A DNA stretch of 64,000 bases from Pirellulales bacterium (GTDB lineage Bacteria; Planctomycetota; Planctomycetia; Pirellulales; JAICIG01): the NCBI GenBank assembly GCA_040901675.1, contig JBBDYJ010000013.1, positions 1 through 64,000 on the forward strand, given 5' to 3'. Within the stretch, counting starts at the first letter, position 1. Every line of letters starts with the position of its first letter. Of this stretch, positions 1-64,000 are shown one piece after another. The notes under the pieces were generated by a model. It was not told the origin of the DNA and ran no database searches. It saw only the letters and a list, made by a program, of their open reading frames with translations. The position numbers and the translations under genes were made by a program.

Positions 1-9
1 CCTGGGGGT

Positions 10-903
10 ATGGGGGCAAAGCCCCCACCGAACCCACTCAAAAGTCCGAATACCCGCTTTTATAGTGTACGAGCCGATGGAGCAAGAAAACAGCCGGGCG
101 AGACGACACCAACTTTGATGATCCGCGACGAGGTGGATGTCTCACGAGCAACCGCGACCACGTTCCAACTAGTATCGGGCAAAACCTACCAGAATTCCTT
201 TGATACATACCGGGTCTTCTTCCGTTGTAGAGGCTCTAATACCGGCCCTTCCTCCCGCTTCTTTAAGTGGTTTTTATGGGATTATACAATTGACGATTGG
301 GTGTATATTCAAGGCGGTCCGGACATTGCGGCGGGCACGTCAATGTCTTACACTTTCCATAGGTATGACATTGACCCAAAATTTGTCAGTGGTACCACGC
401 CACCGAAGATGTCAGCCAAGGTCGCTTATCACAAGGAGGGAGATGATCCCTCGCAAGATCCATGGGTAGCAACAGAATGGGATGTCGAGAAGAGGCATGG
501 CCCAAATCCGATAACTGCGCGTACGGGGACAAAGGATATGACCGACGCCACGCTCGCCAATCAGGACGGCCTAGCAGCCTTCAACTATATGTGGGACGAA
601 AAGGAAGCGCTATGGGTGCCCGTAGCATTCGGTGCGGGGAGGATGCCAGGAACGTACTATTTGCAGACTGCGTGGTTTGACGACGTTAACGTAGCCTGGA
701 TCGAGAACGTAGACCTTCAGGATCCTCCGATGGCTGAATGCGGAATCCATAAGCCGCTCTTGTCTTATTTGTCCGGCTCTCCTATCAGAGTCAAGTCAAT
801 CTTAACTGGTGCCCAAGTTTTGACGGACATAGATGACATTACACCAGTCTATGCGGATAATCCATCACGTAATGGTACAGTCTGGTCCAGAGAGTTACCG
901 TAG
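10..903 (+). CDS. Hypothetical protein in lower-GC segment (start uncertain, may be 5'-truncated)
   Basis: 297-codon ORF in visibly AT-richer DNA; no family motif recognised. Confidence 0.5.
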   Translation: MGAKPPPNPLKSPNTRFYSVRADGARKQPGETTPTLMIRDEVDVSRATATTFQLVSGKTYQNSFDTYRVFFRCRGSNTGPSSRFFKWFLWDYTIDDWVYIQGGPDIAAGTSMSYTFHRYDIDPKFVSGTTPPKMSAKVAYHKEGDDPSQDPWVATEWDVEKRHGPNPITARTGTKDMTDATLANQDGLAAFNYMWDEKEALWVPVAFGAGRMPGTYYLQTAWFDDVNVAWIENVDLQDPPMAECGIHKPLLSYLSGSPIRVKSILTGAQVLTDIDDITPVYADNPSRNGTVWSRELP

Positions 904-1392
904 GCGCTTCGACCAAAAATGAACCACTGGTTGCTGCCGGCCTTTTCAGCGGTCGCAATGATCCTGAGCACCCGGGTGCACTGCTCTGTCCTGCGCAGGA
1001 CCTGCTGGGGTTTGGAGGAGTTATCCGGCAGCACAGCAGGAGCTCGTGGTTGAGTAAAAGGGCCGCCTTTGAGCGAGAACCGTTGTTTTTGCGCCAATCT
1101 TGGAAAGGACGCCCATGAATGACTCTATGCTTTCGGGGACCGAACCCCGTTCCCATCATCGAATTATCGAGAATGACCGTGCGAGAGGGAGGCTACTGGC
1201 GACGCCCGCGATGCTAGCTTCAAAGGGCTGATCGCATGATGCCAAGAGCAAGAGCGGAGCTGGAGCGGTAAAATGTGTAAAATCACGCTGTGGCGTCGCG
1301 GCTACCGCAATGTCCAGCGGGACGTACCCGAACCCACGATGTTGCCGCTGGAAAGGCGAAGGGCGGAAAGGTAACTGGGCGCAGTCTAGAGT

Positions 1393-2001
1393 CTAGAGTG
1401 ACTTAGACCCAGGGTCGGATTGCGGCCGACACATCGCCTTGACGACGAGTCCGGTCATGGCCGCGATTAGCCAACCGGCCGTGGAGACAGTGCATGCAAT
1501 CCCAAAAAGAATCGGCGACCAGATAAACCAGGATCTGTGATGTCCGAGAAGCGGAGCATAGACCAATCCCTGGTCCCAGCGATCCGGCGATGCATACGCG
1601 TGCTCAAAACGCCACAAGGCAACCATCACAGCAGCCACGAAGGTCAGCATAAAAAGTCCCTTAAGGTCTAGCTGTACCTTCGCACGCCTTCGAATCCAGC
1701 ACTCAACGTAAATGGCGGTGCAAACTAGCAGGACCAAAGATGCTAAGGTATTGAAGACAAAAGCATTGTGACGTAGAATGTCTAGACCCTTGTAGAGAGT
1801 AGACATATCAGTGTATAAGAATGGCCATCCCCGCCGAGGGCGAGGATCAAGTCCATTCGTTTCTACCAGGGTTGCCACCATAATCAACAGGGCCATGCAC
1901 GTCCCAACGTGGACGTAATACCAGGGGTACTTCGCCATTTGTGAATCCATTATCGTTGAGCAACGACTTTGGTTTGGGTTCGCCAGACCACTTGCCGCCA
2001 C
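1393..2001 (-). CDS. Hypothetical multi-pass membrane protein
   Basis: About 4 hydrophobic segments; RGWPF and QLDLKGLF motifs resemble small planctomycete membrane proteins; start uncertain. Confidence 0.55.
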   Translation of the reverse strand: MAASGLANPNQSRCSTIMDSQMAKYPWYYVHVGTCMALLIMVATLVETNGLDPRPRRGWPFLYTDMSTLYKGLDILRHNAFVFNTLASLVLLVCTAIYVECWIRRRAKVQLDLKGLFMLTFVAAVMVALWRFEHAYASPDRWDQGLVYAPLLGHHRSWFIWSPILFGIACTVSTAGWLIAAMTGLVVKAMCRPQSDPGSKSL

Positions 2002-2149
2002 TCCTGTGCTGCCTTCTGAAGTGGGCCCCAGGCCCCCCGGACCAAAAAACGGGTTCTATTAGGTCGTTTCAGAATAGCACATTCAGGCGACGCTCGCGAG
2101 TGATTCCGACGTTTTGCCGACGCTTTCTGCTCGAAACGAAGGACATCTG

Positions 2150-2569
2150 ATGAAGGCCCTGCTCGACCGCGGGACCGGCGTCTATCCCGCGGTGGCGGCC
2201 CTGTTTCTCTACAGCCTGCTGCCGATCGTCCGCAACACGCACGCCGGCATGACCGGCATTTCGGCCTCGCTGCGTGAATCGGCCGAGGCGCTGGGGCTTC
2301 CCGCGTCCGCGATCTTCTGGCGGATCGAGCTGCCCTTGGCGTCGCGCACGATCCTGGCCGGCGTGAAGACGGCCGCGGTGATCAACGTCGGCACGGCGAC
2401 GTTGGGCGGTTTCATCGGCGCCGGCGGCTATGGCCGGCCGATCCTTCGCGGCATCGACAAGTTCGACGTTCCCTTGATGCTCGAAGGCGCGATCCCCGCC
2501 GCGCTCTTGGCCTTGGCCGTGCAGGCCGTCTTTGAGCTGGCCGAACGGGCCCTGGCGCCGGGCGGTTGA
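2150..2569 (+). pseudogene. C-terminal fragment of an osmoprotectant (glycine betaine/choline, ProW/OpuBB-like) ABC permease
   Basis: [16 protein letters not shown]-type loop [29 protein letters not shown]-terminal part absent and no ATPase or binding-protein gene adjacent. Confidence 0.75.
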
Positions 2570-2733
2570 TCCAGATAGTCTATCTGAGGGTGCCGCCTGG
2601 TATGAGAACTCCCTTCCTTTTGCCGCGGCTGAACGATTTGCTGAAGGCGCAAGCGGCCTTCCGCCGAAGCTGATTTACTGACCTGAATCCCGGTCCTTTG
2701 TTGCGGCCCCGCCGCTTGGGGAGGTCAACGGCG

Positions 2734-3966
2734 ATGAACCCTTACCGCATGGCGCCTCCCTCCGGCGCCTGGGACCCGAAGCTGAAGCCGAGGCTCGTCC
2801 GATTGATGCGGCCGTTTCGGACGCGGAAGCGGATCCGCACGCAGCAGGTGGTCCAGGTCGACGTCCGGCACGGCGAGCGGCTGCGGCAGGCGATCGACGC
2901 CAACTGCGGCGTCCTCATCACCCCCAACCACGCCACGCACGCCGATCCGTACACGGTGTATGCCCTGGCCGATCACGTCGATCGGCCGTTCTACTTCATG
3001 TCCACCTGGCACGTCTTCGACGCGCAGCCGTGGATCGGGCAAAAGATGCTCCAGTGGCATGGCGCGTTCAGCGTCGACCGGGAGGCGAACGACCTGAGGG
3101 CCTTCAAGCTCGCCCTGCACATCCTGCAAAACGAACCGCACCCGCTGGTCATCTTCCCGGAAGGTGAGGTGTATCACTGCAACGACCGCGTGACGCCGTT
3201 CCGCGACGGCGCCGCCGCGATCGCCCTGGCCGCCGCGCGGCGGTCCGAGCGGCCGATCGTCTGTGTCCCCTGCGGACTGAAGTACCGCTACCTCGAAGAT
3301 CCGACCGCCGAGCTGGAACGGGTCATGGACGAGCTGGAGCGCCGCGTCTTCTGGCGGCCTCGCCGGCACCGCCCCTTGACCGAGCGGATTTATTCGCTGG
3401 CCGAGGCGCTGCTCGCGCTGAAGGAGCTGGAGTTTCTCGGCCAGGCCGCCAGCGGACCGCTCCCCCAGCGGCTGCGCAGCCTGGCCGAAGAGGTTTTGCG
3501 CCGCCTCGAGCGGCAGTGCGGCATCCCATCCAACGGCTTCACCATTCCCGAGCGCGTCAAGCAAGTCCGCCGGCACGTGCTGGAGCAGCTCGGCCAACTG
3601 GACGCAGCGGACCCCAAGCGGAACATGTTCCAGGAAGTGCTCGACGACGTGTTTCTCGTGGTGCAGCTTTTCAGCTATCCGGGCGATTACGTGGCCGAGC
3701 GGCCCACCATCGAGCGGCTGGCCGAAACGCTCGACAAGCTGGAGGAGGACGTGTTGGGGATCTACTCCGCCACGATCCGCGGCAAGCGGGCCGTGACCGT
3801 GGCCATCGGCGAGCCGATCGCCCTTCAAGGCGGCAAGGGCCCCAAGAACGCCGTCGCCGAGCTGACCGAGTCCCTCGAGGCCGCAGTGCAAGGGCTGCTC
3901 GACGAGCTGAACGGCGCGGCAGGCGGCGCGGCAAATGACGAATGCCTAGGCGGCTCGTCCCGGTAG
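2734..3966 (+). CDS. PlsC-family (lysophospholipid/glycerol-3-phosphate) acyltransferase
   Basis: Catalytic NHATHAD (HX4D) and IFPEG motifs; GGAGG SD before ATG 2734. Confidence 0.85.
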   Translation: MNPYRMAPPSGAWDPKLKPRLVRLMRPFRTRKRIRTQQVVQVDVRHGERLRQAIDANCGVLITPNHATHADPYTVYALADHVDRPFYFMSTWHVFDAQPWIGQKMLQWHGAFSVDREANDLRAFKLALHILQNEPHPLVIFPEGEVYHCNDRVTPFRDGAAAIALAAARRSERPIVCVPCGLKYRYLEDPTAELERVMDELERRVFWRPRRHRPLTERIYSLAEALLALKELEFLGQAASGPLPQRLRSLAEEVLRRLERQCGIPSNGFTIPERVKQVRRHVLEQLGQLDAADPKRNMFQEVLDDVFLVVQLFSYPGDYVAERPTIERLAETLDKLEEDVLGIYSATIRGKRAVTVAIGEPIALQGGKGPKNAVAELTESLEAAVQGLLDELNGAAGGAANDECLGGSSR

Positions 3967-4086
3967 ATTCCAACGATCGGGACCCGCGCTCGGCGGGCGA
4001 TCTGGAGCACGTCGCGCCTGGTTCAATTGCCCAAGAGCAGGCGGTCGCCCCAGAGGGCGACGTCTTCATTAGCTCCCAACCACTCT

Positions 4087-5940
4087 CTATTGCCGGGGCC
4101 CCGCTCCGCTAGCGCCGCTCAATAGCTCGACCGCTTCGCGGATCTGGTGCATGCCGGCAGCCTCCGCGATCGGCGGGCCGAAGCGGATCGTCACCCGGTA
4201 CGGCCACCGCCGCGGCAGCTTCCAGAGCAAGCGGCCCCGTTCGTAGCTGAAGATGCTCCCCCATAGCTCATCCAGGTACACCGGAACGATCGGCACACCT
4301 GCCTGGCGGGCGATCCCGATCACGTCGTGCCGGAACTCCTGCAACCGGCCGGTCCGGGTAATCTCTCCTTCGGCGAAAATGCAGACGATCTGGCCGTCAC
4401 GCAGTGCCGCCGCAGCCTCGCTGCTCGCCCGCGAGTCGTGTTCCAAAGGCGGCGTAAACTCGATCACCCCGGCCAGCCTCCCCGCCCGGCGAAGCACTCT
4501 GCTCTTCAGGCGATCCGACTCGACGAGCAGCCGCAGCGGCCGTGACGAGCTCATCATCAGCAACAGGCCGTCCAGCCAGGTGACGTGATTGGCGACCAGC
4601 AGCGCGCCGCCGTGATCCGGCAGGTGCTCCCTTCCCTCGACGCGCACACGGTACACGGTGTGCGCGGCCAGCCACACCGCCAGCCGCGCCGTCGCCCAGG
4701 GGAGCAGCGTCACCGCGTACAGCAGCACCGGAACCGTGGCGATGCCGGTGATCAAAAAGATGGCCGTCGCTTCCAGCTTCAGCGCGCCGTGCAGAATGTA
4801 GAACACGCCCGACACGCACAGCATCCCGGCAAAAGCCAGAAAATTGCCGGCGGCCAGGATCCTTCCCCGCGACTCGGCCGGGCTGCGATGCTGCATGTAA
4901 GCGGCCAGCGGCACGTTGAACATGCCGCCGCTGGCTCCCAACAGCAACAGCCAGGCGATGTAGCCTTGGCTCACGGCGTTGAGCAGGATCGAAAAGACCA
5001 CCACGCCCGCGGCCCCCAAAGGCACCAGTCCCAGCTCGACCTTGCCGCCGGAGAGAAACCCGGCCAGCACGCTCCCCAGGCCGACGCCGACCGCCAGCAC
5101 GGCCAGGGCGGCCGCCACGTCGGTCTGCGCGCGGCCGAACTGTTCGACGATCATCCCGTCGACGTTCAACTGGGCCAGCGAAGCGACCATCCAGAAGAAG
5201 GCGATGCCCAGCGCTACGCGGAACAGTCCCGAGTGGCCGGCCAGAAACCGCAGGTCGTTGAGCGTTTCGCGCAGCAGCCGCTTGGGGATCGGCCGTGCCG
5301 GGTTGGCGGGAGGCAGCTTCCGGATGGCGAGGCTCGCCGCCAGTCCGGCGGCCGCCACGCCGAGCAAGGCCGCCGCGGAAAAGGCGGCCCGCTGCGCCGC
5401 CGACTCCTTGGTCAGCTCGTAGAGCACGTTGCCGGCCGCCGTTCCGGCCACGGTGGCCAGGATCGTGGTCAGCCCGATCATGCCGTTGGCCACGGAGAGC
5501 TTTTCCGGCCGCAGCATCTCGGGCAGCGAGCCCAGCTTGGAGGGCCCGAACAGCGCGCTCTGCGTCCCCATGCAAAACAGCACGAAGAACATCAGGTAGA
5601 CGTTGTTCAGCCAGATAGCGGCGGCGCCGGCCGACATCAGCACCACCTCGGCGGCCTTGCAGCAGACGATGACCGTCCGCTTGCTGAAGCGATCGGCCAG
5701 GTAGCCCGCCACGGCGGCGAAGAGCAGGTACGGCAGCACGAAGCAGGCCAGGCCGATCGACAGGGCCAAGGCCGCCCCGGCCCCGTCGCGGGCGGGGTCC
5801 GCCAACAGTTCCTTGCCGATCGGCACGACCAGCCAGCGGAACATATTGTCGTTCATGGCCCCCAGGAGCTGTGTCAGCAGCAGCCCCAAGAAGCTCCGCG
5901 ACAGAAGGCCGCCTTGCCCGTCCTCTTTGCTATCGGTCAT
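4087..5940 (-). CDS. LplT-like MFS transporter fused to PlsC acyltransferase (Aas-like, no acyl-ACP synthetase domain)
   Basis: TQLLGAMNDNMFR, GYLADRFSKR, QSALFGPSK; C-terminal NHVTWLD, IFAEG, LWGSIFS. Confidence 0.85.
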   Translation of the reverse strand: MTDSKEDGQGGLLSRSFLGLLLTQLLGAMNDNMFRWLVVPIGKELLADPARDGAGAALALSIGLACFVLPYLLFAAVAGYLADRFSKRTVIVCCKAAEVVLMSAGAAAIWLNNVYLMFFVLFCMGTQSALFGPSKLGSLPEMLRPEKLSVANGMIGLTTILATVAGTAAGNVLYELTKESAAQRAAFSAAALLGVAAAGLAASLAIRKLPPANPARPIPKRLLRETLNDLRFLAGHSGLFRVALGIAFFWMVASLAQLNVDGMIVEQFGRAQTDVAAALAVLAVGVGLGSVLAGFLSGGKVELGLVPLGAAGVVVFSILLNAVSQGYIAWLLLLGASGGMFNVPLAAYMQHRSPAESRGRILAAGNFLAFAGMLCVSGVFYILHGALKLEATAIFLITGIATVPVLLYAVTLLPWATARLAVWLAAHTVYRVRVEGREHLPDHGGALLVANHVTWLDGLLLMMSSSRPLRLLVESDRLKSRVLRRAGRLAGVIEFTPPLEHDSRASSEAAAALRDGQIVCIFAEGEITRTGRLQEFRHDVIGIARQAGVPIVPVYLDELWGSIFSYERGRLLWKLPRRWPYRVTIRFGPPIAEAAGMHQIREAVELLSGASGAGPRQ

Positions 5941-6336
5941 ACGGGTAGTGGCTTTCGCCCGGCTCTTCGTCGTGGCCGCCCCTCAGCGAGTCCGTCGTGC
6001 GTGTTGCGACTGCCAGCGGAAAGCGGCCTTCTCGTCATTCTTCGGCCGCCCAGACCCTGCTCCTGGAATCATTCAATTCGCGTTTTGGTAGAATTGCTTC
6101 ACCTCGATCAGCGAGTATTTTCCGCGACCGGCATGGTCCCCATCGTATATAGCCGCAGGTACAACTTCACGGCCTTCGGCCTCGGGCGATCGAGGGCATT
6201 CTCGCCCGCTTTGACGAACACGTTCACCAGCAATCTGAGCGGCGATCCATGCCATGAGGCTTCCCGGCGGCAGCGTGCGTCGGTCAGTCGCACGGGGCTT
6301 GTCGATGCTCGTTTTCCTGGTACGCTGAGAGGCTTC

Positions 6337-6409
<73 letters not shown>

Positions 6410-6498
6410 CTCGCCGAAGGAGGAAGGAGGAAGGCAGAAGGAGGAATGACGCCAAGAGCGCTCGAGGCCGATGAGCGCAAGCGGCGAGGTGTGCCGGC

Positions 6499-7101
6499 GT
6501 GTCCGAAATCAATCCCTACGCCTCGCCCCTGAGCGATGAGCAGGCCGGCACGATCCCGGCCGAGCCGGGCGGCATCTGGCGCGATGGCTCCGTGCTGGTC
6601 ATGCATCGCGATGCCGTGCTGCCCGACCTCTGCATCAAGTGCAATCTGCCGGCCGGCGGCAGGCGCCTCATGCGAACGCTCTACTGGCATCACCCGCTGG
6701 TGTATCTGAGTCTGCTGCTCTGGGTCCTTTGCGGCCCGTTGCCCTTCATCGTGCTGGCACTCATTCTTCGGCGGAAGGCCAAAGTCGCAATCGGCGTTTG
6801 CACCCGCCACCTGGCTCGCCGACGACGCGCCATTCTCATCGGCTGGGCCGTGAGCCTGCCGGGGATTGCCCTGTTCGTGACCGGCGTGCTCCAATCCGGC
6901 GATTTGGCCGGCCTGCTGATTCTAGCCGGCGTTTTGTTCGTGCTGTGCGGAGTCGTATACGGAGTTTCAATCGCGGCGGTCATCTCCCCCAAGCGGATCG
7001 ATGGGGAATACGTGTTCATCAAGCGTGCCGGGCCGGAATACCTTGCCCAGTTCCCGGCGTGGCGGCTTGAGGGAGTTCCCGCAACGCACAACCCGGTTTA
7101 A
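6499..7101 (+). CDS. Hypothetical membrane protein
   Basis: N-terminal NPYASP motif, LPDLCIKCN, 3-4 TM segments. Confidence 0.75.
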   Translation: MSEINPYASPLSDEQAGTIPAEPGGIWRDGSVLVMHRDAVLPDLCIKCNLPAGGRRLMRTLYWHHPLVYLSLLLWVLCGPLPFIVLALILRRKAKVAIGVCTRHLARRRRAILIGWAVSLPGIALFVTGVLQSGDLAGLLILAGVLFVLCGVVYGVSIAAVISPKRIDGEYVFIKRAGPEYLAQFPAWRLEGVPATHNPV

Positions 7102-7349
7102 GCCCCAGACGAGCGAGCGAAGTCGATCGCCCCACCCCAATCCGAACAACTCGCCGCTCCTTGGAACCGGTGCCCAAGGCAATGACGCACGTCGCGGCCA
7201 GCCGCCACCTTCAGGAACGAGCCGACCTGCCGGCATGGCGAAGCGATTAGCGGGAACTGCGTCTTTTTGCCCGCCGCCCAATAGCCTCAGGCGGATCAAG
7301 GACGACCATCGGGGCAACGAAGCAGTTTGCAGGCACCCGATGACCCCTG

Positions 7350-7823
7350 TTATTGTGCACCGGGCTTCTTTGTTCGGGCAGGCAAAAACTGAAGCTTATC
7401 CGCCCTCAATAAGGGCTGGACCTTAAGCTGCGGCAAGCCTATGCGGGCGAGCATAGACTGAATGAATTCTCGCCAATATGGCCAAGCAGCAACGACGGCA
7501 TCAACACGTCCGAATTCCTCAATTTGGCGGTCTGTTATCCCCTTGAGGCTAGGGAAGCGATACAGCAGAGCAAACTCTGCGTGAATTCGAAAACCGCCTC
7601 CGGTATCGGACTTTGGCGCAAGAAGAAAACCAACTTTGATCATAACGTCCGGTTCAGTTTTCGATCTCCCCGGCGTAATGGTGATTGATTGGTGAAGCTC
7701 AGAAGGGGGGCCGGTCAGGGGGCGCTGGACGCTGCCCGAGACAAGGTGTAAATCGCGAAGCTCTGCCTCCCGAAGAAGCTTCTCGGCGGTGCTGGCCTTC
7801 GCAGACTTCCTTCTTGCCGTCAT
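7350..7823 (-). CDS. SecB-like chaperone (TAC system)
   Basis: FRIHAEFALLY strand and AWPYWREFIQSMLARIGLP helix typical of SecB-like proteins; ATGA overlap with antitoxin. Confidence 0.75.
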   Translation of the reverse strand: MTARRKSAKASTAEKLLREAELRDLHLVSGSVQRPLTGPPSELHQSITITPGRSKTEPDVMIKVGFLLAPKSDTGGGFRIHAEFALLYRFPSLKGITDRQIEEFGRVDAVVAAWPYWREFIQSMLARIGLPQLKVQPLLRADKLQFLPARTKKPGAQ

Positions 7824-8233
7824 GCAACGAGGGTCCGTGAGAGAGATTTAGTTATTGTCGGACTCCACTCTTCGGGCTCGAGCAACCACGTTGGGGCCTC
7901 CGTTGCCAACTCTGCTGTGACTGTTTCTCCGATTGAGTAGCTTCGACCAACGAAACGAACCTCCAGTCGTTTTTCAAGAGCGCTAGCGATTCGCTCGAGC
8001 GTCCTCAGCGAATGGCCGTCGTAGTCCGCATCCTCCAAGCGAGCAATTACTGATTGGTGCATGCCTGCGCGTTCGGCAAGCGCCTGTTGGGTTAGCCCCG
8101 CCTGTTCTCTGGCAAGGAAAATCTCGCTTCCGACGTTGGCCTTGAATCGTTCCCGCTCAACGCGCTGCGCCAAATCTGGGTCGCGGGCCAGCTTGCGGCG
8201 GATGGCTTCCGCGAGGTTTTTGGTTGTGGCCAT
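7820..8233 (-). CDS. HigA-like XRE/HTH antitoxin with C-terminal extension
   Basis: AREQAGLTQQALAERAGMHQSVIARLEDADYDGHSLRTLERIA HTH; about 40-aa tail beyond the usual end. Confidence 0.85.
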   Translation of the reverse strand: MATTKNLAEAIRRKLARDPDLAQRVERERFKANVGSEIFLAREQAGLTQQALAERAGMHQSVIARLEDADYDGHSLRTLERIASALEKRLEVRFVGRSYSIGETVTAELATEAPTWLLEPEEWSPTITKSLSRTLVA

Positions 8234-8238
8234 GCGTT

Positions 8239-8628
8239 CTACTCCAAGTCGATGTCAGCCGTGTACCGATCAGGATCTTTCAAGGCCTGATTCCTTCGTG
8301 CCATGGCCGTGTCGATATCCCGAGGCGGAACCGCTCGTCCCGGTTTGATGAGCCCATGCGACAATGCGGCCCGGTGTTGGGCAAAAAAGAAATAGAGCAT
8401 GCGATACTGGACCCGGCCGAGCTTGGCTCGCAGTTCGTAGATGCCATCACGCAGGTAATCCGAATGTGGCCGCCGCATTTCGTGTCCAAACTCTGCCAAA
8501 TCTAGAATCCTGGCAATGCACTTGTCGTATGCCTCAGGTTTGCGGACTTTAAGATCGTCAAGCCATTCCTGAATCGGGACCCTCCGGTCAGCTTGGCGGA
8601 ACGCCCTCCGTTGGGGGCATTCATCCAC
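8239..8628 (-). CDS. HigB/RelE-ParE (Gp49-like) toxin
   Basis: VPIQEWL, GHEMRRPHSDYLRDGIYELR, YRMLYFF, LSHGLIK; toxin-before-antitoxin order; N-terminus possibly frameshifted. Confidence 0.85.
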   Translation of the reverse strand: MDECPQRRAFRQADRRVPIQEWLDDLKVRKPEAYDKCIARILDLAEFGHEMRRPHSDYLRDGIYELRAKLGRVQYRMLYFFFAQHRAALSHGLIKPGRAVPPRDIDTAMARRNQALKDPDRYTADIDLE

Positions 8629-8630
8629 CC

Positions 8631-8650
8631 CTATAGCAATATTGTACTAT
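8631..8650 (-). promoter_or_regulatory. -10 element (TACAAT) within a CAATATTG palindrome; putative antitoxin operator
   Basis: CTATAGCAATATTGTACTAT immediately upstream of the toxin. Confidence 0.4.
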
Positions 8651-8846
8651 TCGGCCTAGCCCGATCCAGGCGCTGAACCGGAATTTGGGAAGGATCTCCT
8701 GGACCCCCCTCACTGTAGCCATTCTGGAGCCAAATAGACCAGACAAACCCGGAATCCGTGCACGGTGGCGGACGCCCGACCTAGCGAAAGCGGCTGGCAG
8801 CTTGGGACACGATAAGCCCTCAAGGCAGTTCGACCCAGCCTTCAAT

Positions 8847-9737
8847 CTACTCGGGCAGCACGACGGCCTCGGCCATGCGGCGGGTGCAGAGCCCGCGATA
8901 AATTCGATCGTCGATGTACTGCGTGATCATCCGCACCGAGCCGTCGCCCACCAGGAAATTGGTTCCGGTCGGGTGGTAGCTGCCAAAGTCGTCGAAGTGG
9001 CCGGTCGGATGGTTGGGCGTATGGTCGGCGATGCCCAGAAACCGCGAAAAGGCCTCCTCGCCGCCGGGCACGCAGCCGGTCCAGGTCGAGCCGCCCAGGC
9101 GGCTGGACCGCTCGCCCACGAACAGCGTGTGGCTCAAACCGTCGGGCACGTCGCCGAAGGGCACGCCGACGTGGTGGAAGAAGACGCCGTCGCCCTGGCA
9201 CCATTCGCCCAGGGGCACCGATTCGCAGTCCTCCAGCTCGGTCGTGCCGAAGACGCCGATATAGTTGCCCGCGGCCAGGTCGGTGAGGGCCGTCCCCGGG
9301 TTCGCCTCCGAGTCGAGCGTAAACTGCCGCGGACCATCGTCCGACGGACAGCGGTAGCTCTGCAGCGGGCGGAGGCGGGCCACGTCGTTCATCGGGTCGG
9401 TGATCGGACGGTTGAAGTCGATCAAGCCCTTCGAGACGTTCTTCTGCTCCAAGAACGGCAGGATCCGGGCTGCCCAGCCCCAGCCGGGCTCCCCCTCGAC
9501 CCACGGCTGGCCCGTGGCTGGGTCCTCGGCCAGCCAGCCGGGCGGAAGCGACTTGGACGTGTCGTGATACATCTGCAGCGCCAACCCGATCTGCTTCAAG
9601 TGGTTGGTACACGAGCTGCGCCGGGCCGACTCGCGTGCCGCCTGCACGGCCGGCAGCAACAGCGCCATCAAGACGCCGATCACCGCAATCACCACCAACA
9701 ATTCCACCAGCGTAAATGCCCTGCGCCTGCGACGCAT
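8847..9737 (-). CDS. DUF1559 protein with prepilin-type N-terminal cleavage/methylation motif
   Basis: [54 protein letters not shown]-terminal [16 protein letters not shown] (H-X9-DG); SD CAGGAGG before ATG 9737. Confidence 0.95.
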
Positions 9738-9852
9738 GTCACTAGCCTCCTGAGAAATACCGGACTGCCCGATAGGACAACCCGATTGGAAATGTCTGAG
9801 AACCCGAACCGCCGGCCGTTCATCGAAGCGGCCTTGGCGGCAACGCGCGGCT

Positions 9853-10284
9853 TCAGACGCTGGCAGGAGGCGCCCGCGGACGAGCGGATGAGAAAATGTC
9901 GCGCGCCGGGCGGGCGGGCGGATCGGGAATCGCAAGCTCGGCCACCGACAGCGATGGCCCGCCGGCCGGTTCGAACACGACCGGCAACGCGCACTGCGCG
10001 AGGAAGCGGCACACGACGCAGCCCGGCTCGCCGGCGGGCAGAGAGCTTGCCGGATGCCGCGAGCCCGAATGCTGCTCATGGTGCGAAACTTCCCGCACGC
10101 GGCAACCGTGCTCGGCGTGGCACCCCGGATCGTCATGGTGATGATGGTCCGCTTCGACCTCGACATGGCAGCAATCGCCGCCAAGGCCGCGGGGGTGCGC
10201 GTGCCAGCCGCCCGCCAGCGAGCCGGCCAACGTACAGGCAAGCGCCACGACTCCGATCGCGCGATGACGCACCAGGGTCAACAT
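9853..10284 (-). CDS. DUF2946-like His-rich leader with CxxC and C-terminal RAPP (putative arrest peptide)
   Basis: Signal-like N-terminus, HHHH/His-Cys-rich middle, CVVC, ends RPRAPPASV. Confidence 0.75.
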
Positions 10285-10290
10285 GGCCGC

Positions 10291-10330
10291 AGTGTACGCG
10301 AATGAGCGACCTAATGCAACTGAGTTGCAC
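10291..10330 (-). promoter_or_regulatory. Sigma70 promoter TTGCAT-17-TACACT overlapped by TGCAAC-N3-GTTGCA palindrome (Fur/Zur-like box)
   Basis: -10 at 10291-10296, -35 at 10314-10319, palindrome 10315-10329; ATG starts 7 nt after the -10. Confidence 0.65.
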
Positions 10331-10388
10331 GAAATTCCAACATTCCCCGCGCAACGGCGACCCGCGCGCCCCTGGCTGGAGGGGAACG

Positions 10389-10431
10389 GACGAAGACTGG
10401 GGCACGCTAACGCGTTGCCACCAGCCACCCG
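10389..10431 (+). repeat. Dispersed REP-like element (GACTGGGGCACGCTAACGCTTTGCC...CAGCCACCCG family)
   Basis: Near-identical to copies at 25.2, 25.4, 25.5, 32.3, 42.6 and 56.9 kb. Confidence 0.85.
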
Positions 10432-10464
10432 GAAGGGAGCAAGGAAGCCCATCCTACAGAGGCC

Positions 10465-13400
10465 CTAGGCCTGCCACTGCTTGAGCTGATCGGCCAGCCG
10501 CAGGATCTCCTGCCGCTTCTTCTCGAACACGGCGAACAGGGCGATGATCAGGATGCCGGCCACGATGCCCGTGACGGACCAGAGCCAGGTCTGCTCCAGG
10601 TCGACCGCCGCGTACCAGATGATCGTCAGCAGCGACAGCATCAAAAACGAGGTGCCCAGGAACAGGAAGCCCCGCACCCGCAGCATGATGCCGGCGAAAA
10701 TGCCCGCGATCGAGAGGGCCGCCAGCACCAAGGGGAGCCAGGGCGCCTCGGCCACGCCATTCAAAAAGATGTCGGCGGTCGAGGAGACGTAGATCACTGT
10801 CGAGGAGAAGTAGCGGATCGAGGTCATCTGGGCATCCGTGAGCTGGTCGCGATTGAGGTATGCCGCCGCCAGCAGGCACAGTGCGGGCGGGATGAACCAG
10901 AGCTGCGGATGCGCGAGCAGCCCCAGTGAGCCGGTGTGGTGCAGGAAGTACCAAAGGCCGCCGTTGGCCGCCACCGCCGCCAGGACGCCGAAGGCGAACG
11001 ACCGCCGCGTCACCGCCAGCGCGGCATACAACGCGCCGACCGCCAGCATGAGCAGCGAAAAGTGGACCTGGTTGTCGACGAACCAGAACCCGACCACCGG
11101 CAACAGCGGCAGGAAGGCGCCGGTTCGCTCCAGCGGCTCGGCCAGCACGATCCGCTTCTGCCGGCGGAACAGTTCGCTCAGACCGACGCCCAGGAACCCC
11201 AGCAGGATCACGATCATGGGCCAGTACTGCATAAAGAATCCGCGGAACAGCCAGGGCATCGTCACGCGGACGTGTACGAACAGCAGGGCCAGCACGCCTT
11301 CGGCCGCGTAGACGTAAACCATGCGTCCCCGCTCGGGAAGGTCGAACGGGTCGCGGCCGGAGATCAAGGCGGCCGCCAGACAGGTGAGGAAGATCCCGGC
11401 CAGCGCGGCGATCACGATCAGATTGGCCGTCCACGAGATCTCCACCTCGCCGTGCCGGGCGAACTGGATCACCTCGATCGCGAGGATCAAAAAGACCGTG
11501 GCCGTGCCGGTTGCAACGAGGACCGGCGTCAACCGCGCAGCGGCGGCGGTCCACTCGTTCTCGCGGCGGATGATCTTGCTGAGGCCGATGCCGTACAGTG
11601 CCGTGACGGCGGCCAGCCCCGCCAGCACGGCGACCGCATAGTTCAACACGTTTCCCGTCGTGGCCGGTTCCAGCACGGACCAGCCGAGGGCAACGGCTCC
11701 CAAAGCGCCCACGCCCAGTGAAGCGTATTGCAACTGGCTTCGCCGCCGGCCGCGCGCGAGAAGTCCGATGGCGATCGCCTGGGCGACAACGGCCTTGGCC
11801 GCCACGAACCGCAGCGAGAACTCGGCAAAATTCAGCTCGACTCCAAAGGCCAGCGCCGTCACCGAGGCCGCCAGCAGGCAGTTGGCAGGCACCAACCAGT
11901 AAAGTCCGGCCAGTGCATCCTCGCTGTGCGGGATCCGCAACCGATCGCCCAGCGCCAGCAGGCCGGCCCGGCGGCTCCATAGGTAGCTGGTGCCCAGGCT
12001 GAACGCGGCCAGGATCATGGTGCCCGTCCAGACGATCCAACGGGGCTCGAGATCGAGCGAATCGAGCAGCATGCCGCAGGCGAGCAGCCCCAGCAGGTAC
12101 AGCCCCGCCACCGACGACCGCATCCGCTCGTCCCAGAGTGTGGCGGCCATGCCAACCACGCCGGCCACCAGAGCGGCCCAGCCCAATGCCGATGCAGTGC
12201 CGATCGGCGAGGACGCCAGGTCGGCCACCAGACCACTGACGACCATCAAAGCCACCAGCGCGGCGGCGAACCAGGCGGCCGGGCGGTGAACCGGGATCAT
12301 TCCCCGGCGCGCATCGCCGCTGGCCGGCCGCAGCACCGCGAGCTCGATCGCCAGCCAGACCGGCACGGCGAGCCCAAGCGCCAGCGTGTTGACCTCGAGA
12401 AGTTCTATACCGCTGAAACGCGTGCCCAGCTCCAACCAGCCGACCGTGGCGGTCAGGTTGACCAGCAAGGCGGCCGCATAGAGATAGATCCTGTACAGCG
12501 ACCAGCAAGCAAGCGTGGCGGCCAGTGCGGCCGCGCAAGCACACGCCGCCATGCTCCACCAGGGAGACTGCGGATCACCACCCAGGGCCCGCAGACCAAC
12601 GAGCACAATCAGCATGCCCAGCGCGGTTGACCAGGCGGTCACTCCCCTGGTCCAAACGGCCGCCTGTTGCGGCGACTCACGGCGCCGCACAACCCAGCCG
12701 GCCAAGAGCGCGGCCCAGGCGCTTGCCGCCATGGCAACCAGGAACGCGTGGAAGCTCAGCCAGGTTCCGTTGTCCCAGGGATTCAACGAACAGGCCAAGA
12801 TGGTTCCAACAGCGAGCAAGAGCGCGGCTCCCGCGGGAATCGCGAACTGCATCTGCCGCTGCCGCGCGAAAACGCCGACCGCCGCCAGCGCCAGCACGGC
12901 GCTGCCCCAGCCCCAGGCGTCGCCGATCACCGATCGGACAGCGGCCGGCAGCGGATCGACGACCAGGACAAAAGCCGCCGGCGCAAGGACCAACAGGTGC
13001 AGCGCAACAGGCAGAACCACCTGCGTGGCGAGCAGGCCGCCACCCAGCGCCGCCAATCGTGCCTCGCGGCTGCATTGCCAGGCGACGACGGCGATCCAGC
13101 CCAGGCAATAGACGGCGGCCACGGAAGCGTTCAGTTGGGCGAGCCGCACCCATTGCGTCACATCCAGCCCGGCACTCGTCTTGGCAATTGCCAGCAGGTA
13201 GCCGGCGGTGGCGGCAACGGCCATCACCAGTCCCCCGGCAAACGCAAAGCCCGTGTCCCGATCGCGCAGCGCGTAACCCACGATGACCAAAGCGGTCACC
13301 AGGATAGGCAGGGCATAGGAGGCGGCCTGGCCGATCAGCACAAAGAACGACCCCGGCTCCGGTCCCAGGATCGGCTGCTGTTTGAGCGCCGCTGCCACAA

Positions 13401-16400
13401 CGTACAGCGTCATGGCCACCAGCGGCGCCGCTCCCAGGACCAGCACCAGCGCGCTGGCCTGCCGCGCCAGCGACATGACGGCGTTGGCAGCACTATCCGA
13501 GGGAGAGCGGCGGAGGACCAGCGCGACGGTCGCGATAACGATGAACAGGAGACCAAAGATCCATAACAGCGAGGCGGCCTCCGGCCGAGGCGGCACGCGG
13601 ACCAGGGCAGCCACGGCCACGTAAAAGCCCATCACCACCAGCGGCGCCAATGCCAGGGTGATCACCCCGCTGCGCATGGCACGGCTGCCGCCCGCCGTTT
13701 CGCCCGTCGCCGGCAGTGCGCCGACCGATTGTAACCAGTGCACTAATCCCGTGCGGCACCACACCACGACCGATCCCAGCACCAGGTAACCCGTCGAAAG
13801 CCAGCGCATGGCCGATGCCACAGCCACTTGCGGCTCGAAAAGTCCAGCCAACAGCGGCACCGTCGCCGATGCGGCCAGCAGCAGGGCCAAGGCCTTCCAT
13901 AACCGGTAGCGGTGCCAGAGGCTATAGACCAGCAGCAGGACCAGCGACCCCAGCAGGAGCCATGAACCGACGGCCAGCGCGTGCTCGTGCGGAATCCCAC
14001 CGAGCTCGAAACGCTCGATCGGCGGCACGGTGCGCACCGCTCGATCGGCGGAAGCGGCAGCCGCGCCGACCCATCGGGGCGAAAGTTCCTGGGCCACGCC
14101 GGCACCCGCGCCGTAAACGGCTAGCGCCACCAGAATCGCCAGCGAAGCCGCCGCCAGCACCTGGTCCAACGAAGGGCGTATTGAATCGACCAGCTCTTGC
14201 AACCGCCGCGCCAGTCCGAATGGTTGAACCGCCTCGGGCGGATGCGGAGTTTCGTGTTCTGCCGGCATGCCGGGGGCGCGGGCCCGCAGCGCGGCTCGGC
14301 CGAGCATGATTCGCACCGTCAACCAGGCAAAAGACAAGGCACACAGCGCGATGCCTTGCGCTTGCAAGCTCCAGGGATCGAGCCACAGCGATTCCCACCC
14401 GGCAACCCAGGTCTGTCGCTCCAGGATGCTCGCAACGCCGAATACGACCGACGACGTGAGGGCCGCCTGGCTCAGCACCATCAGCACGACTTGCCGCTCC
14501 ATGAGCGCCAGGCATAGCCAAAGAATCGCCAGGACGGCGCTGCCCACCGCCGGGATGCCGGCGGCTGCTTGCGGGACGAGCCACAACACCACCGCCGCTG
14601 CCGCCAGCGAGCTGGCAATTCCGAAGGCGGTAAGCGGGAACTGCACGGCCCGCTCCAGCTCTCGCCCGCGACGCGCCGATGCAAACGCACCGGCTGTCAT
14701 GGCCGCGGAGTGTACGAGCAGGGCCGCCAGCCAGGGGTGAGCGATTCCGAGCGAGGGGGCGAACGTGAATGCCAGGCCTTGAACAAGGGCCGCCAGCAAC
14801 AGGCCGGCGCCGGCCCAGGTCGGCTCGGCGCGCTTGCCCACGACGGCGGCGGCCAGGCAGGCGGCTGCGTAGGCGGCGTAGATCCAGACGGCGCCCGACG
14901 TGTCGCCCACGACCGCGAACCCGTGCCACGTGACTAACAGCAAGCTGGCCGCAGCGGCGGCTGCCGCGACCGCCAGGTACCACAGTCCATGCGCTCGATC
15001 CGCCATTTGGACCAGCAGTGCGGCACCCCCGGCGAGCACCGCGCTCACGGCCACGAGAACGACGGCGGCGTGGGCGGACAGCAACTGGGCCGCCATGGCA
15101 TGCGCCGTCATGTTCCAGGTGATGTCGCCCCAGATGAGCAACCCGGCCAGCAGCCCGACGATCGACAGGCAGAGTGCGGCCAGCAGGTGGGCGGCCGGCA
15201 CGGCAAACAAGATGGCAACGCCGGTCAATATTGCAAAGCTCACGAGGGCGGCCGGCAACATTCCGGACGGATCCGGCCACGCCAGGCCAATCCCGGCCAG
15301 CATCAGTGCAACCCCGAGCACCGCGAGGTTGGTTCCCGCCGTGCGCAGCAGTGCTCGCTCGCGATCGGTTATACGCTGCCAGAACAGCAACCCGGCTGCC
15401 AGCGCCGGCAGGCCGAGCAACGTGGCCAGCGGAGCCAACCGGTGCAATGTCTCGGCGATCGCCGTTGTCTTGACGAGCAACAATGCCAGCGGCAATGCCA
15501 AGGCGAACGTGCTGACACCGAGCAGCTTGAAGATGGCATTGGCGCCAGACTCGTCCAACATTTCCCACCGCCGCGCGGACGTAAGAAACACGAGGTTGGC
15601 GGCCGAGTAGCAGGCTGCCAGCGCTGCGGCCAGGCCGAACACCAGCCAGAATGAGCTCTCCGGACCGACGTGGCGTCTGATCACCAGCGCGAGCACCGAG
15701 GGAACAATCACGCTGGCAGTAAGCAGCAGGGGCACCCGCGGCATGACGATCCTGCCCGCGTAATACACGAGCGCCGAAAAGACGACCACGGAGATCGCTT
15801 CGCCGCCCAGCGTGATGATGTTCAACGGGGCGGTGCCGGTCGAGAAGGCCGCGATTGCCAGGAAGTTCAGCGGGACCAGCAGTGTGGCGATGAGCAGCAG
15901 CCCGTGGCTGGTGGTCTCCAGCTTCCAGCGCCGAAAAGTGTACGCTCCCACGCCAAACAGGGCCGCCGTCACGCCGTTGAACACGAAGAACTTCAGGAAC
16001 GGCCGCTCGGCGATCTCGGCCCAGAAGCTGATGACCAGGGCGATCGAGCAGCAGACGATCAACAGGCCGCCGATCAGCTCGCCCCAACGGATGTGCCGCT
16101 GTTCCATAAAGGCGGCCAGGATCTCGGACCAAGGTCGGGCGGGCGGGCGGGGCGGCGCCGTCGCCGCGGGCTCGGTGACCGACTGGGCGGCCGCGGTCCG
16201 CCGGGCGGCATACCGCTCGGCTCGCTCGCGGGGATCGAGTCGAGGCGCCTGTGTCTGGGCAGCTTCACCTGCCAAGGCATATTCCGGCCCGGCGGCTTCG
16301 GCGGCCGTTTCGGGAACCAGCTCCGCCTCCACGGCCTCTTTCGCCACCGCGGTTCGCGGAGCCGCAGGTTCCGTCGCCGCGGCTGGTGCTGGTGCCGGCT

Positions 16401-16761
16401 GGGGCGCGGATCGCTGCTGCTGTTGATGGATCGCCGTCAACAGGCTGGCACGTGTCTGCGGGTCCAACAACGATCGCTGGCCGAAATCCTCGACTTGCCG
16501 TGTCAGCTCTCTGAGCACGGCGAGGTTTCTGGATTCTTGGCTGGCGGCCCGTGGCCAGCCGCACTCGCCGCAGGCGGCAAACCCTGGCAGCAGTGGCACG
16601 TCGCAGGCCGGGCAGCGGCGGACGGGCCTGAACTGTGGTCTGTGCTCTCGGGCCCCGCCTCCGAACAGGTAAGCCAGCAGGACCCAAATGCCATGACCGA
16701 CGGCGGTGACGATCGCGAGCACAATCAGCAGCACGACGCCAATTGTTACCAGGTCGCCCAC
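10465..16761 (-). CDS. Giant (2098 aa) polytopic membrane protein of unknown function
   Basis: Uninterrupted ORF with dozens of hydrophobic helices; N-terminal CPAC...CGEC zinc ribbon. Confidence 0.85.
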   Translation of the reverse strand: MGDLVTIGVVLLIVLAIVTAVGHGIWVLLAYLFGGGAREHRPQFRPVRRCPACDVPLLPGFAACGECGWPRAASQESRNLAVLRELTRQVEDFGQRSLLDPQTRASLLTAIHQQQQRSAPQPAPAPAAATEPAAPRTAVAKEAVEAELVPETAAEAAGPEYALAGEAAQTQAPRLDPRERAERYAARRTAAAQSVTEPAATAPPRPPARPWSEILAAFMEQRHIRWGELIGGLLIVCCSIALVISFWAEIAERPFLKFFVFNGVTAALFGVGAYTFRRWKLETTSHGLLLIATLLVPLNFLAIAAFSTGTAPLNIITLGGEAISVVVFSALVYYAGRIVMPRVPLLLTASVIVPSVLALVIRRHVGPESSFWLVFGLAAALAACYSAANLVFLTSARRWEMLDESGANAIFKLLGVSTFALALPLALLLVKTTAIAETLHRLAPLATLLGLPALAAGLLFWQRITDRERALLRTAGTNLAVLGVALMLAGIGLAWPDPSGMLPAALVSFAILTGVAILFAVPAAHLLAALCLSIVGLLAGLLIWGDITWNMTAHAMAAQLLSAHAAVVLVAVSAVLAGGAALLVQMADRAHGLWYLAVAAAAAAASLLLVTWHGFAVVGDTSGAVWIYAAYAAACLAAAVVGKRAEPTWAGAGLLLAALVQGLAFTFAPSLGIAHPWLAALLVHSAAMTAGAFASARRGRELERAVQFPLTAFGIASSLAAAAVVLWLVPQAAAGIPAVGSAVLAILWLCLALMERQVVLMVLSQAALTSSVVFGVASILERQTWVAGWESLWLDPWSLQAQGIALCALSFAWLTVRIMLGRAALRARAPGMPAEHETPHPPEAVQPFGLARRLQELVDSIRPSLDQVLAAASLAILVALAVYGAGAGVAQELSPRWVGAAAASADRAVRTVPPIERFELGGIPHEHALAVGSWLLLGSLVLLLVYSLWHRYRLWKALALLLAASATVPLLAGLFEPQVAVASAMRWLSTGYLVLGSVVVWCRTGLVHWLQSVGALPATGETAGGSRAMRSGVITLALAPLVVMGFYVAVAALVRVPPRPEAASLLWIFGLLFIVIATVALVLRRSPSDSAANAVMSLARQASALVLVLGAAPLVAMTLYVVAAALKQQPILGPEPGSFFVLIGQAASYALPILVTALVIVGYALRDRDTGFAFAGGLVMAVAATAGYLLAIAKTSAGLDVTQWVRLAQLNASVAAVYCLGWIAVVAWQCSREARLAALGGGLLATQVVLPVALHLLVLAPAAFVLVVDPLPAAVRSVIGDAWGWGSAVLALAAVGVFARQRQMQFAIPAGAALLLAVGTILACSLNPWDNGTWLSFHAFLVAMAASAWAALLAGWVVRRRESPQQAAVWTRGVTAWSTALGMLIVLVGLRALGGDPQSPWWSMAACACAAALAATLACWSLYRIYLYAAALLVNLTATVGWLELGTRFSGIELLEVNTLALGLAVPVWLAIELAVLRPASGDARRGMIPVHRPAAWFAAALVALMVVSGLVADLASSPIGTASALGWAALVAGVVGMAATLWDERMRSSVAGLYLLGLLACGMLLDSLDLEPRWIVWTGTMILAAFSLGTSYLWSRRAGLLALGDRLRIPHSEDALAGLYWLVPANCLLAASVTALAFGVELNFAEFSLRFVAAKAVVAQAIAIGLLARGRRRSQLQYASLGVGALGAVALGWSVLEPATTGNVLNYAVAVLAGLAAVTALYGIGLSKIIRRENEWTAAAARLTPVLVATGTATVFLILAIEVIQFARHGEVEISWTANLIVIAALAGIFLTCLAAALISGRDPFDLPERGRMVYVYAAEGVLALLFVHVRVTMPWLFRGFFMQYWPMIVILLGFLGVGLSELFRRQKRIVLAEPLERTGAFLPLLPVVGFWFVDNQVHFSLLMLAVGALYAALAVTRRSFAFGVLAAVAANGGLWYFLHHTGSLGLLAHPQLWFIPPALCLLAAAYLNRDQLTDAQMTSIRYFSSTVIYVSSTADIFLNGVAEAPWLPLVLAALSIAGIFAGIMLRVRGFLFLGTSFLMLSLLTIIWYAAVDLEQTWLWSVTGIVAGILIIALFAVFEKKRQEILRLADQLKQWQA

Positions 16762-17105
16762 AACAAGGTCCTTGCTGCGAAGTGCGGAACACGACCAGTC
16801 GCCGGTCAGCCGTGGCCCGCGGCTGCAAAGCGCGGCAACTGTACGTCATTAACATGGTACGACATGCCATGGGCAAGCCCAGCCCGTAGCGGTGCTAAAG
16901 ATCCTCGCCGTTTGGATGCAACGAAGTGGTGCCCCAGGGCTGGCGGGCGGGTGCATTCTCGGGCTTTCCGTTGAGACATCGACAACCGATACAACCGGCC
17001 ACCGCACGTCCAGCAGCGGCCGCGGTCCGTTGACAGTGGGAAATTGGCCGTTCAGAATTGTCCCCGGAGTCCACGGCAGAATCATGTAGCAGCCGGAGTG
17101 AAACC

Positions 17106-18515
17106 ATGCCGATCGACGACTTCGCACTTTTCCCCAGGACCAGCCGCAGGGCCTTTCTTCGGACATCGGCGCTGGGGCTGGCCGGGGCGGCTTGCTCTAC
17201 CGCCGCCTGGCCGCTGGCGGCCCAGGAGCCGGGCGAGCGTCCAGCCCGCCCGGACGGTGTTGAAGTGCTCAATCCCCGGGGCCGCGTGCCGGTAAGCTTG
17301 ATCATCGACGACTCGACGTGCCTGGTGAACATGGGGCACTTCTGCATGCCGCAGTTCGCCGAGGCCTGGCCGGATCGGCAGGACTACCAGAAGCCGTGGC
17401 AGACGTTCCCGCGCGAGATCCCCGACTCGTTCGTGCGAAAGTTCGGCGAGTGGTGCCGCGACCACGGCGTGAAAGGCAAGTACAGCGTCGTGCCTTACCC
17501 GGCCTGCGTCGGCTGGCTCGACCGCGATCTGCCCGGCTGGTCGAAACGCCAACTGGACGAAAGCCTGGCCTTGGTGCGTGATTTCCTGGCGCCCGATTGG
17601 GATTTTCATCCGGAGATGGTCAGCCACACCTGGGTGATCGATACCAAGACCGGGCGGCCTTACGAAGAGCGCAGCCCGCGCTTCATGGAGAACTGGGCCT
17701 GGACCGACGGCAAGTCGGTGGACCAGTTGGCCGACTACATGAGCTACGCCCTGCGGATCCTGAAGAACGTGGGCCTGAGCTGCGAGGGGATCACCACTCC
17801 GGGCGGCTTCGGCAACCGGGTGCTCAATGAGCTGTCGCAGGCCACGCTGGAAGCCTGCCGCGACGTATATCAGACGGAGATTCCGCACTATTTCCGCCAT
17901 CTCTATACCGACGAGCGGAGCGTGGCGCCGCGGGTCGAATACGCCTCGGGGCTCGATGGCGGCCGCCCCCAGTGCGTGGTATCGATCATCGGCTGCACGG
18001 GCGATTGGTTCGGCGGCTGGGACGGGACCACACCGGGCTCGGTCGACCAGTTCATCACGCAGGACCTGCGGCATGGACGGTTGCCCGACGTGATTGCCCG
18101 CGGCGAGCCGGCCGTGCTGGTCTGCCATTGGCCGGGCATCTATTACAACGGCGACGAGTTGGGCTTCAACATCTTCAAGCAGGTCGTCGAGCGGCTCGAC
18201 GCGGGTTTTGATAACCTCGTGTGGATGAAGCTGAGCGAGATCGCCCGCTATTGGGCGGCCAAGGAGTTGACGCGCATCGCGCGCGCCGGCGACCAGATCG
18301 TGCTCGAAGCTCCCTTTGCCTGCGCCGGTTTCACGCTCCGCGCCGCCGCCGAGGCGGGTTCCCAGCCGCGGCTGGAGCTGGATGGAAAGCCAGCTCGTCT
18401 CAAGCGCGTCGAGCGGTTATCCGACCTGGCCGGCGGCACCTGGTTTGCCGGCGACAGCCACGCCACCTTGTGCTTCGACCTGCCCCGCGGAACAAGCCAG
18501 GTGAGTTTGGCCTGA
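17106..18515 (+). CDS. Tat-exported protein, possibly polysaccharide-deacetylase-like
   Basis: SRRAFL twin-arginine signal; VSLIIDDS and HPEMVSHT motifs. Confidence 0.7.
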   Translation: MPIDDFALFPRTSRRAFLRTSALGLAGAACSTAAWPLAAQEPGERPARPDGVEVLNPRGRVPVSLIIDDSTCLVNMGHFCMPQFAEAWPDRQDYQKPWQTFPREIPDSFVRKFGEWCRDHGVKGKYSVVPYPACVGWLDRDLPGWSKRQLDESLALVRDFLAPDWDFHPEMVSHTWVIDTKTGRPYEERSPRFMENWAWTDGKSVDQLADYMSYALRILKNVGLSCEGITTPGGFGNRVLNELSQATLEACRDVYQTEIPHYFRHLYTDERSVAPRVEYASGLDGGRPQCVVSIIGCTGDWFGGWDGTTPGSVDQFITQDLRHGRLPDVIARGEPAVLVCHWPGIYYNGDELGFNIFKQVVERLDAGFDNLVWMKLSEIARYWAAKELTRIARAGDQIVLEAPFACAGFTLRAAAEAGSQPRLELDGKPARLKRVERLSDLAGGTWFAGDSHATLCFDLPRGTSQVSLA

Positions 18516-18577
18516 CCGCATTCAGGCACGCTCCACGTTTTTTCCTCCTTCCTCCTTCGTCCTTCTGCCTTCTGCCT

Positions 18578-19552
18578 TCACCGTCTCTCCTTCCTCCTAA
18601 CCTCCAGCACGCACTCTACGGCGGCGTGATCGGACAACGAGCCCTCGGGCACCTGCTCGTCGAGCATGGGCAGCACGCGGACCCGGGCCGGCGCAAGCGC
18701 CCATCCGCCCGGGCGCCGGCGCGACACAAAGATGTAGTCGATACGGCGGCCGCCATCCTCGGCCAGGGCATCGCTGGTGCCTCCCGGACCGACGCCCAAA
18801 TGGGCCCAGACGTCGATCAGCGACAGACCATGATGGTCCAAGCCCAGGCGCAGCCGCTGGTATGGGGTCCGCTCCGTCCCGGCGGGCCGTTGCCGCGGGT
18901 CGTCGGCCGCCACGTTCATGTCCCCAAGCACGATCATCGGCCGGTTGCGGTCGGTGTGCTCGGCGATGAACTGGCGCAGCTCTGCGATCTGCAGTTCGCG
19001 GGCCGTGCCGGAACGGCTCTCCAGGTGGGTGAGAAAGCAATCTACCAGCAGGGGCGGATCTTCCTGAATGCGGATCCGCGCGTGCAAGGCACCTTTGGCC
19101 GCGAAGCCGTCGGCACCCAGCCCATAGGCCACGAACCGCGAGGCGTGCTGGTAGGTCAGCGCGTGCCGCTCCTCGATTGGTAAGCGGCTGAGCAGCAACA
19201 GGCCGCTATTGGTGCGGGCCCGCCCCGGCGGCTTCTTTTCCCAGTAATGGTAAAAGGCGGAGCCGGAGGCTTCGTCGATCCCCTCGATCAACTCGTTGCG
19301 GCGGTCGTCGTCGAAAACCTCGCACAGGCCCACCAGGTCGTAGCCGGCCAGCCGCTCCACGAGCGCCGACGCGCGGTACTCGGCCTTGCCGCGGTGCCCC
19401 GCGACCGTGTAGGCGATGTCCGGCAGCAGGTGCACGTTGTACGCCAGCACGCGCAAGCTCGCCGGAGGCCTATCCTGGGCCCCCGCCGGTTCTGCGGCGG
19501 CCAGTATCAGCGCGATCAGGCAGGCTGTTGCCCATGGCTGTCTGTTGCGCAT
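18578..19552 (-). CDS. Secreted endonuclease/exonuclease/phosphatase (sphingomyelinase-like) protein
   Basis: Signal peptide; YNV, LCEVF, NSGLLLLSR, THL, GDMN, RIDYIF, SDH. Confidence 0.88.
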   Translation of the reverse strand: MRNRQPWATACLIALILAAAEPAGAQDRPPASLRVLAYNVHLLPDIAYTVAGHRGKAEYRASALVERLAGYDLVGLCEVFDDDRRNELIEGIDEASGSAFYHYWEKKPPGRARTNSGLLLLSRLPIEERHALTYQHASRFVAYGLGADGFAAKGALHARIRIQEDPPLLVDCFLTHLESRSGTARELQIAELRQFIAEHTDRNRPMIVLGDMNVAADDPRQRPAGTERTPYQRLRLGLDHHGLSLIDVWAHLGVGPGGTSDALAEDGGRRIDYIFVSRRRPGGWALAPARVRVLPMLDEQVPEGSLSDHAAVECVLEVRRKERR

Positions 19553-19701
19553 GTCCCTGCAATTCTCACGACAAAGTACAGGCTCTTCGCTCGGGCGCCG
19601 GTTCAGTGTACCGCGTACCCTCCCAGCCTAGCTCACGCGGCCCTCACGGCCGCATTATCATAGCCAGAGGCCAGAAGGTTTTCTATCGTCGAGGCACCGA
19701 G

Positions 19702-20040
19702 ATGAGCAGCCGTAGCGAACCTCGGATCATGCCGACGACTGGGTCGAATTGTTCGATGACGAGCGGGCCGCGTCCATCTGGCGGATCCGGTGGGCCGAGG
19801 TGGACGAGATTATTGCTTGGAAGGACGACTGTCTGGGCCTACGACATCATCTGTGTCGGCCTTCGGAGTGGGCAAGAGGAGTACCGCTGCGACGAGGAGC
19901 AGCAGGGCTGGGGCGACTTGCTGTGGACGCTTGAGCGCTTGTTTGCGATCCGCGGCGATGACTGGTGGCGGCGCGTAGCCTTTCCCGCTTTTGAGACGAA
20001 CCTCACGGTCCTCTGGACCCGCGGGACGCCATCCGGCTAG
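19702..20040 (+). pseudogene. Small hypothetical gene with two compensating frameshifts
   Basis: Plausible protein reads MSSRSEPRI / ADDWVELFDDERAASIWRIRWAEVDEIIAWKDD / VWAYDIICVGL...WWRRVAFPAFETN across two frames. Confidence 0.5.
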
Positions 20041-20042
20041 GC

Positions 20043-20918
20043 CTAGTGGAGTTGCTGTTGAATGCGGCGGAGCAGGTCGAACGCACGGTCCAGATCAAAT
20101 CGGCTGAAGTCCTCCTTGCGCAGCACCGGGCGAAGCTGAGCATCAACCTGTCGCCGCAGCACGTCGAGACGGGAAGCTGAAACATCGGGAGCAGCGTTAC
20201 CCGGAACGGCGAGCTTCTGGCTCACGAGTTGCAGAAGACGATCCTCCCCGGGGTCGATGACGCCGTTCATGGCCGCGTAGTCGAGATCGTACAGGTCGCG
20301 GATAGCTGGTATTCGGCGGCAGAGCGCCGCCCGGATTTTTTCAGCGTAGGACTCGCGCTTCGACATCACGGTGACGGGAATGGGATGCAGAGCAGCCTTC
20401 GTCGTAAACGGATTGAAGAGAATGGTCCCGGCCGGCTTCGTCTCAGCCGTTTCGACAACCGGCTCGCGAAGCCCTACTTCAAACCTGATTCTTTCACGGT
20501 CTCCCGACAAAGACGAGGAATACGAAAGGACGGCGGTGTAGTGGCTCGATTGGTTAGCCCCCTTGAACGATTGACTTTGGCTCAGCCATCCAGAAGCCGC
20601 GAGTAACCGCTCCAGGTGCAGTTTGATGGGCTCAATCGCCGCACGCCGCCGGGAACGAACAGCATCCGTCTCGATCGAGACGACAAAGTCGAGATCCTCG
20701 CTTAGGCGGTAGAATCCGGCATGCACCTTGCTGAGCGCTGTTCCGCCTTTGAAAACCAGTCCTACGGCGAAGGCCGAAGTTAACTCGTCGAGCAGGAGCG
20801 AGCAAAAGTAGTCTTTTTCGATGAGCCTTGTGCTGAAACCAGTCCGCGATGCCGAATAAGCTAACGCTTCTCGAAAGCCGTCTTCGTCCTGATCCGGACG
20901 TGGAAGGTTGTCAGGCAT
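20043..20918 (-). CDS. AbiEii/AbiGii nucleotidyltransferase toxin (type IV TA)
   Basis: IEKDY, VFKGGTALSK, YRLSEDLDF, AEKIRA, IRDLYD. Confidence 0.92.
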   Translation of the reverse strand: MPDNLPRPDQDEDGFREALAYSASRTGFSTRLIEKDYFCSLLLDELTSAFAVGLVFKGGTALSKVHAGFYRLSEDLDFVVSIETDAVRSRRRAAIEPIKLHLERLLAASGWLSQSQSFKGANQSSHYTAVLSYSSSLSGDRERIRFEVGLREPVVETAETKPAGTILFNPFTTKAALHPIPVTVMSKRESYAEKIRAALCRRIPAIRDLYDLDYAAMNGVIDPGEDRLLQLVSQKLAVPGNAAPDVSASRLDVLRRQVDAQLRPVLRKEDFSRFDLDRAFDLLRRIQQQLH

Positions 20919-21705
20919 CGTTCAGCAATAACATCCACCGCTTGTCGGTGGTTCCGCGTTTGCGTTGCGTCGGGATCCAAGGGATGAAGCTCGTTGTCGG
21001 ACGTAACGAACGTTCAATCTTCCGCAACAGGGGCCTTGACGCACCGGCAACTTCGAGCACTTTGCCGATCCGTCGAAGCGTTCCCTGATTCCCGTACTTG
21101 AGCGTAACGGATACGAGGTCGGCGGCAATACGGTCGTCGCGTCTCAATTCATCGCGAATCCAATCGAACGCCCGTGGCACTGTGTTGAAGCGCGACCAGT
21201 CGTAGACGGCGTCCATCAAGGCGCGTGCCCTGGACGCATAGAAAAGCGGAATCCCCTCCGGCGTCTCGGCGATGTCGGTGGCGCCGAGACGCTTGTCAGC
21301 AACCTTGACCAACGTGAGTTCGACGGCGCCGATGGATCGCTCGCCGGACATGCGGTTGTTGTACACAAAGACGCTGTTGGATACCTGCTCGTCCCATCCG
21401 TAGCGGGAAAATGCGTTCGGCCCGGAGATCTGATAGCGAGCCTTCTGGTCCGCCATCAAGGTGGCCAACGCCAACGCCTCGCTGGGACTCCACCTGCCGC
21501 CCGGCGGGATTCTTGGAGGGACGAGGTACAAACCCCGCCGCACCCGCGCAATCAGCCCCCGCCGGCTCAGGCGGCTCAGGACCCGTTTTTCCTGCTCGGG
21601 CGCAATGCCGACTGCCGCGGCCAAGTCACCGGTGGCGACAGTGGCCGTCCTGGTGCTTTGGGTGTATCCGAAGAAACGCGTCTCGAGTTGGGTCAAACCA
21701 ACCAT
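20911..21705 (-). CDS. AbiEi-family antitoxin / transcriptional regulator
   Basis: N-terminal wHTH (LSRLSRRGLIARVRRGLYL), RALMDAV; overlaps abiEii by 8 nt. Confidence 0.85.
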   Translation of the reverse strand: MVGLTQLETRFFGYTQSTRTATVATGDLAAAVGIAPEQEKRVLSRLSRRGLIARVRRGLYLVPPRIPPGGRWSPSEALALATLMADQKARYQISGPNAFSRYGWDEQVSNSVFVYNNRMSGERSIGAVELTLVKVADKRLGATDIAETPEGIPLFYASRARALMDAVYDWSRFNTVPRAFDWIRDELRRDDRIAADLVSVTLKYGNQGTLRRIGKVLEVAGASRPLLRKIERSLRPTTSFIPWIPTQRKRGTTDKRWMLLLNDA

Positions 21706-21707
21706 TG

Positions 21708-21762
21708 GTACTCCATTTCATATTAGTATCCAATTATAGCATTTTCGCGAAATGGAATACAA
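21708..21762 (-). promoter_or_regulatory. abiE promoter (TTGTAT-18-TATAAT, extended TG) with 12-bp inverted repeat
   Basis: -10 at 21733-21738, -35 at 21757-21762; GTACTCCATTTC (21708-21719) vs GAAATGGAATAC (21749-21760), 11/12 complementary. Confidence 0.7.
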
Positions 21763-21874
21763 CTCGACTCGTGCTTCATTTTTGCTTCTACGGCGGGCTT
21801 TTGCCCACGGAAGCGCCCCCTTGATGTAACCGATCGACAGCGCCGGCTTCACGCCCCGGGCCGTTGCCGACCGC

Positions 21875-23299
21875 TCAGAAAAGATCGAGGATCGGATCGC
21901 CTTCGGCCAGTAGGCTGTAGGGGCGGCCTTCACGGTCGTGGGCTTCCAGGTCGTGGATGCCCATCGCGTGGTAGACCGTCTTCGTGACGTCCGCCGGAGT
22001 CACCGGATGGTCGGCGGGGAACTCGGCGTAGCGGTCGCTCGACCCGTAAGTGCGCCCACCGCGGATGCCGCCGCCGGCCAACAGCACGCTGAGACAGTGC
22101 GTCCAGTGGTCGCGGCCTGCGCCGGTGGCGCCGCCGGAGCGAGGGTCGCCGATCTTGGGCTTGCGCCCCATCTCACTGGTGATCATGCAAAGCGTCTGCT
22201 CGAGCAGGCCGCGGCCCGACAGGTCTTCGATCAAGGCGGAAAAGCCGCGGTCGAACTCGGGGAGCAGGTCCTCCTTGAGGCAGGCGAAGTTGTTGCCGTG
22301 CGTGTCCCAGCCGCCGCCGCTGAGGCACTTCTTGCCTTGCCGCTCGTCCCCCATCCAGAAGACGGTGATAAACGGCACTTCCGCTTCGACCAGCCGCCGC
22401 GCCGCGAGCAGGCTCATGCCGTTCACCGTCTCGCCGTAGCGCTGGCGGACGGCGGCCGGCTCGCTCGACAGATCGAAGGCCTCGCTCGTCCGCGCCGAGA
22501 GCAGCAGCGAAAATGCCCGCTCCTGCTGCTCGGTCCAGGTGCGCACGGGCGCGTGCTCGTCGAACCCGCGCCGGACGGCGTCGACGCTGCGCAGCAACTG
22601 GTGCCGCTCGGCGAGCTGGACAGCGCTCGTGCCGCCTGCCAGGGCCAAGGCGGGGGCGCGGAACTCCAGCGGCTTTTCCAGGTTGCCGTGAACGTAAAGC
22701 GGATCGTGTTTTACGCCCAGTCGCGCGGCGAACTGCCCGGGCCGCGTGTACGGCGCCTGGCTCGGCTGGTACGGCAGCGTGACGGCGTTGGGCAGGTGCA
22801 GGTTCTGTGGCCGCTTGGCCGCCACCACGGCGCCCATGTAAGGCCAGTCGTCCGGATAGGGCATGCGGTCGTTGCCAAGCGTCAAGAACGACTGGTCGGC
22901 GACATGGCCCGTGAGCTGGTAATAGTAGCCGGCGTGATGGTCGTTGGTGTTCACGGTGCCGCGGACCGAGTTGATCACGGCCAGGTGGTGGGCCTGCCGA
23001 GCCAAGAGCGGCAGGTGCTCGCAAAGCCGCACTCCGGGGGCCGACGTGGCGATCGGCTGAAACGGCCCGCGGTACTCCAGCGGCGCGGAGGGCTTCAGGT
23101 CCCAGGTGTCGATGTGCGAAGCGCCGCCGCAGAGAAAGAAGAGGATCGTCGATTTCGCCGTCGCCCGGCCGCCGACCGGGCCATTGTTGGCCGCCGGAGC
23201 CGGTTTGCCAAAGGCGAGGCCGGCGAACCCAGTGCTGGAGGCGACCAGGAACGTGCGGCGGTCTAGCGGAAACGTCGTGTGCCAGGGCTCGGTGTTCAT
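21875..23299 (-). CDS. DUF1501 domain protein
   Basis: RRTFL, AKSTILFFLCGGASHIDTWDLKP, ARRLVEAEV, WDTH, SEMGRKP, GRDHW. Confidence 0.92.
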   Translation of the reverse strand: MNTEPWHTTFPLDRRTFLVASSTGFAGLAFGKPAPAANNGPVGGRATAKSTILFFLCGGASHIDTWDLKPSAPLEYRGPFQPIATSAPGVRLCEHLPLLARQAHHLAVINSVRGTVNTNDHHAGYYYQLTGHVADQSFLTLGNDRMPYPDDWPYMGAVVAAKRPQNLHLPNAVTLPYQPSQAPYTRPGQFAARLGVKHDPLYVHGNLEKPLEFRAPALALAGGTSAVQLAERHQLLRSVDAVRRGFDEHAPVRTWTEQQERAFSLLLSARTSEAFDLSSEPAAVRQRYGETVNGMSLLAARRLVEAEVPFITVFWMGDERQGKKCLSGGGWDTHGNNFACLKEDLLPEFDRGFSALIEDLSGRGLLEQTLCMITSEMGRKPKIGDPRSGGATGAGRDHWTHCLSVLLAGGGIRGGRTYGSSDRYAEFPADHPVTPADVTKTVYHAMGIHDLEAHDREGRPYSLLAEGDPILDLF

Positions 23300-23514
23300 G
23301 GGCAACTCGACAACGCGGGGCAACAAGCCGGCACAGCCAAGGCGGCCGCGACCGGAAGGTCCGGGCGCTTTGGTTGGTACGCATCAATCCATGCCGATAT
23401 GATACGGCTTGCGCCAGCGGCTTGCAACGCCGCGCGGCTTCTGGGCCGCGGCGGGCGACGCTATATTGCGTAGGTTTCCGAGGCGGCTTTCGTTTTCAAC
23501 CGAGGGACCATCCA

Positions 23515-25125
23515 ATGCCAGACCAGGACCGTGGCGACAAGCGAGCCAACGCTGAGCAGCCGCGCCGATGGCCCGATAAGGTGCTCGACGCGATCGAATG
23601 GGCGGGCAACAAGCTGCCCGATCCGGCCATGCTGTTCGTGTGGGCGCTGCTGGCGACCTGGGCCGCCTCGGCTTTGCTGGCCAACGTCGAGTTCAGCGAG
23701 CTCGATCCGCGCACGGCCGTCGACACGGAGGGTCGGCCGCAAACACCCGAGCCGATCCGCATCCGCAACCAACTGACCGGGCAGGCGTTGATCACGTTTT
23801 TGACGAACATGGTCGACACGTTTGTCAGGTTCCCGCCGCTGGGGGTGGTGCTGGTGGCCCTGCTGGGCGTGGGCGTGGCCGAACATACCGGACTGATCAA
23901 CGCCACCATCCGATGGCTGCTGAGCTTCACGGCCGCCAGGCTGCTCACGCCGATGCTGCTGCTGGTGGCGATTGTGAGCCATTCGGCCGGTGACACCGGC
24001 TACGTGCTGGTGGTCCCGTTGGGAGGCGTGATCTTCGCCGCGGCCGGGAGGCATCCCTTGGCCGGCATCGCGGCAGCCTTTGCCGGGGTTTCGGGCGGCT
24101 TCAGCGCCAACTTTCTGCCCTCGGCCTTGGACGCCCTGCTGCAAGGGTTCACGCAGTCGGCGGCGCGGATTATCGACCCGGCCCGCGACGTGAACGTGCT
24201 GTGCAACTGGGGTTTTACCAGCGTATCGAGCATCTTGATCGTGCTCCTCGGCTGGTACATCACCGACCGGATAATCGAACCGCGGCTGGCGGGCACGCCG
24301 ATCGACGGCGACGGCCACGAGCCCGTGTCCATGGACCCGTTGGCGCCCCTCGAGCGGCGCGGGTTGCTGGCCGCACTCGGCGCGATGCTCATCGGCGTGC
24401 TGCTTTTGGTGGTGATCGCTTGGCCTGAGAGCTCGCCGCTGCGCGACAGCAACGTCCCGAACAAGGGGAGTCTGACCAGCCCGAAGGCGCCGCTGATGCA
24501 CGCCATCGTTCCGCTGATCTTCTTGTTGTTCCTGGTCCCCGGCGTCGTCTACGGCTACGCGGCCAAGACGGTCAAGAGCCATCGCGACATCGTGCAAGGC
24601 ATGAGCAAGGCCATGAGCACGATGGGCTATTACCTCGTGATGGCTTTCTTCGCGGCGCAGTTCACTTACGCGTTCAGGGAATCGAACGTGGGAACATTGA
24701 TTGCCGTCAAGGGCGCCGGCGCGCTCAAGGCCATGAACATGCCGGCCGAGGTGACGATCGTCGGAATCATCCTGCTGACGGCGCTGGTCAACTTGCTGGT
24801 CGGATCGGCCTCGGCCAAGTGGGCCTTGCTGGGACCGATCTTCGTGCCGATGCTGATGGGACTGGGCATCTCGCCGGAGTTGACGCAGGCCGCCTACCGG
24901 GTCGGCGATTCGAGCACCAACATCATCACTCCCTTGATGCCCTATTTCCCGCTGATCGTGGTCTACTGCCAGCAGTACGTAAAGAAGACCGGCATCGGCA
25001 CGCTGATTTCGTTGATGGTGCCTTACTCGGCCACATTCCTCGTGACGTGGATTCTGCTGCTGTTGGGCTACTGGGCGCTTGGCATCCCGCTGGGCTTGCA
25101 GGCGACGTACACGTACGAAGGATAA
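23515..25125 (+). CDS. abgT: AbgT-family transporter
   Basis: IEWAGNKLPDP, GRHPLAGIAAAFAGVSGGFSAN, GSASAKW, YRVGDSSTNIITP. Confidence 0.92.
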   Translation: MPDQDRGDKRANAEQPRRWPDKVLDAIEWAGNKLPDPAMLFVWALLATWAASALLANVEFSELDPRTAVDTEGRPQTPEPIRIRNQLTGQALITFLTNMVDTFVRFPPLGVVLVALLGVGVAEHTGLINATIRWLLSFTAARLLTPMLLLVAIVSHSAGDTGYVLVVPLGGVIFAAAGRHPLAGIAAAFAGVSGGFSANFLPSALDALLQGFTQSAARIIDPARDVNVLCNWGFTSVSSILIVLLGWYITDRIIEPRLAGTPIDGDGHEPVSMDPLAPLERRGLLAALGAMLIGVLLLVVIAWPESSPLRDSNVPNKGSLTSPKAPLMHAIVPLIFLLFLVPGVVYGYAAKTVKSHRDIVQGMSKAMSTMGYYLVMAFFAAQFTYAFRESNVGTLIAVKGAGALKAMNMPAEVTIVGIILLTALVNLLVGSASAKWALLGPIFVPMLMGLGISPELTQAAYRVGDSSTNIITPLMPYFPLIVVYCQQYVKKTGIGTLISLMVPYSATFLVTWILLLLGYWALGIPLGLQATYTYEG

Positions 25126-25594
25126 AGAAGAAAGGCAGAAGGTTGAAGGCAGAAGGCAGAACTGTCGGGTGGCTGGCGGCAAAGCGTTAGCGTGCCCCAG
25201 TCTTCGTCCGTCCGCCCGCGTTCTCCTTGCCGGCTTGCGCGCATGAACCAAGAAAGGTTGGCCAGCCACTCGCGCCTCAAGATGGTCGGGCGTTTCGGCA
25301 GTGCCTGTCTCATCGCCCGAGCGCCCTACGCGGCCGCGTCTTGAACGCTTCAATGGGCACGCTAACGCTTTGCGGCCAGGCACCCGGAGAGAAGGCACAA
25401 GAAGGAAGGATGAAGGCAGAATAGGAACATGAACGAACAAAGACTGGGGCATCCCGGCGGGCTGGGATGGCGGCTACGGCACACGGAGTGTGCCTGCTAC
25501 TATCTGACTTCTGATCTCTGTCCTCTGACTGGGGCACGCTAACGCTTTGCCGCCAGCCACCCGACGCTGACGTCTGACTTCTGTTCCCTGTTCC
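25126..25594. repeat. Composite intergenic repeat cluster: GAAGGCA heptamers, three CTGGGGCAC-family copies and a GTAG-type REP
   Basis: Inverted copy 25167-25212, direct copies near 25355 and 25527; minus-strand GTAGCAGGCACACTCCGTGTGCCGT at 25476-25500. Confidence 0.85.
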
Positions 25595-26902
25595 CTATTC
25601 CGACTTCCCGCTCAGATCCAGGCACTTCAGCGCTCGCTGGTCGCGGACATACAAGAGGCCGCCGGCCAGGGCGGGCAAGGCGTGCGTGTCGGACGACAGT
25701 ACCTGGGCCGTGGCCAGGGGGCGGTAGCCTGCGTCCGTGGCGCGGGCCAGCAGGAGCTGCCCGTCGGTCTTGAGGATGATCAACTTGCCGTCGGCCAGGA
25801 TCAGGCTGGCCTTGCCGTAGTTGTCCTCGGACCAGATCACGCGGCCCTGCGATGGCTCGATGCAACGCAGCGCGGCGGGCGGAACGTCGTGACGGCCGTC
25901 GACGCCGTACAACAGCCCATTCGACCGGACGCAGGTGGTGTATTGGCTCGACATCACGTCGTCGCTCTTCCAGACTGTCTTTGGCTGGGCCTGGCGAACG
26001 TCGGCGTACAGCGCGCCGACGCCGTAGCTGGCCGATACGAAGACGTGGCCGTCGAGCACCAGCGGGTTGGCCGCGTTGACGGTCGGCCCGCGCGCGCCAA
26101 AGCGGATCCGCCAAAGCACGTCGCCCGTTTTCGGATCGATCGAGACGACGTGGTACCGCGTGACAAAGATCGCTTGCCGCCGGCCGCCGATCGTGGCCGC
26201 AATGGGCGACGAGTAGCTGGCCTCCTCGCCGGTCGCTTTCCAAATCGTGTTGCCCGTGTCGAGATCCAATGCCACGATGCCCGCGCCCGCCCGGCCGCCT
26301 CCCAGGTTCACCAGCAGCTTGCCGCCTTCGACGAGGGGCGAGCTGCCGGCGCCAAAAAAACCCTCCTCCGCCGCGCTCACGTAGTCCTTGAAGAGATCGC
26401 GCGACCAGAGCACTTTTCCGTCGTCCAGCCGCACGCAGTGCAGCCCGCGCCGCGCGCCGTAAAGATAGACCCGCCCGCCGTGGATCAACGGCACGCACCG
26501 CGGACCATCGTCGGCCGTGTAGGTCGGGACATAGCGAGTGGGGAAGCGAGCCGTCCAGATCACCTGGCCGGTGCTCGGGTCCATCGCCTCGGCCAGCTCT
26601 TCATCGCCGATGCGATGGAACAACAGGGCCTTCCCGCCGGCCACCGCCATACCAGCCAGCCCGGAGCCTACCTCGCGCTGCCACTTGACGGGTGGACCAT
26701 CGGCCGGCCCGCCCTGAGCCCGCCGAACAGGCCACCGCTCGGCAATCCTTTCGTCCTGGGCAATCCCATTGCGGTCAGGTCCCAGGATCTGCGGCCATTC
26801 ACCGGCGGCGGCCAAGGCCGGCGCCAGTCCGATAGCACCAAACAAGCAGGCCAGCGACGCCAGCCGGCATGCCGGACTGCGCAACAGCAGGAAGGGCTTC
26901 AT
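25595..26902 (-). CDS. PQQ-binding-like beta-propeller (BamB-like) secreted protein
   Basis: Signal peptide, EWPQILGPDRNG, repeated G..LW motifs, SYSSP, GLLYVRD. Confidence 0.88.
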   Translation of the reverse strand: MKPFLLLRSPACRLASLACLFGAIGLAPALAAAGEWPQILGPDRNGIAQDERIAERWPVRRAQGGPADGPPVKWQREVGSGLAGMAVAGGKALLFHRIGDEELAEAMDPSTGQVIWTARFPTRYVPTYTADDGPRCVPLIHGGRVYLYGARRGLHCVRLDDGKVLWSRDLFKDYVSAAEEGFFGAGSSPLVEGGKLLVNLGGGRAGAGIVALDLDTGNTIWKATGEEASYSSPIAATIGGRRQAIFVTRYHVVSIDPKTGDVLWRIRFGARGPTVNAANPLVLDGHVFVSASYGVGALYADVRQAQPKTVWKSDDVMSSQYTTCVRSNGLLYGVDGRHDVPPAALRCIEPSQGRVIWSEDNYGKASLILADGKLIILKTDGQLLLARATDAGYRPLATAQVLSSDTHALPALAGGLLYVRDQRALKCLDLSGKSE

Positions 26903-26952
26903 TCGTTTCCTTCGGGAGATCTTTTTGGCAACGCGCTGCCGCGAGACAGCTC

Positions 26953-28227
26953 TTACTCGGGGGCTGGAATCAGGCGCACCTCGTGCGGCTGAATTTCGAG
27001 GGCTTTGCGGATGGCCGCGTCGAGTTCGGGCAGCCTGGCCATCCGCTCGGTGACGGCGGCGAGGCGCTTGCTCTCGATCTCTTGAGGCGCCAGATCGAGT
27101 CCCAGGAAATCGGGAATGTGGACCGGCGCCAGCACGACGGCGCGGAAGACGCGGTCGTGGTAATGGGCGTTCTTGGCCTTCACCGCGTCCCAGACCGCCT
27201 GGACCTGCTCGGCCACCGGCCCGTCCATCAGCGCGGCTTGCGTCAGGTTCACGCCCTCGGCCAGCTCCGAGGCGGAATGGGCGCCCACCTTTTTCCCGCC
27301 GAGCAGGACAAAATAGCGACCTGTTTCAAGACCCGTGACCTGGAGCAGGTACTGGTTCAGGTCGTCGCGGACGCTTACCCATTGGTTGATGGCTTCGGCC
27401 TCGACGGGAAAGAATGGCAGCGCCGCGTCGTGCCTTTGGAAGCGGATCTCGCCGTCGGCGACACTCAGATCCGTCACTTCGCAGTTCTCCGCGGCGAGCA
27501 GCTTGCCGGAGGCATCGATCGAGACCTTGGAGACCAGGCTAGGGAAGTTCAGGCCCTTGAGAATGGCCCAGGCCATCAAGGCCTGCCCCGGAGCGCCGGG
27601 ATGCACCGGATCGCCGCCGCCGATGCGGTTCTTGGGATCGGCGGCCCGGGCCTGGTCCTGCGCAGTCAGGAAGGGATGGAACTGGTCGACGAACGCGCCG
27701 CCGTTGGTCATGGCGATCCGCGACACTCCGGCCGAGTAGCGCTGGAGCGTCTCGTTGTAGCCGGTCAAGGCCGGCCCGTCCTCGTTCTTTTCAACGGGGC
27801 TGCACGTCAGCCAGGCCACGCGGATGTTGGCCGCCTTGGCCTGGTCGGCGATGCCTTGCAGGCCGTCCATGTAGGTCTTGAAGCCGGCCTCGTCGAAGGC
27901 CCGGTAGCTGCCGTCGTTCATGCCGAAGTTGACGGTCATGGCGGTCGGCTTATGAATCAGCACGTCGCGCGCGAACCGGTTGTTGCCTCCGGGCGAGCGG
28001 TCGCCGCCGATGCCCACGTTGCGGAACACCAGGCGCCGGTCGGGAAAGCGGCTGATGGTCCACATCTCCACGTAGTTGCTGTAGAGGTGCTGCTCGGTGA
28101 TGCTATCGCCGATCATCACCACCGTGTCGCCATCCTTGAAGAAGAACTCATCGGCGATGGCGGCCGGCAGCCAAGAGGCGATGGCGACAACGAACAGGGC
28201 AAAGCAAACAAGTCGGCGTCGGCTCAT
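26953..28227 (-). CDS. SGNH/GDSL hydrolase, secreted
   Basis: GDSIT, RNVGIGG, FGMND, DPVHP. Confidence 0.9.
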   Translation of the reverse strand: MSRRRLVCFALFVVAIASWLPAAIADEFFFKDGDTVVMIGDSITEQHLYSNYVEMWTISRFPDRRLVFRNVGIGGDRSPGGNNRFARDVLIHKPTAMTVNFGMNDGSYRAFDEAGFKTYMDGLQGIADQAKAANIRVAWLTCSPVEKNEDGPALTGYNETLQRYSAGVSRIAMTNGGAFVDQFHPFLTAQDQARAADPKNRIGGGDPVHPGAPGQALMAWAILKGLNFPSLVSKVSIDASGKLLAAENCEVTDLSVADGEIRFQRHDAALPFFPVEAEAINQWVSVRDDLNQYLLQVTGLETGRYFVLLGGKKVGAHSASELAEGVNLTQAALMDGPVAEQVQAVWDAVKAKNAHYHDRVFRAVVLAPVHIPDFLGLDLAPQEIESKRLAAVTERMARLPELDAAIRKALEIQPHEVRLIPAPE

Positions 28228-28471
28228 GGTGATGATCCTGGCGGGGGAGAATCCGGGCGGCAATGCCACTATCCATAGCACGGCCGGGGGGCGTTGGCCA
28301 GCCGTCGCCCCCGCCGCGGCCGATTTTTGCGAGGGCCGCGGCCGGTAGCCCGATGGGATCGCCGCGGATGGCGGCTGCGCCGTTGTTCCGCGGGCAAAGG
28401 GCTCTTACAATGCGGCCGATTGATGCGGACACGACGGCCGGACGACGAACCCCTTGCCAGACGAGTTCTTC

Positions 28472-29158
28472 ATGCCTTCCAGCCGGGCCAGCACGATTCC
28501 CTTGGGGGTCAAGGTCGTCTACACGGCCTTCCTGTGCGTGCTGGTGCCCTATTACTGGAAAACGTACGGACCGGCGAACTTCCTCTGGTTCTGCGACGTG
28601 GCACTGCTCGTCACGCTGGCGGCACTCTGGCTGGAGAGCAGCTTGCTGGCCAGCATGCAGGCCGTGGCGATCGTGGTCCCGCAAATGCTCTGGGTGCTCG
28701 ACTTCGGGCTGCAGTTGTTTACGGGCCGCAAGTTCTTCGGGCTGGCCGAGTACATGTTCGATTCCGGCATCCCGCTGTTCGTGCGGGGGCTGTCATCGTT
28801 TCACGGTTGGCTGCCGTTTTTGCTGGTGTGGCTGGTGTGGCGGTTGGGGTACGACCGGCGGGCCTGGATCGTGCAGACGGTCGCCGCCTGGCTGCTGCTG
28901 CCGGCCTCGTTTCTTCTCACCGACCCGCCGCCTCCGCCGCCGGAAAACCCGGCCGCGGCAGTGAACGTCAATTGGGTTTATGGTCCCGGCAAGACGGCGG
29001 TGCAAACCTGGATGGCGCCCGAGTTGTTCGTGGGCGTGCTGATGATCGGCTTTCCGATCATCATTTACTTTCCCAGCCACCTGGCCTTCAACGCCTTGTT
29101 CGGGAAGCGGGGCGAAAGCGTCGTACCCGTGATGCCCCGATCAAGCGAAGTCGAGTGA
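28472..29158 (+). CDS. Conserved-looking hypothetical membrane protein
   Basis: About 6 TM segments; NFLWFCD, SSFHGW, NVNWVYG. Confidence 0.75.
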   Translation: MPSSRASTIPLGVKVVYTAFLCVLVPYYWKTYGPANFLWFCDVALLVTLAALWLESSLLASMQAVAIVVPQMLWVLDFGLQLFTGRKFFGLAEYMFDSGIPLFVRGLSSFHGWLPFLLVWLVWRLGYDRRAWIVQTVAAWLLLPASFLLTDPPPPPPENPAAAVNVNWVYGPGKTAVQTWMAPELFVGVLMIGFPIIIYFPSHLAFNALFGKRGESVVPVMPRSSEVE

Positions 29159-29161
29159 ACC

Positions 29162-30298
29162 ATGGTTCGCCGCGTGCTCGTGTTGTCGGCCTCGGTGGGA
29201 GCAGGGCACCTGCGGGCGGCGCAGGCGGTCGAGCTGGCCCTCAAGGAGTTCGACCCCTCGGCCGAAGTCAAGAACCTCGACGTGCTGGAGTTGACCAACG
29301 CCACTTTTCGCCGCTTGTACGGCAGCGCGTACCTCGACCTGGTGAACCAGGCCCCGCACGTGCTGGGCTACTTTTACGACCTGATGGACCGGCCGCCGTC
29401 GCCGCGGCACAAGAGCGATAAGCTCCGCCTGCTGGTCGAGAAGCTGAACCTGCGGCGGTTCGTGCAGTTTCTCCAGGACGAGCCGTGGGACGTGATCGTC
29501 AACACGCATTTCCTGCCGGCCGAGATCATCGCCTCCTTGCGGCGCAATGGCGAGTTTCACTCGCCGCATTTCACCGTCACCACCGATTTCGAGACGCACC
29601 GGCTGTGGGTCAACCAGCCCTGCGATCATTACTTCACGGCCACGGACGAAGGTGCCGCCTACCTCCAGCACTGGGGAGTGCCGGCCGGCGCGGTGAGCGT
29701 GACCGGCATTCCCATCCATCCGGTGTTCAGCCGGGAGAAGCCGCGCGGCGAGTGCCTGGCGCGGCAAGGCCTGCTGGGCGACCGGCCGATCGTCGTGCAG
29801 TTGGCCGGCGGCTTCGGCGTCGGCCCGATCGAGAAGATCTACCAGGCGGTGCTCAGCATTGACTTGCCGCTGGAAGTCGCGGTGGTCGCCGGCCGCAATG
29901 TAGAAGCCCGCGAGCGGCTGGAGCGCGTGCCCGTGCCGGCTCGCCACCGCGCGAAGATCATCGGCTTTACCGACCAGATCGACGAGCTGATGGCAGTGGC
30001 CGACGTGGTGGTTTCGAAGCCGGGCGGCCTGACCACCTCGGAGGTGCTGGCCCGCGGGGCCGCCATGGCCATCGTCAACCCGATCCCCGGCCAGGAGAGC
30101 CGCAACAGCGATTGCCTGCTGGAGCACGGCGCGGCGATCAAGATCAACAACATCGGCACGTTGCCGCACAAGCTCTCGCGGCTGCTGGCGGACCCCGATC
30201 GGTTGGCCACGTTGCGTGCCAACGCCCGCCGCATGGCGCGGCCTCAGGCCGCCTACGACGTCGCCCGCTTCGCGCTCGGCTGGCGAGGAGGCGGGTGA
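29162..30298 (+). CDS. MGDG synthase / UgtP-like diacylglycerol glycosyltransferase (GT28)
   Basis: SASVGAGHLRAA, NTHFLP, VTTDF, TGIPI, SKPGGLT, PIPGQE. Confidence 0.9.
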   Translation: MVRRVLVLSASVGAGHLRAAQAVELALKEFDPSAEVKNLDVLELTNATFRRLYGSAYLDLVNQAPHVLGYFYDLMDRPPSPRHKSDKLRLLVEKLNLRRFVQFLQDEPWDVIVNTHFLPAEIIASLRRNGEFHSPHFTVTTDFETHRLWVNQPCDHYFTATDEGAAYLQHWGVPAGAVSVTGIPIHPVFSREKPRGECLARQGLLGDRPIVVQLAGGFGVGPIEKIYQAVLSIDLPLEVAVVAGRNVEARERLERVPVPARHRAKIIGFTDQIDELMAVADVVVSKPGGLTTSEVLARGAAMAIVNPIPGQESRNSDCLLEHGAAIKINNIGTLPHKLSRLLADPDRLATLRANARRMARPQAAYDVARFALGWRGGG

Positions 30299-30409
30299 CA
30301 GAGGAAGGCAGAAGGAGGAAGGAGGAAGGCAGAAGGAGAAAGGACGGGGCGGATCCGGTAATCTAAGCTCCAAGTACCAAGCTCGAAGCTCCAAGATCGA
30401 GGTGTATCT

Positions 30410-32164
30410 GTGATTCGTGGCTCCAAACAATGGTCTGCCATGTTCCTGACCGGCCTGGTCGCAGTCTCGCTGGTCCTACCGGCCGCGGCCGAAACGGCTG
30501 ATGCTGAGCGGCCGAATGTGCTGGTGATCATCACGGATGACCAGGGATATGGGGACGCGGGGTTCCATGGCAACGCGGTGATCCGGACGCCGCATCTGGA
30601 CAAGCTGGCCGCCGAGAGCGTTGAGCTGACGCGGTTCTACGTGTCGCCCGTGTGCGCGCCGACCAGGGCCAGCCTGATGACGGGGCGATACAACTACCGC
30701 ACCGGGGCGGTCGACACCTATATCGGCCGGGCCATGATGCACCCCGACGAGGTGACGCTGGCCGAGATGCTCACCGGCAAGGGCTATCGCACCGGCATCT
30801 TCGGCAAGTGGCACCTGGGCGACAACTATCCGCTGCGGCCGATGGACCAGGGCTTTCAGGAGTCGCTGGTACACAAGGGGGGCGGCATCGGCCAGCCCTC
30901 GGACCTGCCCGGCGGCAGCAGCTATTTCGATCCCGTGCTGTTGCACAACGGCAAGGTGGCTCAGGCCGAGGGCTATTGCAGCGATGTCTTCACCGACGCT
31001 GCCATGGCTTTTATCGAACACCAGCGCGACAAGCCGTTCTTCGCTTACCTGGCGTTCAACGCGCCGCACGATCCGCTGGAAGTCCCCGATGAGTACGAGC
31101 GGGTCTACCGGCAAATGCAGCTCGCGCGCGAGCAGTTTCCCGAGACCGGCCAGCCGCTGCCCGAAAAAATCAACTGGGCCGCCGTGGCCAAAGTCTATGG
31201 CATGGTGACCAACATCGACGACAATCTCGGCCGGCTGCTGGCCAAGATCGACGAGCTCGACCTGAGCCGGCGGACGATCGTGGTTTTTCTGACCGACAAC
31301 GGACCGGCCCAGGCCCGCTTCAATGGGGGGCTGCGCGGGACGAAGGGCACCGTGTACGAGGGAGGCGTTCGTGTCCCGTGCCTGGTCCGCTGGCCAGGCA
31401 GGCTGGAGGCGGGACGGAAAGTCGACGAGCCCGCCGCCCATATCGATCTCGTTCCCACCCTGCTCGAGGCGTGCGGCCTCGGCGCGCCTGAGGCTTCGCG
31501 GCTCGATGGCCGCAGCGCATGGAAGCTGCTGACCGGCGAGCAGTCCGAGTGGCCGGAGCGGACGTTGTTCTTCCAGTGGCACCGGGGCGATGAGCCGGAG
31601 CTGTTCCGCGCCTTCGCGGCCCGCGGGCCGCGTTGGAAGCTGGTGCAGGCGGCCGGTGTTCCGCCGGGCGGTTTCGCGCCGAAATTCGAGCTGTTCGATC
31701 TATTAGCCGACCCCTACGAGACGACCGACCTGGCCGCCGAAAAGCCGGAGATTGCCGAGCAGTTGCGCGGCGAGTACGAGGCGTGGTTCCGCGACGTGGG
31801 CGCCACGCGCGGATACGAGCCGCCCAGGATCCATTTGGGGTCGCGTCATGAAAACCCGACGCTGCTGACCCGCCAGGACTGGCGAGGGCCGCGGGCCGGC
31901 TGGGCCCCCGGCAGCCTGGGCCATTGGGAGGTTGAAGTCGTCGAGGCCGGCGATTACCGGGTGAAACTGGAGTTTGCGCCGGCGACTGGCGCAGCCCACC
32001 TGGCTGTCGGCGGGCAAGATCTCGAGCAACCACTTGCCGATCGAGAGTCGCAGTCCGAGTGGGATTCAGTGCGCCTGGAGCGAGGCCCGACGCGATTGGA
32101 AGCATGGATTGCCGTGGACGGCGAGACCATCGGCGTCCAGTACGTTGAGGTCGAGCGCAAATAA
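30410..32164 (+). CDS. Arylsulfatase (Cys-type formylglycine sulfatase)
   Basis: RPNVLVIITDDQG, CAPTRASLMTG, GKWHLG. Confidence 0.95.
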   Translation: MIRGSKQWSAMFLTGLVAVSLVLPAAAETADAERPNVLVIITDDQGYGDAGFHGNAVIRTPHLDKLAAESVELTRFYVSPVCAPTRASLMTGRYNYRTGAVDTYIGRAMMHPDEVTLAEMLTGKGYRTGIFGKWHLGDNYPLRPMDQGFQESLVHKGGGIGQPSDLPGGSSYFDPVLLHNGKVAQAEGYCSDVFTDAAMAFIEHQRDKPFFAYLAFNAPHDPLEVPDEYERVYRQMQLAREQFPETGQPLPEKINWAAVAKVYGMVTNIDDNLGRLLAKIDELDLSRRTIVVFLTDNGPAQARFNGGLRGTKGTVYEGGVRVPCLVRWPGRLEAGRKVDEPAAHIDLVPTLLEACGLGAPEASRLDGRSAWKLLTGEQSEWPERTLFFQWHRGDEPELFRAFAARGPRWKLVQAAGVPPGGFAPKFELFDLLADPYETTDLAAEKPEIAEQLRGEYEAWFRDVGATRGYEPPRIHLGSRHENPTLLTRQDWRGPRAGWAPGSLGHWEVEVVEAGDYRVKLEFAPATGAAHLAVGGQDLEQPLADRESQSEWDSVRLERGPTRLEAWIAVDGETIGVQYVEVERK

Positions 32165-32388
32165 AGGCAGAAGGCAGAAGGCAGAAGGAGGAAGGTAGAA
32201 CAGGAACACGGACAGACGAAGACTGAGGCATCCCGGCGCCTCCTTCCTTCAGCCTCCAGTCTGAGATCTGGGGCACGCTAACGCTTTGCCCCAGGCACCC
32301 GCCTCGACCACTGACCAATGACTGGGGCACGCTAACGCTTTACCCCCAGCCACCCGTTGTCTCTTACTCCTCCTTCCTCCTTCCACCT
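32163..32388. repeat. Heptamer run plus two direct CTGGGGCAC-family copies between convergent genes
   Basis: GAAGGCA x3 at 32163; copies at about 32268-32301 and 32320-32356. Confidence 0.85.
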
Positions 32389-33681
32389 TCATCCTTTCCC
32401 CTCGCCCCACGGCGCTCGCATCTCGCGCTGGACTAGCGCCTGCGCTTCGTCGTCGCCAACAAAGGCTTCAGCGGCGGGGTCCCACTTCAGCGGCCGCCGC
32501 AGTTGATAGCCGATGTTCGCCACGTGACAGATAGTGGCCGAACGGTGACCGATCTCGGGGGTACAGATCGTCGGCTTGCGGTCGCGGATGCACTCGATCC
32601 AGTTGCGGTGGTGATTATCGGCGCGGTATAGCCGGATTGCGTCTTCGCCCAGCGGCTCGCTGACCAGCTCGGCAGGGTCGCTTTCGAGCTTGCCGCGATC
32701 GACGTAAATCGTGCCCTTCTCGCCGATGAAGGTGCAGCCGCTCGGCCCGCCGTGGAACATCTCCACGCCATCGGCATACGTGAACCTGAGTCCCGCGTTT
32801 TTCTCCGCTGGCGGCTCGATGCCGACCGGGCCGCTTTCGTCCATGCCGAGCGCCCACTGGGCGATGTCGAAGTGATGGGCGCCCATGTCGGCCAGCCCGC
32901 CGCCGGCGAACTCGCGATAGCTGCGCCAGGCGGGAAAGTGGCTGTGGACGCCCTTCGGGCAGAGCGCCGAGTTGTAGCCGCGCCACGGCGCGGGGCCAAG
33001 CCAGCGGTCCCAATCGGTCCCCTTGGGAATCTGCTCCTCCGGAAGGTCGCAAGGCACCGCCGGAGCGCCGACGCCGATCCGAATCGTGCGGACCTTGCCG
33101 AGCCGTCCCTTGCGAATCAGCTCGCACGCATCGCGGAACTTGCCGCCAAACTCGCTCCGCTGCTGGCTGCCGGTCTGGAACACCACCTGGTTTTCGGCGG
33201 CCGCCTGGACCATGGCACGGCCCTCGGCGATTGTCAGCGACAGCGGCTTCTCGCAATACACGTCCTTGCTCGCCTTCGAGGCGGCGATGGCCGGCAGGGC
33301 GTGCCAGTGGTCGGGCGTCGCGATCACCACCGCGTCAATCTCCTCGCGGGCAAGCAGCTCCTGGAAATCGACGTAGGCCTGGCATCCCTGGAATGTGCCT
33401 TTGTCCTGTCCCTTGCCGTAGTGTTCGTCGACCATGGCGCGGGCACTATCGAGCCGCTCGGCCACCACGTCGCACACGGCCACGACCTGCACGTCGGCCT
33501 GGCCCAGAAAGCTGCGAAGGTGATAGCGGCCCATCGTCCCCACGCCGATAAAACCCAGGCCCAGCCGGTCGCTGGCGGCAAATGCGCCGCGGGCGGATCG
33601 TCTCAGAATCAGCGGCAGCGCCAGGAACGCACTCGTGGTCTGGACGAACCGGCGGCGCGACAACTTTCGGGGTGCGGACAT
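32389..33681 (-). CDS. Tat-exported Gfo/Idh/MocA oxidoreductase
   Basis: SRRRF, GFIGVGTMG, IATPDHWH, YCEKP, QTGSQQRS, DMGAHHFD. Confidence 0.93.
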   Translation of the reverse strand: MSAPRKLSRRRFVQTTSAFLALPLILRRSARGAFAASDRLGLGFIGVGTMGRYHLRSFLGQADVQVVAVCDVVAERLDSARAMVDEHYGKGQDKGTFQGCQAYVDFQELLAREEIDAVVIATPDHWHALPAIAASKASKDVYCEKPLSLTIAEGRAMVQAAAENQVVFQTGSQQRSEFGGKFRDACELIRKGRLGKVRTIRIGVGAPAVPCDLPEEQIPKGTDWDRWLGPAPWRGYNSALCPKGVHSHFPAWRSYREFAGGGLADMGAHHFDIAQWALGMDESGPVGIEPPAEKNAGLRFTYADGVEMFHGGPSGCTFIGEKGTIYVDRGKLESDPAELVSEPLGEDAIRLYRADNHHRNWIECIRDRKPTICTPEIGHRSATICHVANIGYQLRRPLKWDPAAEAFVGDDEAQALVQREMRAPWGEGKG

Positions 33682-33775
33682 GGGCGGGCTCCTTCGCTTC
33701 GGGTGGCAACAGATCAGCTTCCGGCGCGTGCAACGAGAATAGACCCTCGGGCGCCGATAGTCCAACTTCACCGCT

Positions 33776-34078
33776 TCAGCCGGGCCCGCCGACGGCCACC
33801 AGGACCATCAGATACGCGCCGACTCCAACGGCCGAAACGGTGATCCAACCGGCGATGAGCATGTTCAGCGGCGAGCCATCGGTGGAGCGGAGCTCGTCGT
33901 AGAGCACGACGGCCCCGGCCAACGACAAGAACCCCAAAAAGCACTCGGTGGCCAAAACGGCCATCAGCCAGGGCGAGCCAAAGAGGATGCCGCACTGCAC
34001 TGCGGTAGCGGTGATCGCGGCAAACAAGAGCCGCAGGCTGAACTGGTACGGGTGTGGCGAAACTGGCTCGGCCGGCAT
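33776..34078 (-). CDS. Small membrane protein (QFSLR motif)
   Basis: YQFSLRLLF followed by 3 hydrophobic segments. Confidence 0.6.
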   Translation of the reverse strand: MPAEPVSPHPYQFSLRLLFAAITATAVQCGILFGSPWLMAVLATECFLGFLSLAGAVVLYDELRSTDGSPLNMLIAGWITVSAVGVGAYLMVLVAVGGPG

Positions 34079-34347
34079 GAATCCATCATAGGGACAAGTG
34101 GCCGAAAAAGGCCATATCTGCCTGGCGATCCGGCGCTGAAAAAATCCAGCCGAAATCTCTTGAGCCGGCCAAAAGGGTCGTCCCGGCACGCAAGCTGCAC
34201 GCGCCGCCCGCCGCCCCGGCTTGAAAGGTGCTCCAGCGTTCTGTCACAATCTACCGTGACGCATGCGGACTGCAAAGTCGTGGTCCGCGCGGGCAATCTC
34301 AGCGGCCGCCAAGCGCGGCACCGGCCGCATTTTCAGGGACCAGCTCA

Positions 34348-35262
34348 GTGGACCAGTGGCGGAAGAATATCGACCGGTACACGGCGGCGCCCATGTTCTT
34401 GGCGGCCCTGCTGTTCCTGGTACTGTTGGCCGGCGCCATCCAGACGATGCGGGACGGAAGGGTGGGCCCGAGCACGGGGGTATTCGTCTGGGCCATGTTG
34501 GCGCTCTACCCATTGTTCTTGATCGAGCTGGCCGCCCATCTGCTCCTGAAAAGTCGATACTGGAAGCAGCACCTGCTGTTTTGCCTGTTTCCTCCCTCGA
34601 GGCTCGGCGGACGCGACCACCAGGCGGGCAATGCGGTGTGGCTCCCCTGGCTGGGATGGGTCCGCGTGGGCCGCGAGTCGCGCAAGCAGGTCGAGCGGGC
34701 CTTCAGCGGGCCGATGCTGGTGATGGCCTTGATGGTGCTGCCGCTGTTGGCGATCGAGTTCTACTGGGCCGAACGGTTCAGCGGACACCCGGCGTTGTTG
34801 TTGCTGCTGGAGACCGGCACCAGCCTGATCTGGCTGGCCTTCACCGTCGAGTTCATCGTGATGATCTCGATCGTCGACAAGAAGCTGCGTTATACCAAGG
34901 AACACTGGATCGACCTGGTGGTGATCTGCCTGCCGCTGCTGGCGTTCGTCCGGGCCTTGCGGCTGGCGCAACTGGCCAGGCTGCAGCAATTGGGACGCAT
35001 GACGCGCATCTACCGTCTCCGCGGCCTTTCGATGCGAGCCTACCGGGGGATCCTGGCTCTGAACGTGCTGCGTCACTTGCTGGGAGTGAACCCGACCCGC
35101 CGGCTGCAGGTGCTCAACGAGCTTTTGGCCGAGAAGGAGTACGAATTGGAGCAACTGCGGGGCGAGATCCGTACCGTCGAAGCCGAGATCGCCCGCAATG
35201 CCAGCCAACCCGTGCAAAAGGCCGAGAGTGAGTTGCCAGCTACCACGGCCGACGGGCGGTAA
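34348..35262 (+). CDS. Ion-transport (voltage-sensor-like) membrane protein lacking a pore domain
   Basis: S2 FxxE, S3 HWIDL, Arg-periodic S4 VRALRLAQLARLQQLGRMTRIYRLR, C-terminal coiled coil; no GYG filter. Confidence 0.75.
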   Translation: MDQWRKNIDRYTAAPMFLAALLFLVLLAGAIQTMRDGRVGPSTGVFVWAMLALYPLFLIELAAHLLLKSRYWKQHLLFCLFPPSRLGGRDHQAGNAVWLPWLGWVRVGRESRKQVERAFSGPMLVMALMVLPLLAIEFYWAERFSGHPALLLLLETGTSLIWLAFTVEFIVMISIVDKKLRYTKEHWIDLVVICLPLLAFVRALRLAQLARLQQLGRMTRIYRLRGLSMRAYRGILALNVLRHLLGVNPTRRLQVLNELLAEKEYELEQLRGEIRTVEAEIARNASQPVQKAESELPATTADGR

Positions 35263-35371
35263 ATAAATTCCGGCGGAATCCAGTCAACCACAGTATGATA
35301 ACGCCGTGTTGAACCCCTACTGTTACGACTACTTCGCCGAGTGGTCGCTCGATCTCAAACTGAGCTGACGC

Positions 35372-35725
35372 ATGCCGCCTGAAATCGACTGGTACTATCA
35401 CCGCCATGGCTGACAGAGCTGCGTCAAGGCGCAAGGGTTCCTTGCGGAGGCTGAGGCTCGGATCGCCGAACAGGTCGACTCTCGCAAAGTAAAGTACAAG
35501 GGCCGCGACGCCTTGAAGGCGCTGGCCGGCGTGGACCAGCTCTGGGTTGCCAAGGGGAAGCGGATGACCCACGTCGACCTCAAAAACGAAAGGCCGCCCG
35601 ACAAGCAACTGGTTGCCCTGCTCACCGGGCCGACCGGAAACCTGCGGGCGCCCGCCATCCGCCGCGGCCGGAAGCTGTTTGTGGGCTTCCATCCGGAAGC
35701 GTACCGCGAAAACCTGCTCGCGTAG
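35372..35725 (+). CDS. ArsC/Spx-like selenoprotein (UxxC), in-frame TGA at 35411-35413
   Basis: MPPEIDWYYHRHG-U-QSCVKA...GPTGNLRAP...LFVGF; same frame as track ORF 35513..35725. Confidence 0.82.
35430..35446 (+). promoter_or_regulatory. Putative bacterial SECIS hairpin
   Basis: CGCAAGG-GTT-CCTTGCG; G-first apical loop 23 nt after the TGA. Confidence 0.7.
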
Positions 35726-35758
35726 GGACTGCCGCCCGCGTCGGGTACACTGGGCGCT

Positions 35759-36988
35759 ATGCCATCTGCGCGCCGCCTTTTCGACGCACTGCGGGCCAAA
35801 GTGCTGGCTCCCAAGGTGAGCGAGCCCGAGCTGGAAGCTTGCCTCCGCCGCATCCATGAGACCCTGCCAGCGCCGGTCTTCTGGCTGCTGGGCAAGGCCC
35901 AGTCCGGCAAGACCTCGCTCATCCGGGCCCTGACGCTCAGCAGCAACACCGAGATCGGCAACGGCTTTCGCCCCTGCACCCGCACGGCGAGGTTGTATCC
36001 GTATCCGAACCAGGAAGAGCACTTTGTCCAGTTCCTGGACACGCGCGGGCTCGGCGAGGTCGACTACGACCCCTCCGAGGACATGCACGTCCTGGAGAAC
36101 CAGGCGCACCTGTTGATTGTGGTCATCAAGGCCCTCGACCACGCCCAGGCGAGCGTTTTGGCGCCGCTGAAGAAGATCCGCAAGGCCCACCCGCGTTGGC
36201 CGGTGATCGTGGTGCAGACGGCGCTGCACGAAGGGTATCCCTCGCCGACCACGCCGCACGTCGTGCCTTACCCCTATGGCGAGCCGCCGTACCCCTCTAG
36301 CGTGCCCACCGACCTGGCCCGCTCGCTTGCCGCCCAGCGCGAGACTTTTGCGGGAATGAATGCACGCTTCGTGCCGGTCGATTTCACGCTGCCCGAAGAT
36401 GGATACGAACCGCTCAACTACGGCCTCGACCAACTCTGGACCGCCATCGAAGAGGCGGTGCCGCTCGGCCTGCGTGGAATCCTGCACGACACGCGCGAAG
36501 CACGCCGGCCGCTGCGCGACGTCTATCTGCGGGCCGCACGCCCGCACGTGCTGTCGTATTCGGTCGCCGCCGGCGCCGCCGCGGCCGGTGTGCCCCTGCC
36601 CGTGATCGACGTGCCGCTGGTGCTGGCCATCCAGGCCAAGCTGTTCCACACCATCGCCTCGATCTACGGCCAGCCGATGAGCAGCCAGCGGATGGCCGAG
36701 ATCGGCAGCACGCTGGGGGTGGGCTTCCTGACCCGGCTGGCCGGCCGCAGTCTGCTGAAGCTGATCCCCGGCTTTGGCTCGGCCGTGTCGGGCCTTTACG
36801 CAGCCGCCAGCACCTACGCTTTGGGCCGGACCCTGTGCGCGTATTTCAGCTATATTCTCGAAGGCGACGTGCCGGACCCAACGGCCCTGCGGCGACTGTA
36901 CGCCCAGGAGTTCCGGGAAGGCAAAGCCCGCTTGGGCCAATACATCAGCAAGGTGGGCAAGCCGCCGCCGGAGCCCGGATCATCGTAG
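35759..36988 (+). CDS. P-loop GTPase with YcjF/DUF697-like C-terminal domain
   Basis: GKAQSGKTS, FLDTRG; AAGVPLPVIDVP...LKLIPGFG...TYALG. Confidence 0.8.
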   Translation: MPSARRLFDALRAKVLAPKVSEPELEACLRRIHETLPAPVFWLLGKAQSGKTSLIRALTLSSNTEIGNGFRPCTRTARLYPYPNQEEHFVQFLDTRGLGEVDYDPSEDMHVLENQAHLLIVVIKALDHAQASVLAPLKKIRKAHPRWPVIVVQTALHEGYPSPTTPHVVPYPYGEPPYPSSVPTDLARSLAAQRETFAGMNARFVPVDFTLPEDGYEPLNYGLDQLWTAIEEAVPLGLRGILHDTREARRPLRDVYLRAARPHVLSYSVAAGAAAAGVPLPVIDVPLVLAIQAKLFHTIASIYGQPMSSQRMAEIGSTLGVGFLTRLAGRSLLKLIPGFGSAVSGLYAAASTYALGRTLCAYFSYILEGDVPDPTALRRLYAQEFREGKARLGQYISKVGKPPPEPGSS

Positions 36989-37124
36989 GCCGGTCGCCGC
37001 CGGGATGGCACGGAAAGGCGTATTAGCTTGCCGCCCGTCATGCGCGAGTGAACAATGGAGCGTGCTGATAGAAACTGACGCCCTCACGCGAAAACTATTG
37101 ACCAGCATCGAGGAGGTCCGCCGG

Positions 37125-38825
37125 ATGTTCATTTTCGAGTTCCGTTGGGAGACGGCCGCCTTTCTGGCCACGTTCGTCGGCGTGGTGATCGGATCGACCG
37201 CGGCCCAGGCCGGTGACGCTAACGCGTTGGCGCGCGAGCTGGTCCAGCAGCACCTGGACGAGATCAGGCCGCTGGAAATCGAGGTCGGCCGCCGCTGGTG
37301 GGATGCCAACGTGACCGGCTCCGACGAGGCCTTCCGGCTCAAGCAGGAAGCCGAGACGCGCTTGGACCTGGCCCTGGCCGACAAGCAGCGTTTCGAGCGG
37401 CTGAAACAGTGCCGCGGCGAAAGTCCCGGCGATCCGATGCTGGCCCGCCAGGTCGAGCTCTTGTATCTGCAGGCCCTGCCGAAACAGGTCGATCCGGAGC
37501 TGCTCAAGCAGTTGATCAGCCGGGCCAATGCGATCGAGATGGCCTTTAACGTCTACCGGGCCAAGGTCGACGGCAAGGAGCTCTCCGACAGCGAGGTCCG
37601 CAAGGTGCTCAAGGAGTCGACCGATTCGGCCCGGCGCAAGGCCGTCTGGGAGGCCGCCAAGAAAGTGGGCTCGGTGGTCCAGCAGGATCTGGCCGCCCTG
37701 GTGCGGCTGCGCAACCGGGCCGCCCGCGAGCTGGGTTTCGACAATTACCACGCGATGCAGTTGGAGATCAACGAGCAGAAGCAGGCCGACGTGCTGAAGC
37801 TGTTCGACGAGCTGGACGAGTTGACCCGCGAACCGTTTCTGGCCGTGAAAAAGGAGATCGACGAGAAGCTGGCCGCCAACTGCAACGTCGCCGTCGAGGA
37901 CCTGCGGCCCTGGCACTACCAGGACCCGTTCTTCCAGGAATCGCCGGCCATCTACGAAACCAGCCTCGATGCGGTCTACGCCGGCGTGGACATCATGGAC
38001 CTTTGCCGGCGGTTCTATGCCGGCATCGGGCTGCCGATCGACGACGTGCTGGCCGTCAGCGACTTGTACGAGAAGCCGGGCAAGAGCCCCCATGCCTTCT
38101 GCACCGACATCGACCGCGAGGGGGACGTGCGCGTGCTGGCGAACGTGGTGCCCAACGAATACTGGATGAGCACCATGCTGCACGAGCTGGGACACGCCGT
38201 CTACTCCAGCAAGAACATTCCCGAAAGCGTTCCCTACGTGCTGCGGACCGATGCCCACATCCTCTGCACCGAGGGCGTCGCCATGATGTTCGAACGATTT
38301 TCCAAGAACGCCGACTGGCTCAAGGAGATGGGCGTCAGCGTGGACGACCCTCAAGCATTCAACGAGACCGGCCGCAAGATGCGCCGCAACCAACTGCTGA
38401 TCTTCTCCCGCTGGTGCCAGGTGATGCTGCGCTTCGAAAAGGAGCTGTACGACAATCCCGACCAGGACCTCAACAAGCTCTGGTGGGACCTGGTCGAAAA
38501 GTACCAGGGAGTCAGGCGGCCCGAGGATCGCGACGCTCCCGACTATGGCAGCAAGATCCACGTGGTCAGCGCGCCGGCCTACTACCACAACTACATGATG
38601 GGCGAGCTGTTTGCCTGCCAGTTGAACCGCAAGATCGTCCGCGACGTGCTCCAGAGCGACGACGCGCCGGACCGGGCGATCTACGTCGGCAATACCCAGG
38701 TGGGCCGCTTCATGCGCGACCGCGTCTTCGCACCGGGCCGATCCCTGCCCTGGAACGAGCTGACGCGCTTCGCCACCGGCGAGCCGCTCAAGGCCGACGC
38801 CTTCGCGGCCGATTTTGCGGACTGA
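37125..38825 (+). CDS. M2/M3-family zinc metallopeptidase (peptidyl-dipeptidase-like), secreted
   Basis: GAGGAGG SD; signal peptide; KSPHAFC, HELGH, TEGVA, KIHVVSAPAYYHNY. Confidence 0.88.
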   Translation: MFIFEFRWETAAFLATFVGVVIGSTAAQAGDANALARELVQQHLDEIRPLEIEVGRRWWDANVTGSDEAFRLKQEAETRLDLALADKQRFERLKQCRGESPGDPMLARQVELLYLQALPKQVDPELLKQLISRANAIEMAFNVYRAKVDGKELSDSEVRKVLKESTDSARRKAVWEAAKKVGSVVQQDLAALVRLRNRAARELGFDNYHAMQLEINEQKQADVLKLFDELDELTREPFLAVKKEIDEKLAANCNVAVEDLRPWHYQDPFFQESPAIYETSLDAVYAGVDIMDLCRRFYAGIGLPIDDVLAVSDLYEKPGKSPHAFCTDIDREGDVRVLANVVPNEYWMSTMLHELGHAVYSSKNIPESVPYVLRTDAHILCTEGVAMMFERFSKNADWLKEMGVSVDDPQAFNETGRKMRRNQLLIFSRWCQVMLRFEKELYDNPDQDLNKLWWDLVEKYQGVRRPEDRDAPDYGSKIHVVSAPAYYHNYMMGELFACQLNRKIVRDVLQSDDAPDRAIYVGNTQVGRFMRDRVFAPGRSLPWNELTRFATGEPLKADAFAADFAD

Positions 38826-38892
38826 ACTTCCGCCGCGCCCGCCAGCGTGGCCTCGCGGCCGGGAGGGCAGCGGTGTAACCTCCCAAGCAGGC

Positions 38893-40449
38893 ATGAAGCA
38901 CCTCAAGACGTGGTGGCTCGTCGTCTTCGGCCTGCTGGCCCTGCCCTATCTGCTGATGGTGGCCGCCGGGACGCTCTGGCTTTACGAGCACGGGTTGTTG
39001 CTGATCTGGCTGGCGGCGTGGGGCCTGCTGATGGTGGCCGGCTGGCCGCTGGTCCGCTGGCTGCGGGCCAAGAGCCTGCCACCCGCGATCGCCACGGTGC
39101 GGCCCGCGGCGCACTGGCCCCCCTCGGGCCACCAGGTCTGGCCGCGGATCGAGGCGTTGGCGCGGAAGGTGCAAGACGAGGACGTTCCGCTCGACAACAT
39201 CGAGGCCCTCTGGAACGTGGTGTGGCGCGTGCTGGACACCGTGGCCCGCCACTATCATCCGCATAGCCACCAGCCGGCGCTGGAGATACCGGTGCCCTAC
39301 GTCCTGCGTTTGATCGAATTGGTGGCCGCCGACCTGGGCCGGGCATTTTCCGACTACGTGCCGGGGGCCCACATCCTGTCGATCCACGACATGCAGCGGC
39401 TGCAGCGGCTGGCCAATCGCGGCCGGCAGCTCTATGTGCTCTACCGACTCGCCTACTGGGGAGTGAATCCGGTGTCGGCGCTGCTGGCCGAGATGCGCAA
39501 CATGGCGGCCGGCAAGCTGGAGACCGCTTCGGCCTCGGAGGTCAAGCGCTGGGTGGTGGGATATTGCGTGCGGCGGGCCGGCTATTACGCGATCGAGCTC
39601 TACAGCGGCAACCTGGTGCTTGACGAAGTGGCGTGGGACGCCTACCGCACGGAGCGTTCCGTCCGCGATACCCGCCGCGCGGCCGAATGGAGCGAGTCGC
39701 TGGCCGAAGAGCCGCTGCGGATCCTGGTGCTGGGACAGGTGAAGGCGGGCAAGTCGAGCCTGATCAACGCCCTGTTCGGCGAGACGCGGGCGGCCGTCGA
39801 CGTGGTGCCGCGGACCCGGTTTGTCGAGCCGTACGTGTTGGACCGCGAAGGGGTCGGGCGGGCGACCATCCTCGACACGTCGGGTTACGAGGAAAACGCG
39901 GCGCCCGGCGGCGAGTTTGGCCCGCTCCGCGACGAAGTTCTCCAGTGCGACCTCGTGCTTTTGGTGGTGTCGGCCCGCTCAGCCGCCCGCGAAGCCGACC
40001 GCAAGCTGCTGGATGGGCTGCGGACGTTCTTCCAGCGGCAGCCGGACCGCTTGATGCCTCCGCTGGTCGTCGTGCTGACGCATATCGACCAGGTGCGGCC
40101 TTTCAAGGAATGGGACCCGCCCTACGACCTGGTGAACCCCGCGGGACCGAAGGCCCAGCAGATTGCCGACGCGGTGAGGGCAGTGGCCGGCGACCTGCAG
40201 GTGCCGGCCGACGAAATCGTCCCGGTCGCACTGCTGCCGGGCGGAGCGTACAACGTCGATGAAGCGCTGGCAGGTGTGATCTTGCGTTCGCTGCCGGAGG
40301 CGCAGCGCGTCAAGTATCTGCGCTGCCTGCGCCAGTTCCACGCCGCCGATCATTGGCAGCGTCTCTGGCAGCAGGCCGTCAACTCGGGGCGGCTGCTCTT
40401 GAAGGCCGGCGCTTCGTGGGCCGGCCAGGCCGCCGGCCGCAAGCCGTAA
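38893..40449 (+). CDS. Membrane-anchored P-loop GTPase (MMR_HSR1/Era-like domain)
   Basis: Two N-terminal TM helices; GQVKAGKSS, LDTSG, LTHID. Confidence 0.82.
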   Translation: MKHLKTWWLVVFGLLALPYLLMVAAGTLWLYEHGLLLIWLAAWGLLMVAGWPLVRWLRAKSLPPAIATVRPAAHWPPSGHQVWPRIEALARKVQDEDVPLDNIEALWNVVWRVLDTVARHYHPHSHQPALEIPVPYVLRLIELVAADLGRAFSDYVPGAHILSIHDMQRLQRLANRGRQLYVLYRLAYWGVNPVSALLAEMRNMAAGKLETASASEVKRWVVGYCVRRAGYYAIELYSGNLVLDEVAWDAYRTERSVRDTRRAAEWSESLAEEPLRILVLGQVKAGKSSLINALFGETRAAVDVVPRTRFVEPYVLDREGVGRATILDTSGYEENAAPGGEFGPLRDEVLQCDLVLLVVSARSAAREADRKLLDGLRTFFQRQPDRLMPPLVVVLTHIDQVRPFKEWDPPYDLVNPAGPKAQQIADAVRAVAGDLQVPADEIVPVALLPGGAYNVDEALAGVILRSLPEAQRVKYLRCLRQFHAADHWQRLWQQAVNSGRLLLKAGASWAGQAAGRKP

Positions 40450-40666
40450 CCGGTAGCAGAACTGCCCAGATGCTGGCGAATCCGGCTACGGGCTACTCGC
40501 CCCCCCGCCGCGGTGGGGCCAGCCGCGACCTATACTTTCCTGAACCCCTCTCTGGAGCGGTCCAGGCCAGCCGCCCCATGTTTTCGGCCTTGTTGCGCTC
40601 GGCCGAAGCGGCAAAACTGCGGCAACGAGGCCCACGGCGGGTCGATCGACTCATGACGGGTAGCGT

Positions 40667-42520
40667 ATGTTCCACGAGCGAACATGGCTGAGGCGGCGCA
40701 AGCCGGCCAGACAATCCAGCGCCCAGGCTGGCGCGGGCCGCGGCTACCGCCCGCGCATCGAGCGACTCGAAGACCGGCTGCTGTTGTCGGTCAGCGCCGA
40801 GGAACAGCACTTCGTCTATCTGCTCAATCGGGCTCGTCACGACCCAGTGGCTTATCAACTCGAAGCCGGACTGTCGGTCGATCTTTCCGGCGTTGCGCCG
40901 CGGCCCCCACTGGCCGTGAACAACGACCTGTTCGACTCGGCCGAGTTCCATGCCACGGAGATGGCCACGTTCAACTATTTCGACCATCAGAGCCATGTCA
41001 CCGGCGACTGGCCCAACAAGATGGCGCGCGACCAGGGGTACGTGCTGCCCGCCTTCTGGTCCGATACGGCCAATTTCATCGAGTCGCTGGCGGCCGGCAC
41101 CTTTTATTCCAGCGCGGATCAGCCGCTCGATGCCTTGATCGTCGACCAGGGCATTTCGCCGCCCGGCCACCGCGAACACTTGCTGGGGATCACGAGCTTC
41201 GACGCCGAGAACCGCGAGATCGGCGTCGGGCATGCCTTCAACGCGGGCGCGACGTACCGCAACTATTGGGCAATCCATGCCACGCGGAGCGATCCGGCCG
41301 ATTCGTTCCTGACGGGCGTGGTATTCAACGACGCCAACGGCAACGGCCGCTACGACGTGAACGAGGGGTTGGGACAGGTGACCATCGTCGCCGGGCCTTA
41401 CGGCACGGTCACGAACGATGCGGGAGGCTGGTCGATTCGAGCGGCGGCCGGCACGTACACCGTGACCGCCTCGGGAGCTTCGTTCGCTGGCATCGCCAGC
41501 GCGGTGGCCACCGTGACCGGCAACGTCGAGGTCGACTTCATGTCCGGGCAGGCCCTGGGAATCGTGGACTTCGAAACTCTCTTGCCCGGTGCGCCCACCG
41601 CCAACGCGGACATGTATGTTCTCGGCGGGACGGGCTCGAACACGGCAGCCATAGCCGAGGGCCTGTTGACGAACGACACCGACGCCCAGGGCGATCCGCT
41701 GACCGCCGTGCTCGTGACCGCCCCGACGCGCGGCACGCTGTCGCTGGCTGCCGACGGCTCCTTCGCTTACACGCCCGGATCGACCTTCCGAGGGCTGGAC
41801 CGCTTCAGTTACCGGGCGCACGACGGCATAGCCGGAGGCAACGCCGCCTTGGTGACGATCGTTTCCTACGAGGCCAGCCTGGTCCGCAAGCTCTATCAGC
41901 AGGTGCTGGCCCGCGATCCGGAGGACTCGGGACTCGTATACTGGACAGGCCGCATCCTGGCCGGCGACGGGTACGGCCGCGTTGCCGAGGGAATCTTCGA
42001 GAGCAACGAGCGGCTGAATCCGATCATCGCCCAGTTCTATCGCGACTACCTGCTGCGGGAGCCCGACGCGGCCGGGTTGTCCTGGTGGCGCGACCAGGTC
42101 TGGAAGCGTGACGGCGGGCCCGAAAACGTGGTCGCCGGCATGATCGGCTCGGCCGAGTTCTTCCAGTCGGCGGGCGGCACCAGCGGCCTGTGGGTGGCCG
42201 AGCTGTATCGCAGGCTGTTGGGCCGCGAGCCGGAGCCCGCCGGCGCACAGTTCTGGGAAGACGAGCTGAATGACGGCCGCCGCACGCGCGAGCAGGTGGT
42301 GTTGGGCTTCGTGCAGAGCGACGAGAATTTTGCGAACCTGATCGCGGCCTGGCACCAGCAGTACCTGGGCCGATTGCCGTCGTCGAGCGAGCTGACGACG
42401 CTGGTCGGCCGGATGCGCGACGGCGCATCGCACCGTGCGATCCAGATCGGCCTCATCGACAGCGTCGAGTACCGCGGCACTCCAGCGCCTCCCCCTTCCG
42501 GCGCGGCCCGCCGGCTATAA
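40667..42520 (+). CDS. Exported planctomycete protein: CAP domain, Ig/cadherin-like repeat, DUF4214-like C-terminus
   Basis: RIERLEDRLLLS; LLNRAR...H...GHREHLL...EIGVG; LLTNDTDAQGDPL...DGSFAYTP; LYQQVLARDPE..GLVYW repeats. Confidence 0.82.
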   Translation: MFHERTWLRRRKPARQSSAQAGAGRGYRPRIERLEDRLLLSVSAEEQHFVYLLNRARHDPVAYQLEAGLSVDLSGVAPRPPLAVNNDLFDSAEFHATEMATFNYFDHQSHVTGDWPNKMARDQGYVLPAFWSDTANFIESLAAGTFYSSADQPLDALIVDQGISPPGHREHLLGITSFDAENREIGVGHAFNAGATYRNYWAIHATRSDPADSFLTGVVFNDANGNGRYDVNEGLGQVTIVAGPYGTVTNDAGGWSIRAAAGTYTVTASGASFAGIASAVATVTGNVEVDFMSGQALGIVDFETLLPGAPTANADMYVLGGTGSNTAAIAEGLLTNDTDAQGDPLTAVLVTAPTRGTLSLAADGSFAYTPGSTFRGLDRFSYRAHDGIAGGNAALVTIVSYEASLVRKLYQQVLARDPEDSGLVYWTGRILAGDGYGRVAEGIFESNERLNPIIAQFYRDYLLREPDAAGLSWWRDQVWKRDGGPENVVAGMIGSAEFFQSAGGTSGLWVAELYRRLLGREPEPAGAQFWEDELNDGRRTREQVVLGFVQSDENFANLIAAWHQQYLGRLPSSSELTTLVGRMRDGASHRAIQIGLIDSVEYRGTPAPPPSGAARRL

Positions 42521-42538
42521 GCGATCGGCCGAAAAACA

Positions 42539-42644
42539 CTTCCTCAGGTCGCACTGGGGCACGCTTATCGCTTTGCCCCAGCCACCCAGCTCGCTCGAAT
42601 CTATCCGAAGTTATTTTTCGGTCGTTCCCGAGCGTGCCCCAGTC
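42539..42644. repeat. CTGGGGCAC-family copy plus partial inverted copy
   Basis: ACTGGGGCACGCTTATCGCTTTGCCCCAGCCACCC at 42553-42587; AGCGTGCCCCAGTC at 42631-42644. Confidence 0.85.
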
Positions 42645-42696
42645 TCGCCCCTTGATCATTGGCGGCTTTACGCTGCAAGGCTGCAAACGAGTGCGC

Positions 42697-42733
42697 AAAA
42701 AAGCCCCCGCCTGGTCTTGGACCGGGCGGGGGC
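42697..42733 (-). terminator. Intrinsic terminator of the rRNA transcript
   Basis: 14-bp GC stem with one mismatch, followed by T6 on the minus strand, just after 5S. Confidence 0.85.
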
Positions 42734-42743
42734 GTGGAAAAAA

Positions 42744-42851
42744 TCCGGCAACACCTACTCTCGCACTTTTGGTACTACCATCGGCTCTGAAAGCTTAACT
42801 GCCGTGTTCGGAATGGGAACGGGTGTGGCCTTTCAGATATGGTCACCGGAA
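42744..42851 (-). rRNA. rrf: 5S rRNA
   Basis: Reverse complement contains CCCGTTCCCATTCCGAACAC, GATGGTAGT, GAGAGTAGGT; about 108 nt. Confidence 0.95.
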
Positions 42852-42997
42852 AGGCGCCGGGCGGGCGTTGGTTAAAACCCGCACGGCGGTGGTTGACAGC
42901 AAGGTGGCATCCAGGCACATTCGCACCCCACTCCGCCTTGGCGCGATGGCTGGCCGGGTGGCCGGGCCAGCGCGCAGGGAGAGCGTTGGATTAATGT

Positions 42998-45929
<2,932 letters not shown>

Positions 45930-46318
45930 ACATTAATCTAAAGCTCTCCCCCCCAACCCGGAAAACCGCCTCTCGCGAGACGCCCCCCAGGCAAGGGTTC
46001 TTTCTTCAGAGTGGTCGCCACTACGATCACCGCCCCAGCCGCCCGCCGTGAAGCGGACCAGCCAAAGCCGGCGATCGAGTAACGTTTTTTGATCCTCGGT
46101 TCTCGCCTGACGCGCCAAAGCCGAAAGTGCGGGAAGCGATGCTCCCCAACCCCCGTCTTCGACAGCCAGGCCGACCGTGTACTAAGTGCCGTGAGAACCA
46201 ACCGCCAGCCCTTGCGCGCCCAGGCCCGGAGAGTGCCCCACGAGGGAGACGCACCGAGTCGGGACACCCGCAGACCAAACGGCTGCTTCTATCAGATGCC
46301 ACTCTTGCTACAACCAAA

Positions 46319-46330
46319 TTGTCAAAGATC
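46319..46330 (-). promoter_or_regulatory. boxA-like antitermination element
   Basis: GATCTTTGACAA on the minus strand in the 23S leader. Confidence 0.6.
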
Positions 46331-46578
46331 GTTCAGCCCGACAGTCGGGCCTTCCGGCCCTCAGGGCCGGCCGCCGGGTAGGCAGAGGTCGAGTTCGCCG
46401 CAACCGTACCCGAAACCCTTACTACGGATCTCGCCACGGGTTGGTTCGCCGAACGCGTCCTCCGCTCACCCCCCTCAAGAGCTATTCTTCCGCCCCCACC
46501 TTCCGGCCAGCTCCGCGTGCCGCTTGCCTCGTTCGAGGCTGGCCTTGCCTTTTCGCCGCCCCGGGGGCGAAAAGTCCA

Positions 46579-46607
46579 AATATAGGGTTCGTGCCCCTGC
46601 TAGTAAA
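46579..46607 (-). promoter_or_regulatory. Putative sigma70 promoter for 23S-5S
   Basis: TTTACT-17-TATATT with an A-tract upstream. Confidence 0.6.
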
Positions 46608-46898
46608 GCCTTGCCTCCGCTTTTTTCCTGTCGCGGTCCTCGATGGGGACCCTTGGACGGCGCCGGAGGGTCCGCACCAGCCCGCCCATGGACTTTCGGA
46701 GAACGCCTCCCGGTGGAGAAAGGTGCTTCGGGTCTTGCCCGGATCCACCAAACCCCGGCTGGCTAAACGAGCCGATCGTGCCGGGCAGGAAACGTCAAAC
46801 GAAATAATATCGCTCTGCAGTATCGGGACAAGGCCTCCTGGGACCGCTATCGATGAATCTTCGGTTTCCTTTCCTGGCCCAGTTTCTACCAGGAGCAA

Positions 46899-46976
<78 letters not shown>

Positions 46977-47119
46977 ACAGAGGTCGGAGGTCAGAAGTCA
47001 GGGGTCGGAGGTCAGAAGGCACGTGCCAAGGGCCAGGGGATGTCCGCCTGCGGCGAACTTCCTCCTTTTGCCTTCCGTCCTCCCCTGCCCCGCTCCCCTC
47101 TTCCCCCCTTCCTCAACAG

Positions 47120-47193
47120 TGGGCGCACCAAGATTCGAACTTGGGACCTCGGCCTTATCAGGGCCGCGCTCTAACCAACTGAGCTATGCGCCC
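47120..47193 (-). tRNA. tRNA-Ile(GAT)
   Basis: GGGCGCATAGCTCAGTTGGTTAGAGCGCGGCCCTGATAAGGCCG...GTTCGAATCTTGGTGCGCCCA. Confidence 0.97.
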
Positions 47194-47275
47194 GCCGCCG
47201 GCCGCTCGGAGCAGCGGGCCGCCTTGGGCAGTCCAACATAATCATTTCGGCGATGCAAGCCTCGCGGAGCAAGGC

Positions 47276-47303
47276 ATTTTATGGCCCCCCCGCCAGGTGT
47301 CAA
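47276..47303 (-). promoter_or_regulatory. Sigma70 promoter for tRNA-Ile/tRNA-Ala
   Basis: TTGACA-16-TAAAAT, the spacing typical of stable-RNA promoters. Confidence 0.75.
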
Positions 47304-47488
47304 ACGACGCGTGCGGCACGGCAGCCGGGCCCAAATCGCCGCACCAGCCAGTCAAACCGCAGCCCAGCCTGCGGGCGAGCGCTGTCAAGATGGGCAAACG
47401 CACGGCCATTCGGGTATGGGCCGGTTTGCTGGCAAAGCTGTATTCAAGATTCAAGAATCTGGCCCAGGAGCCCAGGCGAGATTGCCGG

Positions 47489-48268
47489 CTATTCGAGCAA
47501 ACGCCGCGCGTTCTCGTGGCGGATGGCACGGACCACGCCTGCGGGCAACGCTGTTTCGCGGAGCTTGAGCTGGGCCGACTCGAGGTAGAAGAGCGGGAAG
47601 TGCGAGCCGAACAAGACCCGATCCTGCCCCACTTGCTGAACCAGCGAGGCCATGCGGTCCACGCCTTCGAGGGTGGCGATATCGAAATAGACCCGCCCCG
47701 CGGCCGCCAGCCGCGATGCGTCGTCGAGCGACATGGTGCGGAAAGCGTTGAGCAGAACAAGCCGCAGCACGGGGAGCTGCCGCACGAGCTCGATGAGCGG
47801 GCCAAGATCCACCGCCGGCACGCGGAATACGGGATGCTGCGTTCGCTCGTCTTCCATCGTCACTACCAGTTGCACCACCAGCCCGCGCTGGGCGGCCTGC
47901 GCCAGCAGGCTGGCAAAACGGGCGTCGTCGAGACGGTAGCCGTGGAAGCCCGGGTGCAAACGAATTCCAGCGGAGCCGTGCTCCTCGTGACAGCGGCGCA
48001 GGTCGTCCTCCCAGTCAGGCAGGGCCGGGTTCACCGTGCCAAAGGCCAGCAGACGGTCGTTTGCCGCGGCACGGCATTCCTCGGCCAACCGCAAGTTGAC
48101 CCCAGCGACGTCACGCTGAAAGAGCCCCTCCAGCGCCCCGACCCAGGCCTGGCTGATCGCGGCCTCTTCGAGCCGCCCGGCCAGCGCCTGGGCCGCGTCG
48201 CCAGGGAGGCGACGAAACGGCCAGCGGCCGATGTAAACGTTCGCGTCGATCGTCGATTGGTCTGCCAT
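47489..48268 (-). CDS. Amidohydrolase-2 family protein (degenerate HxH site)
   Basis: IDANVYIG, GIRLHPGFHGY, RVLFGSHFP, ENARRL. Confidence 0.8.
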   Translation of the reverse strand: MADQSTIDANVYIGRWPFRRLPGDAAQALAGRLEEAAISQAWVGALEGLFQRDVAGVNLRLAEECRAAANDRLLAFGTVNPALPDWEDDLRRCHEEHGSAGIRLHPGFHGYRLDDARFASLLAQAAQRGLVVQLVVTMEDERTQHPVFRVPAVDLGPLIELVRQLPVLRLVLLNAFRTMSLDDASRLAAAGRVYFDIATLEGVDRMASLVQQVGQDRVLFGSHFPLFYLESAQLKLRETALPAGVVRAIRHENARRLLE

Positions 48269-48290
48269 GAGTCGTAAAAGCCGTCAGGCG

Positions 48291-49094
48291 CTACTCGATC
48301 GGGACGCCCTTGGCTTCCATGATGGGCCGCAACAACCGCCGCAGGTTCTCGCCGAGCACAAGCCGCCGGTCGGCCTCCGATACGTCGGCTCCGAGCACTT
48401 TGGCCAACTGCGAGCCGAAGCTGCGGCCGGGCGCATCGCTGCCGTACAGGATGCGCCGGGGGCCCAGCTCGCGCACGGCCATCTCCAGAAAGCCGGTCGT
48501 GGGGTCGAAGCCGGCCGTCTCCACCGCGATGTTGGGAGTGCCGCGGACCGCGCGGATGCCAAGCTCCCACGTGCCGCCGGCATGGCCGCACACAAAGTTG
48601 GCCTGAGGATGCCGCCGCGCCAGGGCCGCCAGGTCCAACGGCGTCGATTCGCCGGCGAACTGCGTGCCGTCGGTCTTGAACCAGGTGTGCTGAAAGATCA
48701 AGGCCCGCAACTCGGCGGCGCGCTCGGCGATGGCGTCGAGGGCCGCCGCGCTGGCTTTGCCGGCAACCCAGAGCTTGATTCCGACCATGGGGCCGCCGGC
48801 GATGCAGCGGTTGATCTCGCCGAGGCTCGCCTCGACGTGCTCGCCGCTCACGTAGCAGAAGCCGACCGCCCGGTCGTGGTAGTGGGCCAGCGCGGCCAGC
48901 ACCTCGTCGTTCTGCCGCACGAGCTCATCGGGCGTTGGCCGCTGCGACAAGCTCATGCCCATGTAGACGCAGATCCGCTCGATCCCCAAGCGGTCGGCAT
49001 AGCGCAACAGGGCCGTCATCCGCTCCTCGGGAGTGCGCCCCGGCACGCCCGACAAGTGGCAGTGCAAGTCCCAGATTCTCAAGGGTCCGGCCAT
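48291..49094 (-). CDS. Amidohydrolase-2 family protein
   Basis: WDLHCH, GIKLW, IFQH, CGHAG, ILYGSD. Confidence 0.85.
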   Translation of the reverse strand: MAGPLRIWDLHCHLSGVPGRTPEERMTALLRYADRLGIERICVYMGMSLSQRPTPDELVRQNDEVLAALAHYHDRAVGFCYVSGEHVEASLGEINRCIAGGPMVGIKLWVAGKASAAALDAIAERAAELRALIFQHTWFKTDGTQFAGESTPLDLAALARRHPQANFVCGHAGGTWELGIRAVRGTPNIAVETAGFDPTTGFLEMAVRELGPRRILYGSDAPGRSFGSQLAKVLGADVSEADRRLVLGENLRRLLRPIMEAKGVPIE

Positions 49095-49095
49095 G

Positions 49096-52000
49096 TCAGG
49101 CGCGCCGCAGAAGAAATGTCAACAGGTCGGCCATGTCTTGAACAGTCAGCTCCTTCTCGGCCCCCTCGGGCATGATCGACTTGCCGGTGGACGACAGCGC
49201 GTCGATGTCGCGGCGGAGCACCGTCTCCTCGATCCCTTCGGCTCGCCGCAACGTGATGCTGCCGGGCGTCTCGGCCGCGACAATTCCCGTGGTTACGCGG
49301 CCGTCGGTCAGGACGACAACATATTCCAGGTAGTTGGGCGCCACCTCGCGGTTCGGATCGAGCACGTGCAACAACACCTCGTCCGCGGAACGGCGGTGGA
49401 TGGTTTCCAGCGGTGGCCCGACGTCGTGACCCTGGCCGCGCAGTCGATGGCAGTTCCGGCAGGCGCGCCGGTAGACCTGCCCGCCGCGCTCGTAGTCCGC
49501 CGCCAGCTCCAGCGCCTGGCGGTACTGCCGCACCACGTCTTGCCGCGAGCCGAGCACCCCGCTGAACAGGGCCAAGGCCCGCTCGCGGACCAGCGGGTCG
49601 CCGCTGCGCATCAGCAGACCTCGCCGGGCGTGCGGGATGTCGGCCGGCGGCAACGTGCGATCCTCCAGGGCGTCGAGCACCGCCCCGCCCCACTGGCTCC
49701 GCGAGAGTAACCGCTCGACAACCTCGGCGCGGACCACTGGCGTCAGTCCGCGATAGGCGGCCAGCAGCACTCCAGGCACTTCAGGGCGCACGTGCCGCGT
49801 CAGCGCCTGCACCGCCGCGAGCTGGACCTCGCCCGGTTGGCGGGGATCCAGCAGGCGGGTCGCGGCGTGCCGCACATCTTCGAACGGCCCCTGGCCGATC
49901 AGCGCGATGGCCTGCACGCGCTCGGCCGCCACAGCCGACTCGTCAACTGCCAGCAGCGCGGCCTCGCGCACCAGGCCGGCGATCCACCCGGCGGCTGCCG
50001 GCTCCACGTGGCCCGCCCGGTCGGACAACGGCGTGCCGTGCCGCGCCAGCCCCTCACTGAGCCCCAGCACCACTTCCCGCCGTGCCAGCGGCACCCAATC
50101 CGGTGCCGGCGGGTCGCCAGGCGCGACCGCCACCAGAACTCGGCTCAGCTCCTCCGCCTGGTTGCGGGCGCCGACGAAAAAGGCCAGCGATCGCAGCAGC
50201 GGCATCGTGGCGGCCTCCTGCCGGCCGCGGTCCAACAGCGACGTCAACAGGTCGGCTGCGATTCGGTCCGGCGAGCTGAGCACTGCCGTGCGCAGCCAGT
50301 GATCGCCGCCGTCGCGCCAGGCGATTTCGGCAATGGCGGCCGTGGCCCGGTTGTCGCCCAGCTCGCCCAAAGTCAACGCCACCTGGCCGCGGACCCGGAT
50401 GTCCCGGTCCCCGGCCAGGGTAAGGACCTTGTCGCGCAGCAACGAGGAGCTCGCCAAGAGCGGTTCCGCCAGGCGCACCGCGTGCTCGCGCACGCCGCCG
50501 GCCGGATCAGCCAGCGCGGCGGCCAGATCGCGCTCGTCCAGCATGCCGAGCCCTTCGAGCGACCAGAGCGCGTGCAGCCGGCCGAGAGCCGCGACGTCGG
50601 CTCCGTTTTCCGCCGCGGATGACCGTTTGCGCAGCAACTCGCGCAGCAGCGGCGCGGCCGAAGCATCCTGGCGTTCGTACAGCAACCGCTGGGCCGTCTC
50701 GCGCCACCAGGCGCTGGGGTTTTCGAGGCAGGCCACGAGCTCGGCGATGTCCGCCTGGCCCAAACGCGGCGGCGGGGGCGGCTGGAAGCCAGGCGGCGTC
50801 AAGCGGTAGATCCGCCCCCGGTCGCGGCCGCTCTCCAGGTCGAGCCGCGCCCTGATGTCGTCGGGGATCGACCAGGGGTGCTCGATCGTCTCGCGGTACA
50901 TGTCCAGCACGTGGAGCGTTCCGTCGGGAGCGTTGACGAAGTTGACCGGCCTGAACCAGTTGTCGGTCGACGTGACGAACTCGGTCCCCTCGTCAGCACG
51001 CGCGGCGCGGAATGTCAGGCCGTCTGCCGTGAGCCGCTGGCGGTGGACCAGGTTGCCAGCCACCTCACCCACAAACGCCTGGCCACGGTATTGCCGCGGG
51101 TAGGCCGCCCCGCGGTAAATCGTGATGCCGCAGGCCGAGGTGACGTAGCCGGTCGGCGACGATTCGCTGCGCGGCGACGCGCTGGCCAGGTCGGCGGCCA
51201 GCCGGTGTGCGTTGATGACGCGCCACGGCTCGGGCGGGCTGGCGCGGAAGATGGGCAGCGTGTCGCCGGCGTCGGCCGCGTCGAACAAGGGCGAGGCGAT
51301 GCTCAACAGCGGGTTGCGTGCCAGGTAGCGGTCTTCGATCACCGCATGCCGGACCGGGTTGCGGATGTTCGAGATGAAGCGGTTGCCCCAATCGTCGAAG
51401 GCGTTGCCGAAGCGGGCGCCGCCGGAAATCAGCTCGAACTGTTCGGTTCGCGGATCGAAACGGAAGTCGTGGGCGGCCATGCGGACCGGCGAGCCCTGGC
51501 CGTCGGCCACGCGGCGGATCTCGCCCCCATTGGTGCCCCCGGCGCCATATAGGCGATGGTCGAGGCCCCAGCGGAGGTTGTTCATCACGGCCTGGACGTT
51601 GAACTTGTGAAAACCGGTGAATACCTTGCGCCGCTCATCGGCCCGGCCGTCGCCGTCAGTGTCGCGCAGGTACCAGATGTCCGGCGTGGCGGCCACGTAG
51701 ACGCCTCCTTGCCACAGGGCGAGTCCGGTCGGCCAGGAGAGCCCGTCGGCGAAGATCGTGCTGGCATCGAAGACGCCGTCGCCGTCCTTATCCTCGAGCA
51801 GTCGCAGGCGGCCCAGGGGCAGGTCGGTCGTGCGCTCGACGAAAGGGCGGTCGGTCGACTTGTCGGTGTACGGGTAGTCGCTCATCTCGACGACCCAGGC
51901 CCGGCCGTTCTCGTCGTATTCCATGGCCACCGGATCGGTGACCAGCGGCTCGGCCGCCAAGAGGTCCATGCGGAAGCCGTCCCGCGTCTGGAACGCGGCC

Positions 52001-52206
52001 AGCGCGTCGGCCGGTTCCTTGGGCGCAATCCGCAGGCAGGCTGGACGGCTCTGGGCGGGTGGCGAAGGCGGCCCGTCGCTTTGGTCGGGGGATCCGCCGG
52101 CCGGCTGATCTTGCGGAGCATCCGCGGCGGGACAGGGTACCAACAGCGATAGCGCAAGAGCCGCGCCGACCAAACATCTGAGCGAGCTCGTTTGGCGGAG
52201 CGGCAT
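49096..52206 (-). CDS. PVC-type membrane-bound dehydrogenase-like haem c protein
   Basis: LLAAEPLVTDPVAM, DKDGDG, FDDWG, WFRPV, HEAT-like repeats, CRNCH...GPPL...SIMPEG. Confidence 0.9.
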   Translation of the reverse strand: MPLRQTSSLRCLVGAALALSLLVPCPAADAPQDQPAGGSPDQSDGPPSPPAQSRPACLRIAPKEPADALAAFQTRDGFRMDLLAAEPLVTDPVAMEYDENGRAWVVEMSDYPYTDKSTDRPFVERTTDLPLGRLRLLEDKDGDGVFDASTIFADGLSWPTGLALWQGGVYVAATPDIWYLRDTDGDGRADERRKVFTGFHKFNVQAVMNNLRWGLDHRLYGAGGTNGGEIRRVADGQGSPVRMAAHDFRFDPRTEQFELISGGARFGNAFDDWGNRFISNIRNPVRHAVIEDRYLARNPLLSIASPLFDAADAGDTLPIFRASPPEPWRVINAHRLAADLASASPRSESSPTGYVTSACGITIYRGAAYPRQYRGQAFVGEVAGNLVHRQRLTADGLTFRAARADEGTEFVTSTDNWFRPVNFVNAPDGTLHVLDMYRETIEHPWSIPDDIRARLDLESGRDRGRIYRLTPPGFQPPPPPRLGQADIAELVACLENPSAWWRETAQRLLYERQDASAAPLLRELLRKRSSAAENGADVAALGRLHALWSLEGLGMLDERDLAAALADPAGGVREHAVRLAEPLLASSSLLRDKVLTLAGDRDIRVRGQVALTLGELGDNRATAAIAEIAWRDGGDHWLRTAVLSSPDRIAADLLTSLLDRGRQEAATMPLLRSLAFFVGARNQAEELSRVLVAVAPGDPPAPDWVPLARREVVLGLSEGLARHGTPLSDRAGHVEPAAAGWIAGLVREAALLAVDESAVAAERVQAIALIGQGPFEDVRHAATRLLDPRQPGEVQLAAVQALTRHVRPEVPGVLLAAYRGLTPVVRAEVVERLLSRSQWGGAVLDALEDRTLPPADIPHARRGLLMRSGDPLVRERALALFSGVLGSRQDVVRQYRQALELAADYERGGQVYRRACRNCHRLRGQGHDVGPPLETIHRRSADEVLLHVLDPNREVAPNYLEYVVVLTDGRVTTGIVAAETPGSITLRRAEGIEETVLRRDIDALSSTGKSIMPEGAEKELTVQDMADLLTFLLRRA

Positions 52207-52664
52207 AGGCGCGCCTTTCGGGCGATTCGCAGCGTTGGGCCGGCGGCAAGCCATTCCGGCAGAAGGGGCAAAACGATTCTGACCCCCCGCCGCGGCTGCG
52301 TCAAACGACCGGGCGGACCGCAGAAGCTTGGACGCTACGGAGGAACCACCAAGAACTCTAAGGACACGAAGACGAAGGAGAGGATTGCCACAAAAACGGG
52401 AAGAGACACAAGAAGAAGAGGGAAGCTTCCAGATGGACGACGGACGAGGAGGAGCTCTCGCCAAGGCACCAAGGCGAGAAGACGATCCCTGGGGTTGCTC
52501 GCTTCGTACAATGCGGTGGTGCTCTCAACTGCCCGACGCTACAAACGGAAAACCTTCCGCGATCCGTTCATGTTGCCCCGCCCGCCAGGCCGAAAAACAT
52601 GCAGCGGCCGGACTTCCCGCGGGGCGGCCAGGCAGCCTGGGTAAATAAGGAAAGGAATCGTTCG

Positions 52665-54629
52665 ATGGCTCTGACTGTTCGTGAACTCCGCCTACCCGAT
52701 CGCAACCTGCCAGCGCGCCCAAACGGCCGCCCACGCCGAGCCGCCGCAGTCGCGCTGGCCTGTGCGCTGACGGGCAGCACGCTGGCCGGCACCGTGCAGG
52801 CGGCCGCCCCAACCGCCGAAAAGGCGCTGCAGCTCACGCCCGTGCAAAAAGATGTCGAGTACGACCGGCCCAGCGAGTCGGAAGCCAAACGCGCGACCAT
52901 CAAGGCCGAACAGATCGGCAGCCAAACCGGCTGGGTGGTGCGTTCCGCCGCCGGCCAGGTGCTGCGGCAGTTCGTCGATACCAACGGCGACAACGTCGTG
53001 GACCAGTGGTCATACTTCCTCAACGGCCTGGAGGTGTACCGCGACGTCGACTCGAACTTCAACGGCAAGGCCGACCAGTACCGCTGGCTGAATACGGGCG
53101 GCAGCCGCTGGGGGGTCGACGACAACGAAGACGGCGAAATCGAGGCTTGGGAGCGGATCTCGGCTGAGGAAGTCAGCGCGGAAGTGGTGCGGGCCCTGGC
53201 CGAGCGCGACAGCGGCCGCTTCGCCCGGCTGCTGCTGCCGGCCGACGAGCTGAAGTCGCTCAATCTGGGGCAGGCCAAAGCCAAATCGCTCCAGGAAAAG
53301 CTGGCCAAGGCGATCGCTTTGTTCAAAACGATGGCGGCCCGCCAGCAGACCGTGAGCAACACGACCCAGTGGGTCGATTTCAGCGGGAGTCAGCCGGGCA
53401 TCGTGCCCAAGGGGACCGACGGCATCGGCAAGGACCTGCTGGTTTACGAAAACGTGATGGCCATGGTCGAAACCGATGGCAAGCACGCCCAAGTGCAGAT
53501 CGGCACGCTGATCCAGGTGGGTGACAACTGGCGGCTGGTCGACGCGCCGGAGCTGATCGACCAGGGGCACGCCAACGCGTCCGGCGGCGGATTCTTCTTC
53601 ACCTCGCTGGCCAGCCGGTCCGAGACGGGCGGCGATGCGCCGGGCGGTCCCGACGGCAAGACGCAGGAACTGCTGGCCCGGCTGGAGAAGCTGGACGAGG
53701 TGGGCGCGGTCACCGGCGACACACAGGAGCATGCCGCGGCCGTTGCCGAGCGATGCGATCTCTTGGAAGAAATCGCCGCCAGCGTCGGCACGGCGGACGA
53801 ACGCCGGCAGTGGCTGCGGCAACTGGCCGACACCGTGAGCGCCGCGGTGCAGGCCGGCAGCTACCCGGAGGGAGTCGAGCGATTGAAGTCCTTGCAGCAG
53901 AAGCTGGAAGCGGATGATGCGGAACTGGCCGGCTACGTCCGCTTCCGCTATTTGACGGCCGAGTATGGCCTGAACCTGCAGTCGGGCAGCGGCGATTTCG
54001 CCAAGATCCAAAGCCGCTGGCTGGAGAGCCTGCGAGAGTACGTCGACGACTACCCGACCAGCCCGGACACGGCCGAGGCGATGCTGCAGTTGGGGATCGC
54101 CGAGGAGTTCGCCGGCGAGGAGGACGAGGCCAAGAAGTGGTACACCCAGATCGTGGCCAGTTTTCCCGAGTCGCCCTCGTCGCAAAAAGCGGCGGGCGCC
54201 AAGACGCGCCTGGCTTGCGTCGGAAAGCAGATCGAGATCAAGGGTGCCAGCCCCACGGGCAAGATGGTCAGCCTGGCCCAGTTGCGCAAGAAGGTCGTGC
54301 TGATCCAGTATTGGGCTACCTGGTGCGAGCCGTGCAAGACGGACCTGGCCCAGATCAAGGAATTGCAGGCCAAGTACGGCAAGGACGGCTTTGTCATCAT
54401 CAGCATCAGCCTCGACAGCCGCAAAGAGGACCTGCTCGGCTACCTGAAGAGCAATCCGCTGCCCTGGCTGCACATCTACGAGCCGGGAGGCCTCGACAGC
54501 CGGCTGGCCAACGAGCTGGGAATCCTGACGTTGCCCACCATGCTGCTGGTGAACCAGCAGGGCGAGGTGGTGAACCGCAGCATTCACGTGACCGAGCTCG
54601 ACAAGGAGATCCGCACGTTGCTGCGGTAG
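52665..54629 (+). CDS. Exported TlpA/redoxin-domain protein with helical (TPR-like) region
   Basis: Signal peptide; DTNGDNVVD-type loops; YWATWCEPC, LPT. Confidence 0.85.
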   Translation: MALTVRELRLPDRNLPARPNGRPRRAAAVALACALTGSTLAGTVQAAAPTAEKALQLTPVQKDVEYDRPSESEAKRATIKAEQIGSQTGWVVRSAAGQVLRQFVDTNGDNVVDQWSYFLNGLEVYRDVDSNFNGKADQYRWLNTGGSRWGVDDNEDGEIEAWERISAEEVSAEVVRALAERDSGRFARLLLPADELKSLNLGQAKAKSLQEKLAKAIALFKTMAARQQTVSNTTQWVDFSGSQPGIVPKGTDGIGKDLLVYENVMAMVETDGKHAQVQIGTLIQVGDNWRLVDAPELIDQGHANASGGGFFFTSLASRSETGGDAPGGPDGKTQELLARLEKLDEVGAVTGDTQEHAAAVAERCDLLEEIAASVGTADERRQWLRQLADTVSAAVQAGSYPEGVERLKSLQQKLEADDAELAGYVRFRYLTAEYGLNLQSGSGDFAKIQSRWLESLREYVDDYPTSPDTAEAMLQLGIAEEFAGEEDEAKKWYTQIVASFPESPSSQKAAGAKTRLACVGKQIEIKGASPTGKMVSLAQLRKKVVLIQYWATWCEPCKTDLAQIKELQAKYGKDGFVIISISLDSRKEDLLGYLKSNPLPWLHIYEPGGLDSRLANELGILTLPTMLLVNQQGEVVNRSIHVTELDKEIRTLLR

Positions 54630-54639
54630 AGCGGAGAGG

Positions 54640-54735
54640 GAAGGCAGAAGGCAGAAGGAGGAAGGAGGAAGGAGAAAGAACGACCAGGGGACAAGGCGAC
54701 CAGGGGACAAGGCGACCAGGGGACAAGGCGACCAG
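54640..54735 (+). repeat. GAAGGCA/GAAGGAG heptamers followed by 16-bp tandem repeat CGACCAGGGGACAAGG x3.4
   Basis: Exact units at 54681, 54697, 54713. Confidence 0.9.
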
Positions 54736-54801
54736 AAGGAAGTAGGCTTGGCGAGAGGTCCTCCTCGTCGGCGGAACTTCTTTAGGGTTTGTAAAATTTT
54801 C

Positions 54802-54832
54802 AAAAGTGCCGCCGGAAGGGGGCACTTTTTTT
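54802..54832 (+). terminator. Putative intrinsic terminator
   Basis: AAAAGTGCC...GGCAC followed by T7. Confidence 0.55.
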
Positions 54833-54935
54833 GTTGGATCCGCAGAGCCGCGGCGGCCGGCCCGCTTCGGCAAGTTGTATCGGCGGGTCGCTTTATCACG
54901 CCGATCGTCCTGGCCATGAGTTGGGCCGAAGACGC

Positions 54936-54952
54936 TTGGCACGAAAGTCGCT
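54936..54952 (+). promoter_or_regulatory. Putative sigma54 (-24/-12) promoter
   Basis: TTGGCACGAAAGTCGCT, GG-N10-GC spacing exact. Confidence 0.6.
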
Positions 54953-55043
54953 CCCGGCACGGCAGGCCGTTTGGCGAACCGGCAGGAAGCCGGTCGGCGG
55001 CCCACGCCTGCGAGGCCGGCGGAACGGAATCCGGGAGCGATGA

Positions 55044-55313
55044 GTGATGAACGAGACCCACCTCGAATGGGCCATTTATGGTCTGGCGATCGTCCAGACG
55101 GCCGGCTTGCTGAGTGCCTGCCTGGCAAGGCTGGGTGAAGGATCGACTCGGCAAGCCGGCTGCCAATGGCTGTTTTTCGGCTGCTTGTCGCTGGTCGGAC
55201 TGGCGACGATGGTGGCCCTGGCGGTCGGGCCGGGCGCCTGTCTGGCCAGCGGCACGACGCTGACCGTGATGGTTTTGACGGCGACCTGGGACTTCAGCCG
55301 GGCCGTTCTCTGA
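55044..55313 (+). CDS. Small 3-TM hypothetical protein
   Basis: GGGAG SD; three hydrophobic segments ending ATWDF. Confidence 0.7.
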   Translation: MMNETHLEWAIYGLAIVQTAGLLSACLARLGEGSTRQAGCQWLFFGCLSLVGLATMVALAVGPGACLASGTTLTVMVLTATWDFSRAVL

Positions 55314-55614
55314 CGCCGGGGCGACGCAACCCCCGTTTGGCCATGGGTTTGCGAGTTACCCCCTTCTACCGGCAAATGGGTCCGAACGGGTAGGATCCCT
55401 AAAATCGAAAAAAAGCTTCCCTTCGGAACATCGCCCGGCCGAAACCTATAGACAGGCATTACTGATCGGGGGTGAGGTTGCGCGGGGGGTACCAAACGCA
55501 ACTTCCATGGGCCGCCCTGGCGGCTCACCTCCTCCATTGCCTCGCCGCCCGATCACCGCTCGCGTTGAGCAGAGAACAAGGCAGACTGCCGTGATCCATA
55601 GGAGGAGGGGAAGC

Positions 55615-56712
55615 ATGCGACGCTTCATTCTGGGTGTGGCGATTGCAATCGCCTGTCTTTCGCCGGGCTTGGCCTCGGCGTCGGACCAGGAAACCGCGCA
55701 GCGAATTGCCGACACGCTGCGGCAAAGCGGCCGCCTGGCCGACTACAGCATCGGCGTCAAGTTCCAGGGGGGCGCCGCCTGGCTGCTGGGCCGAGTCAGC
55801 AGCGCCGAACAGATGGCCACCGCGGTCCAGATGGCCGAACGGATGCCGGAGGTTTCCTCGGTAGTCAACAACCTGGAGATCAAGGCCGCCGGGCATCGCC
55901 CGGCAGGGGCCAAGCAACCGGTGGTTCGGGCCGCGGCCAGCCGCAGCAACCGCACCGTGGTGCGCTTGCCCGAGCAGACGGCCGACGAACACGTTCAGCG
56001 GGCGGCCGGCGAAGTGTCGTTCCCGGACCACCTGGGCACGGGCCAGCGCGACACGCTGGGTGCCTTGGACCAGGGGTCGCGCGGGCCTTCGGTCCGCCGG
56101 GCCAGCCAGACTTCGGGGCGGATGGCTCCGATGCCCCTGGGCGAGCAGCTTCAAGGAACGCCAACGCTGGCTCCGGCTCCGCAGGGCTACCATCAACTGG
56201 CCCAGGCGGCTCCCGGCTCGTTCCCGGGCCAGGTGCACCAGGCGCCCTACCAGGCGGGCACGGAAGGCGGGTTGCACCCGCTGACCCAGCAAGCGCCGTT
56301 TCAAGGCCCGCCGGTCCCGGCAGGCACGCGGCAGGGTCGCGGTGTCCCGTTGGGGCAGCCGGTTACCCCCGGTATGACGCGAGCTGCCGGCTACCAGATG
56401 GTCGCCGGCGGGGGGCCTCCAGGCCAAGGGTTCGCTGGTGGTGCAATGCCGTCGCACGCCGAAGCGGTTCCGGGCGGAGCCGCGCCGGCCTACTACGACC
56501 AGCCGCACATGCCCAACTATGCCTGGCCCAGCTACGCCGCATACCCCAACTATGCGGGCTTGACGTATCCCAAGCAGTATTCGCCGACGGCCTGGCCGTA
56601 CATCGGACCGTTTTATCCCTATCCGCAGGTGCCGCTTGGCTGGCGGAAAGTGACGCTGGAGTGGGACGACGGTTGGTGGTTCCTGGACTTCGACGACCGG
56701 CGCTGCCAATAG
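55615..56712 (+). CDS. BON-domain exported protein with Tyr/Pro/Trp-rich C-terminus
   Basis: AGGAGGAGG SD; signal peptide; LLGRV...EVSSVVNNLEI; ends YPQVPLGWRKVTLEWDDGWWFLDF. Confidence 0.85.
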   Translation: MRRFILGVAIAIACLSPGLASASDQETAQRIADTLRQSGRLADYSIGVKFQGGAAWLLGRVSSAEQMATAVQMAERMPEVSSVVNNLEIKAAGHRPAGAKQPVVRAAASRSNRTVVRLPEQTADEHVQRAAGEVSFPDHLGTGQRDTLGALDQGSRGPSVRRASQTSGRMAPMPLGEQLQGTPTLAPAPQGYHQLAQAAPGSFPGQVHQAPYQAGTEGGLHPLTQQAPFQGPPVPAGTRQGRGVPLGQPVTPGMTRAAGYQMVAGGGPPGQGFAGGAMPSHAEAVPGGAAPAYYDQPHMPNYAWPSYAAYPNYAGLTYPKQYSPTAWPYIGPFYPYPQVPLGWRKVTLEWDDGWWFLDFDDRRCQ

Positions 56713-56844
56713 AAGCCTGCCGGCCCGGCCGCCACGAAGCACGGCCTGGTGCTAGCGTCGCACAGAACCTCCCGTGGCGGGAGCCGGCAAGTTCGAGAGC
56801 AAACAAGTTCGAGAGCAAAAGCGGCTGAAGCGTCGCTCCAAACG

Positions 56845-56881
56845 CCCCTCCGGAGCTTTTTTGCTCCGGCGGGGTTTTTTT
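56845..56881 (+). terminator. Intrinsic terminator
   Basis: CCCCTCCGGAGC-T6-GCTCCGGCGGGG followed by T7. Confidence 0.8.
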
Positions 56882-56935
56882 GCCGCACGTCGGCGCGCAG
56901 CGTAGCAACGGCGCAAGGTAATCTTCCTCACGATC

Positions 56936-57019
56936 GACTGGGGCACGCTTATCGCTTTGCCCCAGCCACCCACCTCGCTTTGCCCCAGCCACCCACCTCG
57001 CTTTGCCCCAGGCACCCAC
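56936..57019 (+). repeat. CTGGGGCAC-family copy whose 3' 23-mer is triplicated
   Basis: TCGCTTTGCCCCAGCCACCCACC at 56952, 56975, 56998. Confidence 0.9.
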
Positions 57020-57211
57020 GGAGGCGGACCGGTCCGGCCGGTCGGGGATTCTTTCACGCACGGCCTTTCTTTACGCACAACCGGAAAAATCCGCAAGTTC
57101 GCCAGAGTTTGTCACGATAAGTAGGACTAGTTCACGCGTGGACAAACCACGCACTCGTTCAATCCCAGGCCAAGCGGACACGGATCGAGACAGGTCAAAC
57201 GAGGAGCGCCC

Positions 57212-57793
57212 ATGTCATCCAAGGCCCTTCAAACTTCGCTGTTTGCCCTGCTGGCCGCGTCGCTGCTGGCGTCCACCGGCTGCACGTTTCCGTTCAACAG
57301 CTCGTTTGGGCCGAGCGTCGAGTTTCCGTTTCCGATTCCCGTCAGCCCCTATTTCCAGAAAGAGCAGGAAGACAAGTTCTGGATGAAGGAGCGTTATGCA
57401 CGGGTGCCGATTCTGGGACCGATTACGGCCGGTGGCCCTGCGATTGCCTTGGATCCCCCGTCGCCCGACGAGGTGATGCGGGCGTTGGAACGGGCCCGCC
57501 CGGTGGAGGGCGGCGTGCCGCTGTTGCACGAGGTGCAACGGAACAACGTGCAGATGACCATCGAACAGATCTCCGATTACGTCGATCCGCCCCGCGTCTA
57601 TCCGCTGATCGGGCCTGCCCAACTGCACCATGCCCACTACAAGTGCACGATCTACTACACCGAGGTGACGCGTGTCGGCTGGCCGTTGCCATACACGACC
57701 GTCGACGAAGACACCCGCGAAGTGATCTACATCGACCACAACCACTTCCACATGGTGGGCAACGTGGACGATGGCCCGGGCGGGCAATTGTAG
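57212..57793 (+). CDS. Putative lipoprotein of unknown function
   Basis: GAGGAG SD; lipobox-like ASTGC; HHAHYKC and IDHNHFH motifs. Confidence 0.8.
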   Translation: MSSKALQTSLFALLAASLLASTGCTFPFNSSFGPSVEFPFPIPVSPYFQKEQEDKFWMKERYARVPILGPITAGGPAIALDPPSPDEVMRALERARPVEGGVPLLHEVQRNNVQMTIEQISDYVDPPRVYPLIGPAQLHHAHYKCTIYYTEVTRVGWPLPYTTVDEDTREVIYIDHNHFHMVGNVDDGPGGQL

Positions 57794-57826
57794 GCCTCCC
57801 TTGCAGGCCAGTGGCTTGCCGCCGCC

Positions 57827-60787
57827 ATGTCCGCAACTTGCACCAAATGGATTCTGGCCATCGTTGTGGCGGCCGTTGCGACAGCTCCTTCGGCATGGGC
57901 GGGCCCAGCCGACGACCAGTACGCCGTGGCCGCCGGGCACTACAACCAGCGGCGATGGCATCTGGCGATCGATGAGTTCGACGTCTTTCTCGAGCAGCAC
58001 GACGACGACGCGAAGGCCGACCGGGCGTTGTTCTATTCGGCCGAATCGCTGGTGCAACTGCGGCGGTTCGATGAGGCCGCCGGCCGGTTCCGCCGCTTCC
58101 TGGCCCGCAATTCGGACGCGCGGCTGGCACCCAAGGCCCTGTTCCGGGCCGGCGAGTCGGCCTACCTGGCGGGCCACCTCGACGATGCCCGCCGCGAGCT
58201 GACCGAGTTCGTCCGGCAGGCGCCCGACGACACCTTGCGGGCCTACGCGATCGCCTATCTGGGCGACGTCGCCCTGCGCCGGCGGGAGGCTGCCGAAGCG
58301 CGGCAGCACTTCAACGACGGCCTCGAACGTTTTGCAAATGGGCCACTCGAGGACGACTACCGTTTCGGCCTGGCCAGGGCCCTGGAGCAACTGGGCGAGC
58401 AGGAGCAGGCGCGGCGGCTCTACGCGGCGCTGGCCGCCAAGACCCAGGGCGCCTTGGCCGACGACGCCCAGTTTTACCTGGGAGCCAGCCACTACGCCGC
58501 CGGCGAATACCAAGCCGCACTCGAGGCGTTCGACGCCTTTGAAACGAGCTTTCCGACAAGCAAATGGCGCGGCCAGGCCGGGCTTGCGGGAGGGCAGGCG
58601 CTGTTCTTTCTGGCGCGCTACGACGAGGCAGCCGAGCGGTTCGAGGCCTTGCAGGGTGCCACTGCCACCCTCGAAGCACGCTATTGGCTGGGACTCGTGC
58701 AAAAGGCCCGACAGCAGTGGGCGGCCGCTGCCGCCACGCTGCTGGCCGCCGCAGCCGAACTGGATCAACAAGCCGATCAACCAGGCGAGATCGCGCCGCC
58801 AGTTGACCTGAAAACCGTTGAGCAGAAGCCAGTTGAGCAGAAGGAGGGCCCGACCGGCGAAGGGGTCGGCCGCGGCGATCCCGCCAAGCCGCTCTCCGGC
58901 GCTCGCCACTGGCTGGGGCCCGCCCTGCGGTTTCACGCCGGGGAGTGCCTGCTGAAGGAGGGCCGTCATGACAAAGCCGCCCGGCAGTTCGAGCTGGTGC
59001 TGGCCCGCTGGCCTGAGAGCGATCTGGCCGACGACGGCGCGTTGGGCAACATCCGCGCTGCGGCGGCTGCCGGCAAGCACGACGCCGTTGAGCGGTTGGT
59101 CGATGACTTCCGGCGACAGCACGAAACCAGCCCCTTGAGGCCCGCGGCCGACCATGTACTGGCTACTTCGCTGATCGCGCTGGGCAAGTTCGGCGACGCG
59201 GTTGCGCCGCTGGAATCATACCTGGCCGCCGAGGGCAAGAGTGAAGACGCTTGGGCCCAGGGACAGTTGGCCGTGTGCCATGCCCAGACCGGTCAGCTCG
59301 ATCGGGCCAAGGAGCTGTTCCGGACGCTGGCGCGCAACCAGGCGGAGCATGAGGCGATCCGGCCCACAACCAGGGCGCTGGCCGAGGCGGCCCTGCGAGC
59401 GGGCGACCCGGATTGGGCCGCCGAGCTGTTTGGCACCTTGACTGACGACTCGCAAGCGTCCGGCCTCACGGCCAAGGGCTTGTCGGGCCTTGCCTGGAGC
59501 CAGGTCAAAGCGGGCAAGCTCGAACTGGCGGCCGCCACTTTCGACCGCCTGCTCGAACAAGCTCCTGCCGGCGAACTGGCTGCCGAGGCGGCCCTGGCTC
59601 GCGGCCAGATTCTCCAACGGCTGGGCCAGGCCGAGCAGGCGCTGCCGATGTACCAGCGGGTGATCGCCGAGCATCCACAGAGCGTTCAACTGAGGCAAGC
59701 CTTGTTGGGCGCTGCCCGCCTTCACGATCAACTCCAGCAGGATGCCGAGGCCGGCGCGCTGTATGCCCGCTTGGAGGCCGAGTTTTCCGACCATCCGCGG
59801 CACGATGGCGTGGTTTATGAATGGGCCTGGGTGCAGCGCGACCTGGGCCGGCACGGCGAAGCCGATGCGCTGTTCGAGCGGCTGCGGGGCCAGGCTCCGC
59901 GGGGCCGCTACTGGGCCGACGCGGTTTACCGGCTTGCCGAGCGGGCCCTTGACAGCAACGAGCTCGATCGGGCCCTGGAACTTGCGGAAGAGTTGCTGGC
60001 GAGCGGCGCCGGGGCCGAGATTCGGCCCCACGCCCTGTGGTTGACGGCCCAAGTGGCCATCGTCCGTGAACAATGGGCCCAGGCCGCCCAGCCGCTCGAA
60101 CGGCTGGTGGCTGAGTTTGCCGAGCACCCGTTGAGGTTGCTCGCTGACTATTACCTGGCCGAGTCGGCCTATCGCCAAGACGACCTGGCCGTGGCCGACG
60201 AGCGGTTTGCCCGGCTGGCCGAGCAGGCGGAAGGCGGCCGCGAGAAATGGCTGGCCATGGTCCCGCTGCGGCGGGCGCAGATCCTGGCGCATCAAAAGCG
60301 GTGGCGCGAAGCACTGGAATCGGCCCAAGCGATCGCGGCCGAGTTTCCCGGCTTCGAGCAGCAGTACGAGGCCGATTACGTGATCGGCCGGGCGTTGGCC
60401 AGCCTGGCCGAGTTCGATCGGGCTCGCGAGGCTTACCAGCGCGTGACCCGCTCGCCGACGGGAGGCAAGACCGAAACGGCCGCCATGGCGCAATGGATGA
60501 TCGGCGAAAGCTATTTTCACCAGCGCAACTACCAGGCGGCCCTGCGGGAATACCTGCGCGTGGAGATCCTCTACGACTATCCCACCTGGCAGGCAGGGGC
60601 GCTGTTGCAAGCGGGGAAGTGCCACGAGCTGCTGGGCGACTGGCAGCAAGCCGAGAAGTTGTATGAGCGGATTGTGAAGCTGTATACCGAAACCGACTTT
60701 ACCGACGAGGCCGGGCGGCGGCTGCAAGCGGCCCAGGCCCGCCGGATGCCTCCCGAGCCGCGACAGGCCAAAGGATTGGTGCCATGA
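57827..60787 (+). CDS. Exported TPR protein (CpoB/YbgF-like repeats)
   Basis: Signal peptide; many TPR units (ALFRAGE, AQFYLG, AQWMIGESYF). Confidence 0.88.
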   Translation: MSATCTKWILAIVVAAVATAPSAWAGPADDQYAVAAGHYNQRRWHLAIDEFDVFLEQHDDDAKADRALFYSAESLVQLRRFDEAAGRFRRFLARNSDARLAPKALFRAGESAYLAGHLDDARRELTEFVRQAPDDTLRAYAIAYLGDVALRRREAAEARQHFNDGLERFANGPLEDDYRFGLARALEQLGEQEQARRLYAALAAKTQGALADDAQFYLGASHYAAGEYQAALEAFDAFETSFPTSKWRGQAGLAGGQALFFLARYDEAAERFEALQGATATLEARYWLGLVQKARQQWAAAAATLLAAAAELDQQADQPGEIAPPVDLKTVEQKPVEQKEGPTGEGVGRGDPAKPLSGARHWLGPALRFHAGECLLKEGRHDKAARQFELVLARWPESDLADDGALGNIRAAAAAGKHDAVERLVDDFRRQHETSPLRPAADHVLATSLIALGKFGDAVAPLESYLAAEGKSEDAWAQGQLAVCHAQTGQLDRAKELFRTLARNQAEHEAIRPTTRALAEAALRAGDPDWAAELFGTLTDDSQASGLTAKGLSGLAWSQVKAGKLELAAATFDRLLEQAPAGELAAEAALARGQILQRLGQAEQALPMYQRVIAEHPQSVQLRQALLGAARLHDQLQQDAEAGALYARLEAEFSDHPRHDGVVYEWAWVQRDLGRHGEADALFERLRGQAPRGRYWADAVYRLAERALDSNELDRALELAEELLASGAGAEIRPHALWLTAQVAIVREQWAQAAQPLERLVAEFAEHPLRLLADYYLAESAYRQDDLAVADERFARLAEQAEGGREKWLAMVPLRRAQILAHQKRWREALESAQAIAAEFPGFEQQYEADYVIGRALASLAEFDRAREAYQRVTRSPTGGKTETAAMAQWMIGESYFHQRNYQAALREYLRVEILYDYPTWQAGALLQAGKCHELLGDWQQAEKLYERIVKLYTETDFTDEAGRRLQAAQARRMPPEPRQAKGLVP

Positions 60788-61665
60788 ACGTGCTGAAGTC
60801 AATCGACAAGTGGATCATGCGAACGATGTGCCTGCTGCTGCTCGCCGCGGCGGTGCTGGGCCCGCGGACATTCGCTCACGGGCAATGGGCGGGCGACCGA
60901 GTGGCCGTCGCGGGCGATGAACAAGGTCCGGACCGGCCGGCCACGCTGGAGGATGGCGAGCAGCCGGCGGCCGATGCGGCGATCCCGTCCAAGAACATGC
61001 TGCAGATCGTCAAGGCGGGCGGCATCCTGATGCTGCCGATCCTGTTGTGTTCGTTCATTCTCCTGGTCTTCGTGTTCGAACGGATGATCGCCTTGAGGCG
61101 GCGGCGCGTCGTCCCGCGGCCGTTCGTCAAGCGGTTCCTGCACCAGTTGCGTCAAGGAGAGCTGAACCGCGAGCAGGCCCTGGCGCTGTGCGAGGAGAAC
61201 AAGAGCCCGGTCGCCGAAGTGTTCGGCGGGGCGGTCCGCAAATGGGGGCGGCCGGCCGTCGAGGTCGAACAGGCGGTGCTCGACTCCGGCGAGCGGGCGG
61301 TGACCGGCCTGAGGCGCTACGTGCGGGTGTTCAACGCCGTGGCGACGGTCAGCCCGCTGTTGGGACTGCTGGGAACCGTGTTCGGCATGATCGCCGCCTT
61401 CAACGAGATCGCCACGGCCGATGCGATGGGCCGGCCCGAACAACTGGCCGCCGGCATCAGCGAGGCCTTGATCACCACGGCGGCCGGGCTGAGCGTGGCC
61501 ATTCCGGCCCTGTGCTGCTACCTGTTCTTCATCAGCCGCGTCGACCAGTTGGTCGTCCAGATCGATGCCCTGGGCCAGGAAGTGGTGGAGGTGATTTCGG
61601 CCGAGGGTCTGCAGGCGGCCAACCAACCCAAGGCGTCGCGGGCCAGCCGGCGCGACGCTGCCTGA
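60784..61665 (+). CDS. MotA/TolQ/ExbB proton-channel protein
   Basis: SPLLGLLGTVFGMI and GISEALITTAAGLSVAIPA; ATGA overlap with the TPR gene. Confidence 0.93.
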   Translation: MNVLKSIDKWIMRTMCLLLLAAAVLGPRTFAHGQWAGDRVAVAGDEQGPDRPATLEDGEQPAADAAIPSKNMLQIVKAGGILMLPILLCSFILLVFVFERMIALRRRRVVPRPFVKRFLHQLRQGELNREQALALCEENKSPVAEVFGGAVRKWGRPAVEVEQAVLDSGERAVTGLRRYVRVFNAVATVSPLLGLLGTVFGMIAAFNEIATADAMGRPEQLAAGISEALITTAAGLSVAIPALCCYLFFISRVDQLVVQIDALGQEVVEVISAEGLQAANQPKASRASRRDAA

Positions 61666-61682
61666 TCCGGAGTAACTGAATC

Positions 61683-62102
61683 ATGCCCCTGAAAACGCAT
61701 ATCGACGAGCAGCCGAGCTTGAACCTGACGTCGATGATCGACGTGGTGTTCCTGTTGATCATCTTCTTCATGGTCGGCACCCGGTTCGCGGAAATGGAAC
61801 GCAAGATCGGCTTGCGCGTGCCGGAGGTGAGCAATGCCGCCGCCCTGTCGGCCGCTCCGGAAAAGAAGGTGGTCCACGTTTACCGCGACGGGCAGTTGAC
61901 GCTGGACCGCGACTCGGTCTCGCTGGCCGATCTGACCGTGCGGCTGGCCACCGCGCGCAGCCAGTACCCGGACCTGGGCGTGCTGGTGCGAGGCGACGCC
62001 CAGGGGCCGTTTCAGAACGTGGCCGAAGTTCTGAACGCCTGCAAGCAGGCCGGCGTGGCCGAACTGGCGATCTCCGTCAAGCTGTCGACTAGCACGAGGT
62101 AG
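61683..62102 (+). CDS. ExbD/TolR protein
   Basis: LNLTSMIDVVFLLIIFFMV with conserved Asp; VRGD. Confidence 0.93.
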   Translation: MPLKTHIDEQPSLNLTSMIDVVFLLIIFFMVGTRFAEMERKIGLRVPEVSNAAALSAAPEKKVVHVYRDGQLTLDRDSVSLADLTVRLATARSQYPDLGVLVRGDAQGPFQNVAEVLNACKQAGVAELAISVKLSTSTR

Positions 62103-62104
62103 CC

Positions 62105-64000
62105 GTGAACGGATTGCGCATGGAGCGGCTGCTCGACTGGTTTCGCGGTCCCCAGTTGACCTGGAGCCTGCTTTGGCTGGGCCTGGTGATGATCACCTGC
62201 GCCTTGCTGGCCTTGATGGTCACGCGCTGGGGCCAGTCGCGTCCGTTGCGAAAATGCGTGGTGCTGTCGCTGTTGACGCATCTGCTGTTGGCCACGTATG
62301 CCACCACGGTGCAGATTGTGGCATCCGCGCCGGGCCGCTTGGAAGAACCGTCGCTGCGGATCACCTCCGTCGGCGAGGGGGACAGCCCGCGCCGGCGGCC
62401 GGAAGCGAGGGGATCGGCTGAACCGTGGGAGGAGTTTCCCCTCGACTCAACGCCTGATACGCCGGCGGCCGCGCTCGATCGCCCCGGCGAGGGACCGATC
62501 GAACCCGAACGCCTCGCCGCCGAGGACCCGAGCGTGCTGGCCAGCCAGGTGCCTGCGGCGTCGCTCGATCCTTCCCACACCGGACCACGCCCGCAGCCGA
62601 TCGAGCCGGCCCACGATCGAGATGAACCGTTCGAATCGCCGGCCGAACCGATTGATGCCCCGCAGGCCGCCAAGCAGGAGGCGGTCGACCCCGTCTCGGA
62701 CCAACACCACTTGCCGCGGCCGGCCGGCCTGGAACCGGATCTCGAGCCGCGGCCCGATGCCGGCGCCGACGAGCCAGTGCGCTCACAATTGGCTCAACCG
62801 GGCGGCACTGCGCACCTCGATGATCCGCCGACCAGCCCCGATCCACAATCGGCCATCGCCGGTTTCCAGGACTTCTCCCGGCGCGTGGCCAGCCCTCTGG
62901 ACGCCGAATCGCTGGAACCTCATACAGGCGCCAGGGCGGGTGCTCAGCGAACGTCCGACCCAGCCACGGGGCCCGCAGCGCGGCAACCGGCGAGCAGCGG
63001 CACGGCGGCTGACCGGGCTGCTGACGCGACCGGCAAGGCCCCGCGCCTCGATCCCATCGAAGCTCTACCCCTGGGCAAAATGCCCGAAGCCTATCAACTG
63101 CGGCGAACGCCCGGGCGCGCCGTTCTGACCGAGCAGCGGGGCGGCTCGCAAGCCACCGAGGCCTCCGTGAACGCCGCACTGGAGTGGCTGGCCGACCACC
63201 AGGAGCCCGGCGGCCGCTGGGATGCCAGCCGCTTCGGCGCCGGCCGCGGTCGCGATGCGCCCACCACGCACCGCCATGGCGCCGGGGCCGAGTCCGACAC
63301 CGGCGTGACCGGGCTGGCCTTGCTGGCTTTCCTCGGCGCCGGCCACACCCATGCCCAGGGAGATCATCGCCAGACGGTCGCGCGCGGCTTGGAGTTCCTG
63401 CTGGCCAGCCAGGCCGCCGATGGCAACCTGGCCGGCAAGGCCGAGCTGTATGCCTTCATGTACTGTCACGGCATGGCGGCCTTTGCGTTGAGCGAGGCCT
63501 ACGGCATGACGCTCGACGAGCGGTTGCTCGATCCGGTGCGGCGGGCGATGGGGTACACGCTGCGGGCGCAGAACCGCAGCACCGGCGGTTGGCGGTATCG
63601 GCCCGGCGACACGGGCGACACCAGCCAGTTGGGCTGGCAGCTCATGGCGCTCAAGAGCGGCGAACTGGCCGGGATCCAGATTCCCAGCCAATCGAAGGAC
63701 GGCATGGTCCGGTTCCTGTCGAGCGTGGCCTCGGGACGGCGCGGCGGCCTGTCCAGCTACCGGCCGGGCGAGAAAGTCAGCCGGGCAATGACGGCCGAGG
63801 CGCTGGTTTGCCGGCAGCTTTTGGGGATGGCCCGAGCGAACCCGGCCGGCGACGAAGCAGGCGACTTCCTGCTTGAGGAACCGCCGGGCACAGGCCAGCC
63901 GAACCTTTACTATTGGTACTACGCCACTCTGGGCATGTACCAGTTGCAGGGCGAGCATTGGACCCGCTGGAACGATGCGCTGGTATCCACGCTGGTCGAA
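62105..64000 (+). CDS. Membrane-anchored protein with SxxxH helix, Pro/acidic linker and prenyltransferase/squalene-oxidase-repeat barrel (runs off window; absent from ORF track)
   Basis: GTG 62105; TRWGQSRPLRKCVVLSLLTHLLL; in-frame AALEWLADHQEPGGRW, TGLALLAFLGAG, QAADG, GGWRY, GDTSQLGW, NLYYWYY. Confidence 0.85.
   Translation, partial: MNGLRMERLLDWFRGPQLTWSLLWLGLVMITCALLALMVTRWGQSRPLRKCVVLSLLTHLLLATYATTVQIVASAPGRLEEPSLRITSVGEGDSPRRRPEARGSAEPWEEFPLDSTPDTPAAALDRPGEGPIEPERLAAEDPSVLASQVPAASLDPSHTGPRPQPIEPAHDRDEPFESPAEPIDAPQAAKQEAVDPVSDQHHLPRPAGLEPDLEPRPDAGADEPVRSQLAQPGGTAHLDDPPTSPDPQSAIAGFQDFSRRVASPLDAESLEPHTGARAGAQRTSDPATGPAARQPASSGTAADRAADATGKAPRLDPIEALPLGKMPEAYQLRRTPGRAVLTEQRGGSQATEASVNAALEWLADHQEPGGRWDASRFGAGRGRDAPTTHRHGAGAESDTGVTGLALLAFLGAGHTHAQGDHRQTVARGLEFLLASQAADGNLAGKAELYAFMYCHGMAAFALSEAYGMTLDERLLDPVRRAMGYTLRAQNRSTGGWRYRPGDTGDTSQLGWQLMALKSGELAGIQIPSQSKDGMVRFLSSVASGRRGGLSSYRPGEKVSRAMTAEALVCRQLLGMARANPAGDEAGDFLLEEPPGTGQPNLYYWYYATLGMYQLQGEHWTRWNDALVSTLVE

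Follow-up and report, generated by a model that had tools for sequence, protein, structure and literature searches.

A candidate ribosome-stalling leader and a Zur-like palindrome upstream of a planctomycete DUF1559 gene, a probable zinc-starvation unit

The closest described relatives of the locus reported here are two exported leader peptides, CruR of Bordetella pertussis (DUF2946; PMC9426467, PMC12992588) and CutF of Rhodobacter capsulatus (DUF2946-like; bioRxiv 2022.11.11.516240, 2025.02.05.636593). According to the available text of these reports, CruR is about 145 aa long, has an export signal and a CxxC motif, is the first gene of its unit, and is followed by a long gap. Its RAPP motif lies three residues before the stop codon. 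The spacing from CxxC to RAPP is 45 residues, varies by no more than one or two, and is required for function (PMC9426467); at the point of arrest the two Pro codons occupy the P and A sites (PMC12992588). CruR senses copper and controls a TonB-dependent transporter by Rho-dependent termination. CutF is also an exported leader with a Cys motif and a Pro-rich end, and its stall melts a structure over the next Shine-Dalgarno sequence (SD), but its motifs are CxxxC and PPP, it stalls with copper bound, and its stem-loop reportedly lies between the two genes. The arrest peptides SecM, MifM, and ApdA/ApdP likewise show RAPP-like arrest and regulate the gene that follows by exposing its SD; unlike the locus reported here, they control Sec/YidC components, respond to export force, and have no fixed CxxC.

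An association of such leaders with DUF1559 genes is also on record. The Fig. 4B source data of PMC12992588 (row 21 of 30) count, before DUF1559 genes, 112 upstream open reading frames (uORFs) with RAPP versus 68 with AAPP (6.5-fold, adjusted p of 1e-31). The association had thus already been tabulated, which lessens the novelty of the sequence-only reading of our locus. The tabulated arrangement is the same as here, and 29 of the rows include His-rich CxxC leaders, with 2 labelled DUF2946. In the main text of the same paper the term DUF1559 has 0 occurrences, and the available text assigns no subfamily, pairing, operator, or metal; the term is also absent from the text supplements, as available, of the CruR and CutF work (PMC9426467, PMC9973294). 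DUF1559 is among the largest uncharacterised planctomycete families, with at least 41 genes per genome in the data of PMC8567305, and the portion of the literature that we covered held no paper on its function. Thus, the leader class (CruR, CutF), the unmasking of an SD, and the RAPP-uORF/DUF1559 link are already known. What appears to be new from our sequence comparisons is a palindrome over the predicted -35 element that recurs before orthologues of one DUF1559 gene, with or without a leader, and before zinc-limitation genes, and not before feoB or P-type ATPase genes.

The window analyzed is the stretch of 64,000 nucleotides (nt) at the start of contig JBBDYJ010000013.1 of a Pirellulales bacterium (GCA_040901675.1). 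An ORF on its minus strand (9853..10284) encodes, from ATG, a 143-aa candidate CruR/CutF-like arrest peptide with a hydrophobic N-terminus, 14 His, and 8 Cys. A hydrophobic, signal-like stretch (best 12-residue hydropathy window, 2.4) followed by an HxH motif (H28, H30) occupies 10195..10266; a CxxC (CVVC, residues 89-92) lies at 10009..10020, 44 residues ahead of the Arg of the RAPP motif; and RAPP itself (CGG GCG CCT CCT, 9865..9876) is near the C-terminus, with three residues between it and the stop, as in CruR. An alternative in-frame ATG at 10452 would give a 199-aa leader; two database homologues begin at the same MLTLV as the 143-aa form. The leader is the first gene of its unit, and 115 nt separate its stop codon from the DUF1559 gene. 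This anatomy had been proposed from the sequence alone, and the sequence and a domain search bore it out. One metatranscriptome contains a 448-nt contig identical to 9772-10219; its strand and level are not readable, it may be DNA, and we do not count it as expression.

The fixed spacing is another feature shared with CruR (45 residues there versus 43 to 45 in the planctomycete leaders). In contrast to CruR, our locus has a DUF1559 prepilin target, a His-rich core, stall codons that are themselves the anti-SD, a Zur-type box upstream, and no DUF2946 score. In contrast to CutF, it has CxxC and RAPP, its polarity is predicted to be the reverse, and the stall codons close a long-range helix. The leader had no Pfam or NCBIfam match. 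The kinship with DUF2946 that had been suggested for it failed in the profile search: against PF11162 (Pfam cut-off, 23.7 bits) the leader gave no match at an E of ≤1, nor did one appear in a genome-wide search. Among 49 leaders of the family described below, 19 matched DUF2946 at an E of ≤0.1 (best, 5.5e-6), and one box-linked relative exceeded the cut-off at 28.7 bits. The leader would be at most a divergent relative of DUF2946. By analogy, it would work like CruR and CutF, although it is not a DUF2946 member by score, and it is real and conserved.

The leader and the DUF1559 gene probably form, to judge from sequence comparison, a zinc-starvation unit with two layers of control, and by analogy ribosome stalling on the putative metal-binding leader probably turns on synthesis of a pilin-like surface protein. 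The specific form that we consider moderately probable is a two-layer switch consisting of a Zur-like repressor and a leader that stalls by default. In the first layer, a Zur-like Fur-family repressor would sit on the palindrome at the predicted -35 in zinc-replete cells and leave it under zinc shortage. In the second, modeled on CruR and CutF, the signal-like end and the His/Cys region of the nascent leader would leave the tunnel, and the ribosome would stall with Pro-Pro in the P and A sites. The stalled ribosome would cover the anti-SD codons, the SD of the DUF1559 gene would open, and the pilin-like protein would be made. Binding of metal to the His-rich region and the CxxC just outside the tunnel would cause folding that pulls the nascent chain; the ribosome would then finish, the anti-SD/SD helix would form, and the gene would be off. 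By tunnel length, 43 to 44 residues from the active site is just outside the ribosome tunnel. The product would be of pilin type, located at the surface or in the periplasm, and with its conserved Asp/His cluster would most likely bind zinc or help to capture it. If this is true, metal-sensing arrest peptides would extend from copper to zinc. That the CxxC...RAPP leaders studied so far sense copper counts against the zinc reading, and the opposite polarity of CutF counts against the default stall.

A homology search with the leader sequence was nearly empty (2 close relatives plus 3 representatives, one of which was a repeat artefact), so the leader family could be reached only via its target gene. 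Confirmed target loci numbered 131, of which 80, all Planctomycetota by label, were taken from named contigs. From 110 target loci we removed 5 without the prepilin motif in frame and 3 duplicates, leaving 102, of which 94 had at least 900 nt of upstream sequence. An ORF with CxxC...R[AG]PP lay within 900 nt of the orthologous DUF1559 gene in 48 of these 94 evaluable loci (51/102 overall), with CruR-like spacing; this conservation supports the sequence-only reading. When spacings of 38 to 50 were permitted, the CxxC-to-R distance in the 51 leaders was 43 residues in 41, 44 in 8, and 45 in 2. A profile built on 49 of the leaders matched 74 of the 151 genomes of the class. We examined 70 of the 122 listed matches (30 best loci and 40 others, with 7 shared with the first set); with spacings of 30 to 60 permitted, all 70 fell between 42 and 46. 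Across the 49 leaders, H28 and H30 were conserved at ≥90%, the CxxC was identical in 49/49, but the selection criterion had demanded CxxC, and mean column identity was 21%. The leader is thus conserved in its anatomy rather than in its sequence. In the source genome, 240 stop-to-stop frames end in R[AG]PP, 11 of them also have a CxxC by a loose pattern, and the only one that precedes a prepilin gene is the leader described here.

The gene following the 70 leaders was DUF1559 in 51 cases, DUF58 in 4, a class III signal protein in 2, and an ABC ATPase and an ECF sigma factor in 1 each; 10 had no Pfam match, and in one locus a COG0523 gene was directly downstream. No copper-homeostasis target was found among the 70 loci, nor was a conserved gene found downstream of the leader/target unit. 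These data bear on an export monitor of the SecM/ApdA kind, in which translocation of the signal-like N-terminus would free the stall and couple pilin synthesis to secretion capacity, the His and Cys residues being incidental. Every leader with a callable start has a hydrophobic N-terminus (weak in one), 53 of the 70 targets are prepilins or class III signal proteins, and RAPP peptides are known, from the sources available, to monitor Sec. We consider such a monitor quite improbable, because the fixed CxxC-to-R distance in 70/70 leaders, the conserved HxH, the box, and the COG0523 target favor metal sensing, because the targets are cargo and not Sec parts, and because the signal of CruR is reported to be dispensable (PMC9426467).

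The stall codons of the leader also have a complement downstream. On the minus strand, GCCUCCUG (9864..9871), made up of the last base of the Ala codon, both Pro codons, and the first base of the next codon, is the exact 8-nt complement of CAGGAGGC (9745..9752), the SD of the DUF1559 gene. The sequence-only reading had pointed this out, and in three fold windows the pair probability was 0.96 to 1.0. In the predicted fold, the anti-SD/SD helix closes a multiloop over two minus-strand hairpins. The first (9794..9858, from the minimum-free-energy fold of 9900-9730) contains the leader stop codon and draws the anti-SD and the SD together; the second (9759..9786) has 12 pairs and is in all five folds. 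The anti-SD 8-mer occurs a single time in 10330-9746, and 5e-4 copies are expected per 20-position stall window from its genome frequency. The energy of the duplex is -17.1 kcal/mol versus -11.2 kcal/mol for synonymous recodings. Since CruR stalls with prolines in the P and A sites (PMC12992588), the masking strand is what a stalled ribosome would hold. The design would be compact if true: the next ribosome-binding site (RBS) would be hidden by the very codons at which the ribosome halts. Masking of the SD by the stall codons was part of the sequence-only reading and held in part, in that blocking the ribosome footprint lowered the RBS opening energy from 13.6 to 9.0 kcal/mol, but the SD was still 0.70 paired.

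We compared the pairing across the family with synonymous recodings and partner swaps. For 51 loci, the duplex between the 27-nt stall window and the locus's own RBS had a mean energy of -10.4 kcal/mol versus -8.5 ± 0.33 when recoded and -9.1 ± 0.3 when the RBS was swapped among loci. Collapsed to 22 clusters, the values were -11.5 versus -9.6 ± 0.4 recoded, with 16 of the 22 better than recoded (Wilcoxon p of 0.003); swaps inside GC bins gave -9.8 ± 0.46, and 0 of 5,000 swaps reached the true pairing. A set of 45 new loci gave -9.8 versus -8.6 ± 0.33 for the control. The stall window ranked best of 8 windows in 16/50 and 9/45 loci (about 6 expected in each). U-ending codons at the second motif position were enriched in both locus sets (GCT, 18/37 and 11/28; GGT, 15/35), and an enrichment of CCT at the first Pro (19/51) was not replicated (13/63, p of 0.15). 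In full-context folds, in which 9 of the 51 loci were run with fewer recodings, the SD core was paired to the ribosome footprint (p of >0.5) in 27/51 loci versus 2/51 for the recoded means. Blocking the footprint lowered the RBS opening energy by more than 1.4 kcal/mol in 30 of the 51 loci and raised it in 2. The pairing between stall codons and SD goes beyond an accident of the Pro codons. To judge from these folds, SD masking is a family tendency that is very clear at the source locus and is not universal, roughly half of the loci showing weak pairing or none. The idea that this pairing is conserved fared accordingly: it exceeded the recoded and swapped controls but was clear in only 27 of the 51 loci.

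The same data can be set against Rho-dependent termination in the gap, as for CruR, with the SD pairing a by-product of C-rich Pro codons facing G-rich SDs. CruR itself is controlled in this way, many of the gaps reach 300 to 480 nt, and the loci lacking clear pairing would be accommodated. As a replacement for SD masking we consider it improbable. Recoding and swapping both cost pairing energy, also across clusters and GC bins, both sets favor rare U-ending Ala and Gly codons at the second position, and the match at the source locus is a perfect 8 nt. Rho-dependent termination and SD masking may coexist within the family.

The target, a 296-aa DUF1559 prepilin-like protein (8847..9737, minus strand, start at 9737), has the domains PF07596 (E of 6.5e-53) and N_methyl (E of 2.3e-8), together with SBP_bac_10 and H-X9-DG. 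With a profile of the C-terminal half, its subfamily was found in 78 of the 301 genomes of the order, nearly always as a single copy among tens to hundreds of first-look candidates. The subfamily motif, D238-H239-x-P-N...H247-x-D249-D250 (8988..9026, minus strand), is a candidate metal site. In the 102 orthologues, D238, H239, and D250 were conserved in 94 each, H247 in 97, and P241 and N242 in all; both motif halves were found in 0 of 35 other DUF1559 proteins, with the qualification that the search patterns favored DHxPN...HxDD. The EDC...WC residues that had been put forward as ligands are variable (C171 in 40/102). The suggestion of a metal-related target thus survives in altered form: those ligands fail, DHxPN...HxDD is conserved and subfamily specific, and a role in metal shortage gains independent support from the box. 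The model of the target (pLDDT of 95.3) has a long N-terminal helix (residues 10 to 61). The top matches in a structure search were mostly type IV pilins, with weak likeness (Z of ≤4.8, rmsd of 3.4 over 116 residues); Foldseek returned nothing at an E of ≤0.001, and the structure searches named no metal-binding relative.

The palindrome, TGCAAC-N3-GTTGCA at 10315..10329, is a candidate Zur-type box and overlaps the predicted -35 element. The candidate promoter (10291..10319, minus strand) consists of TTGCAT (10319-10314), a 17-nt spacer, and TACACT (10296-10291), 6 nt ahead of the leader ATG. It has 8 of 12 consensus letters and is below the promoter-scan threshold. Its position would imply a leaderless or nearly leaderless mRNA. 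The palindrome is the only perfect copy in the source genome (0.14 expected) and, with a matrix built from other loci, scores 19.3; among 22 matrix matches in that genome, most likely chance, it ranks fifth. A Zur site predicted in Desulfovibrio (PMC545781) shares 16 of 17 letters with it. Described Zur regulons (PMC545781; ZepA, PMC10957091) are also alike in having a palindrome over the -35 and in including ZnuA, COG0523, QueD, ZIP, and PEP-CTERM exoproteins such as ZepA, with a Fur-family gene nearby; they differ in that the available text names neither DUF1559 pilins nor RAPP leaders as members. As an observation apart, the palindromic operator was absent from the sequence-only reading, and it points to zinc rather than copper.

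Among orthologues without a leader, TGCAAT-N3-ATTGCA (≤two mismatches) stood directly ahead of the gene in 32 of 51. Of the 94 evaluable orthologues, 44 had the leader only, 30 the box only, 4 both (including the source locus), and 16 neither; thus, 44 of the 48 leader-bearing orthologues of the first set had no box. The 30 box-only loci are the training set of the matrix, and related loci are not independent; box-only loci fall in at least three places on a quick tree. By exchanging leader for operator at one and the same gene, the family offers a natural experiment in how one form of regulation replaces another. Two other probes gave little. With the source palindrome as a direct probe (≤one mismatch), 6 sites were found in the source genome and no regulon, the consensus having come from the orthologues; a 13-letter box pattern gave 28 sites versus 7 controls in 5 genomes, most of the 16 inspected being intragenic, and was uninformative.

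A strict 17-letter pattern of the box gave 32 sites in 21 of 121 genomes versus 1 control. Eight of these adjoin ZnuA, COG0523/ZigA, QueD, the ZepA family, or a Fur-family gene; the ZigA neighbor scores 596 bits (cut-off, 600), and the all3515/ZepA family neighbor ("Zur-repressed PEP-CTERM") scores 262 bits (cut-off, 75; E of 3.5e-78). Another 8 adjoin DUF1559 genes of several subfamilies, 5 of them via a RAPP/RGPP leader, and 3 of these 5 loci then carry PEP-CTERM-type genes. Of the rest, 2 are before other PEP-CTERM genes, 2 before an ABC ATPase-permease pair, and 1 before MerC, and 11 have no interpretable neighbor. A box score of ≥19 occurred before 5 of 12 COG0523 genes (1 of 13 was unscored; 2 of the 5 were already known, leaving 3/10 new) and before 0 of 29 feoB genes and 0 of 166 background windows; a score of ≥15 occurred before 0 of 30 P-type ATPase genes and before 18 of 70 leaders outside the training set. 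Because a candidate Zur-type box is shared with zinc-uptake genes, the unit would seem to answer zinc shortage. The DUF1559 subfamily would thereby be linked to zinc shortage by two independent signals, the first testable physiological role for the family.

The palindrome looks, from these comparisons, like a planctomycete Zur box, and if it is, the phylum gains a candidate Zur box and regulon. In the literature covered we found no paper on a planctomycete Zur box or a zinc-linked RAPP leader; RegPrecise, figures, and some supplements lie outside that coverage and may already record the box. Membership in a Zur regulon requires zinc-dependent binding and repression (PMC6103462). At the top 29 ZnuA-family genes no box scored ≥19, which counts against a simple Zur reading; the box-less genes may be manganese-type paralogues. 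The same absence, together with a Fur-family regulator that NCBIfam does not assign (no NCBIfam Zur model claims the box-linked protein), could mean that the palindrome is the box of a Fur-family regulator for manganese, cobalt, or nickel and that the unit answers a different shortage. A similar box, TGCAA-N5-TTGCA, is that of alphaproteobacterial Mur, which also speaks for another metal. The ZigA, all3515/ZepA, QueD, ZIP, and HisI neighbors are markers of zinc limitation, and feoB genes carry a different palindrome; a box for another metal is in our judgment very improbable.

The counts of leader and box bear as well on the direction of the switch. With the polarity of CutF, binding of metal to the exported leader would induce the stall, and the unit would be an AND gate for low cytoplasmic zinc plus metal outside, or else the leader would sense copper or another metal and the box zinc. 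Polarity cannot be read from sequence; CutF stalls on copper binding and so unmasks the downstream SD, CruR and CutF both use Cys motifs for copper, and His-only relatives are tied, in the sources available, to nickel or cobalt genes. We regard this arrangement, in either form, as unlikely. The leaders carry RAPP/RGPP at the spacing of CruR, for which stalling is the default state in vitro (PMC12992588, as far as its available text goes). The substitution of leader and box before the same gene fits "on when metal is low," and copper genes are absent both from the 32 strict box sites and from the 70 leader targets.

A bolder form of the preferred two-layer switch, which we put forward tentatively and think doubtful as a whole, is that an arrest peptide sensing zinc, the first of its kind, acts in series with an undescribed Zur box or takes its place in building a zinc-capturing surface apparatus of dedicated DUF1559 pilin-like subunits and PEP-CTERM proteins. 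If this boldest reading were true, the dozens to hundreds of DUF1559 paralogues would be exchangeable, condition-specific pilus subunits, and the subfamily studied here would be the zinc-scavenging one.

Within the source genome no COG0523 gene was found. An orthologue of the box-linked Fur-family protein is encoded (44%, E of 2e-42), with no box upstream of its gene. Of the 17 prepilin DUF1559 genes, only that at 8847..9737 has a box or a leader, and a weaker site (15.3) lies 46 nt ahead of a ZIP transporter gene.

The leader, a CruR/CutF-like candidate arrest peptide with CxxC and R[AG]PP motifs, was found before targets outside its usual DUF1559 subfamily. A DUF58-like family lies downstream of the same leader type in comparison loci L323, L331, L333, and L355, and a common N-terminal motif added L327, L338, and L364 to these targets; in L331 and L355 the box, a candidate Zur-type palindrome, is also present upstream. 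The gene 3′ of the leader in L344 and L351 encodes a small pilin-like protein with a class III signal peptide, and L351 has a strong box (score of 29.0 against the box matrix). In L335, a COG0523 metallochaperone gene immediately follows the leader.

The box also marks larger gene groups. In L195 to L197 and L187 there are two orders: box, leader, DUF1559 genes of other subfamilies, and two PEP-CTERM-type genes or, alternatively, box, PEP-CTERM, and DUF1559. These arrays are possibly multipart metal capture operons. In L160 and L161 (two families), the box is 5′ of an ABC ATPase and permease pair, with the PEP carboxykinase gene divergent.

Some leaders were arranged unusually. L357 has a tandem pair of leader-like ORFs. 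In L129, a strong box sits 806 nt upstream, and a short ORF with RAPP but without CxxC may be a leader that is decaying or has been frameshifted. In L077 and L079, only 4 nt separate a −10-like hexamer from the leader ATG, similar to the 6 nt in the window, which hints at leaderless transcripts.

In the window, a strongly hydrophobic protein of 2,098 amino acids (16761-10465, minus strand) is encoded immediately 5′ of the leader unit; a Pfam search with it gave nothing above the cutoff. Three consecutive minus-strand genes at 8628-7350, Gp49-like, HTH_3, and SecB-like (E values of 1.3e-14, 1.1e-9, and a weak 0.021, respectively), look like a toxin-antitoxin-chaperone module and are unrelated to the leader unit.

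Separately, a recurrent palindrome distinct from the box, approximately ATTGAGA-N5-TCTCAAT, occurs upstream of planctomycete feoB genes, a comparison set in the box test. It was noticed among the best-scoring windows (L217, L218, L220, L224, L229, L232, L233, and L240, as examples rather than a tally) and is a candidate iron (Fur) box.

Follow-up and report, generated by a model that had tools for sequence, protein, structure and literature searches.

A planctomycete gene (34348..35262, forward strand) encoding a membrane protein of 304 aa is confirmed, on the evidence of sequence comparison, to specify a pore-less bacterial tandem voltage-sensor protein with a coiled coil, mislabelled as a K+ channel. 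It lies in a window of 64,000 nucleotides, the whole stretch of DNA that was analysed, from contig JBBDYJ010000013.1 of a Pirellulales bacterium. The original prediction, made from the letters of the window, had described two related units, an Arg-periodic S4-like helix in the second of them, a heptad-rich tail, the absence of S5-P-S6 and of a GYG filter, and a probable mis-annotation as a K+ channel, all of which stood up to the comparisons described here. Its proposal of an Hv1-type proton channel did not, and the membrane-potential sensor that it named as an alternative fits better, with reservations that are discussed below.

The gene and its locus

The gene comprises 304 codons and a stop, opens with GTG, and is present as a single copy in its own genome (genome search). 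The family profile matches it over 34348-35232 (E 1.1e-121), and the peptides quoted in the original prediction are all found in its translation (PMFLAALL..LFLIEL..YWKQHLL; PMLVMALM..AFTVEF..YTKEHWIDL; LQVLNELLAEKEYELEQLRGEIRTVEAEI). A longer open reading frame from GTG 34228 (344 aa) is less likely, because the N-termini of homologues sit 12-15 residues ahead of the 'PMF' motif. A promoter-like site, TTGAAA-18-CACAAT with TG (34221..34250, forward strand), lies ~100 nt upstream of the GTG start; one such site was found against 0.2 expected, which, as a consensus match only, is weak evidence. The features described in the following sections all lie on the forward strand.

Downstream of the sensor gene, an ArsC-like ORF with an in-frame TGA occupies 35306..35725. 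The gene had been placed directly upstream of a selenoprotein gene, and this adjacency is present here, but the link is not conserved, as it was found at none of the 8 other loci examined. When the neighbouring genes of 9 loci were compared, nothing was common to them beyond congeners, and inference of function from the operon, including any link to the ArsC-like selenoprotein, was rejected. A sulfatase occurs near 3 of the 9 loci, and unrelated ABC ATPases also near 3 of the 9. PADLOC matched none of the 4 family members submitted to it, and no tie to known defence systems was seen. Elsewhere in the same genome there is a 112-aa Ion_trans fragment.

The second unit: a complete S1-S4 voltage-sensor domain by sequence

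Profile alignment establishes that the second unit is homologous to S1-S4 of pore-bearing channels, whose gating charges and countercharges fall in register with its own. Compared by hhalign with 25 pore-bearing planctomycete Ion_trans proteins, the family matched at Prob 94.8-95.9% (E 6e-9 to 5e-8) over 99-113 columns, in S1-S4 only (residues ~115-226), and the register agrees with that of the true channels at the S2 F-x-x-E, the S3 Asp and Pro, four S4 arginines and the outer acid of S1. In a genome search, the family profile likewise matched the S1-S4 part of two true channels (E ~1e-11). Matches to Pfam Ion_trans are weaker: 14 of 32 members were found at E<=1, the best at 2.2e-5 and 24.2 bits (cut-off 25 bits), and the protein itself scored 9.8 bits (HMMER; cut-off 25). 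Among the 21 members listed, 5 had an Ion_trans match at E<=0.01, always at profile positions 3-132 of 241.

Conservation is counted over 141 members for single residues, and over 253 aligned members for motifs, periodicity and heptads. The pre-S1 helix and S1 (residues 109-140; 34672..34767), aligned to S1 of the true channels, carry P122, P132 (141/141) and the outer acidic E137 (E in 117/141, D in 15/141). S2 (residues 148-175; 34789..34872), aligned to the 'FTiEy' of true channels, holds the charge-transfer centre W162/F165/E168, conserved in 140, 141 and 140 of the 141 members respectively. S3 (residues 187-199; 34906..34944) aligns to the S3 Asp/Pro of true channels through D189 (129/141) and the invariant P196 (141/141). 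S4 by sequence register (residues 200-223; 34945..35016) was aligned position by position to the S4 arginines of the 25 true channels, and its triplet positions here are R202, R205, Q208, R211, Q214, R217, R220 and R223. The predicted Arg-periodic helix is thus borne out across the family, with 6 of the 8 triplet positions between 202 and 223 basic in this protein and at least 5 of 8 in 244/253 members; 6 to 8 triplet-spaced basic residues are retained in 210/253. The best conserved are R205 (125/141), position 211 (R/K, 128/141), R220 (121/141) and R223 (133/141), while the third gating position, 208, is R or K in 87/141 and Gln here and in 19/141. The plug positions (L131/P132, F165, I192/I193) are hydrophobic throughout the members.

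The second unit therefore has the same S2 F-x-x-E, S3 Asp/Pro and triplet S4 arginines as the voltage-sensor domains of channels (PF00520 N-terminal half; NavMs, NavAb, Kv-type). Unlike these, the family is without S5-P-S6 and carries an extra, degenerate sensor unit in front, and its S3 and S3-S4 turn are ~6 residues shorter than those of planctomycete channels.

The first unit and the linker

The first unit is established by internal profile comparison as a duplicate of S1-S3 with a vestigial S4, and not a full sensor. Residues 4-93 aligned to 111-214 by hhalign at Prob 92.2% (E 5.8e-7, score 42.2), as against 0.1% for reversed halves and 12.4% (score 23.1) for the best of 30 local column shuffles, so that the claim of two related units stands well clear of its controls. 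S1' (residues 16-35; 34393..34452) begins with the conserved PMF, is supported by hydropathy and by an AF2 helix over residues 2-35 (pLDDT >90), and pairs with S1 in hhalign. S2' (residues 41-66; 34468..34545) carries W54-x-x-F57-x-x-E60, which repeats the charge-transfer motif of S2 and was recovered by the hhalign internal repeat, and W-x-x-F-x-x-E is hence common to both units (W54/F57/E60 and W162/F165/E168). Position 60 is E in 132/141 and D in 9/141, position 57 is F in 101/141 and Y in 19/141, and position 64 is H in 50/141 and R in 41/141 (H64 here).

S3' and the vestigial S4' (residues 72-90; 34561..34617) form short helices 72-80 and 82-87 around P82-P83, followed by R89-D90, with P82 in 140/141, R85 in 141/141 and AF2 pLDDT of 95-97. 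In the hhalign pairing, P82 corresponds to P196, R85 to R205 and R89 to R211. S3' and S4' are predicted to make up a half-membrane re-entrant element on the cytoplasmic side. Covalently linked sensor repeats, one of which has lost most of its gating charges, are familiar from TPC and from the four-domain Nav/Cav channels; the repeats of those channels keep their pore modules, whereas neither unit does here, and the first is truncated after S3.

The units are joined by a basic cytoplasmic linker (residues 67-120, mean 9.3 K+R) in which W98-L-P100-x-L-G103-W104 forms a beta-hairpin (residues 96-106; 34633..34665; AF2 strands 96-99 and 103-106). The hairpin is strongly conserved, with W98 in 139/141, P100 in 140/141, G103 in 131/141 and W104 in 137/141.

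The region after S4 and the absence of a pore

Downstream of S4 there are only a basic helix and a coiled coil, ahead of a variable tail, and no part resembling S5-P-S6. The post-S4 amphipathic basic helix (residues 224-245; 35017..35082), with R225, R230, R233 and, in most members, R at position 243, aligns where true channels carry the S4-S5 linker. The coiled coil (residues 249-284; 35092..35199; AF2 helix 249-286), with the conserved P249 ahead of it, has conserved heptads with a positions at 253, 260, 267, 274 and 281 and d positions at 256, 263 (a conserved Lys), 270 and 277. Over the 253 aligned members, hydrophobic residues fill 72% of cells at the a/d positions from 253 to 281 and 8% elsewhere, as expected of the heptad-rich tail that had been noticed in this one sequence. 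BacNav channels likewise end in a coiled coil. Prediction of a homodimer from 2 full-length copies, run with no controls, gave a score of 0.00 and a mark of 0.42 and is uninformative on oligomerisation. The C-terminal tail (residues 285-304; 35200..35259) is variable and of low confidence in the model.

The absence of a pore had been read from this protein alone, and hhalign against the S5-P-S6 of the 25 true channels agrees with it (Prob 0.2% with the C-terminal unit, 1.0% with the N-terminal one). GYG is absent from the translation and occurs anywhere in the sequence in only 5/253 members, and this protein reaches none of the channel models of Pfam and NCBIfam. Relatives nevertheless bear the names 'potassium channel protein' and 'voltage-gated potassium channel' in their sources, names that go back to an Ion_trans similarity which stays below threshold and within S1-S4, in agreement with the suspected mislabelling.

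A family of stand-alone proteins

The family comprises 362 clusters (50% identity) at E<1e-30 (about 650 at E<1e-10), with a typical length of ~320 aa, and no Pfam model exists for it; an NCBIfam search with the protein returned nothing meaningful. The best 150 of the 362 clusters are of 215-505 aa and aligned over nearly the whole profile. Among 15 longer members none had an added Pfam domain above cut-off, and a length-restricted search found no relatives of 533-2000 aa, which is weak evidence. Neither fused nor pore-bearing family members were found, and homologues consistently lack a pore, which had been put forward as a check; the prospect that this copy is a truncated channel did not apply. 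In genomes, the family profile found 9 full-length copies with 0 internal stops. The members belong to Planctomycetota, together with Atlas clusters in which Verrucomicrobiota is the commonest phylum; a few are labelled proteobacterial by sources, and close orthologues exist in Gimesia and Blastopirellula. Some giant planctomycete proteins (1244-1424 aa) also contain an isolated S1-S4 segment (residues 241-465), an Ion_trans sensor without a pore. These differ from the family in scoring above the Pfam cut-off (E 1e-8 to 1e-7), in being four times longer and in having no coiled-coil family signature.

Predicted structure and topology

In the AF2 model (pLDDT 88.7, pTM 0.82), four helices form a bundle that can be superposed on solved sensors over 97-138 residues at rmsd 2.2-4.0 Å, with Z of 6.7-8.4; no structural Z value exceeds 8.4, and the tool notes that chance alone can give helical bundles such values. 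The C-terminal unit superposes on the NavMs sensor with Z 8.0 (104 residues, 2.5 Å) and the N-terminal unit with Z 7.9 (87 residues, 2.6 Å). An unbiased VIA search gave voltage sensors in 8 of the 9 rows aligning >100 residues (rmsd 2.6-3.9 Å; Kv4.2, Kv2.1, SLC9C1, NaVEh, Kv3.1, Cav1.1 and Kv1.3), their Z scores tying with those of unrelated helical hairpins. In a second VIA look, 38 of 50 rows were S1-S4-bearing channels or SLC9C1, with MlotiK1 and SK also among the matches, and in a wide VIA search with the full-length 32-sequence model generic helical hairpins filled the list. Foldseek against the PDB returned no match at E<=0.001 with either model, and a direct sequence search of the PDB had 0 matches at E<=10. 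A profile search of the PDB returned mostly coiled-coil proteins, with Kv2.1 appearing only at E 0.14-0.30.

The model and the sequence register disagree on the end of the bundle, and the geometry of the S3-S4 hairpin is uncertain for that reason. AF2 builds residues 187-210 as one unbroken helix, with no separate helix for S4 at 200-223, and puts helix 218-244 (pLDDT 55-70) in the place of S4, contrary to the sequence register, by which S3 is unusually short (13 residues, D189 to R202). Mean-field covariation did not settle the S4 register: gap artefacts were dominant in the first run, and the gap-free run (Meff 119) gave mutually inconsistent aromatic pairs. Of the check by AlphaFold and Foldseek that had been suggested, the superposition of the bundle on solved sensors is thus the part that succeeded, while the Z scores are weak, the S4 register is uncertain and Foldseek came back empty. 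Positive-inside counts fit a cytoplasmic N-terminus, placing loops 36-42 and 141-150 on the outer side and leaving the linker, the tail and the S2-S3 loop in the cytoplasm.

Candidate functions

The absence of an ion pore points to a stand-alone, non-conducting membrane-potential sensor rather than a K+ channel, the reading which we prefer and to which we would give about an even chance. Voltage sensing by the protein is predicted, and we infer voltage-driven movement of S4 because the residues concerned are conserved. The strongly negative resting potential of bacteria would keep the arginines of S4 drawn inward; depolarisation would let them shift outward, past the conserved plug residue F165, being handed over from D189/E168 to E137. 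This movement would be relayed to the basic post-S4 helix and to the coiled coil, which likely joins two or more subunits, and also to the invariant cytoplasmic PPLR...WLPxLGW module that links both units. Rather than a K+ current, the output would most likely be a change of conformation or assembly that is sensed by a partner whose gene lies elsewhere. TMEM266/HVRP1, a eukaryotic sensor-only protein with a coiled coil and a single sensor unit that is reported to be functional and non-conducting, may be the closest functional analogy; the likeness, compared by architecture only, lies in a pore-less sensor plus coiled coil without known enzymatic output. The sensor had been offered as an alternative to Hv1 and is the better fit of the two, with the qualification that the first unit keeps only S1-S3 and a vestige of S4. 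Neither an output domain nor a conserved neighbour was found, which counts against a sensor and would suit a self-conducting protein equally.

That self-sufficiency is one argument for a voltage-gated pathway for protons (or another ion) that conducts through the sensor units as in Hv1 (HVCN1), which we consider unlikely. The layout, a pore-less sensor followed by a cytoplasmic coiled coil, is that of Hv1; the Gln at the third gating position of this protein and 19/141 members also speaks for conduction, since an omega pathway can open when S4 loses an arginine, as described in the available text of PMC13095418. The first unit, with its always-acidic E60, its H64 and only two basic positions (R85, R89), lends itself to a variant in which this arginine-poor unit is the pathway, gated by the adjacent true sensor, and the tandem mimics the Hv1 dimer; such a covalent pseudo-dimer, passing protons or small cations by way of E60, H64 and R85 under the control of the complete sensor, is judged improbable. 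The signatures of Hv1, according to the available text of two articles, are an Asp in S1 that acts as selectivity filter and RxWRxxR in S4 (PMC8804609; PMC10377628). RxWRxxR is found within 199-224 in 0/253 members, and position 204 is L, A, F, V or M, none of them Trp, in 131/141. No Asp or Glu occupies the S1 core (119-136) in any of the 253, and one of them has such an acid at 118. E137, the sole conserved acid of S1, stands three residues from the helix end and aligns to the ordinary outer S1 countercharge of pore-bearing channels, and the hydrophobic plug of a non-conducting sensor is conserved. In Hv1 the coiled coil continues directly from S4; the conserved heptads here appear to be set apart from S4 by a basic helix of 25 residues and an interruption at the conserved P249. 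The profile search of the PDB reached the Hv1 chimera 3wkv only through the coiled coil (E 0.27). The family is moreover bacterial and has a tandem pseudo-sensor, while Hv is reported from eukaryotes only in the available text of PMC10377628. The Hv1-type proton channel of the original prediction is accordingly unsupported, both of its signatures being absent in 253/253 members; proton conduction by the protein is possible but unsupported.

A scaffold derived from a voltage-sensor domain but without voltage sensing, like the S1-S4 of TRP, SK or MlotiK1, is quite unlikely; its basic helices and WLPxLGW module would then serve another membrane role, such as the binding of lipids or of a partner. 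This reading would accommodate the cytoplasmic linker module being the most conserved stretch besides S2 and S3, the lack of a canonical S3-S4 hairpin in the AF2 model, and weak structural Z scores with the S1-S4 of MlotiK1 and SK among the matches. Voltage-insensitive S1-S4 domains have typically lost their S4 arginines, however, whereas the triplet-spaced charges are kept here in most members along with the F-x-x-E and Asp countercharges, a sign that the charge system itself has been under selection. A K+ channel subunit, in which a tetramer held by the coiled coil would form its pore from the two N-terminal helices, agrees with the names given to relatives and is very improbable, as those helices are homologous to S1/S2 and not to S5/S6, the pore half scored Prob 1.0% against them, and the loop between them is short here, variable in the family, acidic and without a P-loop; the rarity of GYG and the unmatched Pfam and NCBIfam channel models argue in the same direction. 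The Ion_trans fragment elsewhere in the genome might suggest that the gene is left over from a truncated six-helix channel, as either a pseudogene or a mis-called ORF. Such an origin has next to no likelihood and is refuted for practical purposes, as the full-length architecture is kept in 362 clusters (E<1e-30), the 9 full-length genome copies lack internal stops, and near-invariant residues run throughout, tail heptads included.

Significance

In its available text, a 2023 review of proton channels states that pore-less sensor-only proteins have not been seen in bacteria and that Hv channels are absent from bacteria and archaea, and treats sensor-only proteins as a eukaryotic invention (PMC10377628). 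A large, conserved bacterial family consisting of sensor units and a coiled coil contradicts the statement that such proteins are not seen in bacteria. No described bacterial sensor-only family was found in the searched part of the open-access literature, and an earlier description is possible. The 'potassium channel' labels on the family should be dropped.

The family provides a small, pore-less bacterial protein for the study of voltage sensing, and a test case for how a sensor may signal without an attached channel or enzyme. If the first unit did conduct as part of a pseudo-dimer, the protein would be the first prokaryotic ion pathway built of voltage-sensor modules only, and a bacterial Hv-like channel of an origin independent of eukaryotic Hv1; it would also be a free-standing bacterial sensor module of the type that has long been proposed to have given rise to six-helix channels. 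The family itself bears on the question of whether prokaryotes ever had the sensor module as a protein in its own right.

The gene and its surroundings

The sensor gene occupies positions 34348..35262 of the forward strand (304 codons, GTG start). A longer reading from a GTG at 34228 (344 aa) is possible yet unlikely, since homologues begin 12–15 residues ahead of the conserved 'PMF', the position given by the start at 34348, and a promoter-like site (TTGAAA-18-CACAAT, 34221–34250, + strand; a consensus match only) lies inside the extension. G+C content along the gene (0.59–0.64) is similar to that of flanking DNA. Its 5' neighbour, on the opposite strand, is a GFO/IDH/MocA oxidoreductase; 3' of it, on the same strand, lie an ArsC-like ORF with in-frame TGA, a DUF697 GTPase and an M3/M2-like peptidase. 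In 8 other genomes none of these four lies close to the gene, the loci compared there share no neighbour except between congeners, and defence-system models gave no match.

A putative gene on the opposite strand (33776..34189, − strand) takes up most of the space between the oxidoreductase and sensor genes; it is an ORF of 137 aa that has hydrophobic stretches and no Pfam match. The ArsC/Spx-like ORF (35306..35725, + strand) has two in-frame TGA codons, the second within a G-U-x-x-C motif at the place of the redox Cys of the ArsC/Spx-like family; its likely start is the ATG directly after the first TGA (about 35372), and its Pfam ArsC match is weak (C-terminal 70 aa, E 5.4e-4, under cut-off). 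Directly 3' on the same strand, a 409-aa protein (35759..36988) combines a P-loop GTPase at its N-terminus (MMR_HSR1, 24.6 bits) with a DUF697 membrane domain at its C-terminus (E 1.1e-9). A 683-aa reading (36774..38825, + strand) follows, whose last 250 residues contain the matches to Peptidase_M2, M3 and M32; because its long N-terminal part runs over the end of the GTPase gene, its true start probably lies further downstream.

A conserved family without a pore

The sensor protein belongs to a real, conserved and unnamed family. Of 7,996 candidates scored in a word-indexed search, 132 were relatives at E≤0.001. Those listed, 120 in number, are 202–420 aa long, and their named source records are mostly Planctomycetota (Pirellulales, Blastopirellula, Gimesia), a few being labelled Gammaproteobacteria or Proteobacteria; 119 have no precomputed Pfam domain, one relative alone (P0091) carrying PF00520, and some bear the names 'potassium channel protein' or 'voltage-gated potassium channel'. 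When 1.84 billion cluster representatives were screened with a profile built from 32 members, 2,051 proteins matched at E≤0.001, of which 657 reached 1e-10 and 362 reached 1e-30. The 150 best matches are 215–505 aa long, most covering nearly the whole profile and several N-terminally incomplete, and the median length is 320 aa in a pooled set of 253 members restricted to 250–420 aa. A length-restricted search returned no relatives of 533–2000 aa, which is weak evidence, and 0 of 15 longer members (378–505 aa) had an added Pfam domain above cut-off. The commonest phyla in the corresponding clusters of the Atlas, a protein cluster resource, are Planctomycetota and Verrucomicrobiota, with no common Pfam family in any cluster. 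The window's own genome has one copy; of 251 genomes sampled from the phylum, 9 have the family at full length, and two extra profile matches (E about 1e-11) are the S1–S4 part of ordinary channels.

The second unit as a voltage-sensor domain

Judged by its sequence, the C-terminal unit is a voltage-sensor domain. With HMMER, the protein matches Ion_trans below threshold (9.8 bits, E 0.57; residues 126–222 on profile positions 9–109), as do other members: 14 of 32 match at E≤1 and 5 of 21 at E≤0.01, the best reaching 24.2 bits where the cut-off is 25. Each of these five falls within profile positions 3–132 of 241, the S1–S4 half, and this sub-threshold evidence is consistent with a sensor domain. 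The reference set for profile–profile comparison consisted of 25 Ion_trans proteins that have a pore, drawn from other genomes in the phylum and all free of internal stops (25 of the 30 loci returned; left out were L007, L021 and L022, which abut or were cut at the end of a contig, as well as L026 and L031, in open frames of 779 and 541 aa). Family residues 116–218 matched the S1–S4 half of these channels at Prob 94.8% (E 5.5e-8), the C-terminal half alone at 95.4–95.9%, and a 141-sequence alignment at 95.1% (E 3.1e-8, 108 columns); against their S5-P-S6 half, the second unit scored 0.2%.

In this register 'AFTVEF' pairs with 'FTiEy' of the true channels, 'HWIDL' with the S3 Asp, P196 with the S3 Pro, and R202, R205, position 208 and R211 with four S4 arginines. 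Among 141 members, F165 and P196 are kept in all, W162 and E168 in 140 each, D189 in 129, R205 in 125, R220 in 121 and R223 in 133; position 137 (Glu here) is acidic in 132, and positions 208, 211 and 217 are basic in 87, 128 and 130, respectively. At least five of the eight triplet positions from 202 to 223 are basic in 244 of the 253 pooled members.

The first unit, topology and tail

Profile comparison identifies the first unit as a degenerate copy of the second. Residues 4–93 align with 111–214 at Prob 92.2% (E 5.8e-7, score 42.2), against 0.1% for reversed halves and 12.4% (score 23.1) for the best of 30 shuffles in which columns were permuted inside 12-column blocks. Its match to S1–S3 of the true channels is in register and weak (27–42%). 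It retains W54-x-x-F57-x-x-E60 (position 60 acidic in 141 of 141), P82 (pairing with P196), an invariant R85 (with R205) and R89 (with R211). A membrane-spanning S4 is absent; at P82-P83 the chain makes a turn and enters a beta-hairpin, W98-L-P100-x-L-G103-W104, among the family's most conserved parts (141 members).

Hydropathy and K+R counts agree with an N-terminus inside: outside loops 36–42 and 141–150 hold 0.9 and 1.1 K+R, while the linker 67–120 (9.3), the S2–S3 loop (3.3) and all residues after S4 would be inside. Past S4, a basic, amphipathic helix in which R225, R230, R233 and R243 are conserved (position 243 is His in the sensor protein) aligns at the place of the true channels' S4–S5 linker, followed by a conserved P249 and the coiled coil. 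In 253 members, a positions 253, 260, 267, 274 and 281 and d positions 256, 270 and 277 are 90–100% hydrophobic, d position 263 is a conserved Lys, and the mean hydrophobic fraction is 0.72 at a/d versus 0.08 elsewhere.

Predicted structure

AF2 models reached pLDDT 85.9 with 32 sequences and 88.7 (pTM 0.82) with 141 sequences over residues 1–250, the second exceeding 88 per 10-residue block across residues 1–200 and falling to 55–70 at 211–250. Foldseek returned no match at E≤0.001 for either. In an unbiased search of 48,161 solved chains (VIA) with the second model, the best hit was an unrelated helical protein (Z 8.1), and 8 of the 9 rows aligning >100 residues were voltage sensors (SLC9C1, Kv4.2 twice, Kv2.1, NaVEh, Kv3.1, Cav1.1, Kv1.3; 106–132 residues, rmsd 2.6–3.9 Å, Z 6.7–7.5). 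A second look at Foldseek's 515 best chains gave S1–S4-bearing channels or SLC9C1 in 38 of 50 rows. The C-terminal unit superposed on the NavMs sensor (Z 8.0, 104 residues, 2.5 Å) and the N-terminal unit on the same region (Z 7.9, 87 residues, 2.6 Å); in the earlier model, residues 1–99 paired with NaVEh and Nav1.7-VS2 sensors. These Z values lie in a range where, by the tool's own warning, generic helical packing can also score, and the models offer consistent support for a voltage sensor, short of proof. In both, residues 187–210 form one unbroken helix and a low-confidence helix, 218–244, takes the place of S4, which the sequence register puts at 200–223, behind a short S3. For the alternative sequence register the comparison gave Prob 0.2%. 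An arginine-periodic helix is in the bundle under either placement.

Possible functions

The original prediction had seen an Hv1-like, pore-less tandem sensor likely mislabelled as a K+ channel. The peptides it quoted are all present in the translation, its observation is confirmed and the Hv1-like architecture is real. Since gating charges, countercharges and plug residues are strongly conserved as a complete set, the second unit would still move charge within the membrane field. Conduction by way of the sensor units, as first proposed or in a variant via the arginine-poor first unit, is unlikely: the plug is intact (L131/P132, F165 and I192/I193 conserved in 141 members), and the Hv1 signature RxWRxxR and an acid at S1 core positions 119–136 each occur in 0 of 253 members, so that neither Hv1 identity nor proton conduction is supported. 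For the same reasons we prefer, with about an even chance of being right, a non-conducting stand-alone sensor. Its S4 movement would reach the basic helix, the coiled coil and the invariant module on the cytoplasmic side, to be read out by a partner or through a change of assembly.

A voltage-insensitive scaffold is slightly less likely than conduction. The K+ channel of some source names is very improbable, given the S5-P-S6 comparison (Prob 0.2% for the second unit, 1.0% for the first); the label is wrong. The cluster search, the length-restricted search and the longer members bear out that homologues are consistently pore-less and that this copy is not truncated, which makes a gene remnant a negligible prospect.

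Related sensors and significance

Other pore-less or fragmentary sensors were seen. Giant planctomycete ORFs of 1244–1424 aa (L041:2049–6320, −; L042:323–4207, +; L043:44–3775, +) have as sole Pfam match the S1–S4 part of Ion_trans (profile positions 2–123 of 241; E 1e-8 to 1e-7, above cut-off; residues 241–465), without a pore part or other domain; about 20 such places have open frames of 1200–1530 aa, and these ORFs are a second pore-less sensor family of the phylum. In the window's own genome, the sole above-cut-off Ion_trans match (G000:C38:60337–60600, −; L001 1426..1764, −) is a 112-aa ORF that covers S1–S3 (profile positions 9–87) before departing from the channel frame; it resembles a fragment or frameshifted channel gene, and the 90%-complete assembly therefore shows no intact classical voltage-gated channel. 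The seventh-ranked Atlas cluster, 184-aa hypothetical proteins (50 members, 67% archaeal, 12% with Ion_trans, score 0.82), is no more than a lead, perhaps to a further group of short sensor-only proteins outside bacteria.

In homology, the sensor protein stands nearest to the sensor half of ordinary bacterial voltage-gated channels. In architecture, a sensor joined to a coiled coil, it most resembles Hv1 and TMEM266; the family is missing two defining features of Hv1, and TMEM266 is likened by architecture alone. A passage of PMC10377628 states that no Hv channels occur in bacteria or archaea, and PMC13095418 treats conduction through the sensor as having emerged in eukarya. No published description of a bacterial sensor-only family was found in the full-text literature covered, further journals lying outside that coverage. 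That sensor-only proteins form a sizeable bacterial family is of moderately high interest, and the family is a minimal system for their study.
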